Shown: in pieces, positions 1 through 64,000 of the stretch
Numbering within the stretch: position 1 is the stretch's first letter
How the letters are laid out: each line of letters begins with the position of its first letter
The notes under the pieces: generated by a model
Database searches by the model: none
The model's input: the letters and a program-made list of their open reading frames with translations, nothing else
What the model was told of the DNA's origin: nothing
Assembly (NCBI GenBank): GCA_947648495.1
Contig: CANSOA010000002.1
Coordinates: 166,250 to 230,249 of the forward strand
DNA from: an uncultured Clostridium sp.
Lineage (GTDB): Bacteria > Bacillota > Clostridia > TANB77 > CAG-508
DNA length: 64,000 nt
Reading direction: 5' to 3'
Made by a program: the position numbers and the translations under genes

Positions 1-239
1 TAATTTTCGATAAAGATAAACAAGATACACATGCAGGTGGTTCAGGTTGTGGTTGTAGTGCCAGTGTATTTAGTGGGTATATTTCTCATATGTTTAAAGA
101 GAAAAAATATCAAAAAATTCTTTTTATGCCAACTGGTGCGTTAATGAATTCAACAAGTTCACAACAAGGTGAAAGTATTCCCGGAATTGCTCATGCTGTG
201 GCAATTGAAGCACAATTTCCGTCGGATTTGCAAAATTAA
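1..239 (+). CDS. spoVAD: stage V sporulation protein AD (SpoVAD), C-terminal fragment running off the left edge
   Basis: An open frame from the window edge to TAA at 237-239 translates to ...DTHAGGSGCGCSASVFSGYISHMFKEKKYQKILFMPTGALMNSTSSQQGESIPGIAHAVAIEAQFP, typical of the SpoVAD C-terminus. It is followed immediately by spoVAE. Confidence 0.6.
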   Translation, partial: IFDKDKQDTHAGGSGCGCSASVFSGYISHMFKEKKYQKILFMPTGALMNSTSSQQGESIPGIAHAVAIEAQFPSDLQN

Positions 240-256
240 CAGAAAGGAGAAATTTT

Positions 257-625
257 ATGGATTGGATGATGGTTTTAAAAGCCTTTATTTTAGGTGGAAT
301 TTTATGTATCATTGGTCAAATTCTAATTGATAAAACAAAATTAACTCCAGCTCGTATTTTGGTTGCTTATGTGACTATTGGAGCCATTTTGGGTGGCTTG
401 GGTTGGTATAAATATTTAATTGATTGGGGTGGTTGTGGTGCAACAGTTCCTCTTACTGGTTTCGGAAATTTACTTTCCAAAGGAGCTATTGAAGAAGTAA
501 AATCAAGCGGGCTAATTGGTGCTTTTGTTGGTGGAACAAAAGCAGCCGCAGGTGGAATTGCGGCAGCGATTTTCTTTGGCTATATTGCATCTTTGGTGTC
601 AAAACCAAAAATCAAAAAACAATAA
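257..625 (+). CDS. spoVAE: stage V sporulation protein AE (SpoVAE)
   Basis: A 122-aa polytopic membrane protein (MDWMMVLKAFILGGILCIIGQ...GLIGAFVGGTKAAAGGIAAAIFFGY). It has the size, composition and synteny of SpoVAE directly after spoVAD, with a GGAGA ribosome-binding site upstream. Confidence 0.75.
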   Translation: MDWMMVLKAFILGGILCIIGQILIDKTKLTPARILVAYVTIGAILGGLGWYKYLIDWGGCGATVPLTGFGNLLSKGAIEEVKSSGLIGAFVGGTKAAAGGIAAAIFFGYIASLVSKPKIKKQ

Positions 626-636
626 AAGAGGTTATT

Positions 637-1347
637 ATGCAAGATATTTTAAAAGTTATAATTTTATCCATTGTTTCTGAAATCGTGTTGTTTATTTTAG
701 CAAAATTAATGGGAAACAAGGAAATCTCACAACTTAGTATGTTTGATTATGTAATTGGAATTACGATTGGTTCAATCGCGGCAGAAATGGCAACTGCTTT
801 GGAGTCAGATTACATGCAACCACTTGTTGCAATGATTGTATATGCACTTGTTGCCATTGCTATTTCTTTACTATGTGAAAAATCTTTAAAAGCACGACGA
901 TTTATTTATGGCAATTCCTTAGTTTTGTTGGATAACGGAAAATTATATCGAAAAAATTTTAAAACAGCAAAATTGGATTTAAATGAATTTCTCGTACAAT
1001 GTAGAGTAAATGGCTACTTTAATTTGTCTGAAGTAAAAACCGCTATTTTGGAAACAAATGGCAAAATTAGCTTTTTGCCAAAAAGCATCAATCGCCCTAC
1101 AACACCTGCTGATTTTAACATGGCTCCTGAGCCAGCTAGCTTGGATGTTAATTTGATTGTCGATGGGCGAATTTTACATGAAAATTTACAGGCTTGTGGT
1201 CATGATGAAATGTGGCTTCAAAAACAATTGGTTTCACAAGGTTTTGAAAAGCCAGAGCAAATCTTTTTGGCAACTTTGGATAGGCAAGACAATTTGAGTA
1301 TTTATGAAAATACGGATTTGAAAAGTTCGCATGATTTTTTTGAATAA
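637..1347 (+). CDS. DUF421 (YetF-like) membrane protein
   Basis: A 236-aa ORF with an AAAGAGG ribosome-binding site. It has two N-terminal transmembrane segments followed by a soluble domain, matching the DUF421 architecture often found next to spoVA operons. Confidence 0.55.
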   Translation: MQDILKVIILSIVSEIVLFILAKLMGNKEISQLSMFDYVIGITIGSIAAEMATALESDYMQPLVAMIVYALVAIAISLLCEKSLKARRFIYGNSLVLLDNGKLYRKNFKTAKLDLNEFLVQCRVNGYFNLSEVKTAILETNGKISFLPKSINRPTTPADFNMAPEPASLDVNLIVDGRILHENLQACGHDEMWLQKQLVSQGFEKPEQIFLATLDRQDNLSIYENTDLKSSHDFFE

Positions 1348-1358
1348 TTTTTTAAAAA

Positions 1359-2334
1359 TTACCCATTAAACATGACTAAACTTACCATATACAAAGCATA
1401 AATAAACACAAATGGCACTCCATTTCCTCGTGTCATTTTGTTTTTTACACCTACAAATGGAAACAAGCTTAGCATAATGGTCCCTAAAATTAACACAATC
1501 ATGTATTTGTTATAACTTACGGCGTAATTAATTGGACACAAAAATGCAGATGTTCCAATAATCAGCAAAATATTAAAAATTTGCGAACCTAAAATATTGC
1601 CAATTGCCATATCCGTTTCGCCCTTACGCGTAGCCGTAATAGACGTGATTAATTCAGGTAAACTGGTGCTGATAGCTACAATTGTTAAACTAATCAATTC
1701 CTCACTAATACCAAATGCTTCTGCAATTGCAACACAAGAATTGACTACTAAATCTCCTCCCAATTTTAGACCAATAATACCAATAATTACATCAAAAATA
1801 GCTTTCAAAATATTGACTGAATTTTGTGCTTCCGTAGTTTCTCCTGCATTTTCTGCATCAAAACTTTCCCCTTTTTTTGCCATAACGATATTGTAAAGAA
1901 TATACATTGCACAAAGTGCTAGCAAGATAATTCCTTCTGTTTTTGTGATTAAATGTGCATTTTCTGTATTACCATTATTGCATAAAACAAATAAAAGTAT
2001 GGTTACCAATAAAGTGATTGGATTTTCAATTAGTCTGGTTTGTTTTTTAAATTCTAGTGGTTTAATTATTGAACAAATTCCCAATATCAAAAACATATTG
2101 GCAATGTTGCTTCCCACAACATTACCAACTGCAATGTCAGAATGTCCTTCTAACGCAGATGTAACACTTACAACAAGTTCTGGCATGGATGTTCCAATTG
2201 CTACAATGGTAAGTCCGAATGACGATTTCTGGAATATGAAATCTTTTTGCAATACTGCTTGCGCCGTCGACCAAAAAATCAGCTCCTTTGACAAGCAATA
2301 TAAATCCTATGATGATCCATATAATATCTAACAT
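1359..2334 (-). pseudogene. Ca2+/Na+ antiporter (CaCA family, YrbG-like), disrupted by a 1-nt frameshift near 2212-2216 as assembled
   Basis: The N-terminus MLDIIWIIIGFILLVKGADFLVDGASSIAKRFHIPEIVI (frame of 2137..2334) continues as GLTIVAIGTSMPELVVS...STSLPELITS (both alpha-repeat motifs) only in the frame of 1359..2294. The frame switch lies at plus-strand tccgaat and is not in a homopolymer. Confidence 0.65.
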
Positions 2335-2375
2335 AATTTTTTCTCCTTTTTAATCTATATCGCATAATTTCAAAA

Positions 2376-3074
2376 TTATTCATTAACTAAAATAATTTTT
2401 CCTGCTTCTTCTTCATTTAAATAACCTTGTCTTATCATTTTTCTGACGACCTGTCCTTGACGTTGTCTGGCAAGTTCTGGATTTTTCGTTGGTGCATACA
2501 CAGATGGTGCATTTGGAATTCCAGCAAGTAGTGTACATTCATACAAATTCATATCTTTTGGCATTTTATCAAAATATCCTTCTGACGCTTCTTTTACGCA
2601 ATAATAGCCATCTCCAAAATAGGAAGTGTTAACATACAATTCAAAAATTTCTTCTTTGGAGCATTGTTTTTCAATATCAATTGCCATGAAAATTTCGGCA
2701 ATCTTGCGTGTAACTTTCTTTTCTTGTGTAAAATAGATATTTTTTGCAAGTTGTTGCGTAATAGTGCTTCCTCCTTCTTTAAATTGCATTTCTTTTAGAT
2801 CAATCAAAATCGCTCTTGTAATGCTGATTAAATCAAATCCTTTATGTTTTAAAAATCGCTTATCTTCTACTGCAACAACAGCATTAACATAGTTTTCTGG
2901 TAATTCATCATAAGTTGTATAATTTTCGTTTGATTTAATTTCCGCAATTTTTTCCACAATACTCATTCTTTCAAGCACTTCTAGATACAAATCATATCCT
3001 TGTTTTGTAAAATAACTCGCAATTCCAATAGCTATGACAATTATTACAAATATTAATTTCTTTAGTAGTTTCAT
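2376..3074 (-). CDS. monofunctional biosynthetic peptidoglycan glycosyltransferase (GT51)
   Basis: GT51 motifs EDKRFLKHKGFD and GGSTITQQLAKN are present. Start chosen at MKLLKKLIFVIIVIAIG (signal anchor) with a GGAGA ribosome-binding site; the longer ORF to 3134 lacks one. Confidence 0.7.
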   Translation of the reverse strand: MKLLKKLIFVIIVIAIGIASYFTKQGYDLYLEVLERMSIVEKIAEIKSNENYTTYDELPENYVNAVVAVEDKRFLKHKGFDLISITRAILIDLKEMQFKEGGSTITQQLAKNIYFTQEKKVTRKIAEIFMAIDIEKQCSKEEIFELYVNTSYFGDGYYCVKEASEGYFDKMPKDMNLYECTLLAGIPNAPSVYAPTKNPELARQRQGQVVRKMIRQGYLNEEEAGKIILVNE

Positions 3075-3164
3075 TGATTCTCCTATTTTTATAAGTTTGT
3101 TTTTTATTATATATTTTTTTTGAAATTTTGACAAGATAGTTTTAAAGATTTTTTAATTTATGTA

Positions 3165-3196
3165 AAAAGCTCTGATTTTATTCCATCAGAGCTTTT
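3165..3196. terminator. hairpin AAAAGCTCTGAT-n8-ATCAGAGCTTTT between the divergent GT51 gene and murE
   Basis: Perfect 12-nt inverted repeat with an A-run on one side and a T-run on the other, giving terminator-like geometry on both strands. Confidence 0.4.
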
Positions 3197-3431
3197 TATA
3201 AAGTGTGTATAAAAAAATAGTACTATAAACGCCACGTCGATATTGTGGCAGTGAAAGTCAAAAGAAATAAGAATTTTTCTTATTTTTAAAATAACTTTGC
3301 TTATTTATATTTTACCATATTTTACATAAACTGTCAAGTGTTTTTAACTTTATATCGTTCCTCCCCACTTTACAAATCTGCATAACTTGTTATATAATAA
3401 ATTCAAATTGAAACGAAAGGATAATAACCAT

Positions 3432-4937
3432 ATGAAATTAAACAAACTTATCTCTTCTGTTGATGTAAAAAATATGATCGGTGATTTAGGTTTAGAGATT
3501 ACCAACATTCATTCCGACTCAAGAAAAATAAAAGAAGGAGGGCTTTTTGTTGCCATTAATGGATTTTCAAAAAATGGTGTTGAATTTATTCCTTCTGCCA
3601 TTGAAAACGGTGCAAAAGCAATCATTGTAGAGCCAGATGTGGACATCTACTCTCTTAATATTGGCTCAGAAATTCCTATTATTTCTGTTCAAAATACAAG
3701 AAAAGCTCTTGCACAAATTGCTTGTGAATTTTATGAACATCCCTCTAAAAAATTAAAACTAATTGGTGTAACTGGAACCAAAGGTAAAACAACGACTACT
3801 TTTATGATAAAATCCATATTAGAGACACATGGTTTTAAAGTAGGATTAATTGGAAGTATCGCTATCTATATAAACGGAGAAAAAATCGAAGATACGGACA
3901 GGACAACTCCTGAAAGTATTGAAATTCAAAAATTTTTAAGCCAAATGGTGGAACAAAAAACAGATGTCGCTATTGTTGAAGTTTCTTCTCAAGCTACCAA
4001 ACTTGACCGTGTAACTGGCTGTGACTTTGATATTGGGGTTTTTACAAATCTTAGCGAAGACCACATTAGCCCCAAAGAGCATCCTAATATGGAAGATTAT
4101 TTTAACTGCAAATTAGAACTTTTAAAAATGGCAAAATATGCTATTATCAATAACGATGATGAAAAACTTAGAACCATTCCAAATCTGTTGCCAAATAAGC
4201 CAATCAAAACCTTTAGCATTGATAATCTTTCGGATATTCAAGCAAATAGCAAGGATGTTGTTATCACCGATTCATATATTGATTTTACAATTGATTACAA
4301 TCATAAGAAAGAAAGAATTGAAGCCACAATTCCGGGAAAATTCAGTGTGTATAATAGCTTAGGAGCTATCGCAGTCGCTTCCTATTTTGACGTTCCAGCA
4401 GAAGAAATCCGCACAAGCTTAAAAGATTTACGTGTACTTGGTAGAAGTGAGCTTGTACCAAATAAATTAGGACTTTCCATTATGATTGATTATGCTCATA
4501 CTCCTTCTAGTTTGGAAAGCATTTTAACCGCTGTCAATTCGTACGCAAAAGGGCGTGTTATTTGTGCTTGGGGCGTTGGCGGTGATCGTGATAGTGCTAA
4601 AAGACCAATTATGGGTGAGATTTCTGGTCGTTTAGCTGATTTTACAGTTCTTATGTCCGATCAAGTTCGCACAGAAGCTCCTTTAAAGATATTAAAAGAA
4701 ATTGAAGTGGGCATTATACCAACTGGAAAACCGTATAAAATTATTGTTGATAGAACAGAAGGAATCCGTTATGCTATTTCAATTGCAAAACCTGATGATA
4801 TTATTGTTATTCCCGGTCTTGGACATGATTTATATTTGGAGAAAAATGGTGTGAAATATCCATATGATGAACGTAAAATAATTAGCAAGTTAATTGATGA
4901 AATGATTGAAAATGGAGAAAAACAATTGTTAAAGTAA
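3432..4937 (+). CDS. murE: UDP-N-acetylmuramoyl-L-alanyl-D-glutamate--2,6-diaminopimelate ligase (MurE)
   Basis: Mur ligase P-loop GVTGTKGKTTTT and full-length MurE-like domain order. Start at MKLNKLISS with an AAAGGA ribosome-binding site. Confidence 0.85.
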   Translation: MKLNKLISSVDVKNMIGDLGLEITNIHSDSRKIKEGGLFVAINGFSKNGVEFIPSAIENGAKAIIVEPDVDIYSLNIGSEIPIISVQNTRKALAQIACEFYEHPSKKLKLIGVTGTKGKTTTTFMIKSILETHGFKVGLIGSIAIYINGEKIEDTDRTTPESIEIQKFLSQMVEQKTDVAIVEVSSQATKLDRVTGCDFDIGVFTNLSEDHISPKEHPNMEDYFNCKLELLKMAKYAIINNDDEKLRTIPNLLPNKPIKTFSIDNLSDIQANSKDVVITDSYIDFTIDYNHKKERIEATIPGKFSVYNSLGAIAVASYFDVPAEEIRTSLKDLRVLGRSELVPNKLGLSIMIDYAHTPSSLESILTAVNSYAKGRVICAWGVGGDRDSAKRPIMGEISGRLADFTVLMSDQVRTEAPLKILKEIEVGIIPTGKPYKIIVDRTEGIRYAISIAKPDDIIVIPGLGHDLYLEKNGVKYPYDERKIISKLIDEMIENGEKQLLK

Positions 4938-4979
4938 AAAATACCCTCTTTTTATTATTTGGGTAAGCGAACTTAAAAT

Positions 4980-5020
4980 AAACCTCATCTCTGCTTTAGA
5001 GCGTTGAGATGAGGTTTATT
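4980..5020. terminator. bidirectional intrinsic terminator between convergent murE and the pdaA-like gene
   Basis: AAACCTCATCTC-n14-GAGATGAGGTTT: a perfect 12-bp stem followed by a T-rich tract. Confidence 0.6.
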
Positions 5021-5115
5021 ATTTATGATGGCAATCACATAACTGTGACACCTTGTTTTATTAATTTAATTATAAGATTTTTTACCAATTTTTCAATTAC
5101 TTTTGTTCCACACTT

Positions 5116-5902
5116 CTACTTCTCAAATTCGTCTAATGATTTAAATTCATATCCCATGTCTTTTGCTTCTTTTATCAAGCTATCTAACATGGTTAAATTA
5201 TCTTCAGATGTGCTGTGTAATAAAATAATGGCTCCATTGTGAAGATTGTCTAACACTTTCTTTTTACCATAATCGCTTCTTCCTTGTTTGGATTGGTCCC
5301 AATCGTCATAGGCATTGGACCATAATACACTTGTATAGCCTAATGTTTCTACAATATTTGCTGTTCTTTCACTGAATTCTCCTCTTGGTGGTCTAAAATA
5401 CGTCATTTCGTAACCTGTGACTTCATATACACTATTATGCAATTTCATGATTTCTTCTTTGATTTCATCATCAGAAAGTCCCGGCAAACAGGCATGATTA
5501 ACCGTATGATTTCCAACAACATTTCCATTTTGAATCATTTGCTTGACTAAATCAGTTGCTGTATTGACGTAATGTGCTGTGATGAAAAAAGTCGCTGATA
5601 CATCATTTTCTTTTAGAACTTTTAGAATATCTTCTGTATAACCTGCTTCATATCCTGCATCAAACGTCAGGTAAACATACTTTTTTTCTGGATTTCCCAT
5701 TGCAATTCCGATTAAATTTTTCAATTACTTTTAAACTTTCACTATCTAAAACAGCTTGCTGATGATTTTCACCTCTTCTAAAGCCCCAAGCTAATGTTTC
5801 ATTGCTGAGTTCAGAACCTGCTTGTGAAGCAATTGAAAATTGCATAATACTAACCACTAATATTAAACAAATAAAACTATATCTTATCAGTCTGTCTTTC
5901 AT
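5116..5902 (-). pseudogene. pdaA: delta-lactam-biosynthetic polysaccharide deacetylase (PdaA-like, NodB domain), split by a frameshift in a T5/A5 run at 5716-5720 as assembled
   Basis: The signal peptide plus ...ETLAWGFRRGENHQQAVLDSESLKVIEKF (frame of 5660..5902) continues as NLIGIAMGNPEKKYVYLTFDAGYEAGYT... (frame of 5116..5724). Together they reconstitute a PdaA-like protein. AAAGGAGG ribosome-binding site before 5902. Confidence 0.65.
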
Positions 5903-5973
5903 TTTTTTCCTCCTTTGCTTATAAGATATTCTGTTTTATTTAAAATATGAAAAAATAGTAAGCAAAAAACTTA

Positions 5974-6135
5974 CTATTCTTCCTTTTTTTTCTTCTCATT
6001 TTCTTTTTCTCTATAAAACTGAGCTATTAGCTCGTCTAATTTTAAACTTAGTTTGTAGATTTCCTCTTTATCTTTTCCTTCTTCTATGCTTTTGTTTAAT
6101 TTATCTCTCAATTTACAAATTTCATCATTTATCAT
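5974..6135 (-). CDS. Spo0E-like sporulation regulatory protein (53 aa), not in the ORF track
   Basis: Hand translation gives MINDEICKLRDKLNKSIEEGKDKEEIYKLSLKLDELIAQFYREKENEKKKKEE. The (S)xxLDELI motif and size fit the Spo0E family. GGAGTG ribosome-binding site 7 nt upstream; a hairpin terminator (TAGTAAG/CTTACTA) follows. Confidence 0.45.
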   Translation of the reverse strand: MINDEICKLRDKLNKSIEEGKDKEEIYKLSLKLDELIAQFYREKENEKKKKEE

Positions 6136-6322
6136 AACTCATCACTCCTTTTTTAGAATTAGGAAATTTTCTCGTAAGTTACAATGCAAAAAAATCATAA
6201 ATTATATAAACCAACGATAGAATTTTTAATTCTCTATTTACTATAATTTCAAAATACCATATTTATTTGTCAATGTCAATAAAAAAACAACAAATAACGT
6301 ACTTTTTCATAGACTTTTTTCA

Positions 6323-7123
6323 TCATTTTGAACGATGTCCTCCCTTATCTATGTATTTTTTGCGTTTTTTCAACAGCATTCCCCCAAATACTACAAAAAT
6401 CGCAAGTGACAAAATCTGTGAAATTCTGAAATTTCCCAACATTAAACTATCGATTCTTACACCTTCTATCAACATTCGAATTCCAGCATATAAAAACAAA
6501 TAAAAATAGCAAATTTCTCCTTTAAATTTTCTATTTTTTTGTAAAATTCTTAAAATTACAAAAATAAACATTGTCGCAATTGATTCATATAAAAAGGCTG
6601 GATGGACTTCTTTGTATCCTTTTATGGTATGAATTCCCATTCTAAATATATTATTGGTTTGGGTTCCATAGGCTTCTTGATTAAAAAAATTCCCCCATCT
6701 TCCAATGGATTGCGCCAATGCTACAAAAGGAGCTATATAATCAAAAAAATCTAAAAAATTAACTTTGTATTTTTGACATCTTTTTATAATTACTAAACCA
6801 CCTGCAATTAATCCTCCATAAATCGCCAAACCACCCTTTCTTATATTAAATATGTCATTTAATGATATATGACCATTTTTCCATTGAAATGCAACATAGT
6901 AAATCCTAGCGCCGATTAAGCCTATAAATACGGCTATCATCAGACTTTCAAACACAAAATCAAAATGAATTCCAAATTTTTCCTTTGACTGATGACACAA
7001 AAAAAGGGATAAAAGAATTCCTCCAACAATACAAATCGCATAATAATAGATATTAATCCCAAATAATTCAAATGCAATGGGCTGAATCAAAAAAGATAAT
7101 TTTAGAGCTGGAAAATTAACCAT
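6323..7123 (-). CDS. lgt: prolipoprotein diacylglyceryl transferase
   Basis: GRWGNFFNQE signature, a 7-TM profile and an AAAGGAGG ribosome-binding site. Confidence 0.85.
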   Translation of the reverse strand: MVNFPALKLSFLIQPIAFELFGINIYYYAICIVGGILLSLFLCHQSKEKFGIHFDFVFESLMIAVFIGLIGARIYYVAFQWKNGHISLNDIFNIRKGGLAIYGGLIAGGLVIIKRCQKYKVNFLDFFDYIAPFVALAQSIGRWGNFFNQEAYGTQTNNIFRMGIHTIKGYKEVHPAFLYESIATMFIFVILRILQKNRKFKGEICYFYLFLYAGIRMLIEGVRIDSLMLGNFRISQILSLAIFVVFGGMLLKKRKKYIDKGGHRSK

Positions 7124-7135
7124 TTTTCCTCCTTT

Positions 7136-7162
7136 GTAGGGGCGATTGATAATCGCCCCTAC
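7136..7162. repeat. intercistronic palindrome GTAGGGGCGATT-gat-AATCGCCCCTAC (copy 1 of 3)
   Basis: Perfect 12-bp inverted repeat between the stop of the M16 gene and the lgt ribosome-binding site. Related copies at 29988-30013 and 31519-31544. Confidence 0.6.
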
Positions 7163-7163
7163 G

Positions 7164-8429
7164 TTATTTTGATTTTACAATAGAAACAACCTTTTTGTCT
7201 TTTTGGAATACCATATTTAATATTTGCATCACATATTCTTTGTCTAATCCCTTAAATTCTTCAAAATAATCTAATGGATTAATAGCTCGGAAATAATTTT
7301 GAACAAAACTTGTGGCAATATTTCCTGCATCATTATAACTTTTGACAAACTCACCATACAATTTTTTCTTAATTCGCTCAAATTCTTCATCTTGAATTCC
7401 GTTTTTCTTTAAATCTTCAATTCCCTCTTCCAGTTTAGAAATAACATCATTATACTCTTGACTTTGCCCTTGAATTAGAACATGTGAATAAATTTTGCTA
7501 TTTTCATAAATAAAAGTTGGCTCAGATTGCAAAATTCCTTCTTCATATAAACTTTGATACAATTTTGTACTATCTCCAATTAAAATATTAAAAATAATAT
7601 CAAGTGCTAAATCTTTCTTAATTTGATTTTCGCAAAGATTTGTATCTTTATAACCAATCATAAAAAGTGGCATGCTAATGTTCATTTCTGCTTCCATTTT
7701 GTCTTTTACGATTTCTTCTGGCTCGTCTTCATAAATCCTTTTTACAGTTTCTTTGGCATTTTCCAAAGTCATTCTTTTTTCGATTTCTTGGATTACTTTT
7801 TCTGGCTCAAAATCCCCACAAACTACAATTGCCATTTTGTCTGGTCGATAAAATGCTTGGTAAGCCTCGTATAGTTTTTCTTTAGTGATTTCGGCAATGG
7901 TTTCTTTGGTTCCTGCAACATCAATGTTAATTGGATTTTTATGATACATGGCTTTCATGGCATTCATGTAAAGTTTCCAATCTGGATAATCGTCATACAT
8001 CATAATCTCTTGTTCGATAATCCCACGTTCTTTTTCGACGTTTTCATCTGTAAAATAGGGATTTTGTACATAATTCATAAATTCGTCTAAGCCTTCCCAA
8101 AATTTATTATTGTTATCTTCAAAAAGATAGGCTGTGTGATTATTGGTCGTATAGGCATTGGCGTTAACTCCCATGCTGGATAAGACATCTAAACTGTTAG
8201 TACCATTTTCTTGTTCAAAAAGTTTGTGTTCCATATAATGCGCAATTCCGTCTGGAACTGTAATTTCCTTATTTCCTACCATAAATTTATGATCAATAGA
8301 ACCATAATTAACGCCCCAAATAATGTATTTTTTTTGTGTCTTTTTGGGGATAACAATCACTTTCAATCCATTGGATAATTTTTCAATATATATTTTTTCT
8401 TGAATTTTATCATTTTCTATAATTTGCAT
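7164..8429 (-). CDS. M16 family zinc peptidase (active subunit, HxxEH)
   Basis: Inverted zinc-binding motif HYMEHKLFE. Start at MQIIENDK with GAGGGGG upstream; its start overlaps the upstream stop (TGAAATG), indicating translational coupling. Confidence 0.75.
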   Translation of the reverse strand: MQIIENDKIQEKIYIEKLSNGLKVIVIPKKTQKKYIIWGVNYGSIDHKFMVGNKEITVPDGIAHYMEHKLFEQENGTNSLDVLSSMGVNANAYTTNNHTAYLFEDNNNKFWEGLDEFMNYVQNPYFTDENVEKERGIIEQEIMMYDDYPDWKLYMNAMKAMYHKNPINIDVAGTKETIAEITKEKLYEAYQAFYRPDKMAIVVCGDFEPEKVIQEIEKRMTLENAKETVKRIYEDEPEEIVKDKMEAEMNISMPLFMIGYKDTNLCENQIKKDLALDIIFNILIGDSTKLYQSLYEEGILQSEPTFIYENSKIYSHVLIQGQSQEYNDVISKLEEGIEDLKKNGIQDEEFERIKKKLYGEFVKSYNDAGNIATSFVQNYFRAINPLDYFEEFKGLDKEYVMQILNMVFQKDKKVVSIVKSK

Positions 8430-8430
8430 T

Positions 8431-9721
8431 TCATTTTTCCCCCTCATCTCTTAAAAAATAAATTGTATGAATGTTAATACTATTTGCAATTTCTATGATG
8501 TCTTCTCTTGTGATGGATTCAATTATTTTGGCATATTCTTCAATTGTTACATTGGTTTTTGAAATTTCTTGCCCGATATAATAAATGATGCCTGTGTCTT
8601 GTTCTGTTTCGATGGCAACAATTCCAGATTTAATATATTCTTTGGCAGAGGTGATGTCTTCATCTGAAAATTCACCTTTTTTCATAATCTCAAGTTGGTC
8701 TTTGATTAGACCGACTGCCTTCTCAAAATTTGGTATTTCAATTCCCGCTCGAATAAAAATATTGGCTTTTTGTTTGACATACATACTTTTAATCGAATAC
8801 GCCAAACTTTCTTTTTCCCTTACATTTTGGAATAGCAATGAATTGGCTCCGCTTCCTAAAATCATGTTATACAGCAATGTTTTAAATTGCACATTTTCCA
8901 CATTTGAATTTACATCCATTCCAAGTACTAATTTTCCTTGTGTAACATCCATTTTTTCTATAATTTCAGCAACGTTTTCCACATTTTGTTTTCCTTCTGT
9001 GAATTCATTATTTAAAACATAATTCTCAATTCTTGGACGCAATTTTTGGATATTTTTATCGTTTAAAATGATATTTTTTACATTTTTTTCTTCAAAATCA
9101 CCTGATACAAACAAATCAATTTTGCAATTTTGAATTAAATTTTCATAATGCTGGGTCAAATTATCCACATTGATATTTTCTAAATCTTCTAAATAACCAT
9201 ATTTATATAATCCAAAACCGCTCATCACCATACATTTTGGAAATGCAGGTTTCGTAGGCATACAAATCTTTATCATCGATTTTGCTTTCTATGATTTTTG
9301 CCAAATTTTCTTTCTCGATTTTCAAATATTCTTCTTTAAATTTACCGTTTTCCAATAGTGGATTGCACATAATATCAAGCAAAATATGAATGGTATTTTG
9401 CAAAATTTCCTCTTCATTTAAAGCAAATTTGTCATTAATCGAATCAATGTAAAAACGCAAAATTTGATTGTCACCATATTTATCTATTCCGCATTCAAAT
9501 GAGGCTCCATATAGGTTTTCTAAAGCGCAACTCAAATCCAATTGCGTTTTTAAATTAGCGGTTCCACGTCTTAACATACTAACAATTAAAGCATTTTTTG
9601 TAACATTTTCACGTGTCAAAGGTACTGTGATAATGCCTGCTATCATATTGGTTTTAAACAAATTTGTCTTTATCAAATGTGCTTTAATCCCCTGTTTTAT
9701 CTCAAAATCTTTTTTCTCCAT
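8431..9721 (-). pseudogene. M16 family peptidase-like protein (no HxxEH, likely inactive partner), frameshift in an A4/T4 run near 9214-9217 as assembled
   Basis: The N-terminal part ...CISKMYGDERF (9203..9721) continues as GLYKYGYLEDLENI... (8431..9276) after removing one T. Combined length about 430 aa. Confidence 0.6.
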
Positions 9722-9860
9722 TTATTCCCAACTCCTTGTCTTTCTTATTATTATAATTTTTTGAAAATTTATACATGAACAATTATATCATGAAGGGAAA
9801 TTTTTGAAAAGGAAAAATACAGCGAAAATAAAATTTATTTTCACTGTATTTTAATTTTCT

Positions 9861-19819: not shown

Positions 19820-20539
19820 TTATTTCATAAATTTTTGTATCTCTGATTTTTTTAAATAACGCCAAGTTCCCAATTTTAAATCTTTGACATGTAAGTCTCC
19901 AATTTTACTGCGATGCAAGGCAATGACTTTTTTACCGATTGCCTCACACATTTTTCGAACTTGTCTATTTTTGCCTTCATGAATAGTAATTTCTAGTCTG
20001 GAAATATTCTTCTGTTCCTCGATTTTAAGAATTTTTACTTTCGCAGGTCTTGTAATATAATCTTCGATTTTTACACCGTTTCTCAACATTTCTACTTCTT
20101 CTTGCGTAATTTTTCCGGCAATAGTTGCATTGTAAGTTTTCGTAATTTCATGTTTAGGATGTGTTAATTGATAGACAAAATCTCCATCATTTGTGAGAAT
20201 TAATGTTCCTGATGTATACATATCCAAACGTCCAACTGGAACAATTCTTTGTGGTACTTTGACCAAATCCAAAACACTTTCTCTACCAAATTGATCTTTT
20301 GCTGTTGTAACAACGCCAATTGGTTTATTCAATAAAATATAAATAAAATCATTGGTTTTATTTTCTATTTTCTTTCCATTATACAAAATTTGGTCTGTAT
20401 CTGGATTAACTTTTGTGCCCAATTGTGTGACGACTTTTCCATTTACTGTGATTTTGCCTTGACGAATTAATTCTTCACATTTTCGCCTAGAGGCAATTCC
20501 ATTCGAAGCTAAAAATTTTTGTAGTCTGATTGGTTCCAT
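19820..20539 (-). CDS. rluB: rRNA pseudouridine synthase (RsuA/RluB family)
   Basis: S4 domain (RLQKFLASNGIASRRKCEELIRQGKITVNGK) plus the catalytic VGRLDMYTSGTLILTNDG motif. Start at MEPIRL. Confidence 0.8.
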   Translation of the reverse strand: MEPIRLQKFLASNGIASRRKCEELIRQGKITVNGKVVTQLGTKVNPDTDQILYNGKKIENKTNDFIYILLNKPIGVVTTAKDQFGRESVLDLVKVPQRIVPVGRLDMYTSGTLILTNDGDFVYQLTHPKHEITKTYNATIAGKITQEEVEMLRNGVKIEDYITRPAKVKILKIEEQKNISRLEITIHEGKNRQVRKMCEAIGKKVIALHRSKIGDLHVKDLKLGTWRYLKKSEIQKFMK

Positions 20540-20573
20540 TTTTTCCCTTTCGTTTGATTGTTGTATTGAAATT

Positions 20574-21134
20574 TTATTTTGTCTTTTTTCCAAATATTTT
20601 TGTAACAAATAATTTAATTTTAGTAAATAGCGAAACGCTTTCTTCTATTGTTTCTGTTAAATCTTCTGTTTCTGATTCTTGTCTTAAATCAGTATAATCT
20701 TGTATATCTGGATTTTGCTGTGTGTATTTACTATAAGCAGTTACCATTGGGTCTTCGGTAAGTGTTTGGCTATTTGAGGTAGTTTCTGTTTTTTTAAATA
20801 AATTATCTGTGCTAAATTGCTCTTGTAATTGTGCTTCAAGTTTTTCTTGATTGGCTCTCATTTTTTCCAATAATTCTTCTTTTCTTTCTTGGTTTTGACA
20901 CCAATATTTTATATGTAATAAGGCAATAATTTCAAGAGCATATTTTCTCAAGCCTTGATTTTGCAAAGGTTTATGTGGATCAATATGAATTTTATATTCA
21001 GGGTCTTTCATGGTTTCAAAAAAATCTAGTAAATTTTGAGGCAATTTTGCAATATATCTTTCATTCATATGTTTAATGACATAATCAACTTCTGCATATG
21101 CCATTAAATCTTCTCTTGTAATCACTACACTCAT
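20574..21134 (-). CDS. hypothetical protein
   Basis: 186-aa ORF, acidic and Q-rich, with no recognisable motif. Confidence 0.35.
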   Translation of the reverse strand: MSVVITREDLMAYAEVDYVIKHMNERYIAKLPQNLLDFFETMKDPEYKIHIDPHKPLQNQGLRKYALEIIALLHIKYWCQNQERKEELLEKMRANQEKLEAQLQEQFSTDNLFKKTETTSNSQTLTEDPMVTAYSKYTQQNPDIQDYTDLRQESETEDLTETIEESVSLFTKIKLFVTKIFGKKTK

Positions 21135-21214
21135 TTGTATTCCTCCGTAATTTTATATTCATATTATATAAATAAACAGTCGTCTCGTCAAGAGAATTAC
21201 AATAATTTTATTTT

Positions 21215-22048
21215 TCATGAATTTTCTAATTCTTGTTTTTTCTCCAAAATCTTGCTCATATTTCGATAACGCCCTTCTCGCAATTCTTTTTCGTAGGCTT
21301 CTGGCTCAATATTTTTATCTAAATCTTCCAATTCTTTATCAATATCATATGGAACGCGTACAAACTCAAAACTAAAATCTGCTCCATACTCTTTTGCCCC
21401 ATATTCGCCTTCCAAAATTACATAATAACTCGCTGTTGTTTCTAAAACATTACTATCTTTTTCCTCATCTCTTACGACATTAAAACTATTGCCCACACTT
21501 CCAACATTAATCAAGGTTTTATTATACATTTTGTTCATAAATGGTGCGTGCAAATGTCCATAAATGACAATATCTGCCACTTTGTCTGACATGGTATTTT
21601 CACTTGGTTCAAACATTTGATATTTATTTTCATACGTATCTTCATTGATGATAACAGCTTCTTTTTTCTTTGGACTCGCATGAAACATTCGAATTAGACT
21701 TCCACTCATGTAAAACTCATACGAAAATGGCAAATCCAACAAATATTTTTTTGATTCTTCGGACAACAAGGAATTTAACCAATGCACTCTTTTGTGCATC
21801 AATTCAACTGGAATATTATGCTTGCTAACTTGATAAACCGATGGATCTGTGTCTACATCACAATTTCCTTGCACCACTACTTCACAGTTTTCCTTCACTA
21901 ATTTTACGCATTCTTCCGCATGACAACCTTTTTCCACGATGTCACCCAAACAAAATATTTTGTCAATACTTCGCTTTTGAATATCCTTTAAGGTTGTCTT
22001 TAAAGCCTCCAAATTTCCATGAATATCAGATATAACAGCTATTCTCAT
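21215..22048 (-). CDS. metallophosphoesterase (calcineurin-like)
   Basis: MRIAVISDIHGN...GDIVEKG...GHLH matches the metallophosphoesterase motifs. Confidence 0.7.
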   Translation of the reverse strand: MRIAVISDIHGNLEALKTTLKDIQKRSIDKIFCLGDIVEKGCHAEECVKLVKENCEVVVQGNCDVDTDPSVYQVSKHNIPVELMHKRVHWLNSLLSEESKKYLLDLPFSYEFYMSGSLIRMFHASPKKKEAVIINEDTYENKYQMFEPSENTMSDKVADIVIYGHLHAPFMNKMYNKTLINVGSVGNSFNVVRDEEKDSNVLETTASYYVILEGEYGAKEYGADFSFEFVRVPYDIDKELEDLDKNIEPEAYEKELREGRYRNMSKILEKKQELENS

Positions 22049-22065
22049 TTTCTCTCCTTATTTTT

Positions 22066-22560
22066 TTAAATAAATACTTCATTAATGTGTACAAATCGTA
22101 TTTTTTGAAAATCATACGTTGAAACTGGTCTTGCAAGCGCGTCAAAGGAATGAGTATCTATATAAATATCACTTAAATAATTTACATTTTCAATTCCAAC
22201 CACAATTAAACTATGTGAAAATCTTTGCCCATTATTTGATAATTGAATTAAGTCTCCGATTTGAATTTGATTTTGTGGAACTTCTACTCCATGTGGACCT
22301 TGTGCTTGATTATGCACAAGAAAATCATACAAAAATTCAACTCCTGTCCAAGAAGGAGATTTTGCGTTTGCATTTCGATAATACCAAGATTTATCATTCA
22401 TGACCCCACTTCCTGCATAAATGCATTGAGAAGCAAAATTGGTACAATCTCCACCAATTTTTTCATAGTCATAATACTTGGGATTTCTCGAAAGTGCCCA
22501 TTTATTTGCGTATTCTACACATTTTTGTTTGTTATATTGTCTTTTCGTCAATTTTATCAC
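22066..22560 (-). CDS. putative amidase-domain protein (Amidase_6/NlpC-like Cys-His)
   Basis: The GGDCTNFASQCIYAG ... H ... pattern is typical of the putative amidase domain. Confidence 0.45.
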   Translation of the reverse strand: MIKLTKRQYNKQKCVEYANKWALSRNPKYYDYEKIGGDCTNFASQCIYAGSGVMNDKSWYYRNANAKSPSWTGVEFLYDFLVHNQAQGPHGVEVPQNQIQIGDLIQLSNNGQRFSHSLIVVGIENVNYLSDIYIDTHSFDALARPVSTYDFQKIRFVHINEVFI

Positions 22561-22640
22561 CCATATATTTTATGCAAATTGAGGTGATTTTGTAACTTGT
22601 TATCCTTCCCTTGCTAATCGCTCTATTAAAATATTATATA

Positions 22641-23435
22641 TTAAACTGTTTTATCTGACAATACATTTTCTATTTTTTCACCAATTTTCCATTCAAATTT
22701 TAGAAATGGATTTTCATTTACACAAACGATTTGTGAAGAAATTTCATGTTTGAATTTTTCTTGTTTTTCTTTATCCTTGCTCAAAATAACCGCACAATAC
22801 TTCGTTAGACCATGATTTATCATATCCATCACGTCTTCTAATTCTTCTGTTTCATCAAAAATCTCTATTTCATATAAATTTTGAATTGCATAATTTCTGA
22901 TATTTTCAATGAGTTCTTCATATTCTTCTGTATCATAATAGAGGGCAATATCCCCAAAAGGGATATATTGTATTTTTTTATTTTTAATTTTCCTAAAATT
23001 CATATAAGCATTGGAATTTCCTAAACAAATGACTTGCTCTAAATCTATTTTTTCAATATCGCTAGCCGTTATATTCATTTTTAGCAAAATGGACCTATGT
23101 ATTTTATATTCTTTTAAACAATCTTTTATCATTTTTACAAGAGCTGTATTTAAGCCATAACAGACTTCTTCTATTGCAATGATAAGTTCCCAATTATTTA
23201 CAATTGCTTCCATACAAAGAATAGCGGTAATATAAGGATTTCCATAATGACTAATCAAAATTTTCTTTGCCTCTTTATTCTTAATTGTTTGATTTTTATA
23301 TTTTTGCAATCTATCTATCAATTGATTAACACGAAAATCAATTGCACAAATTTCTTGATCTTCTTTTTCCAGTTTGGTTAAAATATTTTGATTATCTTTT
23401 ATCAAATCAATGACACTGTTTACAATTCTTTTCAT
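22641..23435 (-). CDS. hypothetical protein
   Basis: 264-aa ORF in a tight array with its neighbours; no confident homology. Confidence 0.35.
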   Translation of the reverse strand: MKRIVNSVIDLIKDNQNILTKLEKEDQEICAIDFRVNQLIDRLQKYKNQTIKNKEAKKILISHYGNPYITAILCMEAIVNNWELIIAIEEVCYGLNTALVKMIKDCLKEYKIHRSILLKMNITASDIEKIDLEQVICLGNSNAYMNFRKIKNKKIQYIPFGDIALYYDTEEYEELIENIRNYAIQNLYEIEIFDETEELEDVMDMINHGLTKYCAVILSKDKEKQEKFKHEISSQIVCVNENPFLKFEWKIGEKIENVLSDKTV

Positions 23436-23459
23436 AAATCTAAACCTTTCTTCTTTTGC

Positions 23460-25835
23460 TTAATCGGTTAATTCTCTTGCTTTTTCTATTTGGTCTACTA
23501 ATTTGTCAATTCGCTCTATTTTTTCCTGACTATATCCCTTTTCCAATGAAATTTCTAAATTTTCTTTTAAAGCTTTTCCCCATTTTGATGAATGAACAAA
23601 TCGATCTGCTTCTTCCTTTTCTCCCATTTCTACCAAAAATCTTCTGTTTACTTTTCCATCTTCTACAATATTGTTTTGATTTTTATAAAACTCCTCTTGT
23701 TTCATCATATAAGTCGCTGCACCATAATTAATCTTAGTTCCCATTTTAGTGCTTTTAAATAATTTTTCAAGAATAATTTTATCTAAGTTTGGCAATGAAA
23801 CTTTGGCTGTGCCATCTAAATATAATTCAATTTCACAGTCTTCATCTAATTCAGAAAATAATTGCCAACGATAAATAGGATCTGTTACATAACGGTTTGC
23901 TTCTTGCTTTTTCGTTGTTTGAGATTTTGTTCTTGTTGTTGTACTATTTTTCTGACCTTGTACCATTTCATTTGAAACATTAAGAGCTTGTATCAAATAC
24001 ATTCTTGCATCATTTTGTGTTCTGATTTGTTCTATATTTTTTCCTGCACCATTGAAACTACTAAATATGAAATTCAATTTCTCCTCATCTGATAAATTCG
24101 AAGTTTTAAGCGCATGACAAGCTTTTTCTAAATCTAATTCTCCTTTGAATAATAGATTCTTGGCATCACGTGGTTTTAGGTGTGCACTTTGGATTAAATC
24201 ATAAATCACTTCCTCGCCATTCCATTCAAGAAGTGTATCGATTGGTAATAAACTAGATTGATATAAATTTTTAAAATCTTCATATTCACTTTCTAATTCG
24301 CATATTTGCATCGCAATTTGCTCTGCAATTTGGCTTTGTTGCTCTGGACTTTTGCCCTTGCTTTTGACTTCACAAAATAACAAACGATAACAATCAAAAT
24401 CTTTTGCTTTTTCTGGTTCCTCTTTTGCCTTTTTATAATATTCCATCAATTTTTCGACACTAATTTCAGTATCAAAATTCTCATTCATGAAAGAAAAATC
24501 AACAACTTTTGATAACTCAACATGGTCTTGCATATACATTTCTATAATATCGCTATTTTGTATAAAGTCATTGTCATATAAATAACACAAATGAATCTGA
24601 TTAATTTTATAGTCTCCTAATCGATGCTTTATGATATTATGAATTTCTTCACGATTTAAAGCATCTAACATTAACAAATGTTCAAAATTAGTTGGATTAA
24701 TTTCTACTAATTTGTTTTTTTCTTCTGTGCTAAAATTCAATAATTCAAAAACTTGCATATGGTTTACTTTTTCAAAACCAAATTCTCCGTTTAACACTTC
24801 GCATTTCATTTTTTCTAAACTACGTTTTGGAAAATAATACTTTCCTTCTTCTGCTGTAACCACTCTTGAAAGGTCTTGTTGTAATTCTTTATATGAATAT
24901 TCTATATCTGCTTTGTCATCTATTGTTTTTAAGTACACTTTTTCATGAATTTTCATTTTTGGGTTTTGTATATGAGATTCAGCATATTCCAAAAATTCTA
25001 CTAACTTTTGCATTTCTTTGACTGAAAAATCTTCTGAAACATCTAATATATCTTTCACGCGATAAGCAGATACAAGCAATAATTTTTCTATATTAAACTT
25101 TTCACAATATTTGTACATAACCTCATCAAATTCAATTCTACATTGATCGATTAATATTTCATATTTTTCCTCATCCGAAATTTGAATTTTTTCCTCTTCT
25201 ATAATGTTATTGCATCTTTTGTTTCCATTCCTAGTAATTATAAATTCTAGAAATTTACCATTTCCAGCATAATAGCATAAATAATCTTCAAAATCATCAA
25301 GACTAGAAATATTAAATATAATATCCATCATTCCTGTATCTTGTAAATCTTTTACAGCTGATAAATTTTCCTGTTTTAGTTTTCTTTGCTTTTCCGAATC
25401 TCCTTTATTTAGGAAAAAATTATTTACTGTCCAAAATTCTTTGATTATAGTTCTATCTCCTCTTTTAGCAATCGCAGGAATTTCTACATCTGAACCATCT
25501 AATAATTTTTTAGCAACTTCATATCTCATTTTTGCTTGCTCAAGAGCTAATTTTTCCTCGACTGTATCCCAATTTTCTCGTTTTCCCAAATTTATATAAT
25601 GTCTTAAATTTTTAGCAGTTAAAAATAATAATCTTTCCTTATCTATTTTATCAGGATTTTGTTGTATAAAATTTTGAATTTCTTGTTTATTCAAATTTAT
25701 GTCTATTCCTTGTGTCACTTGTTCTACATAAGCCTTATCTGTTAAGATATAGTCAAATTGTTCTGAAACAAGCATAATTCCTACTTTTTTTATAATTTCT
25801 CTTATCGTCATTCTATTAATTTCTTTTTTTGACAT
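23460..25835 (-). CDS. large hypothetical cytoplasmic protein (791 aa)
   Basis: A long ORF without TM segments or recognisable catalytic motifs; Glu/Lys-rich. Confidence 0.4.
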   Translation of the reverse strand: MSKKEINRMTIREIIKKVGIMLVSEQFDYILTDKAYVEQVTQGIDINLNKQEIQNFIQQNPDKIDKERLLFLTAKNLRHYINLGKRENWDTVEEKLALEQAKMRYEVAKKLLDGSDVEIPAIAKRGDRTIIKEFWTVNNFFLNKGDSEKQRKLKQENLSAVKDLQDTGMMDIIFNISSLDDFEDYLCYYAGNGKFLEFIITRNGNKRCNNIIEEEKIQISDEEKYEILIDQCRIEFDEVMYKYCEKFNIEKLLLVSAYRVKDILDVSEDFSVKEMQKLVEFLEYAESHIQNPKMKIHEKVYLKTIDDKADIEYSYKELQQDLSRVVTAEEGKYYFPKRSLEKMKCEVLNGEFGFEKVNHMQVFELLNFSTEEKNKLVEINPTNFEHLLMLDALNREEIHNIIKHRLGDYKINQIHLCYLYDNDFIQNSDIIEMYMQDHVELSKVVDFSFMNENFDTEISVEKLMEYYKKAKEEPEKAKDFDCYRLLFCEVKSKGKSPEQQSQIAEQIAMQICELESEYEDFKNLYQSSLLPIDTLLEWNGEEVIYDLIQSAHLKPRDAKNLLFKGELDLEKACHALKTSNLSDEEKLNFIFSSFNGAGKNIEQIRTQNDARMYLIQALNVSNEMVQGQKNSTTTRTKSQTTKKQEANRYVTDPIYRWQLFSELDEDCEIELYLDGTAKVSLPNLDKIILEKLFKSTKMGTKINYGAATYMMKQEEFYKNQNNIVEDGKVNRRFLVEMGEKEEADRFVHSSKWGKALKENLEISLEKGYSQEKIERIDKLVDQIEKARELTD

Positions 25836-25988
25836 TTTATTTCTCCTTTTATTTTTTAATATTACTTATATTATAACATGCTTTCCATAAAATGTCAAAG
25901 TTTATGTAAATACAACAAAACGGATCTAAAAATAAGAATTAAAAACTCATTTTTAAACCCGTTTTATTAAACTAAATATATCTTATAA

Positions 25989-26189
25989 CTATTTGTTGAT
26001 CATTTGGTTTTCAGCTTGTTCGATCATTTTTTTAACCATTTGTCCACCGATTTTTCCAGCGTCTTTTGCAGATATATTTCCGTTGTAACCGTTTTTTAAG
26101 TTAACACCAACTTCTGAAGCTACTTCATATTTGAATCTATCTAATGAATCCATTGCTTCTGGAACTGCTTTTCTACTATTTCTTGCCAT
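25989..26189 (-). CDS. small acid-soluble spore protein, alpha/beta type
   Basis: FKYEVASEVGVNL...AKDAGKIGGQMVKKMIE matches the two conserved SASP blocks. GGAGGTG ribosome-binding site before MARNSRK. Confidence 0.8.
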   Translation of the reverse strand: MARNSRKAVPEAMDSLDRFKYEVASEVGVNLKNGYNGNISAKDAGKIGGQMVKKMIEQAENQMINK

Positions 26190-26322
26190 CTTATTCACCT
26201 CCGCTATTCAACTTATTGAAAAAACATATAATGTATTTTCAATATATATAATGTGCGAATTTGAATAAAATAAACAGGTAATTTTTGGAAAATTTACCTG
26301 CTTTGAAAATTTTTTTATTTTA

Positions 26323-26865
26323 TTAATTTGAAGGTTCTATTAAACCAAAATTTTTAGAATCTTTTAATTTAAAAATAACATTGACTTTTCCAGTATCCAC
26401 ATTAATAAATGGATAAAAAATACTTCCTGTTTTTTCAGATAATTTAATTTTTGCATCTTCTACCGATATTGGTCTAACATCATAAAATGCATTTTTGATT
26501 ACTTCATTTTCGATTACTTTTTCTTCATCACCAGAAATCGTGATTTGTTTTAATGAAGAATCACGTTGCATTTTTTCTTTTTTGGCTTTTGTTTTTCTCA
26601 TTTGACCTTCTAAAATATCGATGTCTTTATCAATTGATGCGTATAAATCTTTCGATTCTGTTACTGCTTTATAAGAAGTTCCTTTCGTATATATGTACAT
26701 TTCTGCAATTTGTGTATCTTTTTCATTTTTGATTGTTACATTGACTTCTACATCATTCGCATTTTCTCGGTCAAAATATTTCTCAATTCTATTTAATTTT
26801 TTTTCCGCATATTCCTTAATTGCATCTGTTGCTTTTAAATCTTTCCCTGTAATTGTTATTTTCAT
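26323..26865 (-). CDS. hpf: ribosome hibernation promoting factor (long HPF)
   Basis: MKITITGKDLKATDAIKEYAEKKL... plus the C-terminal dimerisation domain. Confidence 0.8.
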   Translation of the reverse strand: MKITITGKDLKATDAIKEYAEKKLNRIEKYFDRENANDVEVNVTIKNEKDTQIAEMYIYTKGTSYKAVTESKDLYASIDKDIDILEGQMRKTKAKKEKMQRDSSLKQITISGDEEKVIENEVIKNAFYDVRPISVEDAKIKLSEKTGSIFYPFINVDTGKVNVIFKLKDSKNFGLIEPSN

Positions 26866-27019
26866 ATCTTTTACCATCCTTTCTTAATAAGTAAGTTTTA
26901 CTTTTTAGTTTATAATTTTATTATATCGATTAATTTTTATTTTGGCAAGTATTTTAGAAAAATATTAGAAAAAGGAAAAACTTTCCAAAATGTTTTTCCT
27001 TTTTCTTAAAGTTGAAGAT

Positions 27020-27421
27020 TTAAATTCTCTCTTTAAATTCTTTTTTTTGTTTTGGTGAAAGCCTTTTGTAATACCATAAAACTTTATCTACTTTTGACAT
27101 TTCAGGTACCAAAAGATGTGAAAGTAATAGACCTATTTCGACCCCATTACGTTTCAAAGAAGCGTTTTCTTTGAAAAATCTCTTTTTCATAATGAAAAAG
27201 ATTTCATTTTCTTGTACTAAGAGTTCTTCTGTTGCATCTTTCGATATTTCAAACTTCCTTGAAACATTGCTTATTATCCATCTAAAAAAAGCTTCAACAT
27301 GTTCCTCCGTACAATAATATTTTGGAATAAATTTTCCTACTACATCACCTGGCATTTCTCCGATTTCTTCCTTTGTTAAATGCCGCCATTCTAACTGCAA
27401 TAACTCCTTTACTTCCATCAT
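27020..27421 (-). CDS. hypothetical protein
   Basis: 133-aa ORF, no motif recognised. Confidence 0.3.
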   Translation of the reverse strand: MMEVKELLQLEWRHLTKEEIGEMPGDVVGKFIPKYYCTEEHVEAFFRWIISNVSRKFEISKDATEELLVQENEIFFIMKKRFFKENASLKRNGVEIGLLLSHLLVPEMSKVDKVLWYYKRLSPKQKKEFKERI

Positions 27422-27587
27422 ATCCTCCTTAATTATAAAGAATGCATAAAAACAAAAAAGTTTTGTAGTAATTTTATCATATAATTTTTTTTATTTCAAG
27501 AGTAATTTTTCATTTTAATAATTAAAATTATGTGTTAAACTATGGGGGAAATTTGAGAAAAAATAGGGGAAAAAATAGGGAAAAAAT

Positions 27588-27676
27588 GGGGACGGGGACA
27601 GTCTTGAAATCTTATTTTCTCGTTTTTTCTCATTTTTTCTTTATTTTTCTATCTAATTAAGATTGTCCCCGTCCCC
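27588..27676. repeat. 89-nt palindromic MITE-like element, copy 1 (GGGGACGGGGACA ... TGTCCCCGTCCCC)
   Basis: 13-bp GC-rich terminal inverted repeat enclosing a 63-nt loop of GAGAAAA-type octamers. Preceded by (A6)TAGGGG repeats. Confidence 0.8.
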
Positions 27677-27920
27677 ATTTCTCAATTTTTAAAAACAAAA
27701 ATAAAAACAAAAACAAAAATACCTCTTTAAAAAACTATTTCCTTTTACTCCATACTATCATTTCTTAAATAAAACCAACTTTAGTTTTCTTCTACTATCC
27801 TCTAGAAACTATTCTTTCAAATATTTATTTTTTTTATTTAAAAAATTTATTAAAAATAGATTAAATTGTATTTTTCAGTTTTTTTTTGGGGGGAGTTTTT
27901 AGGTCTTAGGGGGGTCTTAG

Positions 27921-28009
27921 GGGGACGGGGACACTCTTAATTAGATAGAAAAATAAAGAAAAAGTGAGAAAAAACGAGAAAATAAGATTTCAAGACTGTC
28001 CCCGTCCCC
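27921..28009. repeat. 89-nt palindromic MITE-like element, copy 2 (inverted relative to copy 1)
   Basis: Near-identical to the reverse complement of copy 1 (2-3 mismatches). Preceded by a G6/G5 tract cluster. Confidence 0.8.
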
Positions 28010-28108
28010 AACCCACCAAACCAACTTTTTATAACTTTTAGTCATTTAACTTATATCATTAACTTAATTTCAAAAAAATTCGCAAAATAAATTTTACAAA
28101 TAAATAAT

Positions 28109-28837
28109 CTAAAACAACTTCTCTAACTTATATTCCTTCTCCAATTTTTCATTCAAATAAATATTTGCAACAAGTTCCAATTCCTTCCTACATTTTTCCG
28201 ACAACTCAAACGAAAAAATTTTCTTTGCATCTGCAAGCATGATATATTTTATTGCAGTTTGTGTTGCCTCCGACACTTCAACTGCACCCGTATCTTGTTT
28301 TGCGCAAGCTTTGCATTTAAATCCATTATCCCTAAAACTAAAATGTGTCATATTTTCTTTCGTTTTACAAGAAACACATTCTCGTATATTCGGCAAAAAA
28401 CCAATAATTTTAAGAAGCCTTAACTTAAATACCGTCGTAATAAAATCCAAGTCTTTCTGTGTCTCGGAAATTGCATACAATGTATTTAAAAAAAGCTTCA
28501 ACGTATGATACGAATTTTGATTTTCTGTTGTCACATCATTCACAATTTTTGTGATATAAGTCGCATATGTAAGCTTATCCAAATCCGTTCGGATATTGTA
28601 AAACATCTCAATTGTCTCACATGAATTCATGGAATAATTTTCACCACTTTTAAACAACATATATTCTCCAAAACACAAAAATTGAGTGCCTGCAAGCAAG
28701 AGACTTTTCGGTCTTCTGGCTCCCCTTGCACTGCACCCAATTTTTCCTAAATTTGGCGTCAAAATCGTCAGCATTTTATCATAATCACCCATATTGTTTT
28801 CAATTAAAATTACTCCATTTATCTTAATTTGTTTCAT
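28109..28837 (-). CDS. recO: DNA repair protein RecO
   Basis: RecO N-terminal OB fold plus the C-terminal Cys4 zinc motif (CVSC...CKAC). AAGGGAAG ribosome-binding site. Confidence 0.8.
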   Translation of the reverse strand: MKQIKINGVILIENNMGDYDKMLTILTPNLGKIGCSARGARRPKSLLLAGTQFLCFGEYMLFKSGENYSMNSCETIEMFYNIRTDLDKLTYATYITKIVNDVTTENQNSYHTLKLFLNTLYAISETQKDLDFITTVFKLRLLKIIGFLPNIRECVSCKTKENMTHFSFRDNGFKCKACAKQDTGAVEVSEATQTAIKYIMLADAKKIFSFELSEKCRKELELVANIYLNEKLEKEYKLEKLF

Positions 28838-28946
28838 TTGAACTTCCCTTACTATTTTCCTTCAATTTCTTGATTTCTCGAAACTCAAGATACATCTTAA
28901 TATCACCTGTTTTTTTAAAAGCATTCCATGCTAAATCTGTCATCAT
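28821..28946 (-). CDS. YqzL-like small protein (41 aa), not in the ORF track
   Basis: MMTDLAWNAFKKTGDIKMYLEFREIKKLKE... resembles the YqzL family that precedes recO in Bacillus. GGGAG ribosome-binding site; its 3' end overlaps the recO start. Confidence 0.45.
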
Positions 28947-29064
28947 AATAATTCGCTCCCTTACAATTTTCTTTTGTTATTTTGTCCAAAATATTCAATT
29001 TCATAATCACTTTTGCATGACAATATATTCCATTTTTTTAAACAAAGAGCTAATTTATTTCATT

Positions 29065-29967
29065 TTAAATTCTAAATTTTTTTACAAATGTTTCTTTTTC
29101 TTGCCAACCTTCTCGTACTTTCACCCATATTTTTAGGTTTACTTTTTCGCCCAACATTTTTTCTATATCATAACGACTCGATGTCGAAATTCTCTTTAGC
29201 ATACTTCCGCCTTTACCAATAATAATCCCTTTGTGTGACTCTTTATTGGTATAAATAACACTATCAATATTAAAAATTTTCTCATTTTTCATAGTTTTTC
29301 CCGTTTTAAATTTCTCAAGCTCTACATAAATTCCATGTGGCACTTCTTCGTCTAAAAATCGTAGCGCCTTCTCACGAATGATTTCCTCAATCATTTGTCT
29401 TGTGGTTTGGTCCGTATATTCGTCTTCACTGTAGTATTTGGGTCCATTTGGCAACAATTTTATAATTTCTTCCACTAACTTGTCTATTCCTTCGCCAGAT
29501 ACTGCACAAATAGGAACAACTGCTTCAAAAGCATATTCATCACTATAAATTTTAATTAAATTTAATAACGTTTCTTTTTCCACTAAATCAATTTTATTAA
29601 TCGCTAAAATGCATTTTTTATTTGCATTTTTCAATTTTTCCAAAATTCGGCAATCGCCCCTACCAATTTCTTTGGAAGTTGCCTCTATTAAAAACACAGC
29701 TACATCAACCTCTTCCAAAGTTGAAAAAGCAGTCTCAATCATTGTTTCGCCAAGTTTCGTTCTAGGTTTGTGAATACCGGGTGTATCCGTTATAATCATT
29801 TGATAATTTTCATCATTTAAAATTGCCTTAATAGCAGTTCTCGTAGTTTGTGGTTTGTTGGCAATAATGGCAATTTTTTCTTTCATTAAAGAATTGAGCA
29901 AAGTTGATTTTCCCACATTTGTTCTTCCAACAAATGACACAAAACCAGATTTAAAATTTTCGTTCAT
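29065..29967 (-). CDS. era: GTPase Era
   Basis: G1 GRTNVGKST, G3 DTPG and the KH domain. Start at MNENFKSGFVSF. Confidence 0.85.
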   Translation of the reverse strand: MNENFKSGFVSFVGRTNVGKSTLLNSLMKEKIAIIANKPQTTRTAIKAILNDENYQMIITDTPGIHKPRTKLGETMIETAFSTLEEVDVAVFLIEATSKEIGRGDCRILEKLKNANKKCILAINKIDLVEKETLLNLIKIYSDEYAFEAVVPICAVSGEGIDKLVEEIIKLLPNGPKYYSEDEYTDQTTRQMIEEIIREKALRFLDEEVPHGIYVELEKFKTGKTMKNEKIFNIDSVIYTNKESHKGIIIGKGGSMLKRISTSSRYDIEKMLGEKVNLKIWVKVREGWQEKETFVKKFRI

Positions 29968-29987
29968 ATTTATTTCCTTTTCATTTT

Positions 29988-30013
29988 GTAGGGGCAATTA
30001 TTCATCGCCCCTA
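29988..30013. repeat. intercistronic hairpin GTAGGGGCAAT-n5-ATCGCCCCTAT (copy 2 of 3)
   Basis: Same family as 7136-7162, placed between the stop of the upstream gene and the era ribosome-binding site. Confidence 0.5.
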
Positions 30014-30021
30014 TTTATACA

Positions 30022-31104
30022 TTATTCCAATATCACCTGTGCCTCAATTGGGCAAATATTAATCCAAGTATTTCCATCATTAACATTGATTTTATTTCCA
30101 TTTTCGTCAACATACTGTGTTTGTCCACCAACATATTGTTTTTTACAAGTAATGCGAATTGCCTTTCCATTTGTAATATAATAACCATCTGCATTTGTAA
30201 AATTATTCAAATCTTGTCTGCCTTTGCCTTCGCCATCATCTAATGTTGTATTTTTGATAAATGAGACAATAATATTTTTCGTTGTTACATCTTCTTTTGT
30301 TACTTCATCAATTTGCTTTTTGCCTTTGGAATAACGTATATATCTTCCTGTTTCGGCATTGTATACATATTTTACAGTATGATTTGTGCCATATGGTATT
30401 GTTATCGTATTTGCTACTTTTGCATTTGGTCCTTCTAATTTTACTTCTTCTGTCACATAATTTAGCACACTTTCTTTGTTTGAAGTTGTTTTGTATTTTT
30501 GCTTTTTGCAAATTTCCTGAATACTTTTTATGCTTGTATAAGCATTATGTGGCGCTTTTTTATTCTTTTCTCTCCAATATAAAGAACTTGACGTTCTAGC
30601 TTTTCCCGTGTCATAAATCTGACCATTAATATCTGCTACATTGAAATTTTTTATGTAAGATTCGGCTTGGGGGCTTTGCCCTAAATGCGCATAAATTGCA
30701 TCATTTTCTAAAGCATAATCAATAAAATAATGTCTAGCACTTCGGATTGGTCCAACTGTGACATCCTCATTTGTTACATCAACATTTTTGAACAATGCCA
30801 TTAGCCTTGTTTCTCCGCCTTCTACAATGATTTCATAGACAAGATACGCTTTATTTAAAGCAGATTGTGGCTGTGCATTAACATTATTATCAATCATAAA
30901 CGCAATCGGTCTACTGCTTCCGCTAAAAATTTTGATATTCTTCTTTTCTTCCGTAGTTGGCTCTTCTATTTGTCTTTCCTGTTCTTCAACTGCAATTTCG
31001 TCCGCTTTATGTGTTTTATTGTAAATTTTTATGCCTAAAAGCGCTACCAATCCAATAAGAATAATAACTGCAATTCCTATCCATAATTTCATTTTTTTAT
31101 CCAT
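30022..31104 (-). CDS. DUF3048 (YerB-like) membrane-anchored protein
   Basis: Signal anchor followed by the DUF3048-type domain. It sits where cdd lies in Bacillus. Confidence 0.55.
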   Translation of the reverse strand: MDKKMKLWIGIAVIILIGLVALLGIKIYNKTHKADEIAVEEQERQIEEPTTEEKKNIKIFSGSSRPIAFMIDNNVNAQPQSALNKAYLVYEIIVEGGETRLMALFKNVDVTNEDVTVGPIRSARHYFIDYALENDAIYAHLGQSPQAESYIKNFNVADINGQIYDTGKARTSSSLYWREKNKKAPHNAYTSIKSIQEICKKQKYKTTSNKESVLNYVTEEVKLEGPNAKVANTITIPYGTNHTVKYVYNAETGRYIRYSKGKKQIDEVTKEDVTTKNIIVSFIKNTTLDDGEGKGRQDLNNFTNADGYYITNGKAIRITCKKQYVGGQTQYVDENGNKINVNDGNTWINICPIEAQVILE

Positions 31105-31116
31105 ATCTAAAATCCC

Positions 31117-31497
31117 CTAAATTAATTTATTTACTATTTTCGGTAATAACAAAAAAATTCCTACCATAACTGATACAATTGATACAATCAACACAGCTCC
31201 GCTTGCAATATCTTTTGCCAGTTTAATTTTTTCATTGTATTCTTGGCTGTATAAATCGAGCATGACTTCAATCGCTGTATTCAAAAATTCTGCCAATAAC
31301 ACAACACCAATGGTTATGAAAACCACAGCAAATTCAAGATAATTTAATTCAAAAACAATACCTAAAATAATTGCTAATATGGTGCATACTAATTCAATTT
31401 TCAGGCTTCGTTCTGTTTGAAAAGCATATTTCATACCATCTAAACTGTGATAAAATGCTTCCCAAAAATTCTTATTTTTCCATCTTTTTTGTTTCAT
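31117..31497 (-). CDS. dgkA: diacylglycerol/undecaprenol kinase DgkA
   Basis: 126 aa with 3 TM helices and the E..N..IE motif. Confidence 0.8.
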   Translation of the reverse strand: MKQKRWKNKNFWEAFYHSLDGMKYAFQTERSLKIELVCTILAIILGIVFELNYLEFAVVFITIGVVLLAEFLNTAIEVMLDLYSQEYNEKIKLAKDIASGAVLIVSIVSVMVGIFLLLPKIVNKLI

Positions 31498-31518
31498 AGT
31501 TTGTCCTTTTATAATTTT

Positions 31519-31544
31519 GTAGAGGCGATTAGCTATCGCCCATA
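31519..31544. repeat. intercistronic hairpin GTAGAGGCGATT-agct-ATCGCCCATAT (copy 3 of 3, degenerate)
   Basis: Lies between the ybeY stop and the dgkA ribosome-binding site. Core GGCGAT/ATCGCC is conserved. Confidence 0.45.
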
Positions 31545-31681
31545 TCTATTTTATTGTATATTATTTTTTGCGGTTCATAATTGATTGACCGTTTTTATAT
31601 TATCTTTGACGTGTCATGGTTTATCGACGTTTACATATTTGCATTCTCATCTGTTTTAGCACGAGCGATTAATTACCGCTC

Positions 31682-32146
31682 CTACAGTCTGGTGATGTTT
31701 AATTTTTGCAAAATATTTTCTTCTTTTTGTCTCATCCTTTTTTTTTCGTCTTCATTCATGTGGTCTTCACCCATTAAATGATAAAATCCGTGAACTAACA
31801 TGTACGCTAATTCTCTTTCAAAACTGTGCCCATATTCTTCAGCTTGCTGTTTTACCCTGTCGATAGAAATCACTACATCGCCTAAAGCCTCTTGTTCGGT
31901 TATGGTTCGTATCTCCTCTTTTTCAAACATGGGAAAAGATAGCACGTCCGTTTCTTGATTCAAGTTTCGATATTCATTGTTTATCTGTTTTATAATTTCT
32001 GGCGTTGTTAAAATTATGCTTACATATAAATTTGTATTTTGTAAATTCTCTACTTCAAAACATTGATTCATAACTTGATTTATCAATTCATGATAATCCT
32101 CTTTTTCTTCTATTTCTCTATATTCTATGTCAACAATTTGTTTCAT
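31682..32146 (-). CDS. ybeY: endoribonuclease YbeY
   Basis: HGFYHLMGEDH zinc-binding motif. Confidence 0.85.
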   Translation of the reverse strand: MKQIVDIEYREIEEKEDYHELINQVMNQCFEVENLQNTNLYVSIILTTPEIIKQINNEYRNLNQETDVLSFPMFEKEEIRTITEQEALGDVVISIDRVKQQAEEYGHSFERELAYMLVHGFYHLMGEDHMNEDEKKRMRQKEENILQKLNITRL

Positions 32147-32192
32147 CTTTCCTCGTTTCTAAATTGGGTCGATAAAAAGTACCACCCTTACA

Positions 32193-33374
32193 TTATTTTT
32201 TGGTGTATTTTATATTTTCAATAGTTCGGCAAGTATTCTTGAACTGTTTCATAGCACCAAATTCAACTAATTTGTGTTTATAATACATGCGAATTTGTTT
32301 TGCTTTTGGTCCATTGTCTTTTATATCATGCAACTCTTTCTTCAAAACTGTAATTTCTCTTTCATCATCCGATTTTGCATTTTCATAATCTTTCCAAAAT
32401 TTCTTATAAACTTCTCTTTCTTCTTGATTTTCCCAATAAACTTTGGTTGATAATAATTTTTCATTATAGTTTTGAATGATTTTCAATAATGCCCTATAAA
32501 CTTCTTCTTTCTTATTTTCTTGCTTGGTTGAAAGAATAAGATTTCGTGCATCTCTCAATAATTTTTGATAGCATTGTTCTGCTGCAACTAATGGCAAACT
32601 GTGAGTAAATAACGTTCTGCTCATACCAAGCAAAATCATATTTTTTTCTAAAAAATCTTTTTCGTCTAATTTGCCAATGTCAAAAGTATCAAGCTCATCA
32701 TAATCATTTTTGATTTTCTCAAAATCTTTGAAATCATTTTCTAATTTTAATGGCAAAATTTCTTTGATATATTCATCCAATGTTAAAAAGATATTTTTAT
32801 ATAATTCAATCTGATTAAAATTTTTCTCTTTTATCCCATCAGCTAATTTTACAGAATAATTTTTCAAAATTGATTTATAAAGTTCATCGCTTTTTTCAAT
32901 ATACAAATTCCTAAATTTCTTGATGATTTTTTCTTTTCCAGCGCTCAAAACACTTTCATAATCCAAATCTAGCAAAAATTTCTGCTTTTTGGCTTTATAT
33001 TCTGTATAATCTTTTTCTTTCAAATGAACTACATTATAATAATTTGACAATGCATTTTGTTCAAAAGTAGTGCTATTCCCATTTTTTACTTTTTTATAAA
33101 CCGAATCCATAATGTACTTATCAATAGATTCCAAATATAACGTATAACTTTCTTCATAACGATTTCTCACACTTTCTTCTTTGGCACTATTGTCTTTATG
33201 GATTGCCTTATAATTTTCAAATGCTTTTATAACAGCGTTTCTTTTTAGGTTGATTATCATCCCGTTGAAGCCTACTTTTGTAGGGATTAGTAATTTGGTT
33301 AACGTATTTGATATTTTGTTAAAAAAGGTCGTGTCATTCGCAAGTATTTTTAAACTTCTTTCTTCCATACTCAA
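32193..33374 (-). CDS. hypothetical protein (393 aa) in the position usually occupied by phoH/yqfF
   Basis: Long Lys/Glu-rich ORF with no HD or PhoH motifs seen. Confidence 0.4.
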   Translation of the reverse strand: MSMEERSLKILANDTTFFNKISNTLTKLLIPTKVGFNGMIINLKRNAVIKAFENYKAIHKDNSAKEESVRNRYEESYTLYLESIDKYIMDSVYKKVKNGNSTTFEQNALSNYYNVVHLKEKDYTEYKAKKQKFLLDLDYESVLSAGKEKIIKKFRNLYIEKSDELYKSILKNYSVKLADGIKEKNFNQIELYKNIFLTLDEYIKEILPLKLENDFKDFEKIKNDYDELDTFDIGKLDEKDFLEKNMILLGMSRTLFTHSLPLVAAEQCYQKLLRDARNLILSTKQENKKEEVYRALLKIIQNYNEKLLSTKVYWENQEEREVYKKFWKDYENAKSDDEREITVLKKELHDIKDNGPKAKQIRMYYKHKLVEFGAMKQFKNTCRTIENIKYTKK

Positions 33375-33387
33375 ATCAATTCCTTTC

Positions 33388-34563
33388 TCATTCTTTGGTT
33401 CCTATTTTCTCCTCGATTTCATACATTACTTTTACACTCACGCCTGTTTCATCTGTTACGGAAGCAACGTTTTGCTGAATTTCACTCGTATCTAAAATAC
33501 TTAATTCTTGGTTTAATTCTTCCTGTAACGCTTTTGTTAATTTCTCTTTTAGCTCTTCTTCCGTATAGGTTTTAAAGCTTTTGTTGGTCTCAAAATTCGT
33601 GATATTGACGATTTCTATTGGGATATAATAATTTGAAAATAGTTTTACTTTTTTATATGTTCTTATTGTATCACAATTTTGAAATTTTGGAACCCCTTTC
33701 TTGAAATTTATTTTAAAATTATGAAGATAAATTTCTACATTTTTTTCAACCTCGCCTGTTCGCTGGCTAATCTCTTGTATAAAAGCCTCTTTTCTTTCTT
33801 TTTCATGATGACTTACTACATAAATATCTGCATCACTATTAACAGGTCTAATTCCCGTATATTTTCCTTCCATAACGCCTTCTACTAAAATATCTCCGCA
33901 AGAAACAACGTCTCCAACATTGACACGGGCAGTTCCGTTTCTTACAACCATTTTAGAAATGGTTCCATTTTTATCTGCAACAATATTACACGGTGCATTT
34001 TCGTCAATAATTTCTGGCTCCTGAATAGCTTCGACAATTGTTACAATTACATTTGTGCCTTTCATGTCAATGCCAATCCAAGCTAAATCGTCTCGATTCA
34101 GACGTATTTCATTTTTAATTTCCTCTAAGTCAAGATTGACCTTTAGTTTTCCTTCTTTAATTCCATATTTAGCCAAATCAGATAAAATTTCCTCTCTCGA
34201 AATATTTTGCGCTCCAGATATTTCAATGTTCCAAATAAAACGTGTAATGACAAAAGAAAAAATTGCAATTACAAGAAGCGCAATTGCAAAAATTTTTCTT
34301 TTTTTATATTTTTTTATAACAAAAGGAAGTCCACTTTTTCCTTCCAAACTTACTCTACAAGATGTTCTTTTGGCAATATGACGAAGATTTTTGAAATCAC
34401 TTTTATTAATTTTCGCCTTTAAAATTGTTCCTTTTTCCATTTTGGAACTCCACAAAATAATATTTTCTGTTTTACAAATATTAATAAATCTTTCGATAAA
34501 AAAGCCTTCTACAACAATATCTACTGTGCCCAAAATATACCTATATAACCACTCAAAAATCAC
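33388..34563 (-). CDS. yqfD: stage IV sporulation protein YqfD
   Basis: N-terminal domain, central TM segment and a C-terminal domain typical of YqfD. Lies downstream of yqfC with a 4-nt overlap. Confidence 0.7.
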   Translation of the reverse strand: MIFEWLYRYILGTVDIVVEGFFIERFINICKTENIILWSSKMEKGTILKAKINKSDFKNLRHIAKRTSCRVSLEGKSGLPFVIKKYKKRKIFAIALLVIAIFSFVITRFIWNIEISGAQNISREEILSDLAKYGIKEGKLKVNLDLEEIKNEIRLNRDDLAWIGIDMKGTNVIVTIVEAIQEPEIIDENAPCNIVADKNGTISKMVVRNGTARVNVGDVVSCGDILVEGVMEGKYTGIRPVNSDADIYVVSHHEKERKEAFIQEISQRTGEVEKNVEIYLHNFKINFKKGVPKFQNCDTIRTYKKVKLFSNYYIPIEIVNITNFETNKSFKTYTEEELKEKLTKALQEELNQELSILDTSEIQQNVASVTDETGVSVKVMYEIEEKIGTKE

Positions 34564-34841
34564 GATGCATCTCCCCTTTTACTTTCAAAATCCAAATTTT
34601 CAATTTTACCGCTGACTAAAATATCATCTTCCGTCATTTGACTCAGCTTTAGATTAAATCCATTAATATTGATATTTCCAATATGGGTACTAATTCTCAC
34701 AAAAAAATCTTCGTATTCCAAGATTCCTTTAAAATTTTCAATTAAAACTTCGTCAAAACTCGTCACCGTTATTTTCGGAACTTTGCTGACAACTTCTCTT
34801 GGAATTTCTAATAGTTCATTAATTTTATTTAGTTTTCTCAT
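34560..34841 (-). CDS. yqfC: sporulation protein YqfC (YabP/YqfC family)
   Basis: 93-aa YabP-like beta-rich protein. Confidence 0.65.
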   Translation of the reverse strand: MRKLNKINELLEIPREVVSKVPKITVTSFDEVLIENFKGILEYEDFFVRISTHIGNININGFNLKLSQMTEDDILVSGKIENLDFESKRGDAS

Positions 34842-35066
34842 TAAAACACCTGCCTTGCTTAAATTTTTGCTTATTTATTTATATTCAAATACACAAGTTT
34901 TATTACAATTTTAAATATGACATTCAAATGTCATATTTAAAATTTAGGTTTTGTCAGATTTATTATTTTTATTTTTGAGCTTTTTGGGGGAGGATTTTTT
35001 GAGGGTTTTTGGGGGAGGATTTTTTTGAGTTTATTTTTGAGTTTTTTTGAGATTTTTGATTTTTTT

Positions 35067-35155
35067 GGGGACGGGGACACTCTTATGTTTATAGAAAAAT
35101 CGAGAAAAACTGAGCAAAAATGAGAAAATGAGATTTTAAGAGTGTCCCCGTCCCC
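35067..35155. repeat. 89-nt palindromic MITE-like element, copy 3 (perfect 19-bp stem GGGGACGGGGACACTCTTA)
   Basis: Same stem and GAGAAAA-type loop as copies 1 and 2. Preceded at 34981-35066 by a TTTTTGGGGGAGG/TTTTTGAG repeat array. Confidence 0.8.
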
Positions 35156-35298
35156 AAATTAATTACCAAATTAAATTACCCAATTACCCAAATTACAAAA
35201 TTACAAATTATCCCCAAATTATTTTTTAAAAAATATTTCCTAAAAAATTCTGAACAAAAAATAAAATATGACATTTTGATGTCATATTTTATTTTATC

Positions 35299-37890
35299 TT
35301 ACCTTATCTCCAATTTTTCTTCATCTCGATTCAAAACAATCTGCACAACCGAGCCATCTACAATTTTCTGTGCCACAATTGCCTTTGCAACCATAGTTTC
35401 AATCTCTGTTTGAATGGTTCTTTTTAGTGGTCTTGCTCCAAAATTAATATCATAGCCTTTTTCAATCAGAAAATCAATCGCTTCTTTTGAAATTTTAAGT
35501 TCGATTCCTTTTGTCAGTAACCTCTTTCTCAAATCACCAAGCAACAATTTTACAATGCCATACACTTCCGTTTTTGACAACGCATTAAAGTAAATTATTT
35601 CATCTAAACGGTTCAAAAATTCTGGTCTAAAATGATTTTTTAAAGCCAAATCTACCATCTTTTTTGCTTCCTCCGTTATGGTTTGATTATTTGAAATGCT
35701 ATCTAATATCGCTTGTGAACCTAAATTTGAAGTTAATATAATAATTGTATTTTTAAAATCTACTAATCTTCCTTGTGAATCAGTTACTCGACCATCGTCT
35801 AAAATTTGCAAGAAAATGTTGAATACATCAGGATGCGCTTTTTCAATTTCGTCAAATAATAATACAGAATAAGGCTTTCTTCTAACCGCTTCGGTAAGTT
35901 GTCCACCTTCGTCATAGCCAACATAGCCCGGAGGCGCACCAATTAGTCTCGTAACGCTGAATTTTTCCATGTATTCGGACATATCGAATCGTATCATATT
36001 TTTTTCGTCGTCAAATAATGTTCTGGCAAGAGTTTTTGCAAGTTCCGTTTTTCCAACACCTGTTGGCCCTAAAAATAAAAAGGAACCAATCGGACGATTT
36101 GGATTAGCAATTCCTGCACGAGAACGTACAATTGCATCACTTACCTTTTTGACAGCTTCTTCTTGTCCAATGACACTTTCATGCAAAATATGCTCCAAAT
36201 TCAAGATCTTTTCTCTTTCGCCTTCAACTAATTTTGTGACTGGAATGCCTGTCCATTTTGCTACAATTTTGGAAATTTCGTCTTCGGTTACTTTGTTTCT
36301 CACCAAAGTTGATTTGCCTTGTGATTTCTCAAATTCTCTTTCCTCTTGTTCTAAAACTTTTTGCAAATTTGGTAAAGTAGAATATTTCAATTCTGCGGCC
36401 TTGTTTAAATCATAAATACGTTCTGCCTGCTCAATTTGAGCATTTGTTTCATCGATTTTACTTTTTAATTTTGTAATTTTTTCGGCGCCTTTTTTCTCGG
36501 CATCCCATTTAGCTTTCATGTTTGTAAATTTTTCTCTTAGTTTGGTTAATCGATTTCGTACTTTTTCCAAATCTTCGCTGGATTCTTCGCTTTCCTCTCT
36601 TTGCAAAGCGGCCTCTTCAATTTCACTTTGCATGATTTTTCGCGATATCTCATCTAATTCTATTGGCATAGATTCCATTTCGGAACGAATCATGGCACAT
36701 GCTTCATCGACCAAATCGATTGCTTTATCTGGCAAAAATCGATCTGTTATATAGCGGTTTGATAACGTTACTGCAGCTATTAAGGCTTGGTCTTGAATTT
36801 TTACACCATGAAATATTTCAAATTTTTCTTGAATACCACGCAAAATTGTAATGGCATCTTCCACAGTTGGTTCGTCCACAATTACTGGTTGGAAACGTCT
36901 TGCAAGAGCTGCATCTTTTTCAATATATTCTCGATATTCGTCCAATGTTGTAGCTCCCATGCAATGCAATTCTCCACGTGCTAGCATTGGTTTTAATAAA
37001 TTACTGGCATCCATTGCGCCATCTGATGCGCCTGCACCAACAATATTATGAATTTCGTCAATAAACAAAATGATGTTTCCGTTGCTTTTGTCAACTTCGT
37101 TTAAGACGGCTTTTAAACGTTCTTCAAATTCGCCTCGATATTTGGCTCCAGCAATCAAAGTTCCTAAATCTAATGAAAAAATAGTTTTACTTTTTAAACT
37201 GGTTGGCACATCACCTCGAATAATTCTTTGGGCTAATCCTTCTACGATCGCGGTTTTTCCAACACCCGGTTCACCAATTAAAACTGGATTATTTTTGGTT
37301 TTACGTGTCAAAATACGAATTACATTTCGAATTTCGTCATCACGACCAATAACTGGTTCTAGTTTGTTTTGTCTGGCAAATGCAGTTAAATCTCGCCCAA
37401 ATTTGGATAAGGCATCATAGGTTTGTTCTGGTGTGTCTGATGTAACAGAAGTGTTGCCTCTGACATCTTTTAAGGCATTTAAAAATTTGGATTTGGTGAT
37501 GCCATATACTTTGAGTAATTGTTTGAAATCTTGACTTGTTTCTTCTATTAGTCCAAGCATTATATGTTCTACGGAAATAAATTCGTCTTTCATAGATTTT
37601 GCTTGTCTTTCAGCATTTTCTAGTGCTTTTTCTACATTTTCGGAAAATCGTAAGGCAACATTTCCTGTGATTTGTGGCAATTGGTCAATTTCTGTTTGAA
37701 CAGCGTTCTTAAAAGAATTCATGTCCACATCCATTTTTTTGAACAATAATGTGACTAATCCATCGTTTGCTGAAATTAGGCTTGATAACATATGATATTC
37801 TGTGATTTCAGCGTTTTTATTTCTAGCGGCAATATTGCTGGCAGTGGTTATGGCTTGTTTGGATTTTTCTGTAAAATTTGCAACATTCAT
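35299..37890 (-). CDS. clpB: ATP-dependent chaperone ClpB
   Basis: Two AAA+ modules ([15 protein letters not shown]; [15 protein letters not shown]) and a long middle coiled-coil; 863 aa. Confidence 0.9.
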
Positions 37891-37958
37891 CTTTTAGACC
37901 TCCTTTATATTGTTTTTCTTTTATATTGTATCACAGGAAACATAAATTTACTATAAAT

Positions 37959-39485
37959 TTATGAAAAATTTCTTGCTTCATTTTCATATAAAACAAAATT
38001 TTTATCTTCATATAACTTTGTATAGTCTGTATCATTAGAGATATAAGTATTTATAATTTCTTGTTTATATAATAATACATGGGTTATATGGTATTTGGAG
38101 AATATCTCCTTGTAATGAACTGAACCACTGGAAACATCCATCCAATCTTCTAAAATACTTGTATTATTAAATTCTTTGCAATACATGCCTGAGCGCGAAT
38201 CGATAAAAACTGGAATGTTTTTGAATTCTAGATAACTTCCAAAATTAAAATGATTAAAAATGCGTGTGTTTGGAATATCTAAATTTTCTAAAATATATTC
38301 TGCTGCCTCTACTGGATAAAGGTTTTCGTTAATGAAATCTTGCTTGATTTTATCTTTATAATTTACGACACATACCACAATAATTACTAGGCTTAAAATC
38401 GTAAGATATGCGTTTTTATGACTTAGCTTTTGCGTTATCTTATCCATTTCTATATTGATATTTTCGATGTTTGTTACTATTCTGGCAAATACTATTGCAC
38501 CTATCAAATAGAAAAAAATTATATTTCTTTCTGCCATTAATCCCATTAAAAATAATCCTGTAGCCATGCATAAATCTGATACTTTTATTTTTGTTTGATG
38601 TAAACACATTACCACTCCATACATGGCTAAACTTATTAACATCCCATAATTTTCAATTATTTTTACTCTTTCTAGTTCTGAAATAAAGGTCATTGATATT
38701 CCACTGATGACTTTAATCATATCTGTGTATGGAGCTATTCCGCTTGGTGTGCATAATCCTGAAAATCCTGCTAAAATCATTGTTATGATTAATAATTTAA
38801 GAGGAAATTCTTCTGCTATTAATTTTGATTTTGGCATTTCTAATTTTAACTTTTTAAATATAAATTCGGCAATATAAGGTAAAAAAAGTATAAAATACAT
38901 CGGCCAAACAGAAGCATGAAAATTTGCTATGATAATACAGACTATTACAAGGCTTAGGCAATACGTTTTGCGTTGTGTTTGTATTAATTTTTCTATTAAA
39001 TATATTTCTATTAGAAACATGAGATAAGATACAATTTGTGCTCTTGCTACAAAGCTATCTCTTCCAAAATAAAGAGCTGTTATTGTAGTAAAAAATGAAA
39101 TGAGAATATTGTTTTTACTTTTGATTAATATATAAAAAAGTACTAAACCAATTAGAGCTGTCATGATTAAGGTGAAACAATAAATACCATTGAATCCAGC
39201 TAAATTATAAAGGATTGCCATAAGGCTACTAAATTCTCCAGAATGTTCAAATTTTAAATTATCATGCCAGGTGAGTTGGTCTTGCGTTGTCGCTCCATTT
39301 TGCAAAACATAGTTTCCTATGGGAATTGAAAAAAAGGTATCGTTTTGAAGTGTTTTATTCACAATTGATAAAGAAAATAAAATGATTAATAAATTTAATA
39401 TGATATATATTTTGTTATGTATTAATTTTTCTTTTAAATTATATGTGTGTACAATATCAACGCTTTGGTAGATTTTTTGTTTCAT
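37959..39485 (-). CDS. polytopic membrane protein (possible GT-C-type glycosyltransferase)
   Basis: About 12 TM helices followed by a C-terminal soluble domain. Confidence 0.4.
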   Translation of the reverse strand: MKQKIYQSVDIVHTYNLKEKLIHNKIYIILNLLIILFSLSIVNKTLQNDTFFSIPIGNYVLQNGATTQDQLTWHDNLKFEHSGEFSSLMAILYNLAGFNGIYCFTLIMTALIGLVLFYILIKSKNNILISFFTTITALYFGRDSFVARAQIVSYLMFLIEIYLIEKLIQTQRKTYCLSLVIVCIIIANFHASVWPMYFILFLPYIAEFIFKKLKLEMPKSKLIAEEFPLKLLIITMILAGFSGLCTPSGIAPYTDMIKVISGISMTFISELERVKIIENYGMLISLAMYGVVMCLHQTKIKVSDLCMATGLFLMGLMAERNIIFFYLIGAIVFARIVTNIENINIEMDKITQKLSHKNAYLTILSLVIIVVCVVNYKDKIKQDFINENLYPVEAAEYILENLDIPNTRIFNHFNFGSYLEFKNIPVFIDSRSGMYCKEFNNTSILEDWMDVSSGSVHYKEIFSKYHITHVLLYKQEIINTYISNDTDYTKLYEDKNFVLYENEARNFS

Positions 39486-39590
39486 TTTTCTATTCCTTTC
39501 TATTTTTTATAATTATACCATAGTTTGATAAAAATTGACAAATTTTAATAAAAATTTTAAAGGCAAAAGCATTTTGACCTCTGCTTTTGC

Positions 39591-40778
39591 CTATTTTCTC
39601 ATTTCTTTTATCATCATATCTCCAAAAATCGCATAACCGATTTCTGGATTTGATACAAGTACGTTGGTAACAGCTCCTACAAATTTTCCATTTTGCAAGA
39701 TGGGACTTCCTGATAATCCTCGTATGATGCCTCCTGTTTTTTTGATTAGTTCTTTGTCTGTTATACGAATGAGCATACTTTTATTGTCATAGTTGTTATT
39801 TTCATAAATTTTTTCTATTTGGATAGCATATTCTTGATTGTTTTTTCCGTCTAAACTACAAAGCAATTTGGCGTCTCCGATTTGGATTTGGTCTCGCAAG
39901 GCAACTGGCATTGCATTACTTGTATCAATATTTAAACTTGCTAAATTATCAAGGCTTCCATAAATTCCAAATTGTGTATTTTTTTGTACATGACCAATTG
40001 TTTTTTGATTTAAAATACTTCCTCTAATCTCGCCTGGACTATTGACATCTGCTTTTGTAATTGCTAAAACATCTGATGTGACAACTTCTCCAGAGTCAAT
40101 TTCAATTAATTTGTCGGTATCAGTATCAACAATTCCATGTCCTAAGGCAGCAAAACTTCCCGTATTTTTTTCGTAGTAGGTAATTGTGCCAACACCTGTG
40201 GCAGCATCTTTTACCCATAAACCTAATTTATATTCGTCACTTTCTGTTTGAGCTGGCGTGATATTGGAGGTGACAATGGTGCCATCTCGCACTAATGTTA
40301 ATAAAACATTTTCCCCATTGCTACTGTTAACAATTGTTTTTAAGTTGTCAATATTTTCAATTTCAGTTTCATTGACTTTGACAATGGTATCTCCTTCTTG
40401 AATATCGCAATCTGCAAAAGGACTGACAAGTTCATTATCCATATTTTCAACTTCAGACATTCCCACAATTAAAACACCATTTGTGTATAATTTCATACCA
40501 ATAATTTTTCCGATTGGCACTACTTCTACGTTTTCAATTGTATCAATTGTTAAGCTTTTGACTTTTTGTCCAAATAACGTTACATCAACATTTAACGTAT
40601 TTCCATTATCGTTTGAAGTACTAACTGTTTCGATTGTATCCACTCCTATAAATTTCTTGATTTTGTAATTTTCATTTTCTAACAAAATAATTTGCTTTGG
40701 AATGAGCGTAATATTTGCAACGTATATATAGAGAATTATTAAAATAAAAAAAATGATAATTGCTTTTAAATTTTTCAT
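39591..40778 (-). CDS. spoIVB: SpoIVB peptidase (S55)
   Basis: PDZ domain plus the catalytic region (GHGIVDTDT...GLSGSPILQNGKFVGAVT). Confidence 0.8.
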   Translation of the reverse strand: MKNLKAIIIFFILIILYIYVANITLIPKQIILLENENYKIKKFIGVDTIETVSTSNDNGNTLNVDVTLFGQKVKSLTIDTIENVEVVPIGKIIGMKLYTNGVLIVGMSEVENMDNELVSPFADCDIQEGDTIVKVNETEIENIDNLKTIVNSSNGENVLLTLVRDGTIVTSNITPAQTESDEYKLGLWVKDAATGVGTITYYEKNTGSFAALGHGIVDTDTDKLIEIDSGEVVTSDVLAITKADVNSPGEIRGSILNQKTIGHVQKNTQFGIYGSLDNLASLNIDTSNAMPVALRDQIQIGDAKLLCSLDGKNNQEYAIQIEKIYENNNYDNKSMLIRITDKELIKKTGGIIRGLSGSPILQNGKFVGAVTNVLVSNPEIGYAIFGDMMIKEMRK

Positions 40779-40869
40779 ACATTTAGGATAACCAATTTCA
40801 AAAAAAATATTGACAAATTTTAAGAAAAATTAACAAAAAACTCCCTGTAAATTACAAGGAGTTTTTATC

Positions 40870-41547
40870 TTAATCTCTACAATTTCCCCAATTCATAGCT
40901 GGCGTACTTTTCATAATATTATTTTTGATAATAATATCATTTGTTTTATCCATTGCTTTGTCTACACCATTCATATAAAATCTTTTTTGTGCTAATTTTT
41001 CTTGTACGCCATTTAAAGCTTCACCAAATCTTTGGAAGTGAACAACTTCTCTTTCGCGTAAATATCTTAGAACATTGACAACATCTGGATCATCTTTGCA
41101 TAAGTCGATTAATTTTTCATACGTAGCGCGTGCCTTTTGCTCTGCTGCTAAATCTTCTGTTAAATCTGCTACTGGGTCACCTTTAACAGCAAGTACAGCT
41201 GCTGAAAATGGAAATCCTGCTGCTGCTTGTGGATAGACACCTAAACCGTGATCGGTATAATAAGCTGATAATCCACCTTTTTCAATTTCTTCAATGGATG
41301 CTCCTTCAGTTAGTTGGTGAACTAGGGTTCCGACCATTTCTAGGTGGGCTAGTTCTTCTGTACCAATATCATTCAAAATCGCCTTTGAATTTTTATCTGG
41401 CATACCAAATCTCTGTGACAAATATCTAAGAGAAGCTGCCAACTCGCCATCTGGTCCTCCATACTGACTAATAATTACCTTTGCCATCTCTGGATTTCTA
41501 TTTTTTATATTAATTGGATATTGTAAATTTCTACTATAATTCCACAT
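40870..41547 (-). CDS. cotJC: spore coat protein CotJC (manganese catalase family)
   Basis: Di-metal ferritin-like motifs (EELAHLEMV). Confidence 0.85.
   Translation of the reverse strand: MWNYSRNLQYPINIKNRNPEMAKVIISQYGGPDGELAASLRYLSQRFGMPDKNSKAILNDIGTEELAHLEMVGTLVHQLTEGASIEEIEKGGLSAYYTDHGLGVYPQAAAGFPFSAAVLAVKGDPVADLTEDLAAEQKARATYEKLIDLCKDDPDVVNVLRYLREREVVHFQRFGEALNGVQEKLAQKRFYMNGVDKAMDKTNDIIIKNNIMKSTPAMNWGNCRD

Positions 41548-64000: not shown

Follow-up and report, generated by a model that had tools for sequence, protein, structure and literature searches.

The 64-kb window, by which we mean the whole stretch of DNA analyzed, has a GC content of approximately 30%, and all the genes relevant here are on its minus strand. 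They form two groups, an M16 peptidase gene followed by lgt, and a five-gene operon that includes ybeY, dgkA, a DUF3048 gene and era (Table 1). Pfam searches support the names M16 peptidase, lgt, DUF3048, era, ybeY and dgkA. An earlier note on this DNA had described three repeated hairpins on the gene-sense (minus) strand, at the junctions between the M16 peptidase gene and lgt, DUF3048 and era, and ybeY and dgkA. The three hairpins (S1, S2 and S3) are indeed present at those junctions, related to one another and, by the window statistics given below, beyond chance. With a further copy, S4, and a decayed remnant of a sister subfamily, the count in the 64 kb comes to four plus one, and three of the four spacers of the five-gene operon carry a putative REP or REP remnant.

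Table 1 Genes and candidate REP hairpins in the window
Feature	Position	Strand	Description
M16 peptidase gene (7164-8447) and lgt (6323-7123), flanking S1	6323..8447	-	Context
Operon: 393-aa gene / ybeY / dgkA / DUF3048 / era	29065..33374	-	Context
S1	7136..7162	-	Candidate double-foot REP, intact; 22/22 consensus positions; -21.3 kcal/mol
S2	29988..30014	-	Candidate REP, slightly degenerate, ATAGGGGCGATGAATAATTGCCCCTAC; 20/22 consensus positions
S3	31519..31545	-	Candidate REP, degenerate, ATATGGGCGATAGCTAATCGCCTCTAC; 19/22 consensus positions
S4	31659..31685	-	Candidate REP, decayed, GTAGGAGCGGTAATTAATCGCTCGTGC, additional to the three noted first; 17/22 consensus positions
Fifth copy	32166..32191	-	Candidate sister-subfamily REP remnant, decayed, GTAAGGGTGGTACTTTTTATCGACCC

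The minus-strand sequence of S1, GTAGGGGCGATTATCAATCGCCCCTAC, can be written as GTAGGGGCGATT-ATC-AATCGCCCCTAC. As RNA it folds into a perfect 12-bp stem with a 3-nt loop (z = -4.6), in which the GTAG is followed by an 8-bp stem, GGGCGATT/AATCGCCC. S2 and S3 share the 27-nt geometry of S1 and align with it without gaps; their RNA folds have energies of -16.5 and -9.5 kcal/mol, respectively, and they retain 6 to 10 pairs, including wobbles. All five copies are intergenic. S1 starts 1 nt past the stop codon of the M16 peptidase gene (7164-7166), S2 starts 7 nt past that of DUF3048, S4 starts at -3 nt relative to its upstream stop codon, and the fifth copy begins 1 nt past the stop codon of the 393-residue gene. 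On the other side, 12 nt separate S1 from the ATG of lgt (7123), S2 ends 20 nt short of the era ATG, S3 ends 21 nt short of the dgkA ATG, and the fifth copy ends 19 nt short of the ybeY ATG. The downstream Shine-Dalgarno sequence is left unpaired in the S1, S2 and S3 folds. S3 is not directly past a stop codon: it lies 137 nt from that of ybeY, and the hairpin at the ybeY stop codon is S4, whose GTAG supplies the TAG (31682-31684). S4 retains a 7-bp stem, in which a G:C pair has become A:T by a compensatory change and one pair is G.T. With S3 it makes up an outward-facing pair (GTAG ... CTAC), the two lying 113 nt apart. We considered whether the interval from S4 to S3 might be one long REPIN-like hairpin and rejected this, as folding yields two local stems only. 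At the site of the fifth copy, relatives have an intact sister-subfamily REP, GTAGGGGTCGATGCCCA(C)ATCGACCC.

The sequence TAGGGGCGAT, with at most one mismatch, occurs seven times in the window, against 0.83 occurrences expected. When 27-mers were scored over 22 fixed consensus positions, four in the window reached at least 17, whereas Markov simulations gave approximately 0.13 sites per window at a score of at least 15. The occurrence of TAGGGGCGAT at position 29653 was rejected as a further hairpin copy, being a lone half-site within the era coding sequence. A search of the whole window against the curated RNA families of Rfam 15 gave no match at the gathering score; relaxing the threshold to E<=1 left 29900-32250 without a match, and what turned up at S1 were sub-threshold chance matches only. 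A tRNA scan of the DNA returned nothing relevant.

We scanned one genome per species (GTDB) with the exact pattern TAKGGGCGAT-N5-ATYGCCYCTAC, and the family palindrome GTAGGGGCGATY-NNN-RATCGCCCCTAC was found at 114 loci in 88 assemblies. The family has the anatomy of a 27-nt near-perfect palindrome, GTAG-GGGCGATY-NNN-RATCGCCC-CTAC. A G precedes the TAG in 96 of 115 family elements, which the search pattern did not demand, and the outer flanks of the 115 elements are Y on the 5′ side and R on the 3′ side. The innermost stem pair, 12:16, is of the Watson-Crick type in 106 of 115 (T:A in 70, C:G in 30 and G:C in 6); its preservation through three pair types indicates that pairing itself is selected. 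The hosts are Clostridia/Oscillospiraceae in many cases, Acetobacterium, Omnitrophota, Chloroflexota (Dehalococcoidia and Anaerolineae, up to 69% GC), Bacteroidaceae, Patescibacteria, Proteobacteria and Cyanobacteria, and they also include Gracilibacteria, Absconditabacterales, Legionellaceae, Methylococcaceae, Rhodothermales and Oscillatoria. The largest number of loci in one genome is nine strict matches, in an Omnitrophota metagenome-assembled genome (MAG). Longer, genome-specific repeats embed the core: a 98-nt long palindrome (L027/L033/L104), a MITE-like unit of approximately 170 nt (L010/L049), composite units with a terminator (L034/L078/L093) and tandem arrays (L103; L025/L065). What genomes have in common is only the core of approximately 27 nt. 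The arm sequences retrieved unrelated primers only from the full-text literature. Viral contigs yielded no match to the family pattern, and a composition-matched control with reversed arms likewise gave none, which makes the control uninformative; the outcome indicates only that phages do not carry the element.

By a crude ORF call, the copies at the 114 loci lie between co-directional genes in 54 cases, convergent genes in 21 and divergent genes in 3; the 22 copies inside a called ORF are mostly in short or doubtful ORFs. Between co-directional genes, copies lie a median of 47 nt from the upstream stop codon, and one in four is no more than 22 nt from it; in several cases hairpin and stop codon overlap, and some copies donate the stop codon to the upstream gene. 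The distance to the next start codon ranges from 2 to 642 nt, with a median of 76. Of 201 tails examined strand by strand, 12 begin with AAA and 40 are T-rich, the latter being concentrated in AT-rich genomes. On these figures, neither the CUACAAA tail nor the distance to the ribosome-binding site is a trait of the family; both are local. The "CCCCUACAAA then ribosome-binding site" pattern is a trait of the short, A-rich spacers of the window, not of the element. The outcome named in the note as a refutation, copies without positional bias and equally frequent within genes, is not what the family shows, since the copies are strongly extragenic; this is the ordinary bias of REPs and is not tied to ribosome-binding sites.

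These features recall the GTAG-type REPs. REPs tagged with GTAG are biased to co-directional and convergent intergenic regions near the 3′ ends of genes, and they can donate a TAG stop codon (Di Nocera et al. 2013, PMC3733652). They are searched for by a GT[AG]G located 0 to 2 nt 5′ of the foot of a hairpin (Di Nocera et al. 2013, PMC3733652; Quentin et al. 2018, PMC6006769) with a fully paired basal stem of 7 to 20 nt, a loop of 2 to 5 nt and at least three G/C in the first four stem bases (PMC3733652; PMC6006769). In the window, the GTAG head is present on both strands of S1, on the plus strand of S2 and S3 and on the minus strand of S4, S1 has a basal stem of 8 bp after the GTAG and a 3-nt loop, within those bounds, and S2 and S3 keep 6 to 10 pairs with wobbles. 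Placement fits as well, the family copies being extragenic, mainly between co-directional or convergent genes, and close to the upstream stop codon. The window hairpins moreover have both a 5′ GT[AG]G and a 3′ C[TC]AC. Such double-foot REPs are associated with subclass 2.4 of the transposases, where an in-frame insertion in tnpA_REP has been described (PMC6006769). Subclass 2.4 corresponds to Bertels group 4, is marked by the motifs NH[IFV]H, WQ and YIxNNP, and is reported from "Cyanobacteria, Bacteroidetes and various phyla" (Quentin et al. 2018, PMC6006769). Table S1 of that study contains 68 GTAGGGGCG-headed entries, and its double-foot entries include GTAGGGGCAATTCATGAATTGCCCCTAC from Chlorobium and GTAGGGGCGAAAAATTTTTCGCCCCTAC from Caldilinea (PMC6006769). 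The hairpins described here resemble subclass 2.4 REPs in their GTAG/CTAC feet, GGGGC(G/A) stem start, 12-bp stem and short loop (PMC6006769). They differ from those of Table S1 by a GCGAT(T/C) stem with a 3-nt loop, and the exact GCGAT variant is not in that table (PMC6006769). The host differs too: it is a spore-forming, Clostridium-like bacterium with approximately 30% GC, whereas Quentin et al. stress Cyanobacteria, Bacteroidetes and "various phyla" (PMC6006769). The main text of Di Nocera et al. 2013 makes no mention of Firmicutes or Clostridia (PMC3733652).

We looked for Y1 transposases in the family loci with approximate sequences of IS608 TnpA and E. coli RayT as probes, treated as leads only, and re-tested the matches with Pfam and NCBIfam. 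The RayT-like probe matched 5 of the 114 loci (L008, L037, L047, L074 and L095), and the IS200-type probe (IS608 TnpA) matched none of them. On a rough estimate of one such gene per genome of approximately 3 Mb, some 0.3 Y1 genes would be expected in 114 eight-kb loci. The proteins of L037 and L047 exceeded the cut-off of PF01797 (Y1_Tnp) with 29.0 and 27.9 bits versus 23, and that of L008 was just below it. For the three proteins tested, L037, L047 and L008, the best NCBIfam match was NF047646 (REP-associated tyrosine transposase), at 60 to 63 bits; these scores are below the equivalog cut-off of 80 bits, so the proteins are relatives of E. coli RayT and not equivalogs. They are 34 to 42% identical to one another. 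L037 has the motifs NHIH, WQ and YIQNN, and L008 has NHLH, WQ and YIINNP, as in subclass 2.4, while L047 departs from this signature with DHFH and YIEENP. The L037 and L008 proteins also retain WQ...(E/D)H...R, residues tied to GTAG recognition (PMC6006769).

The hairpin is less than 100 nt from the Y1 gene in four of the five loci. In L037, from a Clostridia MAG with 34% GC, a perfect REP is located 30 nt upstream of the gene and two variant hairpins are found downstream, whereas L047 has two REP copies downstream only; a tnpA_REP gene flanked by its own REP, or REPtron, is thus found in these two other genomes. In L008, from Omnitrophota, the REP is in frame within the Y1 gene and reads ...NHLHGIIIIDMPVGAINNRPYGKLSQ...YIINNP. 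Fragments of a Y1 gene abut the REP in L095, and tandem fragments lie 2 kb from it in L074. The family shares with subclass 2.4 REPs its extragenic location, its occurrence in several copies within some genomes, a neighboring tnpA_REP with NH[IFV]H, WQ and YIxNNP motifs and the presence of a REP in frame in the transposase gene. Unlike REPtron neighborhoods, the window sequence contains no transposase: we found no RAYT gene in its 64 kb nor in the fetched fragments of close relatives.

Altogether, the hairpins are very probably copies, decayed to various degrees, of a GTAG-type double-foot REP of the RAYT/TnpA_REP subclass 2.4 kind. Elements of this kind are already known. Of the likeness to REP/BOX-type elements proposed earlier, that to REPs is right and can be narrowed down to this precise type. 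Streptococcal BOX, RUP and SPRITE are, like the window hairpins, small, intergenic, transcribed, hairpin-forming repeats of low-GC Gram-positive bacteria, but they are larger units, either modular or MITE-like with terminal inverted repeats, and are not known to have GTAG/CTAC feet or a link to a Y1 transposase. The subterminal hairpins of IS200/IS605 are also single-stranded DNA hairpins with a 5′ guide tetranucleotide, recognized by a Y1 HUH transposase that belongs to the same Pfam family; they border a transposase gene (with or without tnpB) in an IS of 0.7 to 2 kb, unlike the solitary 27-mers of the window. The E. coli REP/BIME elements, served by a group 2 TnpA_REP, have in common with the window copies the GTAG head, sites after stop codons within operons or at operon ends, and an arrangement in clusters and inverted pairs. 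They differ in being longer and in having a bulged, imperfect stem, which activity requires, and an unpaired GTAG. The REP_Sm/SMAG elements of Stenotrophomonas maltophilia (group 3) are extragenic as well, and past the GTAG their geometry equals that of the window copies, with a perfect, GC-rich stem of 8 bp closed by a 3-nt loop (PMC8266576). These 23-nt elements, composed of GTAG, the 8-bp perfect palindrome and the loop, are cleaved by TnpA_Sm as single-stranded DNA at CT (PMC8266576). Unlike the window REPs, they have a single foot and are found in Xanthomonads and Pseudomonads only, and their enzyme belongs to another RAYT subclass (DH[LF]H, YI[VI]ANP).

We compared the orthologous spacers of relatives, for which percentages denote the identity of the DUF3048 protein to that of the window, except for loci L132-L136, fetched via lgt. 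The closest relative sampled, L129 (85%), has nothing in its 10-nt DUF3048-era spacer and an empty ybeY-dgkA spacer, and both are also empty in L130 (73%). Eight metagenomic loci at 55 to 69% (L115-L122) have no matching hairpin in either spacer; the DUF3048-era spacer measures 6 to 17 nt in the six loci that cover it, except in L120, where it has approximately 130 nt and no hairpin. The 29-nt M16-lgt spacer is similarly empty in L132/L133 (lgt, 76%). Elsewhere the sites are occupied by other elements. In L124/L125 (81%), both spacers contain a different REP, GTAGGGGCAGGGTTCCA(T/C)CCCTGCCC, 1 to 2 nt past the stop codon, and L123 (84%) has ATAGGGGCACGGGAAACCGTGCTC, of another GTAGGGG-headed subfamily, between DUF3048 and era and an empty ybeY-dgkA spacer. 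Three REPs of other subfamilies are found between the M16 peptidase gene and lgt in L134-L136 (lgt, 74%), the first of which donates the M16 stop codon. Even conspecific strains whose DUF3048 protein is identical to that of the window (L126-L128) deviate from its sequence: the 3′ arm of S2 has an indel of 3 nt, the loop of S3 is altered, and S4 carries two changes. Sites that are empty, replaced or eroded among relatives and strains indicate that the elements come, give way to others and decay within a short time. This turnover is the behavior of mobile or selfish DNA and not that of a conserved cis-regulatory hairpin. The recurrent occupancy by different REP subfamilies would reflect either insertion next to existing REPs or stop codons, or a benefit of a hairpin at those places.

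This comparison bears directly on the function first proposed for the hairpins, a dedicated and selected intercistronic RNA element that would process or stabilize the mRNA or couple the translation of lgt, era and dgkA. The window copies have the right location for such a role, in operon spacers on the sense strand, 12 to 21 nt before start codons and with the Shine-Dalgarno sequence unpaired, and a GTAGGGG-headed hairpin is found at the same three spacers in several relatives, though with different stems. E. coli REPs are also known to stabilize upstream mRNA, and selection for a hairpin at the refilled spacers is conceivable, but not required if the copies are neutrally tolerated. However, the empty sites of L129, L130, L132 and the eight more distant relatives and the indel and substitutions among strains of one species make a dedicated element improbable. 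So do the lack of a matching Rfam family and the identical sequence found across many phyla, where its surroundings are unrelated, its distance to the start codon varies and an AAA tail is rare. A strand asymmetry of G.U pairs, which might have indicated selection on the sense RNA, dissolves on inspection and was dropped, since S2 has one wobble on each strand, and so has S3. The statement in the earlier note that the hairpins have no U-tract and are not terminators is right for the sense strand, where the tails read ACAAAGG, ACAAAAU and ACAAAAU and a terminator scan found none on the minus strand. We nevertheless considered intrinsic terminators, either weak ones for the operons or ones serving antisense (plus-strand) transcription, because S1 is followed on the plus strand by GTTATTTTGATTTT, S3 was flagged as terminator-like on that strand and 40 of the 201 tails are T-rich in other genomes. 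With no sense-strand U-tract at any window copy and no T-tract in 80% of the family tails, the T-rich ones being concentrated in AT-rich genomes, whose composition would produce them in any case, this explanation is very improbable, and it leaves the invariant 24-nt sequence across phyla and the transposase link unexplained.

A perfect 27-bp palindrome with a variable center might also be a double-stranded DNA operator for a dimeric regulator or a nucleoid protein. The copies lie past stop codons, and only 3 of them are in divergent (promoter) regions versus 21 in convergent ones; the covariation of the inner stem favors intrastrand pairing, the palindrome is contained in tandem arrays and MITE-like units, and the phyla that contain it have no such regulator in common. 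We regard an operator as extremely improbable. Finally, hairpins are common, and in a palindrome only half of the positions are independent, which could make ordinary GC-rich hairpins look alike by chance. The excess over expectation in the window, the unforced 5′ G of 96 among 115 elements, the multi-copy genomes and the adjacency of RAYT genes, roughly estimated as above, reduce that likelihood to a practically negligible level.

If the hairpins are double-foot REPs, they would be non-autonomous DNA hairpins mobilized by a single-copy Y1/HUH enzyme, a RAYT/TnpA_REP of subclass 2.4. The RAYT would recognize the REP as folded single-stranded DNA through the 5′ GTAG guide, and the 3′ CTAC foot, complementary to the guide, would supply the C|T cleavage site. 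The latter is extrapolated from enzymes of groups 2 and 3, the only ones with mechanistic data, which bind the folded single strand, need the GTAG and cleave C|T beside the hairpin (PMC8266576). Copies would survive where they are harmless, that is, without breaking genes or Shine-Dalgarno sequences. In a gene-dense operon, a harmless site is a few bases past a stop codon and before the next Shine-Dalgarno sequence, which would account for the location of the hairpins between stop codon and ribosome-binding site.

The REPs would be transcribed as parts of polycistronic mRNAs, with predicted hairpin energies of -21 to -9.5 kcal/mol. By analogy with E. coli REP/BIME, for which an influence on mRNA stability, attenuation and translation close to termination is documented, they may act as barriers to 3′ exonucleases that stabilize the upstream cistron, or as weak attenuators, and those within approximately 15 nt of the stop codon (S1, S2 and S4) may brake the terminating ribosome. 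In work attributed to Newbury/Higgins in 1987-88, to Espeli in 2001 and to Liang, Rudd and Deutscher in 2015, the E. coli elements reportedly stop exonucleases that act from the 3′ end, reduce read-through and, within approximately 15 nt of a stop codon, impede termination. Such effects on RNA would probably be side-effects of the REPs or possible exaptations. For annotation, REP element is the appropriate label for the hairpins, in place of terminator, riboswitch-like leader or operon-specific regulator.

Nearly all that has been established on REP/RAYT systems comes from Proteobacteria, and the present case is a compact double-foot family from a spore-forming, Clostridium-like lineage of low GC content. 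The gain, replacement and decay of REPs are visible at its orthologous operon spacers, and the family lends itself to work on target choice by RAYTs of subclass 2.4. A more speculative reading, which we consider rather doubtful as a whole, joins two propositions. One is that a 27-nt REP letter-identical in at least 10 phyla, next to RAYTs that are only 34 to 42% identical, reflects a frozen recognition code between enzyme and hairpin; the other is that the stop-proximal M16-lgt, ybeY-dgkA and DUF3048-era spacers of housekeeping operons have, in this Clostridial clade, been refilled repeatedly by different GTAGGGG-headed subfamilies. If the joint reading were true, the unusually frozen code would contrast with the species-specific co-evolution described for Proteobacterial REPs. 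Refilling of the spacers would mean that REPs home to existing REPs or stop-proximal sites, or that a hairpin is selected there as an mRNA stabilizer or translation brake, and in the latter case REPs would be raw material that continually supplies hairpins to these junctions. The case could also show whether stop-proximal REPs influence expression in Firmicutes, in which RNA is degraded by other machinery (RNase J/Y) than in E. coli.

One RAYT-like gene, in an Omnitrophota genome, carries the 27-nt REP in frame immediately past its HuH motif (NHLHGIIIIDMPVGAINNRPYG). This gene is a live example of in-gene REP insertion, as reported for RAYT subclass 2.4 (PMC6006769). At a second locus (L095), a RAYT remnant survives as two pieces that adjoin a REP, aa 5-40 from the N-terminus and aa 94-151 from the C-terminus, and the middle part bearing HuH is missing; this loss may reflect a REP-mediated deletion. 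Fragments of RAYT genes also occur in tandem at a third locus.

Features associated with REP copies in the window and at loci from other genomes and relatives
Feature	Location	Strand	Remark
Composites with REP core	L027:6887-6988; L033:6553-6650; L104:1578-1679; L010:2462-2631; L049:6825-6992		
Tandem REP arrays	L103:1650-1890; L025:4696-4894; L065:4966-5342		
Three REPs of other GTAGGGG-headed subfamilies	L134:2355-2500 (also in L135, L136)		M16-lgt spacer
RAYT-like gene with internal REP	L008:303-785	-	Omnitrophota
RAYT remnant	L095:5875-6181		Pieces abut REP at 6048-6072
Tandem RAYT gene fragments	L074:4133-5364		2-3 fragments, ~2 kb from REP
Inter-REP stretch, 113 nt	Window 31546-31658		From decayed REP at ybeY stop to S3, the copy before dgkA

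The REP core is also found within larger units. The composites at L027, L033 and L104 are 98-nt long palindromes with the core at the apex and the ends AAACAGTAATTTAGCG...CGCTAAATTACTGTTT, and those at L010 and L049 are units of ~170 nt with inverted ends and the core inside. The composites are genome-specific MITE/REPIN-like elements that share the same core. In an Oscillospiraceae MAG and Bacteroidaceae MAGs, the REP forms tandem arrays with periods of 33 nt and ~85 nt. The REP pattern had zero exact matches among 2.9 million viral contigs, and therefore the element does not seem to be carried by phages.

The gene neighborhood in the window and in two relatives (L130 and L132) includes YqfD, YabP, a SpoIVB-type peptidase, a Spo0E-like protein, SASP, RecO and YqzL, which points to a host lineage of endospore-forming Clostridia, with ~30% GC. 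The inter-REP stretch of the window is near-identical across strains of the same species, but relatives, with spacers of 8-121 nt, lack an equivalent; the stretch could be spacer DNA brought in with a REP pair, or something else. In the M16-lgt spacer of L134, and likewise of L135 and L136, the first of the three REPs provides the TAG stop codon of the M16 gene.

Follow-up and report, generated by a model that had tools for sequence, protein, structure and literature searches.

Small palindromic repeats have been well studied in Proteobacteria and in streptococci but, to our knowledge, hardly at all in the uncultured AT-rich Clostridia which abound in gut metagenomes. Certain insertion sequences target palindromes, with IS1397 and ISKpn1 inserting into REP loops and members of the IS110/IS1111 family into REP or attC sites, the IS110 family producing little or no target duplication; such elements are autonomous, 1-1.5 kb in size and encode transposases. 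REPINs, which are doublets of REP sequences forming hairpins, occur in Pseudomonas and in enterobacteria and are mobilised by RAYT transposases (PMC3116915, PMC3337134), and the long palindromic singlets described among them resemble an element without its centre, left by excision (PMC3337134). In bacterial MITEs (e.g. the Correia element, RUP, ERIC and Chunjie) target-site duplications belong to the definition, and a parent insertion sequence can usually be recognised (PMC10969869). SPRITE and other terminator-like repeats are known from Streptococcus pneumoniae (named in PMC10969869).

The stretch of DNA analysed here (the window, 64 kb in length) is indicated by the genes around the pair described below to derive from a spore-forming member of the Clostridia with a genomic G+C content of 30%. 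Within the 687-bp intergenic gap downstream of recO, a repeat search of the window detected two inverted arms of 90 nt (27587-27676 and 27921-28010) which are 98% complementary to each other and lie 244 nt apart. The inverted pair of 89-nt units with its 244-bp spacer, as described in an earlier note on this DNA, was thereby borne out, as was the identity of recO (Table 1). Both copies of the pair had been recognised at that time, and a third copy in the window had been missed. The genes surrounding the pair (era, yqzL, recO, hpf, a SASP gene, yabP and yqfD) are all encoded on the minus strand.

We consider it probable, though by no means certain, that each 89-nt unit is a copy of a non-autonomous mobile DNA element of the foldback type, MITE- or REPIN-like in kind. 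The family of repeats, which occurs in a clade of spore-forming gut Clostridia with AT-rich genomes, was previously undescribed; the class of small palindromic mobile repeats as such is already known. A literature search returned no description of the terminus sequence or of the family, the terminus sequence matching unrelated eukaryotic and viral primers only.

Table 1. Positions of the repeat elements and of neighbouring features in the window.
Feature	Position	Strand	Description
ORF of 133 aa	27020..27421	-	function not assigned; downstream of the pair
Likely promoter of the 133-aa gene	27471..27499	-	sigma-70 type, TTGAAA-17-TAAAAT, 10/12 matches, upstream TG
Tandem array	27557..27592		GAAAAAATAGGG x3.2; extends into the left terminus of copy 1
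Element copy 1	27588..27676		89-nt foldback; stem GGGGACGGGGACAGTCTT / AAGATTGTCCCCGTCCCC
Spacer between the inverted copies	27677..27920		244 bp, unique, A+T-rich
Tandem array	27691..27719		AAAAAC x4.8; begins 15 nt from copy 1
T-run and G-run, then tandem array	27880..27924		GGTCTTAGGGG x2.1; runs into the terminus of copy 2
Element copy 2	27921..28009		reverse complement of copy 1
recO	28109..28837	-	Pfam RecO_N and RecO_C; precedes the pair in the direction of transcription
Tandem arrays	34972..35067		25-nt TTTTTGAGGCTTTTTGGGGGAGGAT x2.2 and TTTTTTTGAG x4.8; abut the left terminus of copy 3
Element copy 3	35067..35155		orientation as copy 2; between a clpB-like gene and yabP
Tandem arrays	35154..35207		CCAAATTAAATTA x2.6 and AAATTACA x4.2; begin in the right terminus of copy 3

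When oriented alike, copies 1 and 2 differ at two of their 89 positions (14 and 44), and copy 3 differs from copy 2 at 12. The 12-mer GGGGACGGGGAC occurs exactly six times in the window, each time inside one of the three elements, compared to 0.21 occurrences expected with up to two mismatches. Every arm is self-complementary and consists of a G+C-rich stem of 18-22 bp (GGGGACGGGGACASTCTT) enclosing an unstructured loop of 49-53 nt. The stem is formed by GGGGACGGGGACA(G/C)TCTT and its complement, and copy 2 carries a C.C mismatch at stem position 14. The loop is almost purely purine on one strand; in copy 1 the purine-rich strand is the transcribed minus strand and the pyrimidine-rich one the plus strand. 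These dimensions replace those proposed earlier, a stem of 13 bp with a loop of 63 nt, by a self-complementary stem of 18-20 bp with a loop of 49-53 nt, and the loop, which had been thought to be built from octamers, has a periodicity of about 10 nt with repeated GAGAAAA-type motifs exposed in single-stranded form. Single arms were predicted to fold with -29 to -39 kcal/mol as RNA (z -6 to -9 against shuffled controls) and with z values of -3.4 to -7.7 against shuffled controls as DNA, and the stems are very stable against the background of a genome with 30% G+C.

Intrinsic termination was rejected as the function of the elements, given that consensus scans called no terminator-like site at either locus and that the loops measure 49-53 nt. 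The earlier note was thus correct in stating that the elements are not simple terminators. Its statement that neither strand carries a U-tract applies with one exception, namely the U-rich tract AUUUUUUCCCUAUUUUUU which follows copy 1 on the transcribed minus strand, copy 1 being the only copy with a U-run.

Approximately 20 further members of the family were identified beyond the window in at least six related assemblies of AT-rich Clostridia, their termini being identical over 13-18 nt (related sequences are given by L numbers below). The scan for complete elements, which covered one genome per species and in which high-G+C matches represented other hairpins, detected them in three MAGs of AT-rich Clostridia (CANEDP01, CAOJUE01 and CAOJGX01); further members were found on contig OLOX01051260 (L054), in L071 and in L084. 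The interpretation as a true repeat family is supported by the third copy of the window and by the invariant termini of the members in other species. The copy number amounts to three in the 64-kb window and to two to about ten loci per representative MAG, an exact-terminus scan of species-representative genomes having returned at most six loci per MAG. Half-site scans of metagenomes (JGI) and of viral sequences yielded 24 and two loci, respectively, of which all but L054 were fortuitous matches in coding or unrelated DNA, and plasmid and phage collections contained no relevant match. The MAGs bearing elements are only distantly related to the clade of the window (RuvA 72% identical), and the distribution of the family is therefore patchy.

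The outer 13 nt are invariant in nearly all arms, and the terminal inverted repeats extend over 18-19 bp (T-GGGGACGGGGACA(C/G)TCTT). Position 14 is occupied by C or G independently in each arm, therefore C.C or G.G mismatches are frequent. Among 19 copies, T directly precedes GGGG in 14 and A directly follows CCCC in 16. The interiors fall into discrete lengths between 4 and 68 nt, namely 4-5 nt (L054, L071), 53 nt, 55 nt and 66-68 nt. The 53-nt interior is the type found in the window with its unstructured homopurine loop, the interiors of 66-68 nt fold into a nearly full-length hairpin, and the short-loop forms represent imperfect palindromes of 40 bp. Within the 89-nt subfamily the loop sequence is conserved, with 12-13 differences per 89 positions within the window. 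In total the members measure 40-111 nt, and the sole overlapping ORF is a GTG-initiated one of 42 aa without support. Extra half-sites beside complete elements ("+ + -" arrangements) are common, and mosaic and partial copies occur.

In its architecture the family is closest to REPINs. Both have two conserved inverted arms separated by a less conserved spacer of several discrete lengths, fold into one long hairpin of about 90 nt, are intergenic with A and T runs at their borders, form mosaic clusters, lack a target-site duplication and are often conserved in place between species; furthermore, the long palindromic singlets of REPINs correspond to the forms with loops of 4-5 nt. However, a REP arm is a short imperfect palindrome of its own with a conserved head, a structure which is absent from the arm GGGGACGGGGACASTCTT apart from GAC-A-GTC in the G variant. 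In addition, REPINs are accompanied by a single-copy RAYT (an IS200-like Y1 transposase) with the repeats on its flanks, whereas no transposase or RAYT was detected among about 36 proteins encoded adjacent to elements. REP sequences and REPINs reach tens to hundreds of copies compared to about ten per genome in this family, whose hosts are Clostridia, and the spacer of the 89-nt subfamily is an unstructured homopurine/homopyrimidine tract rather than a hairpin.

The earlier designation as MITE-like holds for the inverted termini, the small size, the lack of coding capacity, the dispersed intergenic positions, the absence from the corresponding sites of the sister species and one pair of empty and filled sites. 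Bacterial MITEs share with the family a size below about 300 bp, a non-coding and multicopy nature, perfect terminal inverted repeats, conserved ends with a variable interior, an intergenic location and the occurrence of partial and nested copies. In contrast to MITEs, no target-site duplication was observed, nor was a parent insertion sequence or cognate transposase in the window and about 0.45 Mb of related loci, and insertion seems to take place at palindrome centres instead of at a short target such as TA. Insertion into the centre or an arm of an existing extragenic palindrome is reminiscent of the palindrome-targeting insertion sequences, but no transposase gene with the termini of the family was found in these sequences. 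SPRITE is likewise dispersed, is made up for the most part of a stable stem-loop and is positioned after genes; compared to such terminator-like repeats, the U-tract is mostly absent here and the loops are far too long for an intrinsic terminator. Ends of the Tn3 type (GGGG...) were rejected because only 18-20 nt are inverted and no 5-bp duplication is present.

All copies are intergenic, most of them between co-directional genes, and about half of them are located 8-60 nt past a stop codon. Wherever the anatomy is readable, the element follows the upstream gene's own terminator and precedes the next promoter, many copies lying downstream of canonical terminators. No bias of orientation with respect to transcription was apparent, the purine loop facing the transcript in five copies and the opposite way in four. 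In one instance the element of an orthologous site is inverted between two species. The neighbouring genes are mostly housekeeping or assorted genes, including those encoding GyrA, FtsH, Dus, Ogt, a sigma factor, GerM, MatE and a WYL regulator as well as recO and clpB.

These features bear on the suggestion that the element is a structured RNA. A gene for a small non-coding RNA, the purine-rich loop of which would sequester a protein or pair with targets, could explain the conserved loop sequence of the 89-nt subfamily, the strong folding and the exposure of the GAGAAAA-type motifs in a single-stranded loop. We nevertheless regard it as very unlikely. No match to Rfam reached the gathering score, permissive thresholds adding only generic hairpins with 19-35 bits compared to thresholds of 64-211, and neither a dedicated promoter nor a dedicated terminator is present. 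Given the random orientation, the complementary pyrimidine loop would be the one exposed in half of the copies, and the loop, with its 4-5 nt in L054 and L071, is dispensable. The family alignment yields only the 17 terminal pairs, all of them invariant with no compensatory change, and many copies are placed behind terminators.

Six other assemblies with an identical RecO were available for a comparison among strains of the window species, and three of them (L039, L042 and L043) span the region. In these three and in the window both elements and the spacer are present in one and the same orientation, and there is no insertion polymorphism. The contigs of the other three assemblies end at the repeat. 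The strains differ in the length of the AAAAAC array, which is shorter by 12 nt (two units) in L042 and L043, and between 27880 and 27924, where one unit of about 10 nt and homopolymer lengths vary. No differences were found in copy 2 among the strains examined; copy 1 varies between strains at five positions, at three of which copy 1 of the window carries the base of copy 2. As judged from this pattern, gene conversion between the inverted copies is indicated, by which the pair would have been partly homogenised.

With inverted repeats on both sides of a short segment that immediately precedes a gene, the pair could constitute an invertible DNA switch, in which the 244-bp spacer inverts between the 90-nt repeats and turns the neighbouring gene on and off (phase variation). 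The three assemblies which break at the repeat and the homopolymer and unit-number variation inside the segment would be compatible with such a switch. Taking into account that a single orientation was found in four assemblies and that consensus scans detected no promoter-like site in the spacer, we give hardly any credence to a switch and conclude that the pair is not invertible in this sense. The likely promoter of the 133-aa gene is situated outside the pair, downstream of both elements, so that the pair sits between recO and this promoter. Furthermore, no recognisable recombinase is encoded within about 10 kb, contig breaks at 89-nt repeats are to be expected in short-read assemblies, and the repeats are part of a dispersed family that otherwise occurs as single members. 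A composite element of 424 bp with 90-nt ends was likewise rejected, the spacer and the outer flanks being unique with no second copy in the sequences compared.

Comparison between species revealed presence or absence of elements at orthologous sites, a variation that was lacking among the strains of the window species. In L071, the closest sister species (RecO 92% identical), no element is present at either orthologous site: the gap downstream of recO comprises 92 bp, and the junction of clpB and yabP contains a single AAATATGACAT hairpin and an extra gene. In about 150 kb of corresponding loci from other relatives (RecO identity 79-91%) no family member was detected. The gene following recO differs in each of these lineages, and the product of the 133-aa ORF is only 27% identical to that of the gene at the same position in the sister species.

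Every element that could be assessed coincides with a synteny break or an indel between species. In the comparison of L021 with L034 the arrangement is element, unrelated gene, element, one element being inverted relative to its flank, and synteny between L015 and L032 stops at the element. L071 contains a block of hsp20 and a short element, the edge of which is the end of the element, and L033 a block of a recombinase gene and an element. The elements could accordingly be regarded as recombination sites bounding variable segments, that is, as palindromic att-, attC- or pdif-like sites of a site-specific recombinase, the genes beside which would be gained and lost as cassettes. The 40-bp short-loop palindromes have the size of att sites of serine recombinases, and the extra half-sites next to full elements would also fit. 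This explanation seems distinctly unlikely, since most neighbours are housekeeping genes (gyrA, ftsH, dus, recO, clpB) and neither arrays nor an integrase nor attC core motifs were found. The association with synteny breaks may be indirect, as the long gaps at operon boundaries collect indels and selfish insertions. Integron attC sites were rejected specifically, their core RYYYAAC / GTTRRRY differing from the termini GGGGAC.../...GTCCCC and no locus having an array or an integrase. The large serine recombinase adjoining the element of L033 was considered as a partner, but the adjacency, which occurs only in L033, appears to be coincidental because homologs with 87% and 77% identity lack an adjacent element; in L083, L084 and L085 no element is present at that junction.

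Other elements were retained in place. Those of L004 and L026 are orthologous, and a GerM-like gene is followed by an element 13-34 nt past its stop codon in L004, L026 and L054 although the coding DNA is only about 71% identical; the loop of this element comprises 68 nt in L004 and L026 and 4 nt in L054. In L033, L038 and L084 the element was kept while the adjacent genes changed. Such conservation in place could reflect selection for a host function instead of mobility, and given its occurrence after stop codons a host-selected hairpin function is the main alternative. The elements would then be REP-like hairpins maintained by the host, the G+C-rich stem acting at the RNA or DNA level as a barrier to 3' exonucleases, as a brake on read-through or as an operon insulator, their mobility being ancient or irrelevant. 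The very stable stems and the location of about half of the copies shortly after a stop codon agree with this explanation, as do the random orientation, provided that the function is independent of orientation, and the duplex of about 90 bp that the inverted pair would form on a read-through transcript. We consider such a host function unlikely. The stem is invariant rather than covarying, and position 14 is often mismatched as C.C or G.G. Many copies are probably little transcribed, being placed behind a canonical terminator, and the U-tract is usually absent with no terminator called. Moreover, most relatives possess the same genes without elements.

Returning to the mobile foldback element, the only clean pair of an empty and a filled site was found after the same recombinase gene, where L083 and L084 contain the intact hairpin TATGACATAAAAATGTCA and L033 contains TATG, the element and CATAAAAAATGTCA in this order. 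In L033 the element thus interrupts a palindrome that was already present, at its dyad centre and with no target-site duplication. Around four of 20 elements the flanks are perfectly palindromic over at least 5 bp about the point of insertion, compared to 0.2% of nearby control positions (p ~1e-7), and over at least 3 bp around six of 20, compared to 2.2% of the controls. Direct repeats of 2-9 bp were sought in the flanks as target-site duplications; none was consistent, the flanks often being inverted-complementary instead. Neither the window nor about 0.45 Mb of related loci yielded a transposase, an autonomous copy or a distant pair with these termini. Mobility is thus confronted with the absence of a target-site duplication, of a transposase in these sequences and of strain-level polymorphism and with a single clean empty/filled case (n=1), and the low copy number of at most about ten exact copies per representative genome also counts against the element being mobile.

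Since the loops have diverged between termini that remained identical, and compensatory changes are absent, the termini are probably recognised by their sequence, presumably via a transposase or recombinase supplied in trans from another locus. The preference for palindrome centres and the missing target-site duplication suggest that such an enzyme would act on symmetric, hairpin or cruciform DNA. A more detailed scenario, which we put forward as speculative and rather unlikely to hold in full, would be a mobile foldback type that inserts without duplication and precisely at the dyad centres of AT-rich palindromes (e.g. terminator-type hairpins), its invariant G+C-rich 19-bp ends being recognised by a hairpin- or cruciform-acting enzyme. 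In this scenario the elements would help to create boundaries of gene swaps between gut Clostridia, and the 40-bp forms would represent excision footprints or minimal recognition sites.

The pair at recO is most readily understood as two copies which occupy a permissive gap, at a hot spot of synteny change. On a read-through transcript of recO, copies 2 and 1 are predicted to pair almost perfectly over about 90 bp (-181 kcal/mol, z -15). This double-stranded RNA, strong hairpins and unstable tandem repeats at the borders would be side effects of the insertions.

If the elements are only selfish DNA, they constitute an ordinary item of annotation. Their G+C-rich ends of 19 bp nevertheless provide an easily searched signature in a genome of 30% G+C. 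Because of these searchable ends, the missing target duplication and the preference for palindrome centres, the family may offer a tractable case for the question of which enzyme moves such elements in Firmicutes. For genome analyses it is of relevance that the elements break short-read assemblies, as seen in three of the six assemblies above, that they mark positions of gene-order change between species and that copies in inverted arrangement, as at recO, are predicted to give rise to long double-stranded RNA on read-through transcripts.

A resemblance to the CIRCE/HrcA system was noticed in the short form of L071, which contains CACTC-N9-GAGTG, and among the neighbours, which include the heat-shock genes clpB, hsp20 and ftsH. 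An assignment as CIRCE/HrcA operator was rejected, as the match is confined to a 5-nt core, the spacing fits one copy only, the elements are located 3' of these heat-shock genes and the motif is absent from the window. The AAATATGACAT hairpins around copy 3 were not regarded as part of the element since they form a separate and abundant palindrome family.

The tandem-repeat flanks were not accepted as a feature of the family, being confined to the window species and one case in L001. Within the window, eight of the 12 strongest tandem-repeat rows adjoin the three elements, and the only motif of the G-quadruplex type (27566-27597, plus strand) lies inside the array preceding copy 1. The variation in unit number of the arrays at the element borders between strains is consistent with slippage at a stalled hairpin.

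All three copies of the G+C-rich element, the inverted pair 3' of recO as well as copy 3 between the clpB-like gene and yabP, are adjoined by short tandem arrays with units of 6-25 nt which take in the terminal G or C runs. These arrays account for eight of the twelve strongest tandem-repeat rows in the 64 kb, and both their unit number and the length of the homopolymers vary from strain to strain. With the exception of one case in L001, a comparison locus from another assembly, the arrays are specific to the window species. When four runs with a minimum of 3 G each and loops no longer than 12 nt are required, the window holds a single G-quadruplex-type motif (27566-27597, plus strand), which covers the left end of copy 1 together with the adjoining flank. 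A comparable cluster of G runs, one of whose loops is longer, was detected 5' of copy 2 (27888-27930).

Three of the six assemblies of the window species end within or just past copy 2 (L040, 10930-10961; L041 and L044, contig ends), and the element thus represents an assembly breakpoint in short-read metagenomes. One of the three broken contigs is terminated by a poly-G run of the kind that is typical of sequencing artefacts.

The 3' side of recO is furthermore a breakpoint of synteny, as revealed by the comparison of window positions 27020-28108 with the loci L071-L082. Immediately 3' of recO the relatives carry hpf, or else a dCTP-deaminase, Amidase_6 or GltD-like gene or small ORFs and an LRR protein. 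No family match was obtained for the 133-aa gene found there in the window, and its identity to the gene occupying the same position in the sister species amounts to just 27%.

A second palindrome family, AAATATGACAT-N4-ATGTCATATTT, with a stem of 11 bp and a loop of 4 nt, is independent of the element and abundant in the same genomes, where its members are frequently located directly 3' of stop codons or occur as pairs with a spacing of about 55 nt. Two of these palindromes in the window bracket a block of approximately 330 nt containing copy 3, while the sister species has one. One such hairpin, in the comparison locus L033, harbours an insertion of the G+C-rich element.

Coordinates and occurrence of the features in the window and in the comparison loci (L-handles, other assemblies)
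Feature	Sequence	Position	Strand	Remark
Tandem arrays at element borders	window	27557-27592, 27691-27719, 27880-27924, 34972-35067, 35154-35207
AAATATGACAT-N4-ATGTCATATTT palindromes	window	34911-34940, 35262-35291
	L015	5808-5835, 6756-6783
	L021	1821-1848, 2685-2710, 2788-2815
	L033	2166-2250
	L038	1291-1375
	L071	2825-2852
	L083/L084			3' of recombinase gene
Large serine recombinase gene	L033	4328-6319		adjoins tRNA gene; also L083, L084, L085
Conserved ~90-nt leader	L033	~4200-4320	minus
	L038	~3380-3450
	L084	1905-2000
791-aa ORF	window	23460-25835	minus	downstream of SASP gene
Unrelated hairpin repeats, GGGGACGGGGAC...GTCCCCGTCCCC ends	L006, L012, L007, L022, L031, L027, L028, L035			Firmicutes
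	L005, L009, L010			Actinomycetes
	L011, L013, L018, L024, L030			a proteobacterium

The large serine recombinase gene stands alone in a block of about 2 kb in L033 and L084. Its counterpart in L083 follows a toxin-antitoxin pair, a Y-family polymerase and an HTH gene, an arrangement that suggests an integrated mobile element. The position of the gene in L085 is between the tRNA gene on one side and, on the other, a CRISPR-Cas operon predicted by Pfam to encode Cas6, a Cas_CXXC_CXXC-domain protein, DevR, Cas5d and a Cas3-like helicase.

A 550-nt block of the sister species, comprising an hsp20 gene and a 40-nt short-loop element (L071, 19533-20082), is precisely missing from the window (21215-21223); its right edge coincides with the outer end of the short-loop element.

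The leader of about 90 nt (ttagtcatcggaggacagggcatcgcaatgcc...) located 5' of an operon of a cytidylate-kinase-like gene and MatE is conserved in three species and may represent a cis-regulatory RNA, for instance a riboswitch. The GGGGACGGGGAC...GTCCCCGTCCCC ends were also found in several unrelated hairpin-repeat families of other phyla, some with further nested GGGGAC units, which may be an ascertainment effect of the search pattern or indicate a motif that recurs. The 791-aa ORF, for which no Pfam match was obtained, is conserved in the sister species with a length of 790 aa.

Follow-up and report, generated by a model that had tools for sequence, protein, structure and literature searches.

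An 89-nt palindrome bordered by tracts of guanines occurs three times in the window (the whole 64-kb stretch of DNA that was analyzed), which raises the question of what kind of element it is and whether the G-tracts belong to it. The palindrome is a transposase-associated repeat, an identity that had gone unrecognized in the first-pass annotation of this DNA. It is very probably a non-coding member of a REP/REPIN-like family, whose ends correspond to the inverted repeats that, in sister genomes, flank a gene for a Y1/HUH transposase of the RAYT (TIRYT or 'TIRtron') kind.

Results

Copy 3 of the element occupies positions 35067–35155. Its left end (GGGGACGGGGACACTCTTA, 35067–35085) and right end (TAAGAGTGTCCCCGTCCCC, 35137–35155) are perfectly complementary over 19 bp and enclose a loop of 51 nt (35086–35136) that is built from (T/C)GAGAAAA-type units of about 10 nt (TRF period 10 at 35093–35133). 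As single-stranded DNA, the region 35060–35162 is predicted to fold with −25.9 kcal/mol, compared with −7.9 ± 2.2 kcal/mol for shuffled sequences (z = −8.2). Exactly six matches to the 13-mer GGGGACGGGGACA are found in the 64-kb window, namely the three inverted pairs 27588/27676, 27921/28009 and 35067/35155, and only 0.10 matches would be expected by chance with two mismatches allowed. Copy 1 (27588–27676) and copy 2 (27921–28009) are spaced by 244 nt and are 98% reverse-complementary to one another; the interior of copy 1 is oriented opposite to those of copies 2 and 3. The first-pass description of three copies with a perfect 19-bp stem and a loop of GAGAAAA units is confirmed. The GC content, given there as under 30%, is 30.1% for the window. 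A probable decayed solo end (GGGGAAGGGAACA, two mismatches) was also found on the minus strand at 60641–60653, where it adjoins G/C tracts and lies just past a stop codon, ahead of a terminator-like hairpin.

Copy 3 is located between the genes for ClpB (35299–37890, minus strand) and a YabP-family protein (34560–34841, minus strand) that is followed by YqfD. One homologue of the YabP-family protein carries the source name 'sporulation protein YqfC', and these neighbors agree with the earlier placement of the element between clpB and yqfC. All six contigs of the same species that cover this spacer contain the element. Copies 1 and 2 are located between recO and a 133-aa ORF, for which an exact-protein look-up returned no match, as it did for protein P0124. 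We considered an invertible switch formed by copies 1 and 2 and rejected it, because the 244-nt segment has the same orientation in three other strains. Promoter-like matches around these two copies showed no excess over shuffle expectation, and there is no recombinase among the annotated genes near them.

Scanning one genome per species with GGGGACGGGGACANTCTT yielded 75 loci, 33 of which are in three low-GC Clostridia MAGs (about 50 matches in CANEDP01, about 21 in CAOJUE01 and 5 in CAOJGX01, or about 76 in total). The other 42 loci are single matches, mostly in high-GC genomes, and their number is by our estimate close to that expected by chance. A scan of metagenome contigs returned 66 single matches, none of them in a low-GC contig, plus one minimal hairpin of 40 nt (L127), while viral contigs gave four single matches. 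The three MAGs share 77–83% nucleotide identity with the window over the aligned parts, which identifies them as sister species.

In these sister MAGs, the 18-nt family end, GGGGACGGGGACA[C/G]TCTT, forms dispersed inverted repeats and is invariant except at the one C/G position. Among 83 ends of the family, the S position of the consensus GGGGWSAS holds C 49 times, G 33 times and A once, and T precedes the end at position −1 in 65. The interiors are variable and define several subfamilies, with element sizes from 43 to 209 nt and with both tandem and nested arrangements. The smallest form has a 7-nt loop in a hairpin of 40–43 nt, and further subfamilies measure 89, about 103 and about 205 nt; the 89-nt subfamily, which includes the window copies, shows 77–88% identity across genomes. 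Orthologous copies occupy the same sites in CANEDP01 and CAOJUE01, where at least one flank is 92–97% identical, and one such site shows replacement of the interior (166 nt versus 100 nt). At 32 elements, direct repeats of 2–8 nt that could represent target-site duplications were no commoner than in shuffled-partner controls. The element is absent from the regions upstream of yqfC in six other species, but these regions are not syntenic. A clean filled-versus-empty site, from which the exact element boundary and the cleavage site could be defined, was not found (locus L027, compared with positions 21215–21223 of the window, also differs by an entire 136-aa ORF).

In two genomes, the end motif brackets a gene for a Y1/HUH transposase of 170–188 aa in inverted orientation. 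The one transposase gene seen in the sister MAG CANEDP01 (L042) is a 170-aa ORF at 2206–2718 of its locus, between motif doublets at 1961/2057 on the plus strand and 2789/2885 on the minus strand. A 64%-identical homologue (L105) likewise has the motif on both sides and inverted, at about 1432 (plus) and at 2088–2106 (minus), and an 80%-identical homologue (L104) has it on the 3′ side only. At a TIRYT locus whose protein is 52% identical (L174), we found a related inverted repeat, GGGGACGTTCCTTAAA, with a TIR (GGGGACGT) that departs at one position from GGGGWSAS, a consensus taken from PMC3733652 and PMC6006769. No tblastn match to the transposase gene was obtained within the 64-kb window.

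The CANEDP01 protein matched the Pfam family Y1_Tnp (PF01797; E = 3e-7, 30.9 bits, cutoff 23) and, below the curated cutoff of 80, the NCBIfam model NF047646 REP_Tyr_transpos, 'REP-associated tyrosine transposase' (E = 5e-15, 55.7 bits). It has 442 homologues, the nearest of which (60–80% identity) are 167–200 aa long; homologues at about 50% identity are about 250 aa long, and several of these are source-named 'REP element-mobilizing transposase RayT'. An alignment of 20 homologues showed that the HxH and Y-x3-NP motifs are invariant (H60, H62, Y120, N124 and P125). The profile of these 20 sequences retrieved a single PDB match, the E. coli transposase TnpA_REP (4ER8, E = 2e-4), in which YI-x-NPVK and the HUH motif are aligned; a single-sequence PDB search with the transposase gave no match. 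The proteins of 170–188 aa end shortly past the catalytic core and lack a C-terminal HTH extension. Weak C-terminal HTH matches (HTH_24, Sigma70_r4 and HTH_Crp_2) were obtained only for some of the relatives of about 250 aa.

G-tract arrays had been reported to precede all three copies, and TRF indeed detected tandem repeats at each of them. The T/G array 5′ of the left end of copy 3 (34972–35066, plus strand) consists of a 25-nt unit repeated 2.2 times (34972–35025) and then of the 9–11-nt unit TTTTTTTGAG repeated 4.8 times (35020–35067), the latter reaching the first G of the element; there is no C between 34981 and 35066. Copy 1 is preceded by an A/G array (27541–27587, plus strand) in which 3.2 repeats of GAAAAAATAGGG (TRF 27557–27592) run into the end. 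Copy 2 is preceded by a T/G array (27879–27920, plus strand) that comprises T9G6 and then 2.1 repeats of GGTCTTAGGGG (TRF 27902–27924), which again run into the end.

The right flanks have a corresponding composition. A mirror-image array outside the right end of copy 3 (35156–35251) had been overlooked in the first-pass annotation: these 96 nt are free of G, have periods of 13 (CCAAATTAAATTA repeated 2.6 times, from the last CC of the end) and 8, and consist of A/C tracts on the plus strand that are T/G tracts on the minus strand. Since the right flank of copy 3 mirrors the left, the GGGGAC end is preceded by G-tracts on its 5′ side on either strand. Copy 1 has a G-free flank beyond its right end (27677–27783, minus strand) that includes (AAAAAC)×4.8 at 27691–27719, and copy 2 has a short G-free flank of A/C tracts there (28010–28040, minus strand; AACCCACCAAACCAAC...). 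Flanks in the window are C-free or G-free for 47, 107, 86 and 96 nt.

The arrays of the three copies all differ in sequence, including those of copies 1 and 2, whose palindromes are 98% identical, which indicates that the arrays are not carried with the element; the possibility that element and array move as one unit, which had been raised previously, therefore does not hold. Several of the TRF arrays extend into the first Gs or the last Cs of the end, such that the repeating unit consists of local flank plus the start of the end. A duplicated unit, AACTTTGGGG ×2, is also found immediately before the end at the 52%-identical TIRYT locus.

Comparison of same-species strains revealed that the arrays change rapidly. 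The clpB–yqfC spacer contains few point substitutions outside the array among six contigs, and the array of copy 3 varies by a block of 35 nt and in the length of a G-run (G5 versus G7). At the recO locus, for which three contigs were compared, the largest differences are a 10-nt CCCCCTAAGA unit and C6 versus C8/C9, both in the left array of copy 2, and a 12-nt (TTTTTG)×2 block, which is a two-unit indel in the right flank of copy 1 (27677–27783). The left array of copy 1 differs in the lengths of a T-run and of C3/C4, and the T and C runs beside the ends vary in length at this locus. Across the two intergenic alignments, most indels are located in arrays, all indels of at least 10 nt fall within them, and the hairpins show point substitutions only. 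The arrays are fast-changing local tandem repeats and the most indel-variable parts of the two spacers. Variable arrays are also located upstream of the sporulation operon yqfC/yqfD.

The proposed coupling between arrays and palindrome is supported for this genome, but not as a rule for the family. At least two G3+ runs within 60 nt were found at three of the six ends in the window, compared with 1.9% of intergenic background windows (p = 1e-4), but the sister MAGs have them at no more than 3 of 77 ends (p = 0.18, not significant). Palindromes that lack arrays, which the first-pass annotation had named as an observation that would speak against coupling, are thus widespread in the family. Intergenic clusters of at least three G-runs occur in the window only at the three elements and at the relic end 60641–60653, and the remaining two G-run clusters are within coding sequence. 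In the sister MAGs, a single G-run is present at 22 of 77 ends, an approximately twofold enrichment over the background of 14.9% (p = 0.0015). C-runs occur at 4 of 83 ends of the family, which is a depletion (p = 0.004).

A C-poor, T-rich zone with more G than C extends for about 40–70 nt outside each end; this feature is weaker than the arrays and is family-wide. C content is 3.6% in the first 10 nt outside the end, 6–8% up to 40 nt and about 15% past about 110 nt. The gain in T near the ends approximately matches the loss of C, and G and A depart little from baseline. The difference G minus C amounts to +4.2 per 60-nt flank, with 55 positive and 18 negative ends (p = 3e-6; p = 7e-5 for the MAGs alone), and no skew is observed in a control zone at −141 to −200. 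A nested older palindrome was considered as the source of the G-tracts on the left and the C-tracts on the right. It was rejected because pairing between an element's own flanks does not exceed cross pairing (mean left–right complementarity 18.2 for own and 20.1 for cross flanks; one-sided Mann–Whitney test for own > cross, p = 0.96).

Alternative explanations

The G-quadruplex potential noted in the first-pass annotation is weakly indicated by our analysis, with G4Hunter scores of up to 2.32 in its favor, and the lack of a canonical motif and a score of 1.36 at copy 3 against it. We considered four G3+ tracts with short loops, or a G4Hunter score of at least about 1.5, as indicative of a quadruplex. 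The motif (G3+N1–7)×3 G3+ does not occur in the 64-kb window, and the sole motif in the window with loops of up to 12 nt (27566–27597) has four G-tracts with loops of 8, 7 and 2 nt, two of the tracts being from the array and the others from the end's own GGGGACGGGG. G4Hunter peaks reach 2.32 at copy 2 (27896–27944, the window maximum), 1.6 at copy 1 (27571–27612) and 1.36 at the copy 3 array. It is conceivable that the flanking G-tracts fold with the G4 tracts of the end (GGGGACGGGGAC) into an intramolecular G-quadruplex that would compete with the hairpin or keep the duplex open, and in this way serve recognition or regulation, be it for the transposase or for replication and transcription. 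This would fit with the location of 11 of the 15 windows with a G4Hunter score of at least 1.2 at the three elements, and with G-tracts that are always 5′ of each end, where C-tracts almost never occur. There is also a precedent: certain REPs that have a pair of neighboring G-tracts on the 5′ side were seen by CD to form tetraplexes in vitro, and these were proposed as RAYT recognition elements (Charnavets et al. 2015, PMC4690160). We nevertheless regard such a module as unlikely, given that loops of up to 7 nt do not suffice for any motif, that the closest G-run in the copy 3 array is about 50 nt away from the end, and that a second flanking G-run is missing at about 93% of family ends, with no significant enrichment in the sister MAGs. 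The differences in array unit number between strains also argue against a constrained structure.

The palindromes could instead be primarily host RNA or transcription elements, such as terminators, mRNA stabilizers or small RNAs, with a transposase link that is only historical. Every copy is found in a spacer between genes, past the end of a gene on the transcribed strand (between clpB and yqfC, and between recO and the following ORF), the spacer RNA folds below shuffled sequences (z = −7.1), and several family copies have an A-run upstream and a T-run downstream, like bidirectional terminators. Orthologous copies are kept between two MAGs, and such roles are reported for REPs elsewhere in bacteria (PMC3733652). 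Against this, no Rfam family was matched at the gathering threshold in the whole window, and permissive E-values returned only generic hairpin or miRNA-precursor matches at both loci; no tRNA or tmRNA genes were found. No terminator-like site, defined as a GC-rich stem with a loop of 3–8 nt and a T-tail, was predicted in 34700–35400 or 27350–28200, copy 3 failing to qualify because of its 51-nt loop and the lack of a T-tail. A separate AT-rich palindrome with a T-run directly after clpB is the likelier terminator in the clpB–yqfC spacer. Interiors are not conserved across the family, and there is no covariation to draw on. A primary RNA role therefore seems quite improbable, although it would be compatible with a transposase-derived repeat through exaptation. 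A classical MITE, that is, a deletion derivative of a DDE-type insertion sequence that moves by cut-and-paste through its terminal inverted repeats, would share the inverted repeats of 18–20 nt, the length of 43–209 nt, and the non-coding and dispersed nature of the present elements. However, the sole type of gene found between the ends encodes a Y1/HUH and not a DDE transposase, and target-site duplications at the 32 elements do not exceed the shuffled control, which fits HUH enzymes, unlike DDE-type MITEs. We consider a MITE origin highly implausible.

Discussion

The transposase-associated repeat most closely resembles the TIRtron/TIRYT systems. Di Nocera et al. 2013 (PMC3733652) describe RAYT-like genes that are accompanied by longer inverted repeats ('TIRtrons' or 'TIRYT') and not by GTAG REPs; many of these TIRs have GGGGWSAS, and some represent moderately abundant repeat families with a dimeric or clustered arrangement. 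Clostridia are among the bacteria for which this group is reported. According to Quentin et al. 2018 (PMC6006769), TIRYT corresponds to TnpA-Y1 subclass 2.1 and to RAYT Group 1 of Bertels et al. 2017 (PMC5581495), and Y-x3-NP is the class-2 signature. The present family agrees in having a RAYT-like Y1 gene, with HUH and Y-x3-NP motifs in its protein, within non-GTAG inverted repeats, and moderately abundant dispersed repeats that occur as monomers, dimers and clusters. The repeats carry GGGGWSAS as GGGGACAC or GGGGACAG, both of which match exactly and one or other of which is present in all 83 ends. In contrast to TIRtrons, the end has a doubled GGGGAC unit, and the dispersed copies are mostly complete hairpins of 43–209 nt with subfamily-specific interiors. 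The proteins nearest to the present family also differ from subclass 2.1 in that they are only 170–188 aa long and lack the C-terminal HTH extension. For this reason we assign the element to the RAYT/TIRYT kind of repeat and not to a specific subclass.

Similarity to REPIN–RAYT systems (Bertels and Rainey 2011, PMC3116915, PMC3337134) is evident in the hairpin of about 100 nt that two inverted short repeats produce with the spacer between them (here a 19-bp stem with a 51-nt loop), in the non-autonomous and intergenic copies, in the transposase gene flanked by the same repeats, and in the retention of orthologous copies. REPIN units are imperfect palindromes tagged by GTAG that belong to RAYT groups 2 and 3 of Proteobacteria, whereas the present unit is not self-complementary, has no GTAG and resides in a Clostridia lineage of 30% GC. 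A classical GTAG REP or REPIN, for which we looked for an imperfect palindrome unit of 20–40 nt with a 5′ GTAG (or CGTC) tag, was ruled out because the 18-nt end lacks self-complementarity as well as a terminal GTAG; CGTC does occur inside GTCCCCGTCCCC, but not as a terminal tag. The REP/BIME elements of E. coli and TnpA_REP (4ER8) are comparable in that the HUH motifs align and the repeats are extragenic palindromes, but the E. coli protein is very distant in sequence and its REPs are GC-rich GTAG hairpins of 35–40 nt.

Members of the IS200/IS605 group (IS608 and ISDra2) share a Y1/HUH transposase, signals in the form of single-stranded hairpins and the lack of target-site duplication. A short sequence on the 5′ side of their left end is conserved, and the T at position −1 may be its analogue here. 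They differ in that their ends are subterminal hairpins that are not identical, instead of terminal inverted repeats, and in having a multi-copy transposase that travels inside the element. The tetraplex-forming REPs (PMC4690160) have a 5′ half with two adjacent G3–4 tracts 1–2 nt apart, comparable to GGGGACGGGG, and a C-rich 3′ half. However, their G-tracts are in the REP stem, whereas the additional G-tracts described here are outside the palindrome and form variable tandem arrays.

Neither hypervariable G-tract junction arrays nor a C-poor flank was found to be mentioned in the available sections of the TIRtron/TIRYT papers (PMC3733652, PMC6006769 and PMC5581495). The junction arrays and the C-poor flank zone are also the only features of the system for which we found no description in the parts of the literature that were available.

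A mechanism is proposed in which the two ends would pair as a long hairpin when the DNA is single-stranded, for example at a replication fork. Transposase supplied in trans would recognize this hairpin, cut at or beside T|GGGG and rejoin the DNA without target-site duplication. The T|GGGG junction is probably the cleavage or target boundary. Copies, including those in the window, would have spread into intergenic spacers in this manner and would then have been inherited vertically.

The arrays may represent local tandem duplications, of which the last unit would be the site where the flank meets the first Gs of the end. Slippage could then add or remove units, and this may be promoted by forks that stall at the hairpin or by faulty cleavage and religation. 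Based on the structure and the polymorphism of the arrays, we give roughly even odds to their having originated locally by junction duplication followed by slippage. The arrays could also be viewed as an extreme form of the family-wide C-poor, T-rich zone with G in excess of C. Loss of C and gain of T would fit with cytosine deamination in single strands, with a target preference, or with slippage of C-free seeds.

A more speculative and rather unlikely hypothesis is that the hairpin ends imprint a strand-specific mutational or structural footprint of about 40–70 nt on their flanks, which in the present lineage has grown into hypervariable G-tract arrays. Such a footprint could arise if the flank were repeatedly single-stranded, or if the HUH enzyme cut and resealed it again and again. 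The additional G-tracts could instead form an intramolecular quadruplex together with the end's own GGGGACGGGG and so constitute a hairpin/G4 switch that controls access of the transposase. If true, either one would add to REP-type elements a footprint or a layer of control that has not been described before.

The assignment to a repeat family tied to a RAYT/TIRYT transposase provides a single explanation for the three palindromes and for the metagenome contig breaks that occur at them. Tandem duplication and strain-level length variation have a hotspot where flank and end meet, and the variable arrays could be used as strain-typing markers. If the skew and the arrays reflect enzyme action or single-strand exposure, they would provide a sequence-only readout of the site and strand on which the transposase acts. 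Mentions of REP-like systems in Clostridia are sparse in the literature that we searched, and the family described here extends these systems to an uncultured, spore-forming Clostridia lineage with a GC content of 30%.

At one orthologous site in two sister metagenome-assembled genomes (MAGs; L035, 7239-7440; L044, 7617-7752), the flanks share 73% and 93% identity and the ends of the GGGGAC element are conserved, but the interiors (166 versus 100 nt) are unrelated, with only 48% identity, implying that the element was replaced or turned over at a fixed site. Another sister-MAG locus (L027, 888-1439) carries an additional 136-aa ORF together with a minimal 40-nt hairpin copy relative to window positions 21215-21223, where the two genes on either side are direct neighbours, and the hairpin lies at the exact edge of the indel. 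The window also contains a degenerate solo end, GGGGAAGGGAACA (60641-60653, minus strand; context 60634-60700), which has two mismatches and is adjoined by G/C tracts. It is immediately preceded by a stop codon and followed by a terminator-like hairpin, AAAAACAGTTTTTTGAAACTGTTTTTTT, and probably represents a degraded remnant of the GGGGAC family.

All of the RAYT/TIRYT transposase genes inspected are preceded by one or two G4-G6 runs, 25-60 nt 5' of the start codon (L042, ~2160-2180; L104, ~1455-1465; L105, ~1510-1520; L174, 330-355). A TATAAT-like box lies between the runs in L174, and these runs may represent a promoter or autoregulatory feature.

Element loops (27615-27640, 27957-27982 and 35093-35133) and flanks (27557-27592 and 35020-35067) alike feature A- or T-tracts that recur every 9-12 nt, which is near the helical repeat, and on the basis of this phasing the elements and their flanks would be expected to be intrinsically curved. 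BIMEs with IHF sites occur in E. coli, and the phased tracts appear to resemble these.

A distinct and unrelated AT-rich palindrome, AAATATGACAT-N4-ATGTCATATTT, is found once at each side of the clpB-yqfC spacer (34913-34945 and 35257-35289; chance expectation 0.02). In total, 18 copies are present in the ~322 kb searched (the window plus sister-MAG loci), including copies in L028, L041, L045, L064, L073 and L074, and a GGGGAC element is often found 40-190 nt away. The copy directly downstream of clpB has a T-run after it and may serve as the terminator of this gene. Alternatively, the palindromes could be operators or constitute a second repeat family.

In the window, yqfD is a single intact ORF of 391 aa (33388-34563). 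ORF calls in most other contigs of the species instead yield two overlapping ORFs of 238 and 161 aa, at 3279-3995 and 3970-4455 in L076-L079 (the second not in L079, which is cut) and at matching positions in L082-L085. L080, which shares the long array allele of the window, has a yqfD call of >238 aa. One possibility is that a frameshift in this sporulation gene distinguishes strains, with an apparent link to the allele of the array.

Breaks at or beside the GGGGAC elements and their arrays are seen in many short-read metagenome contigs that belong to the species, a pattern that dispersed repeats would be expected to produce: L082-L085 begin 95 nt upstream of yqfC, and L099-L102 stop inside or just past copy 2 (27921-28009). 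Under-representation of these loci in MAGs is to be expected.
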